Positions 1 through 64,000 of a stretch of DNA of 64,000 nt are shown one piece after another. The stretch comes from a candidate division FCPU426 bacterium (GTDB lineage: Bacteria; Oederibacteriota; JAAXVQ01; JAUVAV01), in assembly GCA_040756875.1 (NCBI GenBank), contig JBFLYH010000001.1:145317-209316 (forward strand), written 5' to 3'. The position numbers were made by a program, and so were the translations under genes. The notes under the pieces were generated by a model. The model saw only the letters and a program-made list of their open reading frames with translations, was not told where the DNA came from and did not search any database. Each line of letters opens with the position of its first letter. Position 1 is the first letter of the stretch.

Positions 1-521
1 ACCGCGCCGCCCTGGAGCGGCAGGCCGGGCGCCTGCTGGAGGAATTCCGGCAGCCTGTGCTGGTGGAGAATTATTTGCCTGGCCGGGAAGTCACGGTGGG
101 GATTCTCGGCACGGGTCGCAAGGCCCGCAGCCTGGGCGTGCTGGAAATCCACCTGGGCGAAAAAGCGGAGCCGGGCCTTTATTCCTACAGCAACAAACAG
201 CTCTACGAAGACCGCGTGACCTACGCGCTGGTCGCCGACCAGGCCCTGGCCCGGGAAGCCGAAACCCTGGCCCTGGCTGTGTATCAGGCCTTCGGCTGCC
301 GGGATGCGGGCCGCGTGGACCTGCGCGCGGACCAGGACGGCCGGCTGCACTTCCTGGAAATCAATCCCCTGGCCGGAATCCATCCCGTGCATTCAGACCT
401 TCCCATCCTCTGCCGGCTGCTCGGCGTGCGCTACGCCGAGCTCATTGCCGGCATCCTGGAGTCGGCCTGCGAAAGGCTGGGCCAGGTTCCCGAGGTCGTC
501 GGCCGCGTGGCCGGCGCCTGA
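1..521 (+). CDS. ATP-grasp ligase, D-Ala-D-Ala ligase (Ddl) family, C-terminal fragment; the 5' end lies upstream of the window
   Basis: The reading frame is open from nt 1. The C-terminal segment 'LHFLEINPLAGIHPVHSDLPILCRLLGV' is typical of the Ddl/ATP-grasp C-domain. The gene is truncated by the window edge. Confidence 0.55.
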   Translation, partial: RAALERQAGRLLEEFRQPVLVENYLPGREVTVGILGTGRKARSLGVLEIHLGEKAEPGLYSYSNKQLYEDRVTYALVADQALAREAETLALAVYQAFGCRDAGRVDLRADQDGRLHFLEINPLAGIHPVHSDLPILCRLLGVRYAELIAGILESACERLGQVPEVVGRVAGA

Positions 522-530
522 ACCCCTCCC

Positions 531-1508
531 GTGAAGGTCGCTCTCCTCTATAATCAGCCGCTGGCCCAGGCGCCGGATGCGGCCGACGTCCTGGACCAGG
601 TCAAACTGGTGGAATCCGCCCTCAACCAGACCGGAACCGCCTGCCGCGTCTTCGCCCTGCCGCCGGACTGGCCGGGCGTCAAGCGTGAATGGGACGGTCT
701 GACGGCTTATGCGCCGGATGTGGTGTTCAATCTGGTCGAAGCCCTGGGCGCGGACGCCCGCGGCCAGGCGCGCATCGCCGGCCTGCTGGAGTTAAGCGGA
801 TGGGCGTTCACGGGATCAGGCTCGCAGGCGCTCGTGCAAACCACGGACAAGGCCCTGACCAAGTCCGTGCTGGCGGCTTGCGGGTTGCCCACGCCCGCCT
901 GGCAGGTCGTCCGCGAACTGCCGGGGCGGACCATCGTACCCGGCCCCTGGATCATTAAACCCCTGGCCGAGGACGCTTCCGTGGGCATCGATGAAGACGC
1001 GGTCGTCAGGAACGCTGGGGAGCTGATCCCGCGCCTGACCGACAAACTCAGCCGTTTCAGCGGCCAGGGCCTGCTGCTGGAAACGTTTTTGGAAGGCCGG
1101 GAGTTCAATGTGTCTTTGCTGGAGCGCGTCCCCGGCCGGGTGGAAGCCCTGCCTCCGGCGGAAATTAAGTTCGAAGCCTGGCCCGCGGGCCAGCCGCGGC
1201 TCTTGACCTACCGCGCGAAGTGGGACCCCGCGGCATTCGAATACAGGCATACACCGCGCGCTTTCGTGCCGGCCGGCGCCCTGGCTGCCGAATTGCAGGA
1301 CTTGGCCACCGCGTGCTGGCGTGCGTTCGGATTGAGGGGTTATGCGCGGGTGGATTTCCGTCAGGATCAGTCCGGGAAATTGTGGGTGCTGGAAGTGAAC
1401 GCCAATCCCTGCCTGTCGCCGGATGCGGGCTTCATGGCTGCGGTCAAAGAACGGGGCTTAAGCCCGGGTGAGGCCATTCAAACGATAATGGAAGCGGCCG
1501 CCTATTAA
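531..1508 (+). CDS. ATP-grasp ligase, D-Ala-D-Ala ligase (Ddl) family, paralog of the upstream gene
   Basis: The 325-aa product has Ddl-like N, central and C domains (for example 'KALTKSVLAACGLPTPAW' and 'YARVDFRQDQSGKLWVLEVNANP'). It lies in tandem with the partial ATP-grasp gene. Confidence 0.6.
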   Translation: MKVALLYNQPLAQAPDAADVLDQVKLVESALNQTGTACRVFALPPDWPGVKREWDGLTAYAPDVVFNLVEALGADARGQARIAGLLELSGWAFTGSGSQALVQTTDKALTKSVLAACGLPTPAWQVVRELPGRTIVPGPWIIKPLAEDASVGIDEDAVVRNAGELIPRLTDKLSRFSGQGLLLETFLEGREFNVSLLERVPGRVEALPPAEIKFEAWPAGQPRLLTYRAKWDPAAFEYRHTPRAFVPAGALAAELQDLATACWRAFGLRGYARVDFRQDQSGKLWVLEVNANPCLSPDAGFMAAVKERGLSPGEAIQTIMEAAAY

Positions 1509-2365
1509 TTCCCAAAAGCGATGTCGTCGAAGGTGAACGTGCCGGGATTGATCACCCGGAGATAGATGCTTCTGATCCGTGACAGGTCCACATCGGTGAA
1601 ATCGCCCAGTTTCCAATGGACTTGTTTCCAGTTGTTCCGCGAGCTGGTGTCCACGGAAATCTGGGTCTGGCTCTTTCCACCGTCGTCCCACAGCGTCAGG
1701 TAGATCGGATCGTCCCCCTGCTCGTCGTAAACCCACACCCAGAACTCGTTCGCGCCCGCTAATTTAATGGTCAGGGCGCAGGGGAACACTCTGACCGTGC
1801 CGTTGTTGTCCTTAGGCATGATCTGCAGGGCCCGCTTGCCTTCGCTGACAAAGGTGGAGAAGTCCGGGCTGGAGCCGTTGACGTCCTGATAATACAATTC
1901 CGGCGTGCCGTTGCCTTCCTCGAAATTCTGGAAGCTGACCGGCGTGGGAGTAGGCGTGGGGGTGAGCGTGTTGGTGACGACCGGTGTAAAAGTGGCCGTG
2001 CGTGTCGCGGTGCGCGTGGCCGTGCGGGTGGTGGTGGCCGGCGGAGTCGATGTGCGCGTGGAAGTGGCCGTGGCTGTGGCAATGCCCGCCGGGGTGGGGG
2101 TGCCTGTGACCGGGACCGCGGGAGTGGCGGTGCTGCTCATGATGCCCGCCGGTGTGGACGTGGCAGACCGCGTGGCAGTAGACGACGACCCTGGCAACGC
2201 CGGGACGGGCGTGCAGGAGGGTGTGGCCGTGGCCGAGACGATTGGCAAAGGCGCGATCGGCAGTTTGGGCTGCAACGGCGCTTGAATCTTGCTGCATGCC
2301 GCCACGGCCAGCAGGCAGGCGCAGGCCAGCACGCTGGTCAGACGCAATTGCTTGAGATTCTTCAT
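1505..2365 (-). CDS. Lipoprotein with a Thr/Pro/Ala-rich linker and a C-terminal beta-sandwich domain that looks like a carbohydrate-binding module (CBM)
   Basis: There is a signal peptide with a lipobox (LLAVAAC). A long T/P/A repeat linker (TRTATRTATRTAT) follows. The C-terminal domain has 'FQNFEEGNGT...FDDIAFGN', which is shared with the adjacent paralog. An RBS (GAGAGGA) lies 7 nt upstream. Confidence 0.6.
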   Translation of the reverse strand: MKNLKQLRLTSVLACACLLAVAACSKIQAPLQPKLPIAPLPIVSATATPSCTPVPALPGSSSTATRSATSTPAGIMSSTATPAVPVTGTPTPAGIATATATSTRTSTPPATTTRTATRTATRTATFTPVVTNTLTPTPTPTPVSFQNFEEGNGTPELYYQDVNGSSPDFSTFVSEGKRALQIMPKDNNGTVRVFPCALTIKLAGANEFWVWVYDEQGDDPIYLTLWDDGGKSQTQISVDTSSRNNWKQVHWKLGDFTDVDLSRIRSIYLRVINPGTFTFDDIAFGN

Positions 2366-2376
2366 GGTGCGTCCTC

Positions 2377-3036
2377 TCAGAAACTTCCAAATCTTACGTC
2401 GTCAAAACGGAACGTGAGTCCTTGCGAATAGGGTTGGATCGTGAAATAAATGATATCGGTCAGATCGACGTCAAAGGGGCCCAGGTTCCAATAAATCATC
2501 GTCCATCCGCCGGGATTGGTGGCGGAAGCGGAGCCTACCATCTGCGATGATCCGCTCGAACTGGTCAGGATCATGTTGAAGCCCTGCTCGCCCACGGAAT
2601 CGTTGACCATCATCCATATATTGGTGTGGCTGGACAGGTCGAGCGGCGAACTGGCCGGATAAATCCGCACCTGTCCGGGGGCGCCCACGCCGAATGAAAC
2701 TTCCAGCGCCCGTGCGCCTTCATAGACCGTGGTGGTGAAGGCGGCGGTGCAGTTGACCAGGGAACCGTAATACGCTCCCTGGGTGCCGTTGCCGATTTCG
2801 AAATTTTGGAAATGGCCGACCGGCGTGGGCAGCGGAGTCGGGGTGTTGGCTGGCGTGGGAGCAGGCGTGCGGGTGAGGGTGGGCGTGGCCGTGCCCGGCG
2901 TGGCGATAGGCAGTGGGGTCAGGGGCACGGGCGCCAAGGGGGCAGGCACCCGCGTGCAGGACAAGGCCGTGCAGAAGACCAAAACCGCACTGGCCAGGAT
3001 GAAAAGCCCGGCTTGGATGAATGCGCGCCTATTCAT
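2377..3036 (-). CDS. Lipoprotein paralog with a PT-rich linker and the same C-terminal beta-sandwich (CBM-like) domain
   Basis: It has a signal peptide and lipobox, a PT linker, and 'FQNFEIGNGT...FDDVRFGSF' aligned to the neighbour. An RBS (GAGGTGA) lies upstream. It is co-oriented with the paralog and only 12 nt upstream of it. Confidence 0.6.
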   Translation of the reverse strand: MNRRAFIQAGLFILASAVLVFCTALSCTRVPAPLAPVPLTPLPIATPGTATPTLTRTPAPTPANTPTPLPTPVGHFQNFEIGNGTQGAYYGSLVNCTAAFTTTVYEGARALEVSFGVGAPGQVRIYPASSPLDLSSHTNIWMMVNDSVGEQGFNMILTSSSGSSQMVGSASATNPGGWTMIYWNLGPFDVDLTDIIYFTIQPYSQGLTFRFDDVRFGSF

Positions 3037-3198
3037 TATATATCACCTCGCAAAACAGATGGGTTGGCGGGGAAAAATAGGAGAGGGAAAGCGGCGTCGT
3101 TTATTGGACTCTATTCTATCAAATTGCGTTCCTGTTTCCCAATGGGAAAACAGGCTTGGGTAGCGTATCCTGGGACCGGTCTTTTTCGGAACTCTCCG

Positions 3199-3226
3199 GA
3201 TTGCTTTGCGCCGGAGTTTGGATATA
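3199..3226 (+). promoter_or_regulatory. Candidate sigma-70 promoter for the 3257 membrane-protein gene (-35 TTGCTT, -10 TATAAT, about 16-nt spacer)
   Basis: The motif is read directly in the divergent intergenic region. TATAAT lies about 30 nt upstream of the ATG. Coordinates are approximate. Confidence 0.35.
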
Positions 3227-3256
3227 ATACAGGAAAACCCGGACAGGAGAGCCAAT

Positions 3257-3853
3257 ATGCCCAGACGCCTTGCGATCGAATCCGCCCCGCTGCCTCCGTT
3301 TTCGCCGGACACGGCTCCGCGGTTGCGGCCCGTGTGGTTTCTGGCCGCTGCGGCCGGGCACGCCGTTTACCTGGCAGTGTTTTATTATCTGCTTTCAGTG
3401 GAAAACGCCTTCAATTTCAACAACAACTACCCGGTGCTGGGATTTCTCACCTGTCTGACGGTTTTAATCGCCCTGGCGATCCTGGTCCTGGCCGTGTCCG
3501 AGGCCCGGCCGTTGGCCGAAGGCCGCCCGGACCACTCCCAGACGACGTTTTTTTTCGTGGCCTCGCTGTCCCTGGTGGCCTTCCTCGTGCTGCCGGTCGT
3601 CTATTATTTCATGCTGCTGGATGATTTCGCCGTGACCGCCCGGCAATGGCTCTCAGCCGGCCTGGCGCTGGCCGCGATGTGGCTGGCCTGGCGGGGATGG
3701 TGGCGCCACCTGGCCTCGCCCCGCGGCCTGCTGGTCCGGGCCGGGTTCGGCCTGTTATGCGTAGTCTTGGTTTTGCTGATGATGAACATGCTCTGCGACG
3801 TGATCCCGACCCCTGCCGGCAACATTAAGGAAAACGTCCTGCTGCCGCTCTGA
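3257..3853 (+). CDS. Hypothetical integral membrane protein with four predicted TM helices
   Basis: The ATG at 3257 is preceded by the RBS AGGAGAG. The ORF track's 3206 start lacks an RBS. The product has hydrophobic helices throughout and no recognisable family. Confidence 0.5.
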   Translation: MPRRLAIESAPLPPFSPDTAPRLRPVWFLAAAAGHAVYLAVFYYLLSVENAFNFNNNYPVLGFLTCLTVLIALAILVLAVSEARPLAEGRPDHSQTTFFFVASLSLVAFLVLPVVYYFMLLDDFAVTARQWLSAGLALAAMWLAWRGWWRHLASPRGLLVRAGFGLLCVVLVLLMMNMLCDVIPTPAGNIKENVLLPL

Positions 3854-3875
3854 ACCGGCGGCGAAAGGAAGACCC

Positions 3876-4013
3876 ATGGAACCGAACGACGACAGCCGGG
3901 CCTGGCGGCGGCGCCAGATCATCGAAGGCGTCCAAAAGATTCTTTCCGGCCTCTTCCGGCTGGGGCTGATGGCCCTGCTCCTGTATTTGATCTTCAAGTA
4001 TTTCGCCAAATGA
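3876..4013 (+). CDS. Small 45-aa single-TM protein; its stop overlaps the xerD start (ATGA)
   Basis: The sequence is MEPNDDSRAWRRRQIIEGVQKILSGLFRLGLMALLLYLIFKYFAK, with a GAAAGGAAG RBS 5 nt upstream. It is below the ORF-track length cutoff. Confidence 0.3.
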   Translation: MEPNDDSRAWRRRQIIEGVQKILSGLFRLGLMALLLYLIFKYFAK

Positions 4014-4930
4014 AGGCGCCCGCTTCCGAATCCCGAAGAACCGCTTCTGATCCCGCCTGGCTGCAGGACTTTTTCAATTATTTGCGCGCGGAAAAAGGCT
4101 TGGCGCCATTGACCCTCTCGGCTTACCGGCAGGACATCGACCACTACCTGGGTTTTCTGGACGCCCGCCGCGTGGCGTTTGATCCCTGTCTGCCTCCGGA
4201 CCGGGAGACGATCCAGCTTTTTCTGGCGCAACTTCAATCCCAGGCCAAGGCGTCGGCCACCATCGTGCGCGCGTTGGTGTCCCTGCGCTCCCTGCACCGG
4301 TTTCTCAAGGAGGAAGGCGTGGCGGAGCGAGACCCTACCGAGGATTTCGAGTCCTATCGGCTGTGGAAAAAACTGCCCTCGGTCTTGAGCGTGGACGAGG
4401 TGGGGCGGCTGCTCCGGGCGCCGGAACTGACGGCGCGCAACGGCTTGCGGGACCGGGCCATGCTGGAGCTGCTCTACGCCACCGGTTTGCGCGTTTCCGA
4501 ACTGGTGTCGCTCCGGTCGGGCCAAATCAACTGGGAAGAAGGCTTCCTGCGCGTCCAGGGCAAGGGGCGCAGGGAACGGCTGGTGCCAATCGGAAGGCCG
4601 GCCCTGCTCCTGGCGCGGCGGTATCTGCAGGAACGCCCGCCGGCCGGAGACGAGGCGCCGTTGTTTATCGCCCGCGGCCAGCGCGGTTTCTCGCGGGTTG
4701 GTTTTTGGAAGCTGCTGCGCCGCTATGCCCGGCTGGCCGGAATCGAAAAGCACCTGTCACCCCATACGCTGCGGCATTCTTTTGCCACCCATTTGCTGGC
4801 AGGCGGAGCTGACTTGCGCCTGGTCCAGGAAATGCTCGGCCATGTCAACATCAGCACCACCCAGATCTACACCCACGTGGACCGCCGTCGCTTGCAGCAG
4901 GTGCACAAACAGTTCCATCCGCGACCATAG
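4010..4930 (+). CDS. xerD: Tyrosine site-specific recombinase XerD (chromosome dimer resolution)
   Basis: 'AMLELLYATGLRVSELV' and the C-terminal 'RHSFATHLLAGGADLRLVQEMLGHVNISTTQIYTHV...HPRP' match the XerD catalytic motifs R-H-R-Y. Confidence 0.8.
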   Translation: MKAPASESRRTASDPAWLQDFFNYLRAEKGLAPLTLSAYRQDIDHYLGFLDARRVAFDPCLPPDRETIQLFLAQLQSQAKASATIVRALVSLRSLHRFLKEEGVAERDPTEDFESYRLWKKLPSVLSVDEVGRLLRAPELTARNGLRDRAMLELLYATGLRVSELVSLRSGQINWEEGFLRVQGKGRRERLVPIGRPALLLARRYLQERPPAGDEAPLFIARGQRGFSRVGFWKLLRRYARLAGIEKHLSPHTLRHSFATHLLAGGADLRLVQEMLGHVNISTTQIYTHVDRRRLQQVHKQFHPRP

Positions 4931-4965
4931 TATACCGGGACAACGGGTGGATCAGAGAGGGCCTG

Positions 4966-6129
4966 ATGAAAACCAAACCGTCCCATCGCGAATCCGCCGA
5001 TCTTGCCCCCCTGATGCGGGAGCGCTTGTCCGGCCCGGTTCTGGGACGGCTGCGCGCGGCCGGCAGGACAGCCGAACGCCAGGGCCTGAAAATTTATGCG
5101 GTGGGGGGATTTGTCCGGGACCTGCTGCTGGGCCGCCAGAACGAGGACGTGGATCTGGTGGTGGAAGGGCCGGGCATTGCCCTGGCCCGGCACTTTGCCC
5201 GGCAGTGGCGCGCAGAGGTGCGGGTCCATGAACGCTTCGGCACCGCCGCGCTCCGGCTCCCAGGAGGCGGGAAAGTGGATGTGGCCACGGCCCGCGCGGA
5301 AAGCTATCCCCAACCCGCGGCCCTGCCCCAGGTTTCAGCCGCGGGTCTCGAGCGGGATTTGCGCCGCCGGGATTTCACCGTCAATGCCATGGCCATCCGG
5401 CTGGTTTCCGCGGCTTTTGGACAACTGGTCGATCCCCTGGCCGGAGCCGAGGACCTGGAAGCCGGCCTGATCCGCATTCTTCATCCGCAAAGCTTCATCG
5501 ACGATCCGACCCGCATCTTCCGGGCCGCGCGATTCGAACAGCGGTTCGGCTTCCGGCTGGAAGCGGAAACGGGCCGCTGTCTGGCGGCCGCCGTGGGCCT
5601 GGTCAGCCGGCTGTCCGGGCCGAGGGTCTTGCACGAAGTGCTGCTGGTGCTGGACGAGGCGCAGCCCGCCGGGATTCTCCGCCGCCTGTCCCAGCTCGGC
5701 GTGCTGGGACAAGTGCGTCCGGCCCTGGCAGACCCCGGCCGGCTGGCCCGGGGCTTCGACGCGGCGCTTCGGTCTCTTACGTACGCGGACCGGCATCTGG
5801 GCCGGCCCGTGGACCGCCGCCTGGTGCTGCTGATGGCGTTGCTGGACGACCTGACCGTGGCCGAGGCCGAGGCCTGGGCGGCGCATCATCAGCTTCCGCG
5901 CGGCCTGAAGTCCGTCCTGCTGCGGGAAAAAAGCCGGGGTGCTGCGGCCCGGCAGCAGCTGGCGTCCGGGCGCGAGGACGAGGTTGCCCGGGGCGCCGCT
6001 GTTTTCAAAACCCTGCCGGAAGAAGTGCTTCTCTTCGCAATGGCCAAAACCAGCGCCCTCCGGCCCGCCGAGCTTCTACGGAAATTGCTGCGTGAACGCG
6101 GCGCAGTCCCTGCCCGCACGCATGCTTGA
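4966..6129 (+). CDS. tRNA nucleotidyltransferase / poly(A) polymerase family protein (CCA-adding enzyme-like)
   Basis: The PolyA_pol head domain is present: 'IYAVGGFVRDLLLGRQNEDVDLVVEG', 'RRDFTVNAMAI'. Confidence 0.65.
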   Translation: MKTKPSHRESADLAPLMRERLSGPVLGRLRAAGRTAERQGLKIYAVGGFVRDLLLGRQNEDVDLVVEGPGIALARHFARQWRAEVRVHERFGTAALRLPGGGKVDVATARAESYPQPAALPQVSAAGLERDLRRRDFTVNAMAIRLVSAAFGQLVDPLAGAEDLEAGLIRILHPQSFIDDPTRIFRAARFEQRFGFRLEAETGRCLAAAVGLVSRLSGPRVLHEVLLVLDEAQPAGILRRLSQLGVLGQVRPALADPGRLARGFDAALRSLTYADRHLGRPVDRRLVLLMALLDDLTVAEAEAWAAHHQLPRGLKSVLLREKSRGAAARQQLASGREDEVARGAAVFKTLPEEVLLFAMAKTSALRPAELLRKLLRERGAVPARTHA

Positions 6130-7282
6130 TCCGCGTCTGGTCCGATGGGTGCCGCGGCGCCTGCTGGCCTGGTTCCGCCGCCACGCCCGGAAGCTTCCCT
6201 GGCGGTCCCATCCCCATCCCTACCGCGTTTGGATTTCGGAAATCATGCTGCAGCAAACCCAGGTGGCCACGGTCTTGCCGTATTACCGGCGCTGGCTGCG
6301 CCGTTTTCCCACGGTTCGCAGCCTGGCGCAGGCCAGCCAGGGCGAGGTGCTCAAAGCCTGGGAGGGATTGGGTTATTATTCCCGCGCCCGGAATCTGCAC
6401 CAGGCCGCCTGCCGCCTGGTCCGCACTAACCAGGGACGGCTGCCGGATACGGCCGCCGGGTGGCAAATGCTCCCGGGCATCGGTCCCTACACGGCCAATG
6501 CCATCGCGAGCATCAGCCGGCAGGAGCGCGTGCCCGTGGTGGACGGGAACGTGTCGCGCGTCTGGGCGAGATTCTTCAAGCTGGCCGGGAACCTGGAAGA
6601 GCCGGCTGTCCGCCGGCGATTGTGGGATCTGGCGGAGCGGCTGCTGCCGGCCGGGACTCCGGGCGATTTCAACCAGGCGGTCATGGAACTGGGCGCCCTG
6701 GTCTGCCAACCCCGGAACCCCCGCTGCGCCGTCTGCCCGCTCTCGGCCCGCTGCCGGGCCAGGATCGCGGGGCAGCAGGAACGCTATCCCCGGCGCCGTC
6801 CGCGGCGCGCAGTTCCGCACCATGAAGTGGCGGCTGCGGTGATCAAACGCGGCGACCGCTATCTGCTCGGCCGGCGGCCTGACCGGGGGCTGTTGGGCGG
6901 ATTGTGGGAGTTTCCGGGAGGCAAAACAGAGCCGGGCGAAACCCTGGGCCAGGCGCTCGAGCGGGAGCTTGAAGAGGAACTGGGGGTGCGCGCGCGGGCG
7001 GGCAGGGAGCTGGTGTCCGTGGACCACGCCTACACCCATTTCACCGTGACCGTGCACGCCCTGGCTTGCACGCTCGGCCGCCAAAAACCGCGGCTGAAGT
7101 TTCATCACGCCCTGCGCTGGGCCACGCTCGCGGATATGCGGCGGCTGGCTTTCCCGCGCGCCAACCATGCCATTATAGCTTTTCTACGGAAGGAACCTCG
7201 GAAGCGGAGTGCCCGGATCCGGACAACTGGCGTTCGGCCAGAAAGCGGTCATAGTCGGTTTCATTCGGCAAAGAGAGTGTAA
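6122..7282 (+). CDS. mutY: A/G-specific adenine DNA glycosylase MutY with a C-terminal NUDIX domain
   Basis: The HhH-GPD motifs 'WISEIMLQQTQV' and 'LPGIGPYTANAIASI' are present, with the Fe-S cysteine cluster 'CQPRNPRCAVCPL'. The NUDIX box is 'GLWEFPGGKTEPGETLGQALERELEEELG'. The start was set to the ATG at 6122. The ORF-track 5939 is an in-frame upstream extension. Confidence 0.75.
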   Translation: MLDPRLVRWVPRRLLAWFRRHARKLPWRSHPHPYRVWISEIMLQQTQVATVLPYYRRWLRRFPTVRSLAQASQGEVLKAWEGLGYYSRARNLHQAACRLVRTNQGRLPDTAAGWQMLPGIGPYTANAIASISRQERVPVVDGNVSRVWARFFKLAGNLEEPAVRRRLWDLAERLLPAGTPGDFNQAVMELGALVCQPRNPRCAVCPLSARCRARIAGQQERYPRRRPRRAVPHHEVAAAVIKRGDRYLLGRRPDRGLLGGLWEFPGGKTEPGETLGQALERELEEELGVRARAGRELVSVDHAYTHFTVTVHALACTLGRQKPRLKFHHALRWATLADMRRLAFPRANHAIIAFLRKEPRKRSARIRTTGVRPESGHSRFHSAKRV

Positions 7283-8456
7283 AGGTCGCCCCCCGGCCGG
7301 GCAGGGATTCGACCTGCAACGCGCCGCCGTGGTCTTCGGCGATTTTATGGCAAATGGCCAGGCCCAGGCCCGTGCCCTGGCCCATAGGTTTGGTGGTAAA
7401 GAGCGGGCTCCAGATTTTATCCAGGGCCTCGGATGGGATGCCCGGCCCGTTGTCCTGCACGCTCAGGTGCAATTGGTTCTTGCTCGCGAAAATGCGGGCG
7501 GTAATCGACGGATCGGGGGTGCCGGCCAGGGCGTCCGCGGCATTGGCGATCAGATTGACCAGAATCTGGGTCACCTGCACGGGGTTGGCCTTGACCTGGA
7601 AGGGGATGTCCTGGGCTTCAACCTGGACTTGGCAGAGATGCTTGGTCTTGGGCAGGCAAATTTGGATGGCGTCGGCCAGGCATTGCTTGGGATCGAGCGC
7701 TTCGATCTTGCCGCCCTGGCCGTGCGACAGGGAGCGCATGCCATCCACGATGGCCCGCAACCGGCGGACCGCTTTTTCGGCATTCTCGATCATCTCCGCC
7801 ACGTCCTGCGCCTGCGGTTGGTAACCGCCGCCCGGCTCGGGCAGTCCGGCCAGTTGCTGAAAAATCTTGCCCCCGAATTGGCGCCAGAAATGCTTCAGCA
7901 GGCCGAGGTTGCCCTGCACGATGGTCAGGGGATTGTTGATCTCATGGGCGATGCCCGCGGCCATGGTCCCCAGCACGATCATGCGGTCCGCGCGGACCAG
8001 TTGCTGGGCGCGCTCCTGGGCCAGTTGCTCCAGGTCCTGGGAATACTGGGTCAGGCGTTCGTTCGTGATTTTCAGGGCGTTTTCGTAATTCGCCACCCGC
8101 ACGCCCACCGAAATCCTGCTTTTCAGTTCGTCCTTGTTGAATGGTTTGGTGATATAATCGTTCGCGCCCGCGTCCAAGCCGATGGTGATGTCTTCGGGGC
8201 GGTCGTTCGAGGTCACGAGGATGATATAGACGAAATTGCTGTCCTTGCGGGCGCGCTGGCGGCGGCAAATTTCGAGGCCGTCCAGTTCGGGCATCATCCA
8301 GTCCAACAGGGCGACATCCGGCTGAGGCGAGGTCGTCAGCAATTGCCAGGCTTCCGGACCGTTGTGCGCCAGTACGATTTCATAGCCGGAGTTTTTAAGT
8401 GAATTCTCCAGCAGGCGCAGGGTGATGGGATCATCATCGGCCAACAGTATTCGCAT
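7173..8456 (-). CDS. Hybrid response-regulator receiver / histidine kinase (REC-HisKA-HATPase_c)
   Basis: There is an N-terminal REC ('MRILLADDD...LDWMMPELDG'), an H-box 'AAGIAHEINNPL', and N/G boxes 'LVNLIANAADA', 'DNGPGIP', 'GTGLGLAI'. The start ATG is at 8456, with a GGGAG RBS. Confidence 0.7.
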   Translation of the reverse strand: MRILLADDDPITLRLLENSLKNSGYEIVLAHNGPEAWQLLTTSPQPDVALLDWMMPELDGLEICRRQRARKDSNFVYIILVTSNDRPEDITIGLDAGANDYITKPFNKDELKSRISVGVRVANYENALKITNERLTQYSQDLEQLAQERAQQLVRADRMIVLGTMAAGIAHEINNPLTIVQGNLGLLKHFWRQFGGKIFQQLAGLPEPGGGYQPQAQDVAEMIENAEKAVRRLRAIVDGMRSLSHGQGGKIEALDPKQCLADAIQICLPKTKHLCQVQVEAQDIPFQVKANPVQVTQILVNLIANAADALAGTPDPSITARIFASKNQLHLSVQDNGPGIPSEALDKIWSPLFTTKPMGQGTGLGLAICHKIAEDHGGALQVESLPGRGATFTLSLPNETDYDRFLAERQLSGSGHSASEVPSVEKL

Positions 8457-8810
8457 GCTTGTTTCTCCCGGGAGTGCAAAGATCTCCCTCGTGAGTATCG
8501 GCCTAAACCGCCACGGACTAATGCTCCGTAATTGCGCCCAGGGTAGCCAAAGGCGGGATGTTGGAACGGAATGAAAGAGGCATAGCCTTTTGGCGAGTTG
8601 CAATTTGTAACAAGGTTAATTATAATCAGCAAAAATAAGGAAAGCAAATCGCGGTGGCCGTTTTTGGGCCATTCTGCGGGGGAGAACGGAAAACGATTTA
8701 GAAATAAGAGCTTTTCAGGTGAGCTGCAAAAAAATAATTCCCCCAAATGAATGAACTTCACAAATTAAGATTGGTCTAATATAATTGAATACTTATATTT
8801 GAACCAGAAG

Positions 8811-8826
8811 CGTTCCCGAGGGAACG
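8811..8826. promoter_or_regulatory. Perfect palindrome CGTTCCC-GAG-GGAACG just upstream of the nifU RBS; candidate operator
   Basis: This is a 7-2-7 inverted repeat read directly. It lies about 19 nt upstream of the nifU ATG, between a TTGGTC-17-TATATT promoter-like motif and the RBS GGAAGGAG. Confidence 0.3.
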
Positions 8827-8844
8827 GAACCGGAAGGAGCGGCC

Positions 8845-9696
8845 ATGTGGGAATATAGCGAAAGCGTTAAAGAACACTTTCTTCATCCGCATAATGCCGG
8901 CGAGGTGCAAAACGCCAACGCCGTGGGCGAAGTGGGCTCTTTGGTCTGCGGCGACGCCTTGCGTCTGTCGCTGCGCGTAGATCCCCAAAACGAGAAGATC
9001 CTGGAAGCCAAATTCAAGACCTTCGGCTGTGGCAGCGCCATCGCCTCCTCAAGCATTCTGACCGACATGGTGCTGGGCAAAACCCTGGATGAAGCCAGCC
9101 GGATCACCAACCGCGACATAGCGGACGCATTGGGGGGGCTGCCGCAGGAAAAGATGCACTGCTCGGTCATGGGCATGGAAGCCCTGGAAGCGGCCATTGC
9201 GAACTACCGCGGCCACGGCCAGCCCCAGGCCCACGAGGAGGAAGAAGGCGAGATCGTGTGCAAGTGCTTCGGCGTGACCGACAAGAAGATCGAACGGGCG
9301 ATCCGGGAAAACCACCTGACCACCCTGGAACAGGTCACCAATTACACCAAAGCCGGCGGCGCCTGCGGCAGCTGCCACTGGCGCATCGAGGAAATTCTCC
9401 GCAAGGTGCTCGCGCAGGCGCAGCAGGCCGCCGGCGCGCCCAAGCCCGGTGGATTGACCAACCTGCAGCGCATGAAGCTCGTGCAGGAAACCCTGGACCG
9501 CGAGGTGCGGCCGCAGCTGCAAAAAGACGGCGGCGACCTGGAACTGGTCGACGTCGAAGGCAAAAAGGTCAAGGTGAGGCTGCTTGGCATGTGTTATGGG
9601 TGCCAGGTGGCGACCTTCACCCTGCGCGACCTGGTGGAAGGGAAACTGCGCGAATTTGTGGAACCGGACATCACGGTGGAGGAGATCAGAGCATGA
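8845..9696 (+). CDS. nifU: Fe-S cluster assembly scaffold NifU (three-domain)
   Basis: There is an IscU-like N-domain ('VGSLVCGDALRL', 'FKTFGCGSAIASSS'), a central [2Fe-2S] ferredoxin-like module ('CKCFGV...CGSC') and a C-terminal NifU domain ('GMCYGCQVA'). Confidence 0.85.
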   Translation: MWEYSESVKEHFLHPHNAGEVQNANAVGEVGSLVCGDALRLSLRVDPQNEKILEAKFKTFGCGSAIASSSILTDMVLGKTLDEASRITNRDIADALGGLPQEKMHCSVMGMEALEAAIANYRGHGQPQAHEEEEGEIVCKCFGVTDKKIERAIRENHLTTLEQVTNYTKAGGACGSCHWRIEEILRKVLAQAQQAAGAPKPGGLTNLQRMKLVQETLDREVRPQLQKDGGDLELVDVEGKKVKVRLLGMCYGCQVATFTLRDLVEGKLREFVEPDITVEEIRA

Positions 9697-10874
9697 ACCC
9701 GGTCATTTACCTGGACAACAACGCCACCACTGCGGTCGCGCCCGAGGTCCGCGAAGCCATGCTGCCGTATTGGGGGGAGAAATACGGCAACCCTTCCAGC
9801 ATGCACACTTTCGGCGGGCGTCTGGCCCGCGATGTGGCCAAAGCCAGGTCCCAGGCGGCCGCGCTGTTCAACGCCCGCGACACGGAGGTCATTTTCACGA
9901 GCTGCGGCACTGAGTCCGATAATGCCGCCATCCGCGGCGTGCTGGAAGCCCTGCCTGACCGGCGGCACATTGTCACCACCCGCGTGGAGCATCCGGCGGT
10001 CCTCAACCTCTGCAAGCACTTGGAAAACCGGGGCTACCGCGTGACCTATCTTCCCGTGGACGCCAAGGGCCGGCTGGATTTGGAGGCCCTGAAGCTGGCG
10101 TTGACGCCGGACACGGCGCTGGTTTCGATCATGTACGCCAACAACGAGACCGGCACGGTTTTCCCGCTCGCTAAAATCGCCGAACTGGTCAAGGAACGCG
10201 GGTTGATCTTGCACACGGACGCCGTGCAGGCGGCCGGCAAGCTTTCCCTGGACATGGAGGCCATTCCCGCGGACCTGGTGTCCATTTCCGGGCACAAGCT
10301 GCACGCGCCCAAGGGCGTGGGCGCCCTGTACGTGCGGCGCGGCACGCGTTTCGTGCCGTACCTGATCGGCGGGCACCAGGAAAACGGCCGGCGCGGCGGC
10401 ACGGAAAACATGGCCGGCATCGTGGGGTTGGGCCTGGCCGCGGAACTAGCCCGCCTGCATCCGGAGGAAGCGGCGCAGCAGGCGAAGCTCCGCGACCGGC
10501 TGGAGCAGGGCATATTGCGGGCCGTGCCGTATACCCGCGTCAACGGCGATCCGGAACACCGCCTGCCCAACACCACCAACATCAGCTTCGAATACATCGA
10601 GGGCGAAGCCATCCTGCTCAAGCTGGACGAAGCCGGCATTTGCGCCTCGTCCGGCTCGGCTTGCACCTCCGGTTCCCTCGAACCGTCGCCGGTCCTGCGG
10701 GCCATGGGCGTGCCGTTTACGGCCATCCACGGCTCCATCCGGTTCTCCCTTTCGCGTTACACCACCGAGGCCGAGATCGACCGCGTGCTCTCCGTCCTGC
10801 CGCCCGTCATCGCCGGACTGCGCGAACTGTCGCCTTTCTGGGCGCGGAGGGAAGCGAGCCCCGCAAAACCCTAG
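9693..10874 (+). CDS. nifS: Cysteine desulfurase NifS
   Basis: Class-V aminotransferase: 'IYLDNNATT', the PLP-lysine 'SISGHKLHAPKG', and the active-site loop 'SSGSACTSGS'. There is an ATGA start/stop overlap with nifU. Confidence 0.85.
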   Translation: MNPVIYLDNNATTAVAPEVREAMLPYWGEKYGNPSSMHTFGGRLARDVAKARSQAAALFNARDTEVIFTSCGTESDNAAIRGVLEALPDRRHIVTTRVEHPAVLNLCKHLENRGYRVTYLPVDAKGRLDLEALKLALTPDTALVSIMYANNETGTVFPLAKIAELVKERGLILHTDAVQAAGKLSLDMEAIPADLVSISGHKLHAPKGVGALYVRRGTRFVPYLIGGHQENGRRGGTENMAGIVGLGLAAELARLHPEEAAQQAKLRDRLEQGILRAVPYTRVNGDPEHRLPNTTNISFEYIEGEAILLKLDEAGICASSGSACTSGSLEPSPVLRAMGVPFTAIHGSIRFSLSRYTTEAEIDRVLSVLPPVIAGLRELSPFWARREASPAKP

Positions 10875-11025
10875 GGGCCTGGCTGTTCGCCCTGCGAGCC
10901 CCGGGTGTCACTGCCCGTCCGCTTTTCCTCCGCCTCCACTCAGTCGCAGATTCCGTGGACTTCATATTTAATCCGCTGTTTTACCTGCCGATACTTTCCC
11001 TGCATCCTTCGCAGGGGGGACCAGC

Positions 11026-12123
11026 ATGGGAAAACGCGTTTTAGTGCTGACCGGCGGCGGCGACTGTCCGGGTTTGAACGCCGTGATCCGCGGCATGGTC
11101 AAGCGCGCGGGGCAGTTGGACGCTTGGGAGCTCATGGGGTCCGTGGAAGCTTTTCACGGCATGCTCCGCGAACCCATGGAATTGGTCCGCCTGACCCGGG
11201 AGACCGTGGCCGGCATCCACGTGCGCGGCGGCACGATCCTGGGCACGACCAACAAAGGGTCGCCCTTCGCCTGGCCGGTCAAACGCCCGGACGGGACCTG
11301 GGAAAACGTGGACATCTCCGACGACCTGATCCGCAAGCTGCAGATCCAGCAGATCGATGCGGTGGTAAACATCGGGGGCGACGGCTCGCAATCCATTTCC
11401 CAGCGCCTGTACGAAAAGGGCGTGCCGATCATCGGCGTGCCCAAAACGATCGACAACGACCTGTCGTGCACGGATTTCACTTTCGGCTTCCAAACCGCGG
11501 TGGAAGTGGCCACGGACGCCGTGGACAAGCTGGTGACCACGGCCGCCTCCCACAGCCGTCTCATGATTTTGGAAGTCATGGGGCGGGACGCGGGCTGGAT
11601 CGCGCTTTCGTCCGCCGTGGCCGGCGGCGCGGACGTGGTGCTTATCCCGGAAATCCCTTTTGACATCGAAAAAGTGGCGGTCAAAATCCGGAGCCGCATG
11701 AACGGCCGCAAAGGCTTTGCCATCGTGGTGGTGGCCGAGGGCGCCCGGCCCAAGGACGGCGGCCAGGTGTCCAAGCAGAGCGGGGAAGCGGGTTATCAGA
11801 ACGTGCGCTTGGGCGGGGTGGGGTACGCGCTGCAGGAGGCTCTGCAGGCGGTTTTTCCCGAGCTCAGCATGCGCGTGACCGTGCTGGGGCACCTGCAGCG
11901 GGGCGGCACGCCCTGCGCGTATGACCGCATCCTGGCCACCCAGTTCGGCGTCAAAGCCGTGGAGCTGATCCGGGACGGCCGGTTCGGCCGCATGGTCGTG
12001 TACCGCCATCCGGACATCGTGGACGTGCCCCTGGCCGAGGCGGTCGGCACCTACAACCTGATCCAGCCGCAGCATTACCTGCTGCAAACCGCCCGCGGCA
12101 ACGACATCTGCCTGGGGGATTAA
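11026..12123 (+). CDS. pfkA: 6-phosphofructokinase (short ATP-dependent type)
   Basis: 'RVLVLTGGGDCPGLNAVIRG', 'IGGDGS', 'GVPKTIDNDL', 'MGRDAGWIA'. Confidence 0.8.
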   Translation: MGKRVLVLTGGGDCPGLNAVIRGMVKRAGQLDAWELMGSVEAFHGMLREPMELVRLTRETVAGIHVRGGTILGTTNKGSPFAWPVKRPDGTWENVDISDDLIRKLQIQQIDAVVNIGGDGSQSISQRLYEKGVPIIGVPKTIDNDLSCTDFTFGFQTAVEVATDAVDKLVTTAASHSRLMILEVMGRDAGWIALSSAVAGGADVVLIPEIPFDIEKVAVKIRSRMNGRKGFAIVVVAEGARPKDGGQVSKQSGEAGYQNVRLGGVGYALQEALQAVFPELSMRVTVLGHLQRGGTPCAYDRILATQFGVKAVELIRDGRFGRMVVYRHPDIVDVPLAEAVGTYNLIQPQHYLLQTARGNDICLGD

Positions 12124-12129
12124 AAGAGA

Positions 12130-12221
12130 GGGCGGCTCGCAGGCTTTTCTAGCTGCGGAACTCGCCCTTCGGCAGGCTCAGGCTCAGACAGTCCTCGCTG
12201 CGAAAAGCCTGCGAGCCGCCC
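12130..12221. repeat. Perfect 20-bp inverted repeat (GGGCGGCTCGCAGGCTTTTC ... GAAAAGCCTGCGAGCCGCCC) enclosing a 52-nt loop, in the pfkA-pfp intergenic region
   Basis: Read directly from the sequence. Arm 1 is 12130-12149 and arm 2 is 12202-12221. No U-tract follows it. Confidence 0.6.
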
Positions 12222-12357
12222 CTGGGGTGAGGTTGGGAAGGAAAAACTCCTGCCCACCAGGCTCCCCACCCCTCTTTTCTATGGCAATTCCCGGTTTATT
12301 TCGCTAAAATACCCGCCGTTTTTAGACCGTTCCCAAAGCTCAGGAGGAAACCGCGTT

Positions 12358-14187
12358 ATGTCCCAACCAACGTCCGCCCATCCGGATATGATCCGCACGT
12401 GGGAAGCCACGGAAAAGAACCATTCGTTGTTCGAGGACCAGATCCGCCAGCTGCCCCTGCCCGTGCTGGCCACGTTCCAGGACCAAGGCGCGCTGGCGCC
12501 GGCCGGGTTCGCGCCGGCCGCGGACCTGCGACTGACCACCAGCCACGATCCCAAGGCCCTGCAGGCCCATTTCCCGAAACTGTATCCCAAGATCGGCGAG
12601 CAGGTGCTTGAGGCCCGGCCCGCGGACCGCCCCCGGGCCGAAGGCAAGCGCGTGGCCGTGCTCTTTTCCGGCGGGCCGGCGGCCGGCGGCCACAATGTGC
12701 TAGCCGGCCTGAAAAAAGCCCTGGGCGCGAAGAACACCTTGCTCGGCGTCCGCCAGGGTCCCAAGGGACTGTTGAACGGGAAAATCTTCGAAGTCACGGA
12801 CGCGGACATGGCGCGGGTCTTCAACACGGGCGGCTTCGATTTCCTCGGCTCCGACCGCACCAAGATCAAGAGCCACGAGCAATTTAAGCAGGTCAAGGCC
12901 GTGTGCCAGGAACACCGCCTGGACGCCCTGGTGATCGTGGGCGGCGACGATTCCAACACCAACGCCGCGCTGCTCGCGGAGTTCCTGGCTGACAACGTGC
13001 ATCCAGACGGCCGCGGCGTGCAGGTGATCGGCGTGCCCAAGACCATTGACGGCGACCTCCAGGCCGACGGCCTGCTGCCCATTTCCTTCGGCTTCGACAC
13101 GGCCACGAAAATTTATGCGGAACTGGTGGGCAACATCCTGCAGGACACGCCCTCGTCGCGCAAATACTGGCATTTCGTGAAGCTGATGGGGCGCAGCGCC
13201 ACGCACGTGGGGCTGGAAGTCGCGCTGCAGGCCAAACCGTCGGTGGCCTTTGTGTCCGAGGAGATCGCGGACAAGAAGCTTTCGCTCTCGCAGATCGTGG
13301 ACATCCTGTGCCGGGCCATCGCCCGCCGCGCGGCCAAAGGCATGGATTACGGCGTGGTGCTGATCCCCGAGGGCCTGATCGAGTTCATTCCCGAGATGCG
13401 CAGCCTCATCCAGGAACTCAACGAGATCATGGGCAAGTACGCCAAGGTGCTGGCGGACACGCGCACGCTCGCGGAAAAGAAGGATTTCATCTTTGGCAAG
13501 ATTTCCCCTCAGTCCGCCAAGCTCATGGCCTCCTTGCCCGATGAATTCGAGGACATGCTGCTCCTGGACCGGGACGCGCACGGCAATCTCCAGGTCTCCC
13601 AAATCCCCACGGAAAAACTGCTCATCGAGATGGTCCAGACCCGGCTGCACGAGATGAAGGTGGATCCGTCCGGTTTCGTCGGCCAGGAGGCCGGGCAGGT
13701 GGACCTGACTCCGGCGGAAGTGGAGCGTTTCCAGAAATCCAAGTTCGCGACCAACAACCACTTCTTCGGCTACGAAGGCCGCTGTGGCGCGCCCAGCCGG
13801 TTCGACGCCGCCTATACCTTCAACCTGGGGCTGACAGCCGGCTCCCTGGCCCTTTCCGGACACACCGGCTACATGGTGGCTGTCCGCAACCTGGACCAGG
13901 GCGGGCAGGCCCTGGCCCTGCCGCTGACCGGCCTGCTGCACCAGGAGCGCCGGCATGGCGAGGATGAAATGGTGATCGAAAAGGCGTTGGTGGAGGTCGG
14001 CTCTCCGGCGTTCAAATATTTCCTGGCGGTGCGCGAGCGTTGGGCCCAGGAGGACCGCTTTGCCTCGCCCGGTCCCAGGCAGGCGTGGGGCCCGGTTGCC
14101 AACCAGATGCCCGTTACCGTGGCTATGAACCAGGGATACGCCGGGTTGAGTTTTGACCTGGGTCCCGAAGTGAAGGTGGTTTTTTAA
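12358..14187 (+). CDS. pfp: Pyrophosphate-dependent phosphofructokinase (long PFP type, diphosphate--fructose-6-phosphate 1-phosphotransferase)
   Basis: The 609-aa long-form PFK has 'VAVLFSGGPAAGGHNV', 'IVGGDDSNTNAALLAEF' and 'GVPKTIDGDL'. An RBS AGGAGG lies upstream. Confidence 0.7.
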   Translation: MSQPTSAHPDMIRTWEATEKNHSLFEDQIRQLPLPVLATFQDQGALAPAGFAPAADLRLTTSHDPKALQAHFPKLYPKIGEQVLEARPADRPRAEGKRVAVLFSGGPAAGGHNVLAGLKKALGAKNTLLGVRQGPKGLLNGKIFEVTDADMARVFNTGGFDFLGSDRTKIKSHEQFKQVKAVCQEHRLDALVIVGGDDSNTNAALLAEFLADNVHPDGRGVQVIGVPKTIDGDLQADGLLPISFGFDTATKIYAELVGNILQDTPSSRKYWHFVKLMGRSATHVGLEVALQAKPSVAFVSEEIADKKLSLSQIVDILCRAIARRAAKGMDYGVVLIPEGLIEFIPEMRSLIQELNEIMGKYAKVLADTRTLAEKKDFIFGKISPQSAKLMASLPDEFEDMLLLDRDAHGNLQVSQIPTEKLLIEMVQTRLHEMKVDPSGFVGQEAGQVDLTPAEVERFQKSKFATNNHFFGYEGRCGAPSRFDAAYTFNLGLTAGSLALSGHTGYMVAVRNLDQGGQALALPLTGLLHQERRHGEDEMVIEKALVEVGSPAFKYFLAVRERWAQEDRFASPGPRQAWGPVANQMPVTVAMNQGYAGLSFDLGPEVKVVF

Positions 14188-14208
14188 GCACGGGCTGAAA
14201 ACCGCCCG

Positions 14209-17200
14209 TCAAGGCGTTCCGCCGGCCGCCGGCGTTTCAAGATGCCGTTCGAGCCTGCGGCCGGAAACAGCCAGTTCCGCCAGCACGGCCTCGAGTTTGG
14301 CCGCGCCCTGGCGGGTTTTGGCTAGTTCCTCCAGCTGCTGGGCATTGGCCGCCACGTGTTCGCACGAGAGGTTCGCCGCCGTCCCCTTGAGGGTATGCGC
14401 CAGCTGCCTCACTTCATCGTGGCGTTCGGACTGGGCCGCCGCCTGGAGCTTGGGCAGGGTGTCGCGCATCTGCCGAATGAAGTCCTGCAGCAGTTCCCGC
14501 AGCAAATCGCTGTTGCCGTCCGCGCGTTCGAGGGCCACGGGCCAGTTGACGACCGTCGGTTTCGCCGACGGACCGGCCGCCGACGGGCCGGCCGGCTCGG
14601 CGGTCGTTCCGGCCTGGCGGCCGTAGCGGTCCAAAAGCGCATACAATTCCCGGCGGTCGATCGGCTTGGAAAGGTAATCATCCATGCCGGCGTCCAGGCA
14701 GCGTTCGCGGTCGCCTTTCAGGGCGTGGGCCGTCAGCGCGATGATCGGAATGCGGCCGCCGCCCTCCTTTTCCAGCCGCCGGATTTCCCGCGTCGCCTCG
14801 AGCCCGTCCAGCTTCGGCATTTGCACGTCCATCAAAATCAAATCATAGGTCTGTTCGCGCCACCGCGCCAGCGCCTCCTCGCCGTCTCCGGCTTCGGTGA
14901 CCGCATCGCCATGTTTGGCCAGCATGGTCAGGAGCAGTTGGCGGTTGATGGCATTGTCTTCAACCGCCAGGATGCGCAGGCGGCGTCCGGTTTCCCGCAG
15001 GTGATGCTGCGTAATCAGCGGAACGGATGCTTCGCCGGGTTTGGCGGGCGCGAGCACGGCGGAGACCGCGCGCTGCAGCTCCGACCTTCTCAGCGGCTTG
15101 GTCAGATAGGCATCCAGCCCCAGCTCGCGCGCTCTGGCGCCGTCGCCGCGCTGGCCGCCGGAAGTGATGAGGATGATCTTCAGGTCGGCGCCGAGATCGA
15201 TGGCCTTGATTTTTTCGCATACCCCGAACCCGTCCATCTCCGGCATGCACTTGTCCAGCAGCAGCAGCTTGAAGGGCCGGCCGGAGGCGCGCGCCTCGGC
15301 CAGCCGCATGAGCGCCTCGTTTCCGGAGGAGGCCTCGGCGATTTCCATTCCCCAGGGCTGCAGCAGTTCGCGCAGGATCTGCCGGTTGATGTCCAGGTCG
15401 TCCACGATCAGCGTTTTCACCCAGGCCAGACCCACGGCGGCGGCCGGTTCCACGGGTTGCGGCTGGGATTGCAGGGGGAAGGGAATGTCCACGGTGAACG
15501 TGCTGCCCTGGCCGGCCCGGCTCGCCACCTGGATGTTTCCACCCATCAATTGAACCAGCTGCCGGCTGATGGACAGGCCCAAGCCGGTTCCGCCGTAGCG
15601 GCGGGTGGTGGAGATGTCCGCCTGGGTGAAGGTCTCGAAGATCGTATCCAGTTTGTCCTCCGGGATGCCGATGCCGGTGTCGCTGATCTGGAAGCGGAAC
15701 TCGGCCTTTTTATCGGTCTCCGACAATACGTTCACGGCCAGCATGATTTGGCCGCGTTCCGTGAATTTGATCGCATTTCCGAGCAGGTTGATCAAGATTT
15801 GCCGCAGCCGGCCCGGATCGCCCACCAAGCCGGTCGGCGCTTCGGGCGGGACGCGGCAGATGAATTCCAGTTGCTTCTCCGCGGCTTTGGAGGCTAGGGT
15901 TTCAGCCGCGTTCTCGACGGTCAGACGGAGATCGAAGTCGATTTCCTCCAGGAGCATATGGCCGGATTCGATTTTGGCAAAATCCAGAATGTCGTTGATC
16001 AGGCGCACCAGCGCGTCCGAGGCCGTCATGGCTTTCTCCAGGTAATCGCGCTGTTCCGGTGTGGTTTCCGTGTCCAGGAGCAGCTGCAGCATGCCCATGA
16101 CGGCGTTCATGGGCGTGCGGATTTCGTGGCTCATGTTGGCGAGGAATTCGGTTTTGGCCAGGCTGGCCTGCTCGGCCAGCACAGCCAGGTCATTGGCCTG
16201 GCGGACCGCTTCGCCCAGCAGGTGGTTGGCGTGTTCGGCCTCCTCGCGGGCCTTGTGCAGGGCCGAAATGTCCACCAGGGCGGTCAGCAGGGCGGGTTCA
16301 CCCTCGAGTTCAATGGTCCGGACCGTGCGCAGGATCGGCAAAGCCGGCATGTCGGGCCGGAGCAGCAGGGTTTCGGATTCCATCTCCACGCCGCAGGCTC
16401 CCTCGCCGGCGGTTTCGCCGAGCTTGAAGAAGTCGGAACAGGAGCGCCCCAGAGCGTCTTCGGGGAGCGCCAGGCCCATCATGGACAGGGCGGCTGCGTT
16501 TACCCGGCGGATGCGGTGGTCGAGGCCGGTTATCATCACGCCGACCGAAAGGTTTTTCAGGATCGCGCGGGGAGTTTCCAGGGCCTGCTCCAGTTTGGTT
16601 TGGACCTGCTGGCGCTGGATGACGCTCGAAAGATTGCCGGCCAGCGAGAGCAGCAGGTAATCTTCGTTTTGGCTCCAGGTGTGCTCGCCTTGGCAGCTCT
16701 CGAAGCCCAGAAACCCCCAGGCGCGGTTGTCCACGCGGATGGGGAGCAGGCGGATGGAAACCACGCCCAGGGACTCCAGGTAGCCCCGCTCGGCGGGCAG
16801 GAGGCTCTGGGTTTCGCTGCGCACACCCTGGCCGGATTCCAACAGCCGCTGCCAGCGGGTGAAAACCGGACGGCTGTACAGGCAGTTTTGCGTTTCCGGA
16901 TTGGACATCTGCTGGCTGTAGGGTTTGACCGCCCATTCGTAGCGCCGGCTGAAAGCCGGGTCGCCGGTTTCCGGATGAGGATGATTCTGGCACACGTACG
17001 CCCGGTGATAGCCGGTAATGGGAACGATCGAGGCGAGGATTTCATAGAGCGCCACCTCATAATCCTCGTTGAAATCCATGATCGAGAGCAGGCGGTTGGT
17101 GGCTTCGTTCAAGGTCTGCAGCAGGAGGGCCTGCTGTTCCCGCTGGCGGTTTTGCTCATGGTGGAATCCGATTTCGATCTGCGTCAAGTCGCGCAATTCG

Positions 17201-17526
17201 GCCAAATCGCGGGTGAGCTGGTCGAATAATTCCTCGACCGGCCGCTGGGAGGAAGGATTGAGCCCCTGGGATTCCCTGCGCATGGACCAGCCGGCCAGGA
17301 CGCGCCCCAGCACCCAGGCTGCTGTAAATCCGATCGCAATGCCGAGGGCAATCTGCCAATACGCCACCAGGCGCCTCCTGCGGGCCGGATTCCATTTAAA
17401 CCGGAAAACCCGCTTCGGACTTGTTCCTACTCTGCAAGCTTCCTGGTTATTGTCGGCTGTTTTTCCATCCGACTGAATGGCCGGTCCGTTAAAACCCCTC
17501 TTTTTAAAGGAAAATAACGCTTGCAT
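14209..17526 (-). CDS. Large hybrid sensor histidine kinase: TM-sensor(PAS/GAF)-HisKA-HATPase_c-REC-REC-Hpt
   Basis: There is an N-terminal TM helix, then an H-box '[15 protein letters not shown]', then '[18 protein letters not shown]'. Two receiver domains follow ('[11 protein letters not shown]...', '[12 protein letters not shown]...'), then a C-terminal Hpt '[11 protein letters not shown]'. The start codon is uncertain because the RBS is weak. Confidence 0.65.
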
Positions 17527-17597
17527 TCGCGCGATGGCACGGCTACAATACCGCCTGTTTTTTAATCATGCCCAACTTATCCGCCCAGGAGGCCAGC

Positions 17598-18884
17598 ATG
17601 CCCAAGAAAATAAAAATCGAAAAAGTCAGCGCTTTGGAGATCCTTGATTCCAGGGGCAATCCCACGGTCCGCGTATTCGTGACCGCGAAAGGGCAGGATA
17701 CGGTGTCCGCCTCGGTGCCCTCGGGCGCTTCGACGGGCGAGCACGAAGCGGTCGAATTGCGGGACGGCGACAAATCGCGTTATTTGGGCAAAGGCACCAG
17801 CAAAGCCGTGGCCCATGTCAACGGTGAGATTGCCGAGGCCGTGACCGGCATGGATGTGCTCGATTTCAAAGCCGTGGACAAAGCCCTCTTGAAATTGGAC
17901 GGTACGCCCAACAAAGGCCGGCTCGGAGCCAACGCCATCCTGGGCGTGTCCATGGCCGTGGTCAAAGCCGCGGCTCAAGCCGAAGGGCTGCCGGTTTACC
18001 GGTATCTCGGCGGCGCCAAGGCCAAGCAGCTGCCGGCGCCCATGATGAACATCATCAACGGTGGCAAGCACGCGGACAACAGCGTGGATTTCCAGGAGTT
18101 CATGGCCATGCCCCTGGGCCGGCCGTCCTTCCGTGAAGCCCTGCGCGCAGGCGCGGAAACTTTCCACCATCTGGCCAAGATTTTGAAGAAGAAAGGGTAC
18201 TCCACCGCCGTTGGAGACGAAGGCGGATTCGCGCCCAACCTCAAGAGCAACGAAGAGGCCTGCGAAGTCATTCTCGAGGCGATCCAGGCCGCGGGGTACC
18301 AGCCCGGCCAGGACATCATGATCGCCCTGGACCCGGCCGCGAGTTCGCTCTACGAAAACGGGAAATACAACCTGGCGGATTCGGGCAGCGGTTATAAGAC
18401 CACGGACGAAATGATCGCCCTGTGGGAGGCCTGGGTGCAGCGCTATCCGATCGTGTCCATCGAAGATCCCCTGTATGAAAACGATTGGACGGGATTCCAA
18501 AAATTCACCCAGCGGGTGGGCAATAAGATCCAAGTGGTGGGCGACGATTTGTTCGTCACCAATCCCGCCTTTGTCAAGAAAGGCATCGAGCAGAAGGCCG
18601 CGAACGCCGTGCTGGTTAAAGTCAATCAGATCGGGACCATCTCCGAAACCATCGCCACCATCAAGCTTTGCCAGAAGGCGGGTTGGAACTACATCATTTC
18701 CCACCGCTCCGGCGAAACCGAAGACACGTTCATCGCCGATTTGGCCGTGGCCATGGGCGGCGGGCAGATCAAGACCGGGTCCGCCAGCCGCAGCGACCGC
18801 ATCGCCAAATACAACCGGCTGCTGGAAATCGAGGCCGAGCTCGGCAAAAAAGCGCTGTACCGGAACGTAGTGACCAAACGCTGA
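17598..18884 (+). CDS. eno: Enolase (phosphopyruvate hydratase)
   Basis: '[12 protein letters not shown]', '[17 protein letters not shown]' and '[13 protein letters not shown]' match enolase motifs. The ATG at 17598 has an AGGAGG RBS. Confidence 0.9.
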
Positions 18885-18904
18885 CGCGGTTAGAATCAAC
18901 CCTC

Positions 18905-18936
18905 GGGGCGGGCCTCTGGCCCGCCCCTTTTTTTTC
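18905..18936 (+). terminator. Rho-independent terminator after eno (GGGGCGGGCC-tctg-GCCCGCCCC followed by T9)
   Basis: A GC-rich hairpin followed by a U-tract is read directly. Confidence 0.65.
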
Positions 18937-19038
18937 AACCCTTCTCTCCCACCTAACCTTTGCCTGGCCGGTTGCCGATCCTAATGACGAACCACGCTGC
19001 TCCATATTTGTGCGTCGCGGGCCACGCGGGAGACTTGC

Positions 19039-21579
19039 ATGCCGGAAACGCCGTTTTCCATACCGGGACCTCAAGCTCTGCAATTTCCGCAGGGAGCCGA
19101 CCCCTATGCCATGCTGCCCTGCCCGGACCTCGGCCTTTGGCATTGGGACTTGCCCACGGGCAGTTTCAATTACGACAACCGCTGGAAGGAAATGGTGGGC
19201 TGCCCGCCGGAGGCAAACACCCGGACGCGGGCGTGGTGGGAAAACTTGATCCATCCCGAGGACCGGCCGCACCTGGCCGGCGCGGTGGAGCAAATCCATA
19301 TTTACCAGGTCCCGTTCTACGAGGTGGAATACCGGCTGTGCCTTCCGGATGGGAGCTGCCGCTGGATTCTGGACCGGGGCTGGGTCAGCGCCCGGGAGGC
19401 GGATGGCAGCGTGTCCCAACTGATCGGCCTGCATTTTGACATCACCCGCCGGCGCGAGGAACAGGAACGGGCAAAGCGGAGTTACCAGACGCAGGCGGTG
19501 TTGCATGAACTGATCAATCTTTCCCTCGAAACCTGCCAACTCAACGAATTGCTGGTCAAAGTTATCGAACGCCTGGTGACCGTCCCCTGGCTCAGCCTGG
19601 AGCCGGCCGGCGCGGTTTTCCTGGCCGAACCCAACAGCGAGGCGTTTGTCCTAATGGCCGCCTTGAACCTTCCCGGACCAGCCTGCCGCCAGTGCGCCAA
19701 GATCAAACCCGGGAATTGCTTCTGCGGACGGGCGGCCAAACTGGGCCAACCCGTGATCGTGGACACGGAACGTGAAAACCTTTCGGCCTTCATGCCGCCC
19801 CATCTGCATTACAGCCTGCCCCTGCTCACGTCCGAGCAAAGCGTGCTGGGCGTGCTGAGCCTCTACGGCAAAGGCGGACGCGTCCCGGATCTCAATGAGG
19901 TGGCGTTCCTGGTCAATGTCACCCAGGTCGTGGTCGGCATTGTGCAACGGGCGCGGGCCGAGGAAACGACGATCCGGGCCAGGGAAGCCATTGCGGCCAA
20001 TGCGGCCAAAAGCGAGTTCGTGGCCCACCTGAGCCACGAGCTGCGCACGCCCTTGAACGGCATCATCGGCATGACCGACTGCCTGATGGAGACGGGTCTG
20101 TCGGTCGACAGCCGGGACTGCGCCCAGGTGATCCGCAACAGCGCCGACGTGCTGTTGACGCTGATCAACGGCGTGCTGGATCTCTCGAAGATCGAGGCGG
20201 GCAAAATGACGCTCGAGGAGCGGACGTTCGACCTCTGCCGGCTGCTGGAACAGCGCCGCAGCCTGTTCGCGGCCCAGGCGCAGGAGAAGCGCCTGGAATT
20301 CGTGTGCGCGGTGGCGGCCGGCGTGCCGCGGCGGGTGACCGGCGATGAAGCCCGGCTGTCCCAGGTGCTGATGAACCTGGTGTCCAATGCGCTCAAGTTC
20401 ACCTCCGCCGGGAAGGTCGGCCTGGAAGTGAGGACGCAGGTGGAGACAGCGGAAACCGCGCTGCTGGAGTTCAAGGTGAGCGATACGGGCATCGGCATTC
20501 CCATGGACCGCCAGGCCGTCCTGTTCCAACCTTACGTGCAGGCCGAGGCGTCCATCTCGCGGGATTACGGCGGCACGGGCCTGGGGCTCTCAATTTCCCG
20601 GCGTCTGGTGGAGCTGATGGGAGGGCGGATCGGGCTGGAAAGCGAGCCGGGCCGGGGCTCGACTTTTTGGTTTACCGTGGAGGTGCGCAAACCGGCCGCC
20701 GGCGAGGAACCTGGGCCCAAGACTGAATCCCAGGGGGAAAACCACGCCCGGCCGGATGAAAACAGGGTCAAGGGAAGCATCCTCGTGGCCGAAGATAATC
20801 CTACGAACCAGAATGTGATCCGCCGCATGCTGGGCAAACTGGGTTACCAGCCGATCCTGGCCGGGAATGGCCGGGAGGCCCTGGAATTGCTTGAACAGCG
20901 TGCGTTTGACTTGATATTCATGGACATCCAAATGCCCGAAATGGACGGGCTGACCGCCACGCGGAAAATCCGGTTCGGAACGCTGCCCGAACTCCGGCGT
21001 GCGATACCGATTGTGGCCATGACCGCGCATGCGCTGGCCAGCGACCGGGAAAAGTGCCTGAACGCAGGGATGAACGATTTTATCACCAAACCGATACGGC
21101 TCGACGCGCTGGCGGAGACGCTGCAGAAGAACCTGCCGGCAAACCACCCGGCCCCGGCGCCGGAATCGGAGCCGAAACGCGAACCGGCCGCGGAGGACGA
21201 CGGAAAGGTTTTTTCATACTCGCAGGCTTTGGAACGGTTCGGAGGGGACAGGGAATTGCTGATTGAGATTTTGGACACTTTCTCGCAGGATGCGCCGGCG
21301 CAGATCGACGGCTTGACCCGCGCCTGGTCCGGAGGCGCGGAAGCGCAGGAGGTGGCCAACCGCGCCCATACGCTCAAAGGCGCCGCCGGCAACGCCGGCG
21401 CCCTGAGCCTGCAAGACATGGCCGCGGCTTTGCAACACGCGGCTGAAGCCGGCGACCTGAAAAAGGCTGAAACGCTGGTGCAGGCCATTCCCGGGGAGTA
21501 TGCGCGGTTTCAAGACGCCTGGAAACGGTTCAGTATACAGGCATCGGAAGGAGGAGCGTATGCGAACGCTGGTGGTTGA
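19039..21579 (+). CDS. Hybrid sensor histidine kinase: PAS-GAF-HisKA-HATPase_c-REC-Hpt
   Basis: There is a PAS domain ('[21 protein letters not shown]'), an H-box '[15 protein letters not shown]', '[18 protein letters not shown]', a REC ('[11 protein letters not shown]...DIQMPEMDG') and an Hpt '[11 protein letters not shown]'. Confidence 0.7.
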
Positions 21580-21958
21580 GGACGATTTCACCAGCCGGAA
21601 GCTGCTGCAGCGTTTCCTGGCGTTCTACGGGGAATGCGACGTGGCGGTCAACGGCACGGAGGCGGTGGAGGCTTTCAGGGAGAGCCTGAAGAGGGGCGAC
21701 CGTTATGATCTGATCTGCCTGGACATCCGCCTGCCGGAAAAAAACGGCCATGAGGTGCTGGAGGAGATTCGCCGCATCGAGGCGGAACGGGGCATCAACG
21801 GCCTGGACGCCTCCAAAGTCATCATGACGACCGCGGCAGGCGACGCCAAGAGCGTCTGCTCCGCGTTCCGCTCGCAATGCGACGGCTACCTCGTCAAACC
21901 GTACGACCGCAGCAAGATGGCCGTGCAGTTGAAGGAACTGGGGTTGATCAAAATCTGA
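21560..21958 (+). CDS. Single-domain response regulator (CheY-like receiver)
   Basis: '[16 protein letters not shown]...LICLDIRLPEKNGHEVL'. An RBS GGAAGGAGGAG lies upstream. The start overlaps the end of the upstream kinase. Confidence 0.7.
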   Translation: MRTLVVEDDFTSRKLLQRFLAFYGECDVAVNGTEAVEAFRESLKRGDRYDLICLDIRLPEKNGHEVLEEIRRIEAERGINGLDASKVIMTTAAGDAKSVCSAFRSQCDGYLVKPYDRSKMAVQLKELGLIKI

Positions 21959-21968
21959 ACGCCCCGGC

Positions 21969-22259
21969 TCATTCCAAAACGTGATCGAGGCCTGATTTGA
22001 CCAGCGCTTCGATATGTGCGTCGATCAGGCGGTAAAAACAGGTTTGGCCGGCGCGGCGCCGTTCCACCAGCCGGGCGGTCCGCAGTTGGCGAAGTTGGTG
22101 GGAAACCGCGGAAATCGTCACGCCGAGCAGCCTGGCCAACTGGCCCACGGACCGCTCCCGATCTGCCAGCAACATCAACAAATGAAGCCGGCAGGGATCG
22201 CTCAAATGCCGGAACAGGTCGGCCGCCGCCTGCAACCGGGCGCGATCACCGGACTTCAC
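21969..22259 (-). CDS. arsR: ArsR/SmtB-family metal-responsive transcriptional repressor
   Basis: It has the winged helix 'VGQLARLLGVTISAVSHQLRQLRTARLV'. It lies downstream of the permease-HMA gene and is translationally coupled to it. Confidence 0.7.
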   Translation of the reverse strand: MKSGDRARLQAAADLFRHLSDPCRLHLLMLLADRERSVGQLARLLGVTISAVSHQLRQLRTARLVERRRAGQTCFYRLIDAHIEALVKSGLDHVLE

Positions 22260-23560
22260 GGCTGCCTCCGGCCGGAATCAGGCACTTGGTAACCCGCTTC
22301 CTGCACCGCCCGGGCCAGTTGTTCGCGTTCCAAATCCCGCCCCCATACCAGCGCACAGCCGTGTTCCAAATCCACGCTGACATTTTTCACGTTGGGCAAT
22401 TTGGACAGCGCGCTTTCCACCCGCCGGGCGCAGGACTGGCAGCTCATGCCCGCGACCGGCAGTGAGGTCCGTTCTTCCTGGGCGCGCCGACTGCGGCGGC
22501 CGAGCCAGGCTGTAGCATCCAGCCACGACCAGCGTGCGATCAGGGCCGCCAGCGCAGCCGCGGCCAGGGCGCTGACAACCTGCCAGACCGGCGACGCAGT
22601 GTGATGATGGTGAAGGCCGAGGATCCAGCCCGAGGAATTGCCCCCCAGCCAGGTTTGGAAGATCCAGCCGAAAACCATGCTGCCCAGGACGATCGTGGCC
22701 AGATACACCGCGAGGTTCTTCCAGCCCAAGGTCCGGTAGACCGCGCCCACGGTGGCGGCATTGGAGGCCGGGCCGGCCATTAGAAACACCAGCGCGGACC
22801 CCAGGGGCAGGCCGGCTGCGATCAGCGAGGCTGCGATGGGGACCGATCCCGTGGCGCAGACGTACAGGGGCAGGGAGATCAGCAACATCAGCAGCATGCC
22901 CAGTGGTCCCTGCAAGGCCGGGATGTGGGCCAGGGACTGCGCGGGGAACACGACCGCGATCAGGGCCGCGATCAGAATGCCGGCCGCGAGGTAGCGGTAA
23001 ATGCCACCCAACAGCTCTTCCACGGTATAGCTGTAAAAGACCTTCAGCCCTTGGGTGAACGAAAGGCGCGCGGGCGAAGCGGCAGGCCCGGGAGTAGGGG
23101 GCGGCGCCGGAGCCGAAGCGGACGGACGGCCTTCCAATCCGTGCGTCACCAGGCCGCCGACGACGCCGGTGACCAGGGCAGCCGCCACCTTGAACAGGGC
23201 GAAAGGCCAGCCAAAAAACGAGGCGCTGACCATCACGGAATCCAGCCCGGTCTGAGGCGTGCTGATCAGGAAACCGACCGTGGCGCCATCGCTGGCGCCG
23301 GATTTTTTCAGGCCCAAGGCGGTCGGGATCACTCCGCAGGAACAGAGGGGAAGGGGAACGCCAATGGCCACGGTCTTAAAGATGCTCGACAACCTGCGCC
23401 CGCCCAGGTGCCGCGAGACGAAGTCAGCGGGCAGAAACAGCTTCAATAATCCTGCAATGGCCATGCCCAGGAACAACCAGGGGGCCAGTTCGGTCAGAAT
23501 AGACCAAAGGGAAAACAGGTAATTGCTTATCAAGGACCACATGGCAGGTCCTCCTTTCAC
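22256..23560 (-). CDS. SO_0444-family permease (putative Cu/Zn efflux) fused to a C-terminal heavy-metal-associated (HMA) domain
   Basis: The product is a multi-TM permease ('CSCGVIPTALGLKKSGASDGATVGFLIS'). The C-terminus carries 'GMSCQSCARRVESALSKLPNVKNVSVDLE', which is an MxCxxC HMA fold. Confidence 0.6.
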   Translation of the reverse strand: MKGGPAMWSLISNYLFSLWSILTELAPWLFLGMAIAGLLKLFLPADFVSRHLGGRRLSSIFKTVAIGVPLPLCSCGVIPTALGLKKSGASDGATVGFLISTPQTGLDSVMVSASFFGWPFALFKVAAALVTGVVGGLVTHGLEGRPSASAPAPPPTPGPAASPARLSFTQGLKVFYSYTVEELLGGIYRYLAAGILIAALIAVVFPAQSLAHIPALQGPLGMLLMLLISLPLYVCATGSVPIAASLIAAGLPLGSALVFLMAGPASNAATVGAVYRTLGWKNLAVYLATIVLGSMVFGWIFQTWLGGNSSGWILGLHHHHTASPVWQVVSALAAAALAALIARWSWLDATAWLGRRSRRAQEERTSLPVAGMSCQSCARRVESALSKLPNVKNVSVDLEHGCALVWGRDLEREQLARAVQEAGYQVPDSGRRQP

Positions 23561-23602
23561 AAGCCGCTCCGCCGCAAAATCCGGCAGTAGTCGATATTTT
23601 AA

Positions 23603-23624
23603 TATTTGAATAACTATTCAAATA
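23603..23624. promoter_or_regulatory. 10-2-10 perfect inverted repeat TATTTGAATA-AC-TATTCAAATA; ArsR/SmtB-type operator upstream of the permease-arsR operon
   Basis: Read directly from the sequence. It sits about 45 nt upstream of the permease start (23560) in an AT-rich promoter region. It resembles SmtB/CzrA-type 12-2-12 operators. Confidence 0.5.
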
Positions 23625-23669
23625 AACAATACAACGGTATTGCCCGTTTGTCAAGGGGTGGAAAAGAGC

Positions 23670-24806
23670 TCAAGTATGGGGGTGAAGCCGGGTGACGATG
23701 GCGGCGGAGGTCAGGCGAAATCCCGCGGCCGAAGCTTCCGCGCCGCGCAACCGGATGAGGTCGCCGCGCCGCAGGTCCGGAAATACCCGGTTGGAATCGG
23801 AGACATCCCGGGGATGCAGAGCCAGGCCCACGCGGCCTGCGGGTCCGCAAGCTAGGAAACGCCAGCGCCCGTTTTTGGAACGCATGCGTTCGGACACGAT
23901 CAGGAAATCCTCGTTGCCGGCTTCCGGACGGGAATCAGGGGCGGGTGTCAGAACCAACAGGGAGGCTTTCAGCGTTTCCTTCTTGAACCCGGCCCGGATG
24001 ATCAGGCGCTTGATAAACGCGCCGGGCTGCCACTCCCACTCCTGATGGCAGCTGTCCACCGGCGGGACCAGGGCCGGACAAGGGGCCGGAGTCAGGCAGG
24101 GGGCGGCCAGGCCGAACCCTTCGGCCAGGGCCTGATTCCGTACGTGCAGCAAATCCCTCGAGGTGGCGGTCAGGGCGGGTTCGAGGATCACCAGCCACCC
24201 GGAACGCCTGAGCAGGGGACGCAGCCCGGCCAGCAAGGCGGTCCGGCGCCGGATCCGGTCCGGCGCGCCGGACCAAAGTTCGTTCAAAACGTGCTGGAAC
24301 CCTATGGCGTCAAAGCTGCCGGAAAGCCGCGTTTCGTCCAGGGGGTTCCACTCTCGGCAGTCGTGCGGCAAACCCGCCAGTTGCGCCAGCCGGTCCGCGA
24401 GCCGGAGGATTCTGCGGCTGCGGTCGGCGAAAGTCGCCCGCCGCGCGCCCAAATCGAATGCCGCCGCGGCCAGGGGGCCGGCGCCTGCGCCCAGTTCCAG
24501 CCAGGACTGCGGCACGCGGGGCAAACGGCGGAGCGTATGGAAAGCCTGCAGATAGGAGAGCGGCCAGAAGTAGAGCAGGTAGGCGCCGAGCAGGTCGGGG
24601 GCCCGGAAATAATCCTCGCCGGCCAGGCGGCGTTCGCGCGTCAGGCCGTGCGAGAGCTTCTGCATGCCCCGGACCACCGTCCGTTCTTCATCCGGCGAGA
24701 GGCGTGCTGACGGCCCGGACGGCAGGCCGGCCGCCTCCCGCCAGACAGCGGTCAGGCGCGGCCACCAGCGGTCCAGTTCAGGCCCGGGCGTTCGCTTGGG
24801 GGGCAT
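23670..24806 (-). CDS. Class I SAM-dependent methyltransferase, Rsm22-like family
   Basis: Motif I is 'LELGAGAGPLAAAAFDLG'. A C-terminal Cys cluster ('PCLTPAPCPALVPPVDSC') is typical of Rsm22-like proteins. Confidence 0.5.
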   Translation of the reverse strand: MPPKRTPGPELDRWWPRLTAVWREAAGLPSGPSARLSPDEERTVVRGMQKLSHGLTRERRLAGEDYFRAPDLLGAYLLYFWPLSYLQAFHTLRRLPRVPQSWLELGAGAGPLAAAAFDLGARRATFADRSRRILRLADRLAQLAGLPHDCREWNPLDETRLSGSFDAIGFQHVLNELWSGAPDRIRRRTALLAGLRPLLRRSGWLVILEPALTATSRDLLHVRNQALAEGFGLAAPCLTPAPCPALVPPVDSCHQEWEWQPGAFIKRLIIRAGFKKETLKASLLVLTPAPDSRPEAGNEDFLIVSERMRSKNGRWRFLACGPAGRVGLALHPRDVSDSNRVFPDLRRGDLIRLRGAEASAAGFRLTSAAIVTRLHPHT

Positions 24807-24821
24807 GTCCGGGGAAGGGAA

Positions 24822-25733
24822 CTAACGGGTGACCTTGGCTTCCAGCTTGGCGAACTTGTCGAACGGCTTGGCGTCCGTGGAGACCCGTCCGCAGCGGCGC
24901 AGCACCGCTTCCTCCTCGGGCGTGGGCTGCACCAGATAGGTGGTGGGCGTGAAGTGGTCCAGTTTCCGGCCCGCGCGTTTCAAACGGAGCGTGTTTTGTT
25001 CCAGACGGCGGTAGCTCAGCGGCTGCATGGAGGCCATGCGGTAGGTCCAGCCCATGCCGAAGCAGGGCATATCCACGCGTGCGGTCAGCAGGCGGGGGAA
25101 TACCGAGGTCAGGGTTTTATAGATGGTGGCGAAGGATTCCGGAAAAAGAAAGTAATTGTCCGTGTGGATGGAAAGGATGCCGCCGGGCTTCAAGCGGGAG
25201 CGGCACAGCCGGTAGAACTCCCGGGTGTACAGCATTTTCGATGGGCCGTGAGGCTCGGTCAGATCCACCACCAGGACATCGAATTGCTCGCGGTTGTCCT
25301 CCAGCCATTTGCGCGCGTCGGTGTAAATGATCTCGATGCGCGGATCCCGCCTGACCCGGCGGATGACGGGGTAATGGCGCGTGCAGAAATCCACCACCCC
25401 GCGGTCGATCTCCAGCATGAGGATGCGCTCCAGGGAGGGGAACTTGGCCGCTTCCTCCAGGGCGAAGCAGTCGCCGCCGCCGAGGATGCACAGGCTGCGG
25501 GGCCGGGCATGGGCCAGCAGCGGCGCTGACACCAGGTATTGGTGGTAGCGGTTTTCGTCGCCTTCGGAAATCTGGATCTTGCCGTCCAGAAACAGCAGGG
25601 TGCCGAACGTGCCGTGTCGGAAGATTTCCATGCTTTGGAACTTGGAGCGCCCCCTGTAAAGGGGCCGCCCGAGGTAGCAATGGCCGAAGTCGTTGTTTAC
25701 CCATTCGGTTTTTTGCGCGCTGGTTTTGCCCAT
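24822..25733 (-). CDS. Spermidine synthase-like polyamine aminopropyltransferase family protein
   Basis: 'LFLDGKIQISEGDENRYHQYL' and 'VLVVDLTEPHGPSKMLYTREFY' match the SpeE fold motifs. The start is at 25733 (RBS GGGAGG). The ORF-track 26018 is an upstream extension. Confidence 0.6.
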   Translation of the reverse strand: MGKTSAQKTEWVNNDFGHCYLGRPLYRGRSKFQSMEIFRHGTFGTLLFLDGKIQISEGDENRYHQYLVSAPLLAHARPRSLCILGGGDCFALEEAAKFPSLERILMLEIDRGVVDFCTRHYPVIRRVRRDPRIEIIYTDARKWLEDNREQFDVLVVDLTEPHGPSKMLYTREFYRLCRSRLKPGGILSIHTDNYFLFPESFATIYKTLTSVFPRLLTARVDMPCFGMGWTYRMASMQPLSYRRLEQNTLRLKRAGRKLDHFTPTTYLVQPTPEEEAVLRRCGRVSTDAKPFDKFAKLEAKVTR

Positions 25734-25857
25734 GAAAGACCCTCCCGTAAATTGATGAGCGCACATTATGCCATAAACCTTTGCCTGCCGGGTAAAAAAT
25801 GCTTGCCGCAGGGGCGCGCCGGAGGTATAGAATAAGGCCGGATTGAGGAGGGGAAAC

Positions 25858-26418
25858 ATGCCCAAACCAGGCGGATATCGGAAGGCGGCAGTGGCGGTCA
25901 TTCTGGGCGGATTATTGGCCGCCGGTTGCGCTACCCGGCCCGAATCAGGCCCTGCGGCGGCCACGGAGGTGAGCGGCATGAAGATCAGCAGTCCTGCTTT
26001 CCAGACAGGGCAGCCCATCCCTGCCCGTTATACCTGCGACGGCGAAGACCTTTCTCCGGCACTGTCCTGGTCCGGTGTTCCGGCCGGCGCCAAAAGCCTG
26101 GCCATGATTTGCGAAGACCCGGATGCGCCCATGGGCACCTGGGTTCACTGGATTGTCATCAATATCCTGCCGGCTGCTTCCGGCATTCCGGAGAGCGGCC
26201 CCTTGCCTGCCGGCGCGGTGGAAGTGAAGAATAGTTTCGGCAAAACCGCTTACGGCGGTCCCTGTCCCCCCGGAGGGACCCACCGCTATTTTTTCAGGTT
26301 GTATGCCCTCGACACGGAACGTCTCGATACGCTGACCCTGGCCAATTACCGCACCCAGCTTCAGCCGCACATTCTGGCGCAGGCAGAATGGATGGGAACC
26401 TACCGCAGAAACCGTTGA
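25858..26418 (+). CDS. YbhB/YbcL-family PEBP (Raf kinase inhibitor-like) lipoprotein
   Basis: There is a signal peptide with the lipobox 'LLAAGC', then 'PALSWSGVPAGAKSLAMICEDPDAP' and 'GYGGPCPPGGTHRYFFRLYALD'. An RBS GAGGAGGGG lies upstream. Confidence 0.7.
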   Translation: MPKPGGYRKAAVAVILGGLLAAGCATRPESGPAAATEVSGMKISSPAFQTGQPIPARYTCDGEDLSPALSWSGVPAGAKSLAMICEDPDAPMGTWVHWIVINILPAASGIPESGPLPAGAVEVKNSFGKTAYGGPCPPGGTHRYFFRLYALDTERLDTLTLANYRTQLQPHILAQAEWMGTYRRNR

Positions 26419-26643
26419 TCTTGGCCGGTTTTTTATAACCCGCTGTTTTCCCGCTTAGGCCAGAACTTTCCCTCCCTCCGAAGGTCTAAGAGAATGTGCA
26501 ATGGACATTCTCGAGGGGTATGATCATGCTTTTAAAACCGCTTCCACCCTAACAGCGCTTTCGATCCTGGCAAGTACATTTTGATTGTGTTCAATGGGTG
26601 CGATGGATAGAATATATCCACTTTGGCCAAGGAGGCAGCTAAA

Positions 26644-27165
26644 ATGAAAAAAATCGTGATCGGGTTGATGGCAGGAATGGTTCTGATGGGGCTGGCGGTC
26701 GGCTCGCAAGCAAGGGTGACGGAAAAAGTCGAAGCCATGATCGCGGAAAACACCCCTCTGAAAGTCAATGACACGGATTTGTGGATTCAAGTCGGTTATC
26801 CGCTGCTGGTGGGACTGCAGTACGACAAATATGCGACCGGCAATCTGGTTTTGGGCGGAGGCGCCGGTTCCTATCTGAACGGCTTTTCCCTGGATTTATC
26901 CGTGAAATACCTCTTTTTAACCGGAAAATTTTCGCCTTTCATCGCGGCCGGCCCGGTGCTGTACTACACGGATCCCAATAAAAACCTCTTCGGGATTTAT
27001 GGGACCGCCGGGCTGGGTTATTTCTTCGACAGTGGTTTGGGGCTTTCCCTGGGCGTGACCTTTGTGCGCGCCATTACCGAGAGCGCCCAACCGTGGAGCT
27101 ATCCCTGGGTGAATGACAAGCTGAGCCAGGCGTCGGCGCAGTTCGGCTTTCATTGGAATTACTAA
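26644..27165 (+). CDS. Small outer-membrane beta-barrel protein (OmpW/OmpA-like barrel)
   Basis: It has a signal peptide, alternating hydrophobic beta-strands and a C-terminal aromatic residue ('FGFHWNY'). An RBS AAGGAGG lies upstream. Confidence 0.45.
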   Translation: MKKIVIGLMAGMVLMGLAVGSQARVTEKVEAMIAENTPLKVNDTDLWIQVGYPLLVGLQYDKYATGNLVLGGGAGSYLNGFSLDLSVKYLFLTGKFSPFIAAGPVLYYTDPNKNLFGIYGTAGLGYFFDSGLGLSLGVTFVRAITESAQPWSYPWVNDKLSQASAQFGFHWNY

Positions 27166-27203
27166 ATCGTCCGCCGAGACAAAACTCAAAGGAGGGATTG
27201 GCA

Positions 27204-27806
27204 ATGAGAAAATGGTGGTGGGTAGGCGCGGTGGTTCTGAGCGCGGGCCTGTTGGCCGGCTGCGGCATGGAGGTCAAGCGGATTTCGCCGGACGAGGTCG
27301 TGGACCTGTCCGGACGCTGGAACGACACGGACTCCAAGCTGGTGGCCGAGGAAATGGTGAAGGAAGCTCTGGCCAGGCCTTGGCTTTCCAAGTATATGAA
27401 AGCCCACGGCGGCAATGAGCCCAAAGTGATCGTCGGGACCATTGCCAACAAGAGCGACGAGCATATCGCCATCGATACGTTCGTCAAGGACATCGAGCGC
27501 GAGCTGACCAACTCCGGCATGGTGCAATTCGTCGCCACCAAGAGCGAGCGCGAGGAGATCCGCGAAGAACGCGAAGACCAGCAGACCTGGTCCTCACAGG
27601 ACACCCGCAAGGAAATGTACGACGAAACCGGCGCGGATTATATGATGAAGGGCGTCATCTCCAAAATCACGGATTCGCGCGACAGCAAGGCGACCTTCTA
27701 TTACCAGGTCGACATGGAGCTGGTTGACCTGCAGAAGAACCTGAAGGTATGGTTCGGCAACAAGCAGATTAAAAAGTACATCAAACGCCCGGGCGCCCGC
27801 TTCTAA
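27204..27806 (+). CDS. LpoB-like outer-membrane lipoprotein (penicillin-binding protein activator family)
   Basis: The lipobox is 'LLAGC'. 'KVIVGTIANKSDEHIAIDTFVKDIERELTNSGMVQFV' resembles the LpoB C-domain. An RBS AAGGAGGG lies upstream. Confidence 0.5.
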   Translation: MRKWWWVGAVVLSAGLLAGCGMEVKRISPDEVVDLSGRWNDTDSKLVAEEMVKEALARPWLSKYMKAHGGNEPKVIVGTIANKSDEHIAIDTFVKDIERELTNSGMVQFVATKSEREEIREEREDQQTWSSQDTRKEMYDETGADYMMKGVISKITDSRDSKATFYYQVDMELVDLQKNLKVWFGNKQIKKYIKRPGARF

Positions 27807-27827
27807 CCGGCCCCCGCAGCGTTTCTC

Positions 27828-29255
27828 ATGACGAGCCGCCGGCCGTTGCCCATCCTGGACGCGTCCCGAACCGGAGCCGAATCCGGCCCGGTTCGGGGCG
27901 TTTCCCCTGCCTTCACCCCCGCTCCGGGCAAACGGACCGCGGTTCTGGCTTTTGTCGTGCTCTCCGCCTGGCTGCTGACGGGGTGCGGCGGGGTGCGCGT
28001 GGCCAAACAAGTTGCGGCTGACGCGGCGGCGGGGAATTACGGCGCGGCGCTGCAATTGATGGAAAAAGAAAAACAGCAGTATTCCGGCCCCAATAACCTC
28101 CTGTATTACATGGATAAAGGCTCCCTCCTGCAACGCGTCGGCCAATACGGGGACAGCACCCAGGAACTGGAGGAGGCCGAGCGCCTGGTGGAGGAGTTGT
28201 ACGGCACGAGCGTCAGCGAAGCCGCGGCCTCCATGTTGGTCAATGACATGAGCCTTTCCTACACCGGCGAAGACTTCGAACAGGTTATGATCAACGCCCT
28301 GAAGGCGCTCAACTTCCTGTATATCAACGATCTGGAAGGCGCCGGCGTGGAGGCGCGGAAAGTCAACACCCTGCTGCTCAAACTGGCGGACAAATACGGC
28401 AACGACGCCGTTTACCAGCAGGATGCTTTTGCCCGCTACCTGGCCGCTTTCGCGTATGAGGCCGGCCGGGACTACAACAACGCCTACATTGATTATAAGA
28501 AAGCCTACGAAGGATTCCAGTGGTACGAGAAGCATTTCGGCATGCCCATGCCCGCGTTGATCAAGTCGGATCTGTTGAGGCTGTCCCACCGGCTGAGGTT
28601 CGACGACGAATACCAGCGGTGGCGGGGCGTATTCGGCCCGGATGTTCCGGAGCCGGGCTCCAGGCCTAGGAAACAGGGCGAAATCCTGCTGGTGGTTTAC
28701 GACGGGCTCATCCCGGCCAAGGAAACCCGGTACGTGGCCACGGAGATCACGGATCCGGACGGCCACCCTTATGCGCTCAAGGTGGCGTTCCCGATTTTCC
28801 GTCCCCGGCCCAACATAGTGGAGCGCGTGCGCGTGGGGCTGGAGGACGGCAGCACGGTTGACAGCGAATTGATGGAACCCCTGGACGCCATCGCCTACCA
28901 GAACCTCGAACAGCGCATCGGCCTGATTTCAGCCAAGGCGATCGCGCGGGCCACGGCCAAGTACATCGCCTCCTTCCAGGCCCGCAAAGCCGCGCGGGCC
29001 GGGAGCGAAGGCGCCGGCATGCTGGTGGGCTTGGCGGCCAATGTCTTCACCTGGGCCACGGAACAGGCGGACACCCGTTCCTGGCGCACGTTGCCAAACC
29101 GTTTCCACGTGTTGCGCCTGCCGTTGCCGGCCGGCGAACACCAGCTGGAAGTCCGCTTGAAAACCATTTATGGCGACGTCCGCGCTCTGCCGCCTTTGAC
29201 GGTGAAATTGAAAAAGGGCGAAAAAAAAGTCATCCCGCTCTACGTTCCGCGCTGA
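27828..29255 (+). CDS. Hypothetical lipoprotein with TPR-like/helical repeats (COG3014-like, commonly adjacent to LpoB-like genes)
   Basis: The lipobox is 'LLTGC'. The product is a 475-aa helical-repeat protein. The call rests on gene neighbourhood with the LpoB-like gene. The start codon is uncertain. Confidence 0.35.
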   Translation: MTSRRPLPILDASRTGAESGPVRGVSPAFTPAPGKRTAVLAFVVLSAWLLTGCGGVRVAKQVAADAAAGNYGAALQLMEKEKQQYSGPNNLLYYMDKGSLLQRVGQYGDSTQELEEAERLVEELYGTSVSEAAASMLVNDMSLSYTGEDFEQVMINALKALNFLYINDLEGAGVEARKVNTLLLKLADKYGNDAVYQQDAFARYLAAFAYEAGRDYNNAYIDYKKAYEGFQWYEKHFGMPMPALIKSDLLRLSHRLRFDDEYQRWRGVFGPDVPEPGSRPRKQGEILLVVYDGLIPAKETRYVATEITDPDGHPYALKVAFPIFRPRPNIVERVRVGLEDGSTVDSELMEPLDAIAYQNLEQRIGLISAKAIARATAKYIASFQARKAARAGSEGAGMLVGLAANVFTWATEQADTRSWRTLPNRFHVLRLPLPAGEHQLEVRLKTIYGDVRALPPLTVKLKKGEKKVIPLYVPR

Positions 29256-29353
29256 TAACCGAAACCCCGGCGGAAAAACGGGGTCAAAAGAGATGTAGCA
29301 TACCGGTCCGTTTGCATGCAGGGAACGGGCGGCACTTGAAAGGAGCAATAGCC

Positions 29354-30229
29354 TTGTCGCGCACGGCCTTGGAAATTCCCGGATTGAAACTCGTCAAACA
29401 AGGAAAGGTGAGGGATATTTACGACGCGGGGGAGGATTTGCTGCTGGTGGCCTCGGACCGCGTCTCCGCTTTCGATGTGGTCTTGCCCACGCTGATCCCG
29501 GGCAAGGGCGAGGTCCTGACGCAGTTGTCCTGTTTCTGGTTCGACCGCTTTTCCGGTCTGGTGCCCAACCACCTTTCGCCCCGTCCGCTCTCCGAACTGA
29601 TCAAGGACGCCTCGGTTTATCAGGCTTTGGAACGCCGGACGATGCGCGTGAAAAAAGCCCAGCCGCTCGGGGTCGAGGCCATTGTCCGGGGGTATCTCTC
29701 CGGTTCCGGGTGGCAGGAGTATAAAAAGTCGGGAACTGTATGCGGCGTGAAGCTGCCGCAGGGATTGCGGGAATCCGATCCTCTGCCCGAACCAATTTTC
29801 ACGCCTTCCACCAAGGCGGAGATCGGCCTGCACGACGAGAACATCTCTTTTGAAAAAGCCGCGGACATCGTCGGCCGGTCCGTGGCGGAACAAGTCCGCG
29901 ATCTCAGCCTGCGCATTTACCGCGCAGCCGCGGAATACGCCCGGACGCGGAACATCATCATCGCAGACACCAAATTCGAGTTCGGACTCATCGGCGGCAC
30001 CCTGGTGCTCATCGATGAAGTCCTCACCCCTGATTCCTCGCGTTTCTGGCCGCTGGCCCAATACCAACCCGGCCAGGGGCAGCCTTCGCTGGACAAGCAA
30101 TACGTCCGGGACTGGCTGTTGGCCTCAGGCTGGGACAAAACGCCTCCCGGCCCCGAACTGCCCGAAACGGTCGTGCGCAATACCGCGCAGAAATATAATG
30201 AAATTCTTCAAATACTGACCAGGATTTGA
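29354..30229 (+). CDS. purC: Phosphoribosylaminoimidazole-succinocarboxamide synthase (SAICAR synthetase)
   Basis: 'GKVRDIYDAGEDLLLVASDRVSAFDVVLP' is present. The likely start is the TTG at 29354, which has an AGGAG RBS. The ORF-track ATG at 29312 lacks an RBS. Confidence 0.8.
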   Translation: MSRTALEIPGLKLVKQGKVRDIYDAGEDLLLVASDRVSAFDVVLPTLIPGKGEVLTQLSCFWFDRFSGLVPNHLSPRPLSELIKDASVYQALERRTMRVKKAQPLGVEAIVRGYLSGSGWQEYKKSGTVCGVKLPQGLRESDPLPEPIFTPSTKAEIGLHDENISFEKAADIVGRSVAEQVRDLSLRIYRAAAEYARTRNIIIADTKFEFGLIGGTLVLIDEVLTPDSSRFWPLAQYQPGQGQPSLDKQYVRDWLLASGWDKTPPGPELPETVVRNTAQKYNEILQILTRI

Positions 30230-30266
30230 GGGGAATAAACAGCCTGGCAAGGGAGGGCAAGTCGTC

Positions 30267-31058
30267 ATGCGCAAACGTTGGATTTCGTACCTGGTGGTGG
30301 CAGTCGCGGCGGGGATGGCTTTCACCGTTTGGGCCAAACCCCGGATTTACAAATGGGTGAAGGACAAACGGGTCTCCTCGGAACTGGTGCTGCAGCGGTC
30401 GCAGTTCCAGCGGGTGGTGCCGGTGACCGAAGGCCAAACCCAGGAATTGGTCAAACAGGTCATGACCGATGATCTCTACCTGGCCCTGGCCCAATACCAC
30501 ACCACCAAGCACCAGCAGGACGCGGAGACCACGGTGGACTCAGCGCTGCCTGAAGAGGTGGTCAAGCAGGCCACTGTCGATCTGATCGATGAGGACTACC
30601 GTTTCGTGCTGGAAGTCCAGTTGAAAAAATTCGGCAGCCGCACGCGCGTGACCGCCAAAGCCTGGCCGGTTTACCGCCTTCGGGACCTAGAAGCCGAGGA
30701 CGCCAGGGACGAAGACAACACGGCTGGCAACAGCATCGAGGTGAAAGTCCGGGCCGACCAGGGCAACGCGGTGGCTTTGGGGCCCATGGTGATTGCGCCG
30801 ATCCTGGGCATCCCGGGCGATTATGGCATCACCCCACTGCCCGACGGAGCGGAGCGGGCCGCGGAACTGGTCCGCTCGTTCATGTACCTGCTGGACAGGC
30901 GGGTTTCGCAGGCCCGTCCCCGCGTCAGCCAGCCGGTGCAGCCGGTGTCGGCAGGGGAAGCGGACCAGGCGCAAGGCGATTCGGCTCCTGCGACGCAGAT
31001 CGGATCGGAATCGGCCGGTTCTGGCACGGAAGTGGATATCAAAATGCAGAGCCGATAA
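30267..31058 (+). CDS. Hypothetical membrane-anchored/secreted protein
   Basis: It has an N-terminal hydrophobic anchor and no recognisable family. A terminator follows it. Confidence 0.4.
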   Translation: MRKRWISYLVVAVAAGMAFTVWAKPRIYKWVKDKRVSSELVLQRSQFQRVVPVTEGQTQELVKQVMTDDLYLALAQYHTTKHQQDAETTVDSALPEEVVKQATVDLIDEDYRFVLEVQLKKFGSRTRVTAKAWPVYRLRDLEAEDARDEDNTAGNSIEVKVRADQGNAVALGPMVIAPILGIPGDYGITPLPDGAERAAELVRSFMYLLDRRVSQARPRVSQPVQPVSAGEADQAQGDSAPATQIGSESAGSGTEVDIKMQSR

Positions 31059-31071
31059 AGACGGCAGGAAA

Positions 31072-31114
31072 TAAAAAACCGGAGGCCGGTGAACCGGCCT
31101 CCGGTTTTTTATTT
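31072..31114. terminator. Bidirectional rho-independent terminator (A6-CCGGAGGCCGGT-gaa-CCGGCCTCCGG-T7)
   Basis: The hairpin is flanked by an A-run and a T-run. It serves the convergent genes at 30267 and glnK. Confidence 0.65.
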
Positions 31115-31123
31115 TCCAGAACC

Positions 31124-31465
31124 TCAGCCGATGGCGGCCTTGCCTTTCTCCCGCGTGCGGATCCGGTAGCATTCCAGAAGATCCAGCACGAAGATCTTGC
31201 CGTCGCCGATGGTGTCCGTGCCCGCTGCGTCCATGATAGTGTCAATGGTGGTCTTTAGAAAGTCGTCATTGACCGCGATCTCCAGGCGGACTTTTTTCAG
31301 CAGGTTGACGCTCATTTTAACGCCGCGGTAGCTTTCCTCGTAGCCCATTTGCTGGCCGCATCCCAGGGCGTTGGTGACCGACATTTTACCGACGCCGGCG
31401 GCCGCCAAGGCGTCCTTTACTTCCGTTAAACGGTGCGGTTGGATGTACGCAATGACCAGTTTCAT
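31124..31465 (-). CDS. glnK: Nitrogen regulatory protein P-II (GlnK)
   Basis: '[20 protein letters not shown]...' carries a T-loop region with 'YRG', the site of uridylylation in canonical P-II. It lies immediately downstream of amtB. Confidence 0.85.
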
Positions 31466-31478
31466 CGTCGTGTTCCTC

Positions 31479-32903
31479 CTATTCAGTACTGAAAATCTGG
31501 AAGCCGGCGTAGGATTCCGCGCCGTGCTCCGTGATGTCCAGGCCCCGCAGTTCCTCTTCCTTGCTGACCCGCAGACCGATGGTGGCCTTGAGGATGCCGA
31601 AGAGCACCAGTCCGCAAGCCAGCGTCCACCCCAGGACCGAAGCGACGCCGATGAACTGGGTCTTCAGCAGTGCCAGGCCGCCGCCGTCCAGCAATCCCGA
31701 GACGCCGCCGAAATCCTTGGCTGCGAAAACCCCGACCATCAGGGTGCCGAACATGCCGCACACGCCGTGCACGCTGATGGCGCCGACCGGATCATCAATG
31801 CGCAGGACCTTGTCAATGAATTCCACCGAGAACACCACTAGCATGCCGGCCAGGAATCCAATCATCACCGCCCCGCCGGGCGAAACGTTATTGCAACCCG
31901 CGGTGATGGCAACCAGGCCGGCCAGCGCGCCGTTGAGGGTCATGGAGGTGTCGGGTTTTCCGTTCTTGAACCAAACGGTGAACATGGCGCCCAGGGTCCC
32001 GGCTGCAGCCGCCAGGTTGGTCGTGACCGCGATCAGCCCCGTATTCATGGTAGCGGCCGTGGTGCTGCCCGGGTTGAACCCGAACCATCCGAACCAGAGG
32101 ATGAAGACGCCCAGGGCGGCCAACGGAATGTTGTGGCCCATGATGGCTTTGGATTCGCCCTTGGGCCCGTATTTGCCCAAGCGGGGTCCGAGCAGCACAG
32201 CGCCGGTCAGCGCCATCCAGCCGCCGACCGAATGCACCACCGTAGATCCGGCAAAGTCGATCATGGGCGTAGAGAGCTTGCTCAGCCAGCCTCCCCCCCA
32301 AATCCAGTGGCCGACCACCGGATAAATCACCAAGCTGATGACCGCGCTGTAGACGAGATAAGTAGTGAACTTGGTCCTCTCGGCCATGGCGCCGGAAACG
32401 ATCGTGGCGGCCGTGGCGGCAAATACGACTTGGAACATCCAGAAGGCATATTGCCACAGGCCGTCTTTGCCCGCGGTGTTGCCCGAGGAGAGAAACCAGC
32501 CGCTGGTGCCGAAAAGCCCCAGCTTGTCCGCGCCGAACATGATACCGTAGCCGATGGCGAAGAAAGCCAGGGACCCGATGGCGAAATCCAGGAGGTTCTT
32601 CATCATGATGTTGCCTGCGTTTTTAGCGCGGGTCAGTCCTCCTTCCACCATGGCAAATCCGGCTTGCATGAAGAAGACCAGGAAGGCAGCGACCAGAATC
32701 CAGACCCAGTTTGCCGAATCCTGGGCCGTGGCGGCCGCGGTTGAGGCCGAGTCGATTTTGGCGGCCAGCTCATCCATCGGCGCAACGACCGCCGGAGCCG
32801 CAGAGGAGACGACTTCCTCCGCCCAGACCGGCCCTGCGGCCATCAAACCGGTCAGGAGCATTGTGAAGATGAGAAGTTTCTTGGGGAACGACATGACATT
32901 CAC
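31479..32903 (-). CDS. amtB: Ammonium transporter
   Basis: This is an Amt-family protein with a signal peptide and 11 TM helices ('[30 protein letters not shown]'). Confidence 0.85.
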
Positions 32904-32913
32904 CTCCGTCGAG

Positions 32914-33669
32914 TTAGAAGCTGAAGCTGGCTTTTAAAACCGCAACTACGTAGCTGGTTTCGTCGCGTGCTGTTTGAATCTCCGAATCCAGCAAAGCAAT
33001 ATAGGAGACGCTGGGCGTGAGCGTGACCGGATCCAGGCCCAACGGCAGAGCCAGCGTGGCCACCAGGTCCACGGGCGCCGCTTTGTCCAACCCGAAGTAA
33101 AAGCGGTTGTAGGAGCCGCTCCCATAGCCGGCGGTCAGGCCCAGGTCCACGCTTTTCAAAGGCGCCAATTCGAGCCCGAAGCTATGGGCCAAGGCGAGCA
33201 GGAAATACGATCCCTTGACTTCGTCCACATCGCTGTACACCGTGAGGCTGGGTTTGGCCGGAACGTCGGCGGCCACGCCCAGGAACAACTCGTGGGTGGT
33301 TGAACCGATGCCCGGGAAGACGTAGGAAATGACGCCACCCGTGACTGAGAGCGGTCCGAAACCATAGCTTTCACTGAGGGTCAGATCGAGTTCCGTGAAT
33401 TCGCCGGAACGGTTGCCGTAGCCTGCTTCTTCGCCGTATCCGGTGAGGTCCATATTGCCCCACAGATTGAAACTCAACCCGTAGGGCATGGGCACTGTCA
33501 GGGACGGTTGCAGGACGGCTTCCTTGTTGGCTTCGATCCCGCGCCAAACATACTTGCTGACAACCGGTACATCCAAAGCAACATCGGCCGCGGCAGCGGC
33601 GGTGGCCAAGGCAGAGGCCAACGCCCCGGCAACCAGCATGACGGTCACTCCTGAAAGTTTTCGGTACAT
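32914..33669 (-). CDS. Outer-membrane porin-like beta-barrel protein, first gene of the amtB-glnK operon
   Basis: It has a signal peptide 'AAAAADVALD', alternating beta-strands and a C-terminal 'ASFSF'. The start is at 33669, with an AGGAGG RBS. The ORF-track extension up to 33747 covers the promoter. Confidence 0.5.
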   Translation of the reverse strand: MYRKLSGVTVMLVAGALASALATAAAAADVALDVPVVSKYVWRGIEANKEAVLQPSLTVPMPYGLSFNLWGNMDLTGYGEEAGYGNRSGEFTELDLTLSESYGFGPLSVTGGVISYVFPGIGSTTHELFLGVAADVPAKPSLTVYSDVDEVKGSYFLLALAHSFGLELAPLKSVDLGLTAGYGSGSYNRFYFGLDKAAPVDLVATLALPLGLDPVTLTPSVSYIALLDSEIQTARDETSYVVAVLKASFSF

Positions 33670-33729
33670 GATGAACACCTCCTGTTTTATTGGGAAAGAC
33701 GCTTTCCCTTGATTTATAGGTAAAATCAA

Positions 33730-33747
33730 ATGCAGAAAGCGTGCCAA
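33730..33747 (-). promoter_or_regulatory. Sigma-54 (-24/-12) promoter: TTGGCACGCTTTCTGCAT (GG-N10-GC) on the minus strand, about 60 nt upstream of the porin start
   Basis: The reverse complement of 33730-33747 is TTGGCAC-GCTTT-CTGCAT, which matches TGGCAC-N5-TTGCW. This is expected for an NtrC-controlled amtB-glnK operon. Confidence 0.5.
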
Positions 33748-33878
33748 CGGTAAGAGAAGAGAAAATCCCTGTGTTTAAAGGAAAAACCGTCAGGAAAAGA
33801 AACGAGACAAATTACAAAAAGGATATTATAATAAAAATAATTACAATAAAGTAATTATATGTAAATAGTACGCAAGTG

Positions 33879-35096
33879 TTAGTCGAACTCGAAGTATAAC
33901 TGCCCGAAATCAATGCCCCCGATCATTTTTTTCACGCTCTGGTAATCGTATTTAATCCGTTTGCGCGCGTCGGAAAGTTCGTGGCTGGAACTGCCGTTGC
34001 TGATCGCTACATCGGCTTCCAGGAAGGCGGCCAGTTCGTCCGCGGCCCTGACCAGGTGGCCGTCGCGGGGGTTGAAACGATCATGGTTGTAGTGCTCGTT
34101 GATGTCGTCACAACTGATGCTTTCTCGGGTGCGGCCTTGATCTTCCACCAGATTCGAGAACTCGTGCTCGGTAAACAGACGCATCTCTGCGTGCCATTCC
34201 GGCGGGAGCAGGCTATAGACCTCTTTATGCATCAATTCTTTTTCGTATTCCTTGATCAGGTCACTGAGGCCTGCGACCGATTTCTTGACCGGGGAAATGA
34301 TGTCGCGGGTCAGAACTTCCGGCAGATCGTGGAACAGCCCCGTGAAGAAATTGTTGGAGCGGCGGCGCGGGCTCGCCTTGACCTGGAGGGAAAAGAGGTA
34401 AGCCAGGATTCCGACGAACAGCATGTGGCCCATGACCGACGTTTTGGGAATGCGGTGCAGGTTGGCCCAGCGGATTTGAAAACGGAGCTCTCCGCACAGG
34501 TTGATGAAGCGGGTCAGGAGCTTGTCCTTCTCCGGTTTGCCGGCCTCATGTTTCAGTGCCTGGATCCCCACCAGGTCTTGGTACCGCTCCTGCTTGGAGT
34601 GGAGGTCTGCGGCGATATCTTCGATGTCGTAACTCGTGGGGTTTGCCTTCTGAATGATGTCGAATTCCCACTTGGTGGCGAAGAAGTGGGCGGCGTTCAG
34701 GATCCTTCGGTTGATGTTTTCTTCGGGCTGCGCGAAATAAGCCTGGAAGCGGGAACAAAATTCCGGGCCCAGAGGCTTCAGCGTATTCTCGAGCACGCCG
34801 AAGACCCATTGGTTGAGAAGCCGGTATTTGGCGGCGTCGGCGCGGATGCGATGGAAAATCGGGGGCTTGATGTCCGTGACCACCATACGTTGCAGAAGCT
34901 CGAAGATACCTCCCTCGATGATTTCGATCCAGTCGAACCCCGCATCTTTTTCCTGGAGTTTGCCCAGAATATAGGCGATGACCATTTTGTGCGCCTGTTT
35001 GTCCAGTTCCACCAAATCCACGGGCCTGACTTTATCGTTCCACCGGAGCATATAGGCCGCGTCAAACAGCCGCAGCAGCAAATCTTTGGTCAACAT
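33879..35096 (-). CDS. HD-domain phosphohydrolase family protein with an N-terminal domain of unknown function
   Basis: The HD motifs are 'HMLFVGILAY', 'GLFHDLPEVLTRDI' and 'DGHLVRAADELAAFLEA'. Confidence 0.5.
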   Translation of the reverse strand: MLTKDLLLRLFDAAYMLRWNDKVRPVDLVELDKQAHKMVIAYILGKLQEKDAGFDWIEIIEGGIFELLQRMVVTDIKPPIFHRIRADAAKYRLLNQWVFGVLENTLKPLGPEFCSRFQAYFAQPEENINRRILNAAHFFATKWEFDIIQKANPTSYDIEDIAADLHSKQERYQDLVGIQALKHEAGKPEKDKLLTRFINLCGELRFQIRWANLHRIPKTSVMGHMLFVGILAYLFSLQVKASPRRRSNNFFTGLFHDLPEVLTRDIISPVKKSVAGLSDLIKEYEKELMHKEVYSLLPPEWHAEMRLFTEHEFSNLVEDQGRTRESISCDDINEHYNHDRFNPRDGHLVRAADELAAFLEADVAISNGSSSHELSDARKRIKYDYQSVKKMIGGIDFGQLYFEFD

Positions 35097-35248
35097 GTGA
35101 ACCTCCTTCGCCCGGGCGCGCTGGGCGGGTCTATCTTGGCAAAAGCGCCCGGCAGGTGCAATAGAAAAAGGGTTTTATTCCGGTGTCAAATCCCCGGGAA
35201 TGGAGGTAGAATATTTTTCCGGATGGATGAGGTCAGAGGAGGTTTGAC

Positions 35249-35848
35249 GTGGAAGCATATGCCAAACCGGGATCTGCCACGGGACGCACTTCGGCCTGGG
35301 GCGTGCAGCCGCTTATTCTTGACCGCTGGTCGCCTCGGGCGTTTCTCGACCGCCCGATTGCCGAGCGGGATCTGCTGGGGATTTTGGAGGCCGCGCATTG
35401 GGCGCCCTCCTGTTTCAACGAGCAACCCTGGCGGTTTATCGTGGCGAGGACGGAGAACGACCGCCGGCAACTCTCGGCCTGCCTGACACCGCAAAATCAG
35501 GTATGGGCAGGACGCGCGCCCGTGTTGTTGGTGGTCTTGTCCTCCCCGAATTTTACCGAAACCGGCAAGCCGAACCGCTGGCATGCCTTCGATGCGGGCA
35601 CGGCGTGGGGATATTTGGCCTTGGAGGCTTCAGCCCGCGGGTTGAACGCCCACGCCATGGGCGGATTCAGCCAGGATAAAATCAGAGCGCTCTACGGCGT
35701 GCCGGAAGGTTGGGGAATCCATGCGGTGGTGGCCGTGGGACACCACGGTCCCAAAGAATCGCTGCCTGAGGATTTGCGGGACCGGGAACTTCCCAGCGGA
35801 CGGAAGCCTCTGAATGAGTGCTGGGCCGAAGCCAAGTTTGCTTTTTAA
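35249..35848 (+). CDS. Nitroreductase-family oxidoreductase
   Basis: 'ILEAAHWAPSCFNEQPWRFIV'. The start is GTG, with an AGAGGAGG RBS. Confidence 0.7.
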   Translation: MEAYAKPGSATGRTSAWGVQPLILDRWSPRAFLDRPIAERDLLGILEAAHWAPSCFNEQPWRFIVARTENDRRQLSACLTPQNQVWAGRAPVLLVVLSSPNFTETGKPNRWHAFDAGTAWGYLALEASARGLNAHAMGGFSQDKIRALYGVPEGWGIHAVVAVGHHGPKESLPEDLRDRELPSGRKPLNECWAEAKFAF

Positions 35849-35904
35849 ATTACGGGTTGGGTGCTGGGACGGTCGCGAGGCCAATGCCGTGGGAACCCCC
35901 GACA

Positions 35905-36237
35905 TCAATCGGCGAGGGAATGCTCCAGGGCGGTTTGCAGTTTTTCCAGTTGATTAAGCCGGTCGGAAGGGATATACCCGTACATGGAGAGCACCATGAG
36001 CTCCCAGCGGGATTTGGCGAGCGTATGGCGGCAGCGCGTACGATACAGACGGCCGTCGGAAGGACGGGAGCAACGCAGCCAACGGCGGTAATAGCGGATG
36101 ACGCGGCTGATGAGTTGGAGCCATTCGCTGGTATATTCACGGGGTAGGGTACAGGCCGTGGCGCTGCATTGCTGCCACCAACGCTGGAGCAGGTGATCGG
36201 AAACGAACGGCGCGGAAACAGGCAGCATGGAACCCCC
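35905..36237 (-). CDS. Orphan hypothetical ORF of about 110 aa, no recognisable family; coding status uncertain
   Basis: The ORF is open, with an internal Met start 'MLPVSAPF...'. I found no family match, and flanking repeats are absent. Confidence 0.2.
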   Translation of the reverse strand, partial: GGSMLPVSAPFVSDHLLQRWWQQCSATACTLPREYTSEWLQLISRVIRYYRRWLRCSRPSDGRLYRTRCRHTLAKSRWELMVLSMYGYIPSDRLNQLEKLQTALEHSLAD

Positions 36238-36422
36238 CGGAGATCGGCGGCCGGTCATCCTCCACGTTTCTCGAGAACAACAGGCCGGGTGATGGTGCGC
36301 CTGCCAAAGCACGCTGTAAAGGTGTGGCGGCGAGGCGAAGGCATGACGGTAGGTCGCGTCACTATAACTATCGGCCCATCAAGCGATCGGGTTAAGTGTA
36401 AAAAGAAATAAAGGAGGAAAAG

Positions 36423-36929
36423 ATGACCACACAGCGCGTTTGGCGCGGGGCGATGGCCCTGGCGATACTGGGAATGGTGTCGGGGGGAACCACGGTTGCC
36501 TGGGGGGGCTCGCAAGGGGGATTGAGCCTGTATGTGGAGGCGCAAAAAGGGTATCAGACCATGGCGCCTGTCACTAAAAGCGCAGAGGAATGGAAAACCC
36601 AACTGACTCCGGAGCAATTCCGGTTGATGCGGCAAGGCGGCACTGAATCGCCATTCAGCGGAGCGTTTTGGAACAACCATGCCTCGGGCATTTACCACTG
36701 CGCCGGATGCGGAACGGATCTATTCAGTTCGAATGCGAAGTTTGACGCCGGTAACGGTTGGCCCAATTTTTGGCAGCCGATTTCCGGTGCCAACCTGAAA
36801 ATCAATGGCAACGAGATTCTGTGCGGGCGGTGCGGCGCTCATTTGGGCTTCATTTACAACGACGGTCCCAAACCCTCGGGACGACGATATACCGTGAATT
36901 CGGGCGGTCTTACCTTTACGGCGAAATAA
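36423..36929 (+). CDS. msrB: Peptide-methionine (R)-S-oxide reductase MsrB, secreted
   Basis: 'GTESPFSG...YHCAGCG...CGRCGAHLGFIYNDGP' is the SelR zinc ribbon plus the catalytic Cys. It has a signal peptide and an AAAGGAGG RBS. Confidence 0.85.
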   Translation: MTTQRVWRGAMALAILGMVSGGTTVAWGGSQGGLSLYVEAQKGYQTMAPVTKSAEEWKTQLTPEQFRLMRQGGTESPFSGAFWNNHASGIYHCAGCGTDLFSSNAKFDAGNGWPNFWQPISGANLKINGNEILCGRCGAHLGFIYNDGPKPSGRRYTVNSGGLTFTAK

Positions 36930-36970
36930 ACCGACGGATCCGGCTTGTTCACAGAGGGCGTCTTGTCCCT

Positions 36971-37321
36971 TCACCCGCCACTGACACGATAACCGCGCTG
37001 TTGCAGCCAGATTTTGATCGCAGTCTGATGATCGCCTTGCAACTCGAGGCGGTGTTCCTTGACAGTGCCACCGGTGCCGCAAAGCTGCTGTAATGCTTTA
37101 AGGAAGCGGCGCAATTCGTCGTCCGAAATTGCCAGGCGTTCCACCACCGTGACGGTTTTCCCAGCCCGGCCTTTTCTTTCCAAACGCAGCACTGCCTTGC
37201 CAGTGCCCGGCGCATGGCCCGGCATTTCCTTTTTAAAACGGCTAGGATCGTCGGAATAAACCAACCGGGCTTTTAAGTCATCCATTTTTCCCTCCGGAAG
37301 CAATTCGTCCTCTGGGTTCAT
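36971..37321 (-). CDS. yciH: SUI1/YciH-family translation initiation factor
   Basis: 'KGRAGKTVTVVERL...LKALQQLCGTGGTV' is the SUI1 fold. Confidence 0.75.
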   Translation of the reverse strand: MNPEDELLPEGKMDDLKARLVYSDDPSRFKKEMPGHAPGTGKAVLRLERKGRAGKTVTVVERLAISDDELRRFLKALQQLCGTGGTVKEHRLELQGDHQTAIKIWLQQRGYRVSGG

Positions 37322-37472
37322 CCTTGCAACGCAGAAAATCCCGGGCCCTTCGGCCGGGAGACCCCATTTTACCTTTTTCCAACGAGGGCGTTAAATTTTC
37401 ATTGACATTTTTATAAATATACATTACAAAAAGCATGATAATACTAATGAATTAAAAAGGCCAAATATATAT

Positions 37473-37919
37473 ATGAAAATTTCAACCAAAGGAAGATATG
37501 CTGTCAGAGCCATGGTAGAATTGGCGATAGCTGACAGTCCACGGCCAGTGTTATTGGCTTATATTGCCAAACGTCAGGAAATTCCCGAACGCTATCTGGT
37601 ACAGATTTTTGGGTCTCTGCGCCGGGCTGGTCTGGTGAGCAGTTATCGGGGAGCCAAAGGCGGATTTCAATTGTCCCGTGCGCCTGCGGAAATTACCTTG
37701 GCGGAAATCCTGGAGGCCTCAGAAGGGAAGCTGGAGTTGGTGGAGTGCCTGCGCGACGACGAGGACCGCTGCAACCGCCAGGGGGCATGTTCCACGCGCG
37801 CCATGTGGGCTGACATCAACGGGCAGGTTCGCGCGCTGCTTTCCAAAATCACTTTGGCGCGCATGGTCGAAATGCACCGGGCGGATCAAACCCGTCTGGG
37901 AGCAAGCTATTCCATTTAA
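37473..37919 (+). CDS. Rrf2-family transcriptional regulator (IscR/CymR-like), upstream of cysK
   Basis: '[18 protein letters not shown]' is present. Three Cys residues ([15 protein letters not shown]) suggest an Fe-S-binding Rrf2. An AT-rich operator/promoter region lies at 37380-37470. Confidence 0.75.
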
Positions 37920-37930
37920 GGAGAGACGGG

Positions 37931-47274: not shown

Positions 47275-48621
47275 ATGAACATCCGTCTGCGAGTCCTGGT
47301 GCCGCTGTTGTGCGCCGCAGCCTGGCTGGGCGGCGTTTCTGTCTGCCCGGCCGGATTGATGTCCGAGGCGGAAAAAACCCTGTTCATCAATTTCATGGTG
47401 GACTACGCCACGCCCGAACGGTCTGCTGAGTGGAAGGGCTGGAATTACAGCAACAGCCAGGTCAGTCACAATCCCGATCAGATGGGTCCTGACCAGCGCC
47501 GCGACATCGCCTCCTGCCTCTATCCGCTGGTCGGGGTGTATGACATGAGCGATCCCATGATCGCCGAGTACCATTGCCAGCTGATGAAGATGATCGGCGC
47601 GGACGCCGGTGTTTTCACCCTGAGTTTCAACGAGGATCCCAATGCCGCCAAGCCGCAGATGCGGAACCTGCAGCGGCGGGTGATGGAAAATTATTTCCGG
47701 TATCTCAAAGCATACAGCCTCAAGGGCGTGCTTCTGTTCGAGGACAAAGCGCATTGGCTGTGGAACGACCGGCATAAAACCAGAACCGAGACGGTCTGGG
47801 CCGCCTTCGCGGATTTGGACCAATGGCTGGGCCAGTTCCGCGACGTCCAGGTCCAGGTGGCCGGCCGCCCCCTGGTGCTGCTATTCAGCTACAGCCAGCA
47901 GGTTCCGGGCCGGGGTGAGAGCCGTTTTTCGCCCGATGAAATCGGCTATTGGATGAAATCCTTCGAAGAAAACCAGCGGCCGATTCTGCTGGCTCAGTGG
48001 TTCAGCCCCGAGTACCGCGGCTCCCTGGACGGCTATTACGAGTGGCCCCATGTGGTCGGGCCGCCGCCGGCTGGCAGGGATTGCCGCGTGTTCAACGACT
48101 TCGACCAGGAAGTCAAGCTGTGGGAGAGCCGGCACGAGGAATTGTATTTTAACCTGGCCAACGGGCATTACCAGCTGGTGATCGGCGGCGTGTGGCCCGG
48201 CTTCGAGGATACGGGCTGCTACGGGTGGGGCGGGGGCTGCCGCATCATCCCCCGTTACAACGGCAAGGTCTATGCCTATCATTGGAAGCGGATGATCGAA
48301 TCGAATTATCCCCTGGTGCAAATCGCCACCTGGAACGACTGGGGCGAAGGCACGGCGATTGAGCCCAGCCGCGAATACGGCACCCAGTACCTGGAATTGA
48401 CCCGGGAATGGTCGGCCCGGTGGCGGAAAACCGACGCTCTGACCGGGAACCTGCATGTCCCCGCCTGGATCTATGTCCTGCGCAAAACCTCCAAGCAGCA
48501 GAAGGCGCTGGAGGCCGCGAAAGCGGCCAGCGCCGCGATTCAAAACGGCCGTTTCGACGAAGCGGAGCGGCTGCTGCAGCCGTTCGTCCAGCCCCTGCAA
48601 CTGGAACGGAAGCTCCCCTGA
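47275..48621 (+). CDS. Secreted GH99-like glycoside hydrolase family protein (endo-alpha-mannosidase-like TIM barrel)
   Basis: It has a signal peptide. 'RRDIASCLYPLVGVYDMSDPMIAEYHCQLMKMIGADAGVFTLSF' and 'IATWNDWGEGTAIEPS' resemble GH99 motifs. Confidence 0.45.
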   Translation: MNIRLRVLVPLLCAAAWLGGVSVCPAGLMSEAEKTLFINFMVDYATPERSAEWKGWNYSNSQVSHNPDQMGPDQRRDIASCLYPLVGVYDMSDPMIAEYHCQLMKMIGADAGVFTLSFNEDPNAAKPQMRNLQRRVMENYFRYLKAYSLKGVLLFEDKAHWLWNDRHKTRTETVWAAFADLDQWLGQFRDVQVQVAGRPLVLLFSYSQQVPGRGESRFSPDEIGYWMKSFEENQRPILLAQWFSPEYRGSLDGYYEWPHVVGPPPAGRDCRVFNDFDQEVKLWESRHEELYFNLANGHYQLVIGGVWPGFEDTGCYGWGGGCRIIPRYNGKVYAYHWKRMIESNYPLVQIATWNDWGEGTAIEPSREYGTQYLELTREWSARWRKTDALTGNLHVPAWIYVLRKTSKQQKALEAAKAASAAIQNGRFDEAERLLQPFVQPLQLERKLP

Positions 48622-48720
48622 ACCGCCCGCCGGTTTTTTGCGGGCTCGCCCATTAAAAAACTGGCAAAATTCCGATAAATGGATAAAATGTGGGCAGTTT
48701 CCGGAGGGGGGCTTGATAAT

Positions 48721-51519
48721 ATGAAGCGAATAGCAGCCGTGATCGGCATCTTTCTGGCGCTGGGCGCCGGCGGGTGCCAGCAAGCCATGGTGCACGTCAG
48801 TCCCGGCGAGGTGGCCTTTCAACCGGGCGCTGAACCGCCGGCGGTCCTGGCTTATTATTTTACCGGGTATGAAACCCCGGTCCGGAGCAACCGCTGGCGT
48901 TTTTGGTCCTGGGAACAGAAACCCCGCCGCCACAACCCGGACCGGATGTTTCCGGACGGCCGGCGCGACATTGCCGGCATCCACTATCCCCTAATTGAAC
49001 CGTACGATTCAATCGATGAGGACGTGATCGAATACCACATGCTCCTGGCCAAGGCCGCCGGTTTGGACGGGTTTGTGGTCGATTGGTACGGGTTCAACAA
49101 TGAATTCGGGCAGCCCCGCTACGAAGACCAGGTGTTTCGGAAAATGCTCGCCCTGGCGGAGCGCTTGAAATTCAAAGTCTGCCTCAGCTTCGAAGATAAA
49201 AGCATGTTCCCGCCTTTTCAGCGTCTGGCTGACCGCAAGGCCAGCGTCGCCCTGGCGCAGCAAACCATCGCCCAGGCCTGCAGGCAATACGGCCAGCAGC
49301 CGGGCTATTTCAAGCTGGACGGCCGTCCGGTTCTGACCGGCTATAATTGGAACCTGGCTACCGAGGAAGCGCCCCAAAACGGGGCCTTCACGGTTTCCGA
49401 ATGGCAGCGCATTCTGGCCGGCATGGGTCCCAAGCGGCCGGTTCTGATCTCCAACGTCCACTGGCACTGGAACCGTTCCCTGGCGGACACGCGGTATGCC
49501 GAAGTGGCGGACAGCCTGTATCCCTGGGTGGCCAACAGCTGCAAGCAGCTGGACCGCTTCTACACCGAGGAAGCCCGGCTGGTGGCCGGGGACAAGCTGA
49601 AGTTCTTAAGCGGCGTGGTCTGCCCGGGCGCCGACAATTTCGGCACCTGGGGCGGGGACGAGAGCCGCACTATTGTCCCCAGGAAAAACGGCGAGGTTTA
49701 CAAGAACACCTGGCGCGAGAGCCTCAAGCACAAACCCCGCTGGATCCAAATCGCCACCTGGAACGATTTCCCGGCGGGCAGCACCATCGAACCGTCCAGG
49801 GAGTACGAATATCAATATCTCGAGATCACCTCCGATTTTGCGTCCGCCATCCATGGCCAGCAGCCGGATTACCAGGCCCTGCGTGTGCCAAAAAAGATTT
49901 TCGATGCCAAGCGGGAACTGCGCGAATTGAGCCAGACCAAGGCGGCAAACCGGTCGGTGCTTGACCTACTGCAAAAGGACATCGGCGAAGCCGTGGACTT
50001 GATGGCGGGAAACCAGACGCGCCAGGCGGACGCACTCATCAGCCAGACGCTGCGCGGGCTGGCCGGTGAACGAGCCAAAGTGCAGCCCGAACCGGAGTTG
50101 ATCGTAACGCTTGAACCCGAGAAACTCAGCCTCCATGCGGGGGAGGCGAAATATTTCTGGGTGGAAGTCAAAAATGCGACGCCCAAAGCCGTGCGCGGCC
50201 GCATCAAGCTGGACAGCGACCGTGATTTGCCCGCCGATTGGTTCAATCAAAGCACCATGCCCGTGGATTTGAATCCCCGGCAAAAAACCAAGCTGCCTTT
50301 CCGGATCAAGGTTCCGGAGGAGGCTGGCAATATCAAAGCCTTGCTCGAAGCGCAGTTGTACGCCGGCGGCAAGTTCATCCGGTCGCGGGTCTCAACCGTG
50401 GATGTCGTCACTCCGTATTTCAACGTGGATGTGGGTTCCCGCAACCTATACCAGCTGGGCGAGGAAGCGGAGGTGCGCGTTTTGCTCGCCGGTCTGGAGG
50501 AGGACAGCGGCAAAATCCAGCTGATTGCTCCTGCCGGCTGGCAGGTTCGGCCGGTTGAAGTCGAATATACGCTCGTCCCGGATCAGCCCAGCGAGGCGGT
50601 TTTTTGGGTCAAACCCACTACCAGCCAGGCCGGCTTGCTGACCGCTTCGGTGAAAAGCCGGACCCAAGGACAGGTGCGGGTCCAGGAACCCGTGCAGGCG
50701 TTGCGGGGCGGGGAAACCGTGGCGCTCCAGGGTGACGTGGACAACGACGGCGAAACCGATTTCGTACTGGGTAACCGCCGGGTGGAGGTCCACGTCAGTT
50801 CCACCCATGGCGGCCGCATAACCGGGTTTTTCCTTAAAAGCGACGGCGGTGACAATCAGTTGTTTTACGATCCCAACCTGTCCCGCCAGCGGGCGGCTGC
50901 AGAGACCGACCAGTGGATTGAATATGGAGGCATCAACGATACCTTTCCCTTGAATTGGCCGGGCGAGGTTTGGAACAACCGCTGGCCCACCCGTATCGTG
51001 GAATCCGGCCCGGGCAAAGGGTTGGAACAAACAACGCGTGCGGCCAACGGCCTGGCATTGACCCGCCAGCTGCGCCTGCGGGACGATTCACCCCGCCTGG
51101 AAGCGGTTTACTTGGTGAAGAACACCGGATCAAAGAAAATCAAATACCGGTGGCACAATCACCCGGATCTGTCACCCGGTCCGAACGACGAAGCCCAGCG
51201 TTCCATACGCATCCAGGTTCCCCAATCCGGAGGAGTCGTTAACGTCCCCTTTTCAGGCAACCTGACCAAGGAGCATTATCCGCCGTCGCAAAACTGGTGC
51301 CTCACCTGGGACAGCGAATCGGACGAATACTTTCTGCAACAGTTCGACGCGCGCCGGGTGGAGAAAATCGGGGTTTGGCAGGGCAGGAATTTTTTCACCA
51401 TGGAAATCATTTCCAGGGAGGCGGTTCTGGAGCCGGGCGCGACCGACCGCTTCCGCGTGGATTATATAGCCGGCAAGGGAGATTGGGAGAACCAATTGCC
51501 GCTTTTTTCCACCCGCTGA
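48721..51519 (+). CDS. Large lipoprotein: N-terminal GH99-like domain plus about 600-aa beta-rich C-terminal extension with a Ca-binding-like 'DVDNDGETDF' motif
   Basis: The lipobox is 'ALGAGGC'. 'RRDIAGIHYPLIEPYDSIDEDVIEYHMLLAKAAGLDGFVVDW' and 'IATWNDFPAGSTIEPS' make it a paralog of the upstream gene. The start is at 48721, with a GGAGGGGGG RBS. Confidence 0.45.
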   Translation: MKRIAAVIGIFLALGAGGCQQAMVHVSPGEVAFQPGAEPPAVLAYYFTGYETPVRSNRWRFWSWEQKPRRHNPDRMFPDGRRDIAGIHYPLIEPYDSIDEDVIEYHMLLAKAAGLDGFVVDWYGFNNEFGQPRYEDQVFRKMLALAERLKFKVCLSFEDKSMFPPFQRLADRKASVALAQQTIAQACRQYGQQPGYFKLDGRPVLTGYNWNLATEEAPQNGAFTVSEWQRILAGMGPKRPVLISNVHWHWNRSLADTRYAEVADSLYPWVANSCKQLDRFYTEEARLVAGDKLKFLSGVVCPGADNFGTWGGDESRTIVPRKNGEVYKNTWRESLKHKPRWIQIATWNDFPAGSTIEPSREYEYQYLEITSDFASAIHGQQPDYQALRVPKKIFDAKRELRELSQTKAANRSVLDLLQKDIGEAVDLMAGNQTRQADALISQTLRGLAGERAKVQPEPELIVTLEPEKLSLHAGEAKYFWVEVKNATPKAVRGRIKLDSDRDLPADWFNQSTMPVDLNPRQKTKLPFRIKVPEEAGNIKALLEAQLYAGGKFIRSRVSTVDVVTPYFNVDVGSRNLYQLGEEAEVRVLLAGLEEDSGKIQLIAPAGWQVRPVEVEYTLVPDQPSEAVFWVKPTTSQAGLLTASVKSRTQGQVRVQEPVQALRGGETVALQGDVDNDGETDFVLGNRRVEVHVSSTHGGRITGFFLKSDGGDNQLFYDPNLSRQRAAAETDQWIEYGGINDTFPLNWPGEVWNNRWPTRIVESGPGKGLEQTTRAANGLALTRQLRLRDDSPRLEAVYLVKNTGSKKIKYRWHNHPDLSPGPNDEAQRSIRIQVPQSGGVVNVPFSGNLTKEHYPPSQNWCLTWDSESDEYFLQQFDARRVEKIGVWQGRNFFTMEIISREAVLEPGATDRFRVDYIAGKGDWENQLPLFSTR

Positions 51520-51598
51520 GGGGGCGGCCGCCGGAACGGAGGCTTCTTCCGGACGCGGCGAAAAACGGAGCCGGTAGAAGTAAGCATAGGAGACGGCC

Positions 51599-52159
51599 GT
51601 GTCCTGGATCGCTTTATTGCTGGTTGCCGTGGGCTTGGGTATGGATGCCTTTGCCGTGGCTGTGGCCACGGGCGTCAAGCTCTGCCGCGTGAACTGGCGC
51701 CAGGCCGGCCGCATGTCCCTGGCTTTCGGTTTTTTCCAATTCGCCATGACAGCCGCGGGGTGGCTGGGCGGCCGCACGCTCAGCGGATTTTTACATGCCG
51801 TGGACCATTGGGTGGCTTTCACCCTGCTGGCCGTGGTGGGCGGACGCATGGTCTGGGGCGGTTGGCACCCCGAACAGGCAGGCTGGCGGGCCGAGGATCC
51901 GACCCGCGGCTGGCTCCTGCTCACTCTGGCCCTGGCTACCAGCGTGGATGCTTTGGCCGTGGGGTTTGGGTTTTCACTGTTGCAGATCCCGATTTGGGGG
52001 GCAGCCGGGCTCATCGGCGTGGTTGCTCTGCTGATGACGCTCGTAGGATTGCACATCGGCTGCCGGGTGGGGCTGACGTTCGGCCAACGCATGGAAATCC
52101 TGGGCGGCCTGCTTCTGATTGGCATCGGAATTAAAATCCTCGTGGATCACCTCACCTGA
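51599..52159 (+). CDS. mntP: Manganese efflux pump MntP
   Basis: 'GMDAFAVAVATG' and a second repeat 'SVDALAVGFGFS' match the MntP/YebN DUF204 repeats. Confidence 0.75.
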   Translation: MSWIALLLVAVGLGMDAFAVAVATGVKLCRVNWRQAGRMSLAFGFFQFAMTAAGWLGGRTLSGFLHAVDHWVAFTLLAVVGGRMVWGGWHPEQAGWRAEDPTRGWLLLTLALATSVDALAVGFGFSLLQIPIWGAAGLIGVVALLMTLVGLHIGCRVGLTFGQRMEILGGLLLIGIGIKILVDHLT

Positions 52160-52251
52160 ACTTTTCCCGCCGGAAGAATTACATAGGCATTTTAATATTC
52201 CGATAGTATGATGAAAGCTCATTGCGCTTAACATCCGAGGAGGACTGGGTT

Positions 52252-53187
52252 ATGACGACGCGGTTGATGCGAGGATGGGTGATGGTGGCGCCCATGGCAC
52301 TCGTGGTTTTATGCGGGCATCCCGGCTGGGCGGCCAAAAAAACGGCCAGATCCGTCAAACCGCCCAAGGTTGAAAAGACCGCGGAGCAGCTGCGCCAGGA
52401 GGTGGCAGCCGCGCCGGACCAGGCCCAGTTGCAATACGAACTGGGCGTGGCCCTGGCCAAAGAGGGCAAACCGCAGGACGCTGTCAATGCGCTGAAGAAA
52501 GCCACGGAACTGAAAAACGATTTTACCGCCGCCCATTATACTTTGGGCGCGGTCTATTACAGCCTGAAACGCCCGGACCAAGCCAAAACCTCGTTTCGAC
52601 GGGCCGTGGAGCTGGATTCCCGGCACGCCAAGGCCCACCTGGGCTTGGGAACCTTGTGGCTGCAGGAAAAGAAATACGCCGATGCTGTCAAGGAATTGGA
52701 AGCCGCCTTGCGCGCAGACTCCCGCCTGCCTGCTGCGCATTACCAGCTGGGACTCGCCCACTTTTACCAGGGACAGTACCGGCCCGCGGCCGCTTCCTTG
52801 CGTCAGGCGATTGCGCTGGGCAAACGGGATGGGGAAACGCATTACACCCTGGGCAATGTTTATCGGAAACTAGGGCAATGGGAACAGGCCGCGGCCGCTT
52901 TTTTGGACGCCACCAAGGCTGAACCGAAAAACGCCAAAACCTGGAATGAATTGGGATACGTCAAATATGAGCAGAAAGAATTCAAGGCCGCGCAAAAGGC
53001 CTGGGAAACGGCAGTGTCGCTGGACCCGCAATCCGCCGAAGCCCACTATGGATTGGGGCTGGTGCACCTTCAGGCCAAGCGCTGGGACCAGGCGCAGGCG
53101 GTGTACGAGCAACTGCGGAGCTTGGACGCCGAATTGGCGGCTGACCTGCTTTCCGAACTGGAGGCCAAACGGCCGAAGGAGAAGTGA
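52252..53187 (+). CDS. Secreted TPR-repeat protein
   Basis: It has a signal peptide, then about seven TPR units ('AHYTLGAVYYSLKRPDQAKTSFRRAVELD', repeated). The start is at 52252, with a GAGGAGG RBS. Confidence 0.6.
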   Translation: MTTRLMRGWVMVAPMALVVLCGHPGWAAKKTARSVKPPKVEKTAEQLRQEVAAAPDQAQLQYELGVALAKEGKPQDAVNALKKATELKNDFTAAHYTLGAVYYSLKRPDQAKTSFRRAVELDSRHAKAHLGLGTLWLQEKKYADAVKELEAALRADSRLPAAHYQLGLAHFYQGQYRPAAASLRQAIALGKRDGETHYTLGNVYRKLGQWEQAAAAFLDATKAEPKNAKTWNELGYVKYEQKEFKAAQKAWETAVSLDPQSAEAHYGLGLVHLQAKRWDQAQAVYEQLRSLDAELAADLLSELEAKRPKEK

Positions 53188-53197
53188 GGCGGTCCGG

Positions 53198-53659
53198 TCA
53201 GGTATAAAGCGGCGAGTTCATGTCATCGAGTTCGAAATCCACCAAAAACTGCTTCAACAGCTTGCGGCTCGAAGGTTCGAGGTCCAGGAATTCCACGCCC
53301 ACGGCGTAGCGTCCCTCGCCGCGGGGCTTGGACCAAGCCACGCGGGCCAGAATGCTGACCAGATTACATTCGTCCTCTTTAAAAACGCTGGCATCCACCA
53401 GTTCCCGCCGCTTGGATTCGGGCGGCAGGAACAGCGTCAAGGTCAGGAGCTGCCCCCCCTGCAGCGGGGATTGGCTGCTCATGGCCAGGCCCTTGGCCCC
53501 CAGGTCGTCAGCGAGGCTGTGGCTCACTTCGAAGCGCGATTTTTCGCCCCGGATGAGGATGCGGTATTTCAGCTTCATCCTCAGGGGGATGCGAGGATAT
53601 CTCCGGGATTCAACAACCACCATCTCGCCCTTTAAATCCGGCTGCTCTTCCATGGCCAT
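53198..53659 (-). CDS. PilZ-domain protein (c-di-GMP binding)
   Basis: 'RRYPRIPL' (RxxxR) and 'DLGAKGLAMSS' (D/NxSxxG) are present. Confidence 0.6.
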   Translation of the reverse strand: MAMEEQPDLKGEMVVVESRRYPRIPLRMKLKYRILIRGEKSRFEVSHSLADDLGAKGLAMSSQSPLQGGQLLTLTLFLPPESKRRELVDASVFKEDECNLVSILARVAWSKPRGEGRYAVGVEFLDLEPSSRKLLKQFLVDFELDDMNSPLYT

Positions 53660-53694
53660 TCCTCCTCGCGGTCTGCCTTGCCTCCCGCCTAATT

Positions 53695-54666
53695 TTATAC
53701 TACCACGCGCAGGGCTTGCGGCACCACTTCAATATCCACGGGCATATGCCCAAGGTATTCGCCGTCCAGCTGCAGATGCTCCCGGCGGTTCAGTACGGTG
53801 ATGCGGCGGCACTGTAGGTATTCGACATCCAGGAATTTGTCCAGCGCGCTGTGCTGCCAGCCCCAGATGTAGCCGAGGAAATGCAGAAAACTGCGGCGCT
53901 TGAAAATGCACACGTCCAGCTTTCCGTCCTGCAGGTCGGCCCGCGGCAGCAGCGCCATGTTGCCGCCGTAATATTTAACGTTGCCGGCGATGACCAAGTA
54001 TCCGCGCCGGGGTTCGGGTTGTCCGTCGATGCGCACCCAGACCTGGCGGAAAGGGTAGAGAAAGAAGGCGGCAATGCCCGCCACCAAGTAAGCGAACGCG
54101 CCGGTCAGGCGTTTGAGCCTCCAGTCGGTATTCTTGATGACAAAGGCGTCGAATCCCACCCCGGCCATGCAGGTGAAGTAGCGCTGATTCACCCGGCCCA
54201 GATCGATGGCGGTCTGCCGTCCCCGCGCCAGCAGGCGGCAGGCGGCGTCCAGGTCCAAGGGGATGTTCATCTGCAGGCTGAAGAGGTTTACGGTTCCGGC
54301 AGGGATGACGCCCAGCGCGGTGGAGGAACCGGCCAGGCCGTTGATGACCGCGTTGATGGTGCCGTCGCCTCCTGCCGCGACCACCAGATCGTAGCGGTTT
54401 TTAACGCATTGCCTGGCAGCGGCCGTGGCTGCGCCGGGAGACAAGGTCAGCACCGGTTCGGCCTGGAGTCCCTGGTTCCGCAGGGCCTCGAGAATTCGAC
54501 GGAGATAAACCTGGGGGGATTGGATTTTGGACTGCGTTAACGCGCCCGTCCAGGCGAGCGCTCCGCCCGAACCGGACTGCGGATTGAAGATCAGCTTGAT
54601 TTTTTTCAGCCGGGGTTTCCGTTGGCCGGTCCTCGCCGGCGCGGCAGGCGGCTTGCTTCGCATCAT
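53695..54666 (-). CDS. Diacylglycerol kinase-family lipid kinase (YegS/BmrU-like)
   Basis: 'VVAAGGDGTINAVINGL' and 'LGVIPAGTVNLF' are present. The start is at 54666, with a GAGGGG RBS. Confidence 0.65.
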   Translation of the reverse strand: MMRSKPPAAPARTGQRKPRLKKIKLIFNPQSGSGGALAWTGALTQSKIQSPQVYLRRILEALRNQGLQAEPVLTLSPGAATAAARQCVKNRYDLVVAAGGDGTINAVINGLAGSSTALGVIPAGTVNLFSLQMNIPLDLDAACRLLARGRQTAIDLGRVNQRYFTCMAGVGFDAFVIKNTDWRLKRLTGAFAYLVAGIAAFFLYPFRQVWVRIDGQPEPRRGYLVIAGNVKYYGGNMALLPRADLQDGKLDVCIFKRRSFLHFLGYIWGWQHSALDKFLDVEYLQCRRITVLNRREHLQLDGEYLGHMPVDIEVVPQALRVVV

Positions 54667-54894
54667 ATCCCCTCGTTTCCCGAATGGGGCGAACAGGCGG
54701 TTTGGCGCCGGAACGATTTCGCGCCCCTCCGCCGATTGCACCGCCGCTGGCCTCGGAGGAATTCATTGTAGCATTTTTGACCCCCGCTCCGACCGCCAAA
54801 AAGAATCCAACGCTTTGCGGATTTAGGAAAAATGTGCTAGGATTAAAATCCTGGAACAGTCCCGGTCCTGCGGGCCTTGAAAAGGAGCAGCGGC

Positions 54895-56619
54895 GTGAAA
54901 CCTGGCAACATCATTCTCGCTCTTTTTCTGGTGATCGGCGTATTCTTGGTGATGATGGGACTGCAGATCGTGTCCTTCAGCACGGCATTTATTTTCATCG
55001 CCGTGCTGACGGTGATCGCCCTGATACTGATCGCCGTTTCCCTCAATAAAGGGCCGGAAGCGAAAGCCGCGGCGGCCGCGGCGGCCGCCGGAACGGCGGT
55101 CAAGACTCAGCCGGCGCTCATCGAGCCACCCAAGCCTGAATTGCCCAAAATATTGCAAAGCAAGACCCCTGAAACCCCGGCCGAAGCCCCGACTCCTCCG
55201 GTGGCTGAACTGGTGGTTCCCAACCAGCCCCTGGAAGTCATCACGCATTTGGCTGAACCCGAGCCTGCGGTAGAAGCGCCGGTTTCGGCTCCGGAATCCC
55301 TTGCCGCCGAGCCGGCGGTTTACGCAGAACCCCAGGCAGCAACGGTTGAAATCCAACCCCCCGTTTCTCCGGATACCGAGGTAAAGCCGGAAATAGAGCA
55401 AACCATCGAACTGGTCGCTCCTGCCCCTGTTCAGCTTGAACCCGCGTCAGAACCGGTTGCCGAACCCGCGCCAGTGCCAGTGCCTGAGCCCGTGCCCGAG
55501 CCTGCTGCTGAATCCGAGTTCGCGGCAGCGCCTGAACCCGAGCCAGCCTCCGAACCGGAACCGGACTGGGCGTCAGCGGTTGAAGCGGTGCCTGAACCGG
55601 CGTTCGAACCCTCGCCCGAACCTGAGCCTGCGGCGGCGCCGGAGCCATTGCCCGAACCTGCCGCCGAACCCGTGATGGCAGCCGAACCGGAATCAGCGCC
55701 ACTGGCCGTCCCTGAGCCTGCCGTGGAAACCCAGCCAGAACCCGTTACGGCGCCTGGGCCTGAGGTCCAACCCGAACCGAAAGTCGAGGTTGAAGCCCAG
55801 GACCGGCAGGAAACCCCGGCACGTCCTGAAAGCCAAGCGGTTGCCGTGCCGGAAGCAAACGCCAGTCCCAGGCCGTCCTGGGCGCCGATGGAAAAAGAGC
55901 TTACAGGATCCGCGGCGCAGCCGGAGGAGCCGGTCTCCGCCCGCTTGGAAGTGCCGGCTGCCCACCCCCCGGGCGTGGAAGAACTGGTCGTGCCCAGCCG
56001 CGATGTGTCCCGGATGGAAGTCCGGACGGTTCCGTCGCCTGTCATTCCAAACCGGCTGAACCGCGGCGAACGCGGCAGCGCGGAGACGCGTTCCATTCCC
56101 GCGGAATTGGGCCAAAGACTGGCCCAGCTGCGCCAGCAATGGTTCGAAGCCTGGGTGGAAGGCATACGCCGCTTCAACCGGCAGCAGCGTCAAACCGGGG
56201 TCCGGATTCCGCTGGAGCACTCCCGCTTGGGCGGGGAGGCGGAAATCGCCCTGCGGGTTTACCAGGTGAATCTGGTTGCGGATTATCTGCGTCGTTATCC
56301 ATACCTGCCCGGCCAGGAAGCGGTTGATTTCCTGGCCAAACTCGAGCAACAGGTTTTCGGCGCCGAGCGGGAGGTCTGCTTGTCATACCGGAAAAAGACT
56401 GAATCCGACGAGGCCGATCCGGTCGGGCGCTTCGCCGCGCACGTGCCCGCCGTCAGCGCGTATTTGGCCGGGAGGAATCCCGGCGACCTGGTTGCCAAAC
56501 TGCTGCTGGACAAGCTGCCGGCGTGGGTGGAAGGCAATCAACTGGAAATCGCCCAGGCCCTGGGCGACAAACGCACGGCCAATAAACTCGGCAACCGGCT
56601 CCGCCAAGGCGTGCGCTGA
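54895..56619 (+). CDS. Membrane-anchored protein: about 46-residue N-terminal hydrophobic anchor (probably two TM helices), about 330-aa Pro/Glu/Ala/Val-rich low-complexity linker, and a conserved C-terminal globular domain of unknown function
   Basis: The likely start is GTG at 54895 (RBS AAAGGAG). The ORF track's 54877 is TTG. PEPxPE-type repeats are visible at both DNA and protein level. The gene lies in an operon with the STAS-kinase fusion. Confidence 0.5.
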
Positions 56620-56652
56620 CCGGGCCGGCAAAACGGAAGGCGAGGGACCGCG

Positions 56653-57927
56653 ATGAGTTCACTGCTCGAATTCAACCAGCAACCCAGCCCGTTCATCGAC
56701 GACGTGCTCGTGCTGTCGGTCAGGGGCTCGATCGATTCGGAAACCGCGCCGCGGTTCGAAAAAGAGTTGTCCGCACTGCTGACCGGCGGCCATTCGCGGG
56801 TGCTGGTGGACATGGCTGAAACTGAATACGTCAGCTCGGCCGGGGTGGGCGTTTTCATCGGCATGATCCAGGAATTCCGTTCGCGTCCCGACGGCGACAT
56901 CAAAGCCTGCCGGGTTTCCAAAAAAATCCTGAAAATATTCGAGTCCATCGGCCTGGACGACATGCTCGATATTTATCCGGATGCGCAGTCCTTGACCATC
57001 TGGACCGCGGCGCCCCAGATCGAAGAGACACTCAGCCGTTTCGCGCTGGCGGTTCCCGCGGCCGAGGTCTATTGCGGCGAGGAATTCGTTCTGCGGGTCG
57101 AGGCCAGGGATTCCAAGGGCGCGCTGGCCATGGACTACCAGGCCGCGCCCGCGTTGCAGGTCTCGGCCGGCATGATTTTTCCCGTAGAACTCCTGGGGTT
57201 TTACCAGGGTTCGTGGCAAGGCAAGGTTAGGGTTACGGCTTCCGGAGAACTCACACTGACCGTGAAAGACGGCCACCACGTCGGCAACCTGACCCTGGCC
57301 GTGAAGGAACGCGAGCGGAAAGCGGTCTTTCCCATTGTCCACCAGTGCCCCACCTGCCGCGCCCAGATTCAGGTCCAAGGACCGGACTTGTATCGCTGCG
57401 AGATGTGCGACGAGACCTTTCGCGTGGATGATTGGGGGCATGTTTTCACCCTGAAGCCGGGCAGCCTGGCGCGCCGCCGCAAATCGCGTTACAAGGGCAT
57501 CGACATCCGGATGAACGCGGATGTGAATTACCTGGGCGTCATCCGCCAAACCGTCAGCAGCATCTGTCAGAAAGAAGGCATGGACGATGTGACCACCAAC
57601 GCCGTGACCCTGGCGGTCGAGGAAATCCTGCTCAACATCATCGAGCACGGCAACGACTATGATCCCTGGCAGATCCTGCGCCTGCGCCTGGAATTCCAAA
57701 AGAAGCAGGCCAAAATCCAGATCAGGGATTACGGAGATCCCTTCGATGTGACCAAACGCAAGGATTTGTCGCTGAAGTCGAAGATCGCCCAGGGGGCCAA
57801 GCGCGGGGTGGGCGGCCTGCTGGTCAATCAGTTGATGGATCAGGTCAAATATGAAAGCCTGCCCACCTACAACCAGCTGACCCTGATCAAGCGATACGGC
57901 GAAGCTGAACCTGGAACCGCGACCTGA
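56653..57927 (+). CDS. Single-chain partner-switching module: N-terminal STAS (anti-sigma-factor antagonist), central beta/zinc-ribbon region, C-terminal RsbW/SpoIIAB-type GHKL Ser kinase
   Basis: The STAS domain is 'VLVDMAETEYVSSAGVGVFIGM'. The zinc ribbon is 'CPTCRAQ...CEMCDETF'. The kinase N-box is 'AVEEILLNIIEHG', G1 is 'DYGDPFD' and G2 is 'GVGGLLV'. Confidence 0.6.
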   Translation: MSSLLEFNQQPSPFIDDVLVLSVRGSIDSETAPRFEKELSALLTGGHSRVLVDMAETEYVSSAGVGVFIGMIQEFRSRPDGDIKACRVSKKILKIFESIGLDDMLDIYPDAQSLTIWTAAPQIEETLSRFALAVPAAEVYCGEEFVLRVEARDSKGALAMDYQAAPALQVSAGMIFPVELLGFYQGSWQGKVRVTASGELTLTVKDGHHVGNLTLAVKERERKAVFPIVHQCPTCRAQIQVQGPDLYRCEMCDETFRVDDWGHVFTLKPGSLARRRKSRYKGIDIRMNADVNYLGVIRQTVSSICQKEGMDDVTTNAVTLAVEEILLNIIEHGNDYDPWQILRLRLEFQKKQAKIQIRDYGDPFDVTKRKDLSLKSKIAQGAKRGVGGLLVNQLMDQVKYESLPTYNQLTLIKRYGEAEPGTAT

Positions 57928-57960
57928 AGCCCCGCCGAACAGACATGGATGAAGGGAAAT

Positions 57961-57995
57961 AAAAAAGCCGGGAGCTGTTGCTCCCGGCTTTTTGC
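57961..57995. terminator. Bidirectional rho-independent terminator (A6-GCCGGGAGC-tgtt-GCTCCCGGC-T5)
   Basis: The hairpin is flanked by an A-run and a T-run. It closes the 54895-57927 operon and the convergent small gene. Confidence 0.65.
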
Positions 57996-58008
57996 ATTTA
58001 TCAGGTTT

Positions 58009-58230
58009 TTACTGGGATTCCTCGGTTTCGCTTTCTTCGGAAGACTCATCCTCGCCCATCTCTTCGTCTTCGGCTTGATTCTTGTCCTCGCCCATGGTTT
58101 GGCCGCCGGATTGGACGGTTGTCTCTTTCTTGCCTCCGTTAGAGCCCATGGCCTGCGCACTGCCGTGAATCCAGGGGATTAAGGCCGCGACGAACAATCC
58201 GATCAACAACCCCATCCATACTTTACGCAT
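58009..58230 (-). CDS. Small (73 aa) secreted/membrane protein with a highly acidic Glu/Asp/Ser C-terminal tail
   Basis: A strong RBS GAAAGGAG lies upstream. The N-terminal hydrophobic helix is followed by '...DEEMGEDESSEESETEESQ'. Confidence 0.4.
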   Translation of the reverse strand: MRKVWMGLLIGLFVAALIPWIHGSAQAMGSNGGKKETTVQSGGQTMGEDKNQAEDEEMGEDESSEESETEESQ

Positions 58231-58299
58231 CCTACGCTTGCTCCTTTCTATGAGATGTGGAACAGGATTGCTAGTATAGCATAAAAACCGGCTAAAAAA

Positions 58300-59538
58300 T
58301 CATCGTTGGTGACGGGAATCGCCTCCGGTGATCAAACGGGAAATTTTTGCCATGAACGTGCCGGTTTCGGTTTTCAACCTTTTAAGCAATATGCGCGCCC
58401 AGGCCACTTCAGTAGCCAGAATGCCCAATCCAGCGGCGATCACTAAAAGCCCTGGGCCGGGGGTGATCAGCATGACCAAACCGGCCAGCAGGACGGTGGT
58501 TCCGATCAACACCACCGCCAGACGGCGCAGTCCCTGGTACGTTACTTGCGCCAGCTGGCCGAGGTCCTGGGCCAGCGGGGAGGCGGGATCCGTGCCAGGC
58601 CGGGGAGCGATGAAGATGGCCGCCAGCAATCCTCCGGCGACCAGACAGCCGATCACCGCCAGGACCGTAAGCGGCCGCAGGGGGCGGAGCGGGTCCAACA
58701 CCAAGACCAGGCCTAAAAAAAGCAGCAAAAAGACCTGGCTGAGGCGGATGAACCGGAGCCGGCTCATGAGCGAAGCCAGGGCGAAGTACAGGGAGCGAAG
58801 CCCCAGGAGGGAAAACAAAGTGGCGGTCATGGCGATCCAAGGGTCGTGGGTGACGGCAAAAATTGCGGGAACCGTATCTGCGGCAAACAGCAGGTTGGAC
58901 GTCATCACCAGCAACAGGGCTGCGAACAACGGGGTTGCAGCCGGCCGGCCTGCGGAGGGCACCCAGAAGCGTCCGCCGGCCTGATCCGCAACGGACGGGA
59001 ATAAGCGGCGGCTCAGCCAAACCGCGGGATTGCGTTCCGGCAGCAGGTGCCCCTGCCGTGACACCGCCAGCTTGACTGCGGTGGCGATAAGCAGCAGACC
59101 GAACAGGTAGTCGATCCAAAGCAAGCGGTGCACGAGAAACGAACCCCCGGCCAAGGCCAGCGATCTGAGCGTGATCATGCCCGCCAAACCCCAAAACAGG
59201 ACGCGGTGCTGGCATTCCAGGCAGATGCGCAAGGAGGCGAATATGCAGGCGATGAGATAGATATTGTCCAGGCTGAGCGACTTTTCGAGCAGAAAACCCG
59301 CGAAAAACTGCCGGGCAGCCTGGCGCGGCGTCAGTGAGGAAACGGCGGCTATGGCCGGATCGGAGTAATAAAAATAAATAAAGAAATTAAACAGCAGGGC
59401 CAAAGCGAACCACACGGCGGATAAAAACCAGGCCCGGCTGATGGACAAGCTTGCAGCCGGCGGTTGCAGGATCCGCGTTTCCAGCAGCAAAAGCAGGATG
59501 GCGACCAAGGGAAGTAAAAACCAAGCCCAGAGGGACAT
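58300..59538 (-). CDS. TerC-family integral membrane protein fused to a C-terminal PGPGW-type transmembrane module
   Basis: The TerC repeats are 'SLSLDNIYLIA' and 'FAADTVPAIFAVTHD'. The C-terminus carries 'LITPGPGLLVIAAGLGILATEVAW'. The start is at 59538, with a GGGGAGG RBS. Confidence 0.5.
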   Translation of the reverse strand: MSLWAWFLLPLVAILLLLLETRILQPPAASLSISRAWFLSAVWFALALLFNFFIYFYYSDPAIAAVSSLTPRQAARQFFAGFLLEKSLSLDNIYLIACIFASLRICLECQHRVLFWGLAGMITLRSLALAGGSFLVHRLLWIDYLFGLLLIATAVKLAVSRQGHLLPERNPAVWLSRRLFPSVADQAGGRFWVPSAGRPAATPLFAALLLVMTSNLLFAADTVPAIFAVTHDPWIAMTATLFSLLGLRSLYFALASLMSRLRFIRLSQVFLLLFLGLVLVLDPLRPLRPLTVLAVIGCLVAGGLLAAIFIAPRPGTDPASPLAQDLGQLAQVTYQGLRRLAVVLIGTTVLLAGLVMLITPGPGLLVIAAGLGILATEVAWARILLKRLKTETGTFMAKISRLITGGDSRHQR

Positions 59539-59584
59539 CACAGGGCCTCCCCAAGTCCCGGAGAAGCAAAAAGGCGGCGGCGGT

Positions 59585-60190
59585 TCACTTGCCCTGGCGG
59601 CTGAAACGGCCGAGCGCATCATCCAGCCGGTTGGTTTCGGGGTGGAGGAAAGGAAACGCCGACGGACTGACGGTCCGGATGTCTTCCACGGTGTATACAG
59701 CTTGGGGATCGTGGCATTTGACGATCTCCAGAATTTCCCGGATGCGTTTGCGCTTGACGATGGAAAACAGCACTTTGACCGGGCGAAAGAGCCCTTGCCC
59801 GTCGATGGTGGTCACGCCGAACCCGCTTTCACGCAAATTGGCCAGCAAATCCGGCGTGGGCTGGGGCGTGATGATGCGGATGATGGACAAGCCCATGGCC
59901 AGACGGTTTTCCAGCCACATGCCCGCGAAGGTGCCGGTGGCGAATCCGCCGGCGAAAGCGAAATACGTGGCCAGATTGTTGAGGTTGCGCATGAGCTGAG
60001 TGATGGCCAAAAGCCAGATCAGGACTTCGACGAATCCGATGAGCGGCGCCCAATACCGCTGGCCGCGGGTGATGAAGATGATGCGGATGGTGCCCAGGGT
60101 GACGTCCACGACGCGGGCGCAAAAGATCAAAAGCGGCAAAAGCACCCACTGGAAAACGCTGCTTTGCGCCCATTCGCTCAAAATCGGCAT
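59585..60190 (-). CDS. UPF0316/DUF2179-family membrane protein
   Basis: Three N-terminal TM helices are followed by a C-terminal 'SGFGVTTIDGQG...VKRKRIREILEIV' DUF2179-like domain. Confidence 0.5.
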   Translation of the reverse strand: MPILSEWAQSSVFQWVLLPLLIFCARVVDVTLGTIRIIFITRGQRYWAPLIGFVEVLIWLLAITQLMRNLNNLATYFAFAGGFATGTFAGMWLENRLAMGLSIIRIITPQPTPDLLANLRESGFGVTTIDGQGLFRPVKVLFSIVKRKRIREILEIVKCHDPQAVYTVEDIRTVSPSAFPFLHPETNRLDDALGRFSRQGK

Positions 60191-60370
60191 GGGGTTCGGA
60201 CTCCTTGGCAGGGTGGCCTATTCCCGGTTGCGGGACTCCATTATCACCGTAGAGTATCGGAAGTCAATGAATTATGGTTGACCGGTGCTTGCAGGATGGC
60301 CGTCAGGCGGGTATGATAGGGGCGTTCGAGGCGCTAGGAGGGAAAATTCCAAGCGGGGAGGGCAGCTGCC

Positions 60371-60748
60371 ATGTTGAAAGCGAAGCATGTCATGACCACC
60401 GAGGTGGTCACCATCGGCCCCGAAGCCACATTGGCCGAGGCCATCGGAGTGTTGTTGGAAAAAAAGATCAGCGGTATGCCGGTCGTTGACATTCAGAAGC
60501 GTTTGGTGGGGATTATTTCCGAAAAGGATATGCTCAATTTTGCGTTCAGCGGCAATCTGGCACTGACCAAAGTCGGGGAAGCCATGACCCGCGAGATCGT
60601 CAGTTTTCCTCCTGAGACCGACGTGGCGGAAATTGCGCTGGCCATCGGCCAGCGCAATTTCCGGCGCGTGCCGATCGTGGAAGCGGGGCGCGTGGTGGGT
60701 ATCGTTTCCCGGCGCGACATTATCCGGGTGGCCCTGCTGGGCAAGTAA
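60371..60748 (+). CDS. CBS-domain pair protein
   Basis: There are two CBS motifs ('VMTTEVVTIGPEATLAEA...MPVVD', 'RRVPIVEAGRVVGIVSRRDI'). Confidence 0.7.
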   Translation: MLKAKHVMTTEVVTIGPEATLAEAIGVLLEKKISGMPVVDIQKRLVGIISEKDMLNFAFSGNLALTKVGEAMTREIVSFPPETDVAEIALAIGQRNFRRVPIVEAGRVVGIVSRRDIIRVALLGK

Positions 60749-61003
60749 ACCATCCTGCGGCAGCCGGCAGAAGCGATGGATCAGGGCCGGAAATGAAGCG
60801 GTCATGCGGACCGTTCCGCATGACCGAAACTGCCGCGTTCACTCCCTCCCGAAGCATCCCCGGGGAGGCCACACCCTTCCTTTGCGGAAAACCACGGGTC
60901 CTGCCGCGCGCCTGCACTTGCGCCGGCCGCCTGCGTATTACGAGTTGACGTAATAAAATAAAAATGGTACAACAATACCATAATAAGACTGGAGGAGGAT
61001 GAA

Positions 61004-61495
61004 ATGGCGGGTTTGCTGAGGGTGTCGGAAGCGGCCACCTTGGGATTACATGCGCTCGCTTTCTTGGCGCAGAATCCCGCGCGCAGGAATTCCAGCCGGG
61101 AAATGGCCCGGGTTTTACAGGCTTCGGAAGCGCACCTGGCCAAGGTAATGCAGCGGCTGGAGCGTGCGGGGTTGGTGCGCGGGCGCCGCGGGCCGGCTGG
61201 CGGCTTTATGCTGCTGGTTCCGGCGGAAAAACTTTCCTTGCTCCGCGTGTATGAAGCGATTGAAGGACCGCTGCAGAGCGAACAGTGCCTGCTGGGGCAA
61301 CCGATCAGCCGGCATGCCTGCCCATTGGGAAGGTTGATTAAGGGCTTGGAGAGAGACTTGGCGAAAAAACTGGAGGCGGCCACCGTAGCGGACTTCGCCA
61401 CTCAGGCCAATCTGCGTAAATGTTCGGGATTCAAAGAAACGGGAGGGAAAATCCATGCAGCTCAGCGGCGCAACGCGGGTTCAAGAACTGCTTGA
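61004..61495 (+). CDS. Rrf2-family transcriptional regulator (NsrR-like)
   Basis: The HTH is 'LHALAFLAQNPARRNSSREMARVL'. Three Cys residues (C..C......C) suggest an Fe-S sensor. An inverted repeat TGGTA-N6-TACCA lies in its promoter region at about 60977-60992. Confidence 0.65.
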   Translation: MAGLLRVSEAATLGLHALAFLAQNPARRNSSREMARVLQASEAHLAKVMQRLERAGLVRGRRGPAGGFMLLVPAEKLSLLRVYEAIEGPLQSEQCLLGQPISRHACPLGRLIKGLERDLAKKLEAATVADFATQANLRKCSGFKETGGKIHAAQRRNAGSRTA

Positions 61496-62915
61496 AGCCC
61501 ATCCGTATTTGATCGACTTTTTAGCCGGCTACCACCCTAAATTCCACCTTCTGAAAAATCCTGTCATGCGGATCACCATCGGCCGGGTGGCAACGTTGAA
61601 GATGGTGGCTGCCATGGGCGAAATCGAACTGGGAAAACTGCTGCGGGATGTCCAACAGGCCATCAAAGCAAAGACCCGCACCCTGGTCGAGATCGCGGAA
61701 ACGCTGCCTGAGGAGGACCGCCAAGCCAAAGTGGAAGCTTTAAAGGCCATTATTCAAGGGTTGCATGCCAGCGGCGACATGAACAATGCACGGCAGCAAT
61801 TCAATTTGCTGCTGCAGGATGTGCAGGCGGATGAGATTCGCCACCTGGAAGAGGATTTGGTCAAGCAAGGCATGCCCGTGCAGGAGATCCAGCGGCTGTG
61901 TGATCTGCACGTCGGTGTTTTTAAGGACGCCTTGGAGAAAAAACAGGAGGCTTCAGTGCCGCCTGGACATCCTGTGCACACCTATCAACAGGAAAACCGC
62001 CTGCTGGAAGCTCGCGTTGAAGCTCTGGATTGCCTCCTGAAAGCTTTGGGACAGCCGCCTGACAAGGGGAAAATGCGGGAATTGAAACCGGAGTTTCAGG
62101 CCGCCGTTGCGGGGCTGGCGCCATTGGAATTGCACTATGTGCGCAAAGAAAACCAACTATTTCCCTTTATGGAAAAGCACGGCATCACCGCGCCACCCCA
62201 GGTGATGTGGGGGGTGCATAACGAGATCCGCGCCCTGGGCAAGCAGGTGAGGCAGGCGCTGGCTGCGGACGATGCCCATACGCTGGCCGAACAAGGCGCA
62301 GCCTGGTTGCGGGCGGTTGTTGAAATGATCTATAAGGAGGAAAAAATCCTATTTCCCATGGTTTTGAACGCCTTCAGCCAAGAAGAGTGGAATGAAATCC
62401 GGCACGGCGAGGATGAACTCGGTTATGCCGTCGCTCCGGGCCAGGAATGGCAACCAAACGGAGGCGGACAAATTCATCAAAAGGAGAACCGACCTATGCA
62501 ATCCCAAGTAACCCTGAAAACGGGCGGTCTGACAATGGAGCAACTGGACCTGATGCTGAAGCATCTGCCGGTGGATGTCAGTTTCGTGGACGAACAGGAC
62601 GAGGTGCGTTACTACAATGACGTCAAAGACCGGATCTTTCCCCGCTCGCCGGGAGTCATTGGCCGCAAGGTTCAGCAATGCCATCCGCCTAAAAGCGTGC
62701 ACATGGTCCAGCAGATATTGGATGAATTCAAGGCCGGCCGCAAAAACACGGCGGAGTTTTGGCTTGATCTGCATGGCCGCAAACTGCACATCCGGTATTT
62801 CGCGGTGCGCGACCAGGCGGGACAATACCGCGGCACTTTGGAAGTCAGCCAGGATATCACTGCCATTCAGCGTTTGGCTGGGGAGCGGCGCCTGTTGGAT
62901 TGGGAAAAGCCCTGA
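61455..62915 (+). CDS. Multidomain DUF1858 / hemerythrin-like / DUF438 / PAS protein (putative NO/redox-responsive)
   Basis: There is an N-terminal DUF1858-like region 'TRVQELLEAHPYLIDFL', a hemerythrin-like HHE region, and a C-terminal PAS domain ('VDVSFVDEQDEVRYYN...'). It is adjacent to the Rrf2 gene. Confidence 0.55.
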   Translation: MQLSGATRVQELLEAHPYLIDFLAGYHPKFHLLKNPVMRITIGRVATLKMVAAMGEIELGKLLRDVQQAIKAKTRTLVEIAETLPEEDRQAKVEALKAIIQGLHASGDMNNARQQFNLLLQDVQADEIRHLEEDLVKQGMPVQEIQRLCDLHVGVFKDALEKKQEASVPPGHPVHTYQQENRLLEARVEALDCLLKALGQPPDKGKMRELKPEFQAAVAGLAPLELHYVRKENQLFPFMEKHGITAPPQVMWGVHNEIRALGKQVRQALAADDAHTLAEQGAAWLRAVVEMIYKEEKILFPMVLNAFSQEEWNEIRHGEDELGYAVAPGQEWQPNGGGQIHQKENRPMQSQVTLKTGGLTMEQLDLMLKHLPVDVSFVDEQDEVRYYNDVKDRIFPRSPGVIGRKVQQCHPPKSVHMVQQILDEFKAGRKNTAEFWLDLHGRKLHIRYFAVRDQAGQYRGTLEVSQDITAIQRLAGERRLLDWEKP

Positions 62916-62963
62916 GTTGCGGGAAAACGGCGCGAACGGAACGACTTGACGAGAGGTGAGGAA

Positions 62964-63296
62964 ATGGACCAGTCCGTGGATTCGATTCGCGGCCAGGCCG
63001 GTCGTCTGGCTGCGTTGGTGGATTATCAGACCGGAGCGGTCGTGAGCCGCACGCTGATTGACAAGAGCGCGGGCACGGTGACTTTGTTTGCCTTTGACCG
63101 CGGCCAAGGCTTAAGCGAACATACGGCGCCTTTCGATGCCCTGGTTTTCATATATGAGGGAGCGGCGGAGGTGACCATCAGCGGGGAAGGGCGCCGGGTG
63201 ATAGGCGGTGAAGTGATTCTCATGCCCGCCCGTCAGCCGCACAGCCTGCGCGCTTTGGAACCGTTTAAAATGATGCTGGTGATGATCAGGCAATAA
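62964..63296 (+). CDS. Cupin-domain protein
   Basis: 'GLSEHTAPFDALVFIYEGAAEVTISGE...GEVILMPARQPH' is a cupin barrel. An RBS GAGAGGTGAGG lies upstream. Confidence 0.55.
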   Translation: MDQSVDSIRGQAGRLAALVDYQTGAVVSRTLIDKSAGTVTLFAFDRGQGLSEHTAPFDALVFIYEGAAEVTISGEGRRVIGGEVILMPARQPHSLRALEPFKMMLVMIRQ

Positions 63297-63298
63297 AC

Positions 63299-63955
63299 TC
63301 AGGCTTTGGGCGCGGTGCGTTTGGCGAACTGGTGGCGCAAAAATTCCCAGACGGCGGGAAGTATTGAAACGAAAATGATGCCTAAAATAACCAGTGTGAA
63401 GTTTTTCCGGACCATGGGTAAATTGCCGAAAAAATAACCCCCGTAAACGAACATGCCGACCCATGCCACCCCGCCGATCACGTTATAACTGATGAATTTC
63501 AGATAATTCATCGTCCCGATGCCGGCCACGAACGGCGCGAACGTGCGGATGATGGGGATGAAACGGGCCAGGATGATGGTCTTGCCGCCGTGCCGTTCGT
63601 AAAACCGGTGGGTTTTTTCCAGATGCTTTTTATTCAGCAGGAAGAGCCGTTCCGAAGAGAACACTTTGGGCCCCAGGAAGTGCCCGATCCAGTAGTTGAC
63701 CGTGTCGCCCAGGATGGCAGCGATGGTCAGGAGGATGAACAAAAGATGGGCGTTCAAGCTGCCCAGCGCCGCAAAAGTACCGGTGGCGAAAATCAGGGAA
63801 TCGCCGGGCAGGATCGGCGTCACGACCAGCCCGGTCTCGCAAAAAATGATCATAAAGAACAGGACATACACCCACGGGCCGAAATACGCGATGATTTGGC
63901 CCAAGTGATGATCCATGTGCATTACATAATCCCATGCCAAGTGAATCAATTCCAT
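63299..63955 (-). CDS. dedA: DedA/SNARE-associated family membrane protein
   Basis: 'FGPWVYVLFFMIIFCETGLVVTPILPGDSLIFATG' is the DedA signature. Confidence 0.75.
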   Translation of the reverse strand: MELIHLAWDYVMHMDHHLGQIIAYFGPWVYVLFFMIIFCETGLVVTPILPGDSLIFATGTFAALGSLNAHLLFILLTIAAILGDTVNYWIGHFLGPKVFSSERLFLLNKKHLEKTHRFYERHGGKTIILARFIPIIRTFAPFVAGIGTMNYLKFISYNVIGGVAWVGMFVYGGYFFGNLPMVRKNFTLVILGIIFVSILPAVWEFLRHQFAKRTAPKA

Positions 63956-64000
63956 GTCAGTCCCCGTTTCTTTTGAAAGTCGGAAGCGGAAAGCAAACTC

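Follow-up and report, generated by a model that had tools for sequence, protein, structure and literature searches.

A fusion of STAS domain, zinc ribbon and GHKL kinase paired with a membrane-tethered protein in candidate division FCPU426: a putative single-chain partner switch

The operon described here, gene A followed by gene B, is a variant of the known partner-switching device, and what is new in it is the fusion of STAS domain, Ig-like domain, zinc ribbon and kinase in one chain (gene B) together with the pairing of this fusion with a tethered protein (gene A). We propose that the gene B product may work as a single-chain partner switch, which would phosphorylate its own STAS domain, be reset by a PP2C phosphatase encoded elsewhere and act on the tethered gene A product rather than on a sigma factor, a reading that we hold to be evenly poised between right and wrong. 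Partner switching is textbook bacterial signalling logic, studied almost wholly in systems whose STAS domain, kinase, phosphatase and sigma factor are individual proteins. A natural fusion sets the STAS:kinase ratio at 1:1 and raises the local concentration, and the kinetics of the switch should change, because phosphorylation or a competing partner must keep a fused switch open. The invariant zinc ribbon and the lack of a name in Pfam or NCBIfam make the fused family a tractable new module, while the strict pairing with a membrane-tethered protein points to a non-sigma output that is open to testing, in a phylum without cultured members, and the Ig-like insert presents a repeat of giant secreted proteins re-used within a cytoplasmic signalling protein.

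The two-gene operon and its surroundings

Both genes lie on the + strand of contig JBFLYH010000001.1, from a candidate division FCPU426 MAG, within the stretch of 64,000 nucleotides that was analysed as a whole (the window):

54777..54806, + strand: possible sigma-70-like promoter, TTGACC-18-AAGAAT, weak, ~90 nt 5' of the operon
54882..54887, + strand: Shine-Dalgarno sequence AAGGAG of gene A, 7 nt 5' of the GTG start
54895..56619, + strand: gene A, 574 aa, with a two-TM hairpin, a low-complexity spacer and a conserved C-terminal domain
56642..56646, + strand: GAGGG ribosome-binding site of gene B, inside the gap between the two genes
56653..57927, + strand: gene B, 424 aa, STAS, Ig-like, Zn-ribbon and GHKL-kinase domains in one chain, no TM segment
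57962..57993, no single strand: bidirectional intrinsic terminator, AAAAAGCCGGGAGC-TGTT-GCTCCCGGCTTTTT, common to the operon and a convergent 73-aa gene

The two open reading frames are both present and are separated, stop to start, by 33 nt. The GTG at 54895, already proposed as the start of gene A, is preferred over the TTG at 54877 that opens the longest ORF, because AAGGAG precedes it at the given distance and the orthologues begin at the equivalent residue. The promoter pattern, with 1 site vs 1.1 expected by chance, is not significant alone. The operon ends, as had been predicted, at a terminator, a GC-rich hairpin with A and T runs on either side. No riboswitch or leader RNA turned up in the vicinity of the operon, where the only matches were sub-threshold ones to the terminator hairpin, and a role in anti-phage defence was rejected, since PADLOC gave no match.

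The absence of sigma factor and PP2C genes from the operon, part of the original prediction, extends to its surroundings: Pfam detected neither Sigma70-domain nor PP2C genes at 47-61 kb of the window, and no PP2C gene or second STAS or kinase gene was found anywhere in its 64 kb. Nor is there a sigma gene among the annotated neighbours in the related loci L001, L003, L005, L007, L012, L014 and L085-L089. The switch had been described as self-contained, which is unlikely, because a kinase-only switch cannot reset and because one distant member of the family adjoins an sCache-HAMP-PP2C gene and a free STAS gene. It had also been described as membrane-anchored; as regards the gene B product, we infer this only from its adjacency to gene A.

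Domains of the fusion protein and its wider family

The domains of the gene B product are encoded as follows:

56692..56988, + strand: STAS domain of the anti-sigma-antagonist type, residues 14-112
56836-56838, + strand: codon of the candidate phospho-acceptor Ser62, within the STAS domain, motif 'EYVSSAGVG'
57025..57312, + strand: Ig-like beta-sandwich (AF2 strands 129-218, pLDDT ~90)
57328..57456, + strand: four-cysteine zinc ribbon, FP-x4-C232-x2-C235 ... C249-x2-C252 (conservation, AF2)
57460..57498, + strand: basic disordered linker, G-S-x-A-(K/R)-R-R-K-(S/T)-(R/K)-Y-K-G, conserved and clade-specific
57499..57900, + strand: RsbW/SpoIIAB-type GHKL serine-kinase domain with intact N, G1 and G2 boxes

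Pfam, NCBIfam, AF2 and Foldseek all agree with the predicted order of STAS domain, beta-rich region, CxxC...CxxC ribbon and RsbW-type kinase, and the two HMM matches proposed as a check (PF01740 for the STAS domain, PF13581 for HATPase_c_2) are both above cut-off. The STAS domain reaches 52.8 bits with PF01740 (cut-off 22.6, 3.7e-14) and 55.2 bits with NCBIfam TIGR00377 (cut-off 53.45), and its model superposes on RsbV and SpoIIAA with a Foldseek TM of 0.83-0.90. The motif 'EYVSSAGVG' does hold a conserved phosphorylatable residue, as the prediction demanded: Ser62 aligns with the serine of RsbV 'YMDSTGLG' (6m36_B), i.e., the position of RsbV Ser56 and SpoIIAA Ser58, while the Asp that precedes this serine in RsbV is Ser61 in gene B. 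Both serines are invariant in an alignment of 24 relatives reaching down to 48% identity (A1), and Ser62 is at least 90% conserved among 14 STAS–Zn-ribbon–kinase proteins with 24-49% identity (A4).

The C-terminal domain is likewise a GHKL kinase, with an HATPase_c_2 match over residues 288-413 (83 bits vs a cut-off of 27.4, 2.3e-23), an alignment to PDB 6m36_A and Foldseek matches to SpoIIAB, RsbW and UsfX at E 1e-8. Its N box (E324, N328, E331-H332-G333), G1 box (D359, G361, D362) and G2 box (G385, G387) are invariant in the 24 relatives, and E324, N328, D359, G361, G385 and G387 are so in A4 too. Since catalytic and acceptor residues are kept both in these relatives and, at 25-30% identity, in the wider family, the STAS and kinase activities both appear to be under selection.

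These matches could also speak for an anti-sigma factor of the conventional kind that carries its own antagonist, whose kinase would sequester a group-3 (SigB/SigF-like) sigma factor encoded elsewhere, with the tethered STAS domain competing and gene A unrelated or accessory. RsbW, SpoIIAB and UsfX, sigma-bound structures included, are indeed the best sequence and fold matches, and NCBI annotates the gene B product as an anti-sigma factor antagonist. The kinase nevertheless scores far under the cut-offs for RsbW and SpoIIAB equivalogs (NF003144, 49.5 vs 145; TIGR01924, 46.2 vs 155; TIGR01925, 28 vs 135). In classical systems, moreover, the sigma gene usually lies within the same operon, whereas no annotated locus has one beside the fusion and the conserved neighbour here is gene A. 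We consider this explanation rather unlikely.

Between STAS domain and ribbon, the beta-rich region of the original prediction can be specified as an Ig-like unit, homologous in profile searches to a ~95-aa repeat of giant secreted proteins, which contain up to ~26 copies of it. Identity to these repeats is 28-37%, and the giant proteins carry signal peptides. The domain has no Pfam family, and Foldseek matches it to the SbsC S-layer Ig domains. A gap at its place in the short forms of the family marks it as a clade-specific insertion. One match (P0029, positions 125-269) seemed to extend the giant-protein repeat into the zinc ribbon; this was rejected, the segment being the next Ig-like unit, without cysteines. 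The basic linker, with R275, Y280, K281 and G282 invariant in A1 and pLDDT <50 at residues 274-278, is specific to the FCPU426/Firestonebacteria clade and missing from the short forms in A4.

The ribbon is modelled by AF2 as four short strands (pLDDT 85-90), and its Pfam matches are sub-threshold. C232, C235, C249 and C252 are invariant in the 24 relatives and in the wider superfamily of A4, and on alignment the four-cysteine ribbon is the signature of the wider STAS–Zn-ribbon–kinase family. This conservation, which extends to the preceding FP motif, would suit a metal- or redox-responsive regulator. Here the ribbon, as a sensor of zinc or of thiol oxidation, would gate the kinase, metal homeostasis would be what the family regulates, and gene A would act as a membrane-proximal scaffold near transporters. 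Gene neighbourhoods point the same way in part: a ~440-aa paralogue class lies directly upstream of DUF1007 and NicO genes in two MAGs, one of which also has a ZIP transporter upstream, and in a third MAG it overlaps a FolE2 (GCHY-1) gene at the end of the latter; in L001 the A-B pair directly follows ZnuABC genes; and MntP and TerC genes flank the pair in the window, MntP also in L012. Only the paralogue class shows this association strongly, however, with no metal genes near the type-1 fusion in L007, L088 and L089, and CxxC...CxxC ribbons are mostly structural, while the literature on DUF1007 is uninformative about a link to zinc. Such a sensor role is, in our judgement, improbable.

The fusion is less unique than had been supposed. 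The claim that no system of this organisation had been described stood insofar as the searched literature yielded no description of a STAS–Zn-ribbon–kinase family, but such a wider family exists, as do other fusions. Its members without the Ig-like domain are metagenomic proteins of ~316-398 aa (core form ~320 aa), recognised by profile search and Pfam architecture (P0063, P0067, P0068, P0073, P0081, P0107, P0109, P0126, P0127 and P0153). At 24-29% identity they share with gene B the core order, the FP motif, the four cysteines, the acceptor serine and the kinase boxes, and differ from it by lacking the Ig-like domain and the RRKSRYKG linker. Gene B for its part has all that defines the family, i.e., STAS domain, FP-x4-CxxC...CxxC and HATPase_c_2 with acceptor serine and boxes kept, in A4 and in per-domain matches. 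The other related fusions comprise kinase-then-STAS proteins, multi-STAS proteins with 2-3 STAS domains per kinase, and one fusion to a Hanks kinase.

A further possibility is that the kinase phosphorylates another target (the gene A C-terminal domain or a free STAS protein), or that the fused STAS domain is a decoy or ligand sensor, the fusion being a node in a network of several STAS domains and kinases and not a switch in cis. The free STAS and PP2C genes beside the distant member, the tandem paralogous fusions in L003 and the multi-STAS architectures would fit, and mycobacterial RsbW paralogues do divide anti-sigma, kinase and antagonist roles among them (PMC7693655). We find this doubtful all the same: with an invariant Ser62 in canonical context, tethered to an intact kinase, self-phosphorylation is the simplest expectation, and Rv1364c of Mycobacterium tuberculosis provides a precedent for it.

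The tethered protein and its pairing with the fusion

Gene A has no family in Pfam, NCBIfam or PADLOC, and its product falls into three parts:

54907..55041, + strand: N-terminal hydrophobic hairpin, two predicted TM helices (Kyte-Doolittle, conservation)
55042..56088, + strand: hypervariable, acidic low-complexity spacer, Pro/Ala/Glu-rich
56089..56616, + strand: conserved all-alpha C-terminal domain, ~176-188 aa (A2 alignment)

Hydropathy and the sequences of the orthologues, which were collected by synteny, confirm the anatomy foreseen for this protein, with a two-TM anchor, an acidic linker and a conserved C-terminal domain. Residues 1-55 are the sole hydrophobic stretch on the Kyte-Doolittle scale and fit two TM helices, and residues 7-62 share 70% identity with the L012 orthologue. 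K/R-rich flanks on both sides of the hairpin place both termini, by the positive-inside rule, in the cytoplasm as a prediction. The spacer, previously called a PEPA-repeat linker, is indeed a low-complexity Pro/Glu/Ala segment of 338 aa (P 22%, A 17%, E 17%, V 11%; net charge -45), but it reflects a compositional bias and not a DNA tandem repeat, TRF detecting short tandem arrays only. In the orthologues it measures 198-372 aa and is Pro/Glu-rich or made of (E/A/K/R)n repeats.

The C-terminal domain, which ends in an invariant A-x-A-L-G-D-K...K-L, is modelled by AF2 from a 2-sequence alignment as 6-7 helices with moderate confidence (pLDDT 72). Homologue searches with the single sequence and with a profile gave one protein each way, and among 89 loci the domain is seen only beside type-1 fusion genes; the fusion protein may bind it or act on it. 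With eight members as queries no Pfam match was obtained at E up to 10; there was no PDB sequence match at E up to 10 either, and no PDB fold match to the pLDDT 72 model, for which the best Foldseek E was 1.3, to generic helical bundles. The motif 'IAxALGDKRTxxKL' had raised the idea of a hidden sigma/HTH (Sigma-70) domain, which was rejected for want of profile or fold support.

In nine of the ten type-1 loci, at 52-67% identity, genes A and B adjoin on the same strand, 7-133 nt apart, and the genes flanking the pair are otherwise unrelated between loci; conservation of the two-gene arrangement among relatives, on which the prediction had been made to depend, is thus found. In the exception (L003/L015) a tandem paralogue takes the place of gene A. 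Part of the synteny could be inherited rather than selected, because all loci come from one candidate-phylum neighbourhood.

A proposed cycle and its place among known switches

The observed domain identities, motif integrity, operon structure and gene pairing would be consistent with a closed/open cycle based on autophosphorylation, with a phosphatase acting in trans, an interaction with gene A and a role for zinc. The unphosphorylated STAS domain would dock on a kinase domain, either its own or that of the second chain in a kinase dimer, and cover the partner-binding face of that kinase (closed state); the kinase would then move phosphate from ATP onto Ser62, and the phospho-STAS domain would be let go (open state), the exposed surface binding or releasing an external partner, until a PP2C phosphatase, its gene lying elsewhere, brings the switch back to its initial state. 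Most likely this partner is something other than a sigma factor, and probably it is the helical C-terminal domain encoded by gene A, which is transcribed together with gene B. The spacer, long and stiff, would keep this domain on the cytoplasmic side of the membrane, so that the switch would govern reversible recruitment to, or release from, the membrane tether. The zinc ribbon could serve as a structural hinge or as a metal/redox input, and the Ig-like domain may be a lineage-specific spacer or interaction module. In favour of this proposal count the Rv1364c precedent, the 33-nt gap with ribosome-binding site and terminator, the A-B pairing and the PP2C gene beside the distant member. Against it count the AF2 model, whose inter-domain arrangement is uncertain (pTM 0.43) and supports no docked STAS-kinase pose, the low equivalog scores of the kinase, the locus without gene A, the origin of all loci in one candidate-phylum neighbourhood and a 64-kb window in which no phosphatase was found.

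Compared with RsbV–RsbW and SpoIIAA–SpoIIAB of Bacillus, gene B has the same STAS fold, the same (D/S)-S-x-G-x-G acceptor serine and the same GHKL HATPase_c_2 kinase with N, G1 and G2 boxes, and its STAS-then-kinase order matches the rsbV-rsbW gene order. It differs in uniting the two polypeptides in a single one that contains a 170-residue insert of Ig-like domain and zinc ribbon, and in an operon without sigma or PP2C gene whose conserved partner is the membrane-tethered gene A product. SypA/SypE (Vibrio fischeri), HsbA/HsbR (Pseudomonas) and BtrV/BtrW (Bordetella) keep the STAS domain as a protein of its own and join the kinase to REC and PP2C domains, and none of them is known to have a zinc ribbon, an Ig-like insert or a membrane-tethered partner. 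Shared with gene B are a STAS domain with an RsbW-like kinase and an output that is not a co-encoded sigma factor (in part, PMC10120452; PMC8256260). The stressosome module (RsbR/RsbS/RsbT), in which one operon encodes distinct STAS proteins of the RsbR and RsbS types together with an RsbT kinase, differs from gene B, which has a single STAS domain and a single kinase on one chain, without other STAS or kinase genes in the window, and NCBIfam matches of the RsbV and RsbW types.

In Rv1364c, too, kinase and STAS substrate share one chain, and autophosphorylation of the fused STAS domain was demonstrated (Greenstein 2009, as cited in PMC7693655); gene B has Foldseek matches to the RsbU/RsbW domains of its structure 3ke6. 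The order in Rv1364c is sensor (PAS), PP2C, GHKL kinase and STAS (PMC7693655), in agreement with the contrast drawn in the original prediction, whereas gene B has no SpoIIE/PP2C Pfam match, places the STAS domain before the kinase and carries the Ig-like and zinc-ribbon insert.

A bolder version of the proposal, which we think quite unlikely, has a sigma-independent switch docking reversibly to a 'ruler' tether, its partner being the C-terminal domain of the membrane protein, kept tens of nanometres from the membrane by the spacer, with the four-cysteine ribbon as a zinc- or redox-occupancy input linked to metal homeostasis, a link suggested by the paralogue operons with DUF1007-NicO, ZIP and FolE2. 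The spacer would here be stiff, of the polyproline-like or charged single-helix type. If true, partner switching would gain an output logic and a sensor type that are both new.

Outside this neighbourhood, two-domain tblastn matches of ~700 nt in Bacteroidota, Chlorobi, Planctomycetota and others had given the impression that STAS–kinase fusions are common across phyla. This was rejected for almost all of them, which are separate, adjoining rsbV and rsbW ORFs. Classical split rsbV/rsbW loci in other phyla have a PP2C gene beside them, and they show what the fused family has shed.

Operon layout and domains of the fusion protein

The reported interval holds two open reading frames on the same strand, followed by a terminator:

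54895 (GTG) to 56619, + strand: gene A, predicted membrane-tethered protein of 574 aa; this GTG is the most likely start, an upstream TTG at 54877 being disfavoured
56653-57927, + strand: gene B, fusion protein of 424 aa, with a GAGGG ribosome-binding site in the 33-nt gap after gene A
57962-57993: bidirectional terminator 3' of gene B, a GC-rich 9-bp hairpin between runs of A and T

The GTG at 54895, also the start chosen in the original prediction, is preferred on account of an AAGGAG box 7 nt upstream and because the orthologues begin at the equivalent residue; the hairpin, common to gene B and a convergent 73-aa gene, closes the operon as had been proposed. A promoter scan upstream of the operon returned a single match (54777-54806), no more than expected by chance. 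The convergent 73-aa ORF (58009-58230, - strand) encodes an N-terminus resembling a signal peptide and, behind it, a highly acidic tail rich in Glu, Asp and Ser; it matched no Pfam family. Two adjacent proteins of 448 and 946 aa with GH99/GH71/WbsX-like glycoside-hydrolase domains are encoded at 47275-51516 (+ strand).

The gene B product is 100% identical to an NCBI entry labelled only "anti-sigma factor antagonist". Residues 14-112 matched the Pfam STAS family and residues 288-413 HATPase_c_2, both well above cut-offs; among NCBIfam models, the N-terminus fell in the anti-sigma-antagonist superfamily, above cut-off, and the C-terminus was nearest to RsbW and SpoIIAB, with scores far below the equivalog thresholds. 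The nearest solved sequences were those of Bacillus subtilis RsbV and RsbW, both from complex 6m36, and in this alignment the motif YVSSAGVG of the fusion falls on YMDSTGLG of RsbV, so that Ser62 coincides with the serine that is phosphorylated in RsbV (Ser56). Among 24 fusion relatives sharing 48-84% identity (alignment A1), invariant residues comprised S61 and S62, the N box (E324, N328, E331-H332-G333), G1 (D359, G361, D362), G2 (G385, G387) and the cysteines C232, C235, C249 and C252. Both the phosphorylatable STAS serine and the C-terminal GHKL kinase with its N, G1 and G2 boxes, on which the original prediction depended, are hence borne out.

An AlphaFold2 model built on A1 (mean pLDDT 80, pTM 0.43) predicts well-defined individual domains, their mutual arrangement not being defined. 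It places a beta-sandwich at about residues 129-218 and a four-stranded ribbon at about 228-268, with a disordered basic linker (274-278) and low confidence in the ATP-lid region of the kinase (362-389). Foldseek searches against the PDB matched the kinase domain to SpoIIAB, RsbW and UsfX, the STAS domain to RsbV and SpoIIAA, and the middle domain to Ig-like domains of the S-layer protein SbsC. Family matches and model agree with the proposed order of STAS, beta-rich region, zinc ribbon and kinase in one chain, which is leaderless (maximum hydropathy 1.34). Residues 270-282 (window 57460-57498) form a conserved disordered linker, AxRRK(S/T)(R/K)YKG, containing a basophilic-kinase-like R-R-x-S/T with a conserved Ser/Thr that, judging from the motif, could be a second phosphorylation site.

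A fused family with a signature zinc ribbon

When one genome per species was scanned, full-length relatives were found only in the candidate phylum FCPU426, in "Firestonebacteria" and in unclassified MAGs. Many loci of other phyla matched both domains within about 700 nt and were considered as further fusions, but their reading frames resolved into an rsbV-like gene beside a distinct rsbW-like gene, in most cases immediately preceded by a PP2C gene; fusion into one chain is accordingly rare. We then searched 1.84 billion cluster representatives exhaustively with the profile, and per-domain mapping and Pfam scans of the matches recovered additional full-length members of 411-429 aa, together with short forms of 316-398 aa that match profile positions 1-116 and about 220-417, skip 117-218, and thus consist of STAS, zinc ribbon and kinase without the beta-sandwich. 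The short forms are only 24-29% identical to the fusion of the window; nevertheless, in an alignment of short and long forms (A4), FP226-227, the four cysteines, E324, N328, D359, G361, G385 and G387 were invariant and Ser62 was at least 90% conserved, so that STAS, zinc ribbon and kinase constitute a coherent fused family. Other fusions included P0123, in which the kinase precedes the STAS domain, as well as kinases carrying two or three STAS domains. One further protein, P0172 (L087:6001-7935; 644 aa), joins a Hanks-type Ser/Thr kinase to the STAS–zinc-ribbon–GHKL-kinase core, with two different kinase types in one chain.

The beta-sandwich (profile positions about 122-212) is a repeat unit present in 4 to 26 copies in proteins of 500-6,700 aa that carry signal or lipoprotein leaders, share 28-37% identity with the Ig-like domain of the fusion and lack the cysteine ribbon. 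No Pfam family matched this repeat above threshold, weak Big_1, invasin and filamin-like hints being the only ones obtained. The repeat, of about 95 aa (consensus LDHF..I.SPQTAG..F.ITITAKD..GN.V..Y.G...L.....G.ISP......F..G.W.G.V.L), occurs in tandem in giant secreted proteins from lineages including KSB1 and Chloroflexota (P0028, P0029, P0059, P0077 and about 100 more). These comparisons identify the Ig-like domain and RRKSRYKG linker as additions specific to the FCPU426 clade, the former borrowed from the repeats of giant surface proteins. Our literature search found no STAS–HATPase_c_2 single chain described other than Rv1364c; known domains and a known logic are here arranged in an undescribed fused family with a signature zinc ribbon.

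The predicted membrane-tethered protein and its pairing with the fusion

Gene A matched no family in Pfam, NCBIfam or PADLOC. Comparison of six full-length orthologues revealed all three parts attributed to it earlier, i.e., a probable transmembrane hairpin, a linker and a conserved C-terminal domain. The N-terminal hydrophobic hairpin is conserved over about 50 residues (70% identity between the window and L012) and flanked by Lys/Arg at both ends, for which the positive-inside rule predicts a cytoplasmic location of the spacer and C-terminal domain, probably the same compartment as the gene B product. The spacer ranges from 198 to 372 aa with no sequence conservation, being Pro/Glu/Ala-rich in the window and L089 and made of (E/A/K/R) repeats, of the type forming charged single alpha-helices, in L012, L007, L001 and L088. 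Both chemistries are extended and stiff, which suggests that length or stiffness, not sequence, is under selection. In L005, L008 and L011, three independent assemblies break inside this spacer (L005:1-780, L008:2-742, L011:2-925), as is typical where assembly fails at repeats; gene A orthologues are thus systematically truncated in public MAGs, and they were also missed by word-indexed protein search.

The C-terminal domain (about 185 aa) ends in an invariant A-x-A-L-G-D-K...K-L (alignment A2). It is predicted to be all-alpha with moderate confidence (pLDDT 72; 43 to 72 across the five models), since the underlying alignment comprised only two sequences. Fold searches of the PDB and sequence-profile searches of PDB and Pfam gave no match, and a resemblance of its end to sigma region 4 was accordingly unsupported by these searches.

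In the window and in L012, L007, L001, L005, L008, L011, L088 and L089, a same-strand gene encoding this domain immediately precedes the fusion gene, with gaps of 7-133 nt. In an all-against-all comparison of neighbourhoods nothing else was common, except a divergent DAGK/YegS-like kinase gene in three, so the two genes have stayed adjacent through extensive rearrangement. The expected conservation of the two-gene arrangement thus holds with L003/L015 as sole exception, where a fusion paralogue of about 440 aa stands upstream in place of gene A; gene A never lies beside this type-2 paralogue or the distant member P0033. Upstream of the pair, the window (51599-54741) and L012 (855-4252) share a syntenic block encoding MntP, a TPR protein, a PilZ protein and then a divergent DAGK/YegS-like lipid kinase, and the DAGK-like gene also lies near the pair in L001.

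Proposed switch and its genomic context

The evidence best fits a single-chain partner switch, whose steps we infer as follows. The unphosphorylated tethered STAS domain would sit on the kinase, which would phosphorylate Ser62 within its own chain or between the chains of a dimer; in the released state a surface would become available to an external partner, and a trans-acting PP2C would reset the switch. Rv1364c likewise carries GHKL kinase and STAS in one chain, and there the kinase is able to phosphorylate the STAS domain to which it is fused (PMC7693655). Domain identity, conservation of catalytic and acceptor residues, operon structure and conserved pairing are shown directly; the switch is well defined and testable, its mechanism conjectural, and its distribution restricted to uncultured lineages.

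No sigma factor or PP2C gene, both originally noted as absent from the operon, was found at 47-61 kb of the window; a PP2C probe had no match anywhere in the 64 kb, and the A1 profile detected no second STAS or kinase gene there. A sigma factor encoded elsewhere could be the target of the fusion; gene A, however, is the only co-inherited gene, which makes its C-terminal domain the strongest candidate partner or target of the switch, and the output would then be membrane-proximal, not transcriptional. The fusion might alternatively be one node of a larger network comprising several STAS proteins and kinases: P0033 (415 aa, L086:6001-9153) is convergent with genes for an sCache–HAMP–SpoIIE (PP2C) sensor phosphatase and for a free STAS protein, tying the fused family to phosphatase-driven partner switching. 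The original observation was thus borne out in all particulars open to checking, and its interpretation as a self-contained, membrane-anchored switch is partly supported: we infer the anchoring, and self-containment is doubtful. TonB-receptor, FecCD and CobA uptake genes lie upstream of P0033.

A further rival is that the cysteine ribbon might act as a metal or redox sensor. DUF1007 and NicO genes lie directly downstream of the type-2 paralogue in two different MAGs, one of which has a ZIP zinc transporter upstream, and in a third the type-2 gene begins within the last part of a FolE2 (GCHY-1) gene; ZnuABC directly precedes the A-B pair in L001, MntP lies upstream of it in the window and L012, and TerC just downstream in the window. 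Together with the invariant four-cysteine ribbon, these neighbours suggest that the family may be linked to metal homeostasis, clearly so only for the type-2 paralogue. Members of this class (about 440 aa, with a basic C-terminal tail) were found at L014:6001-9146, L085:1704-4621 and L003:5698-7876, consistently beside genes related to metals. The TerC-family membrane protein of the window (58300-59622, - strand) has a C-terminal PGPGW transmembrane domain fused on, and with MntP (51599-52156) on the other side of the operon, two putative manganese/metal exporters lie less than 5 kb from the pair.
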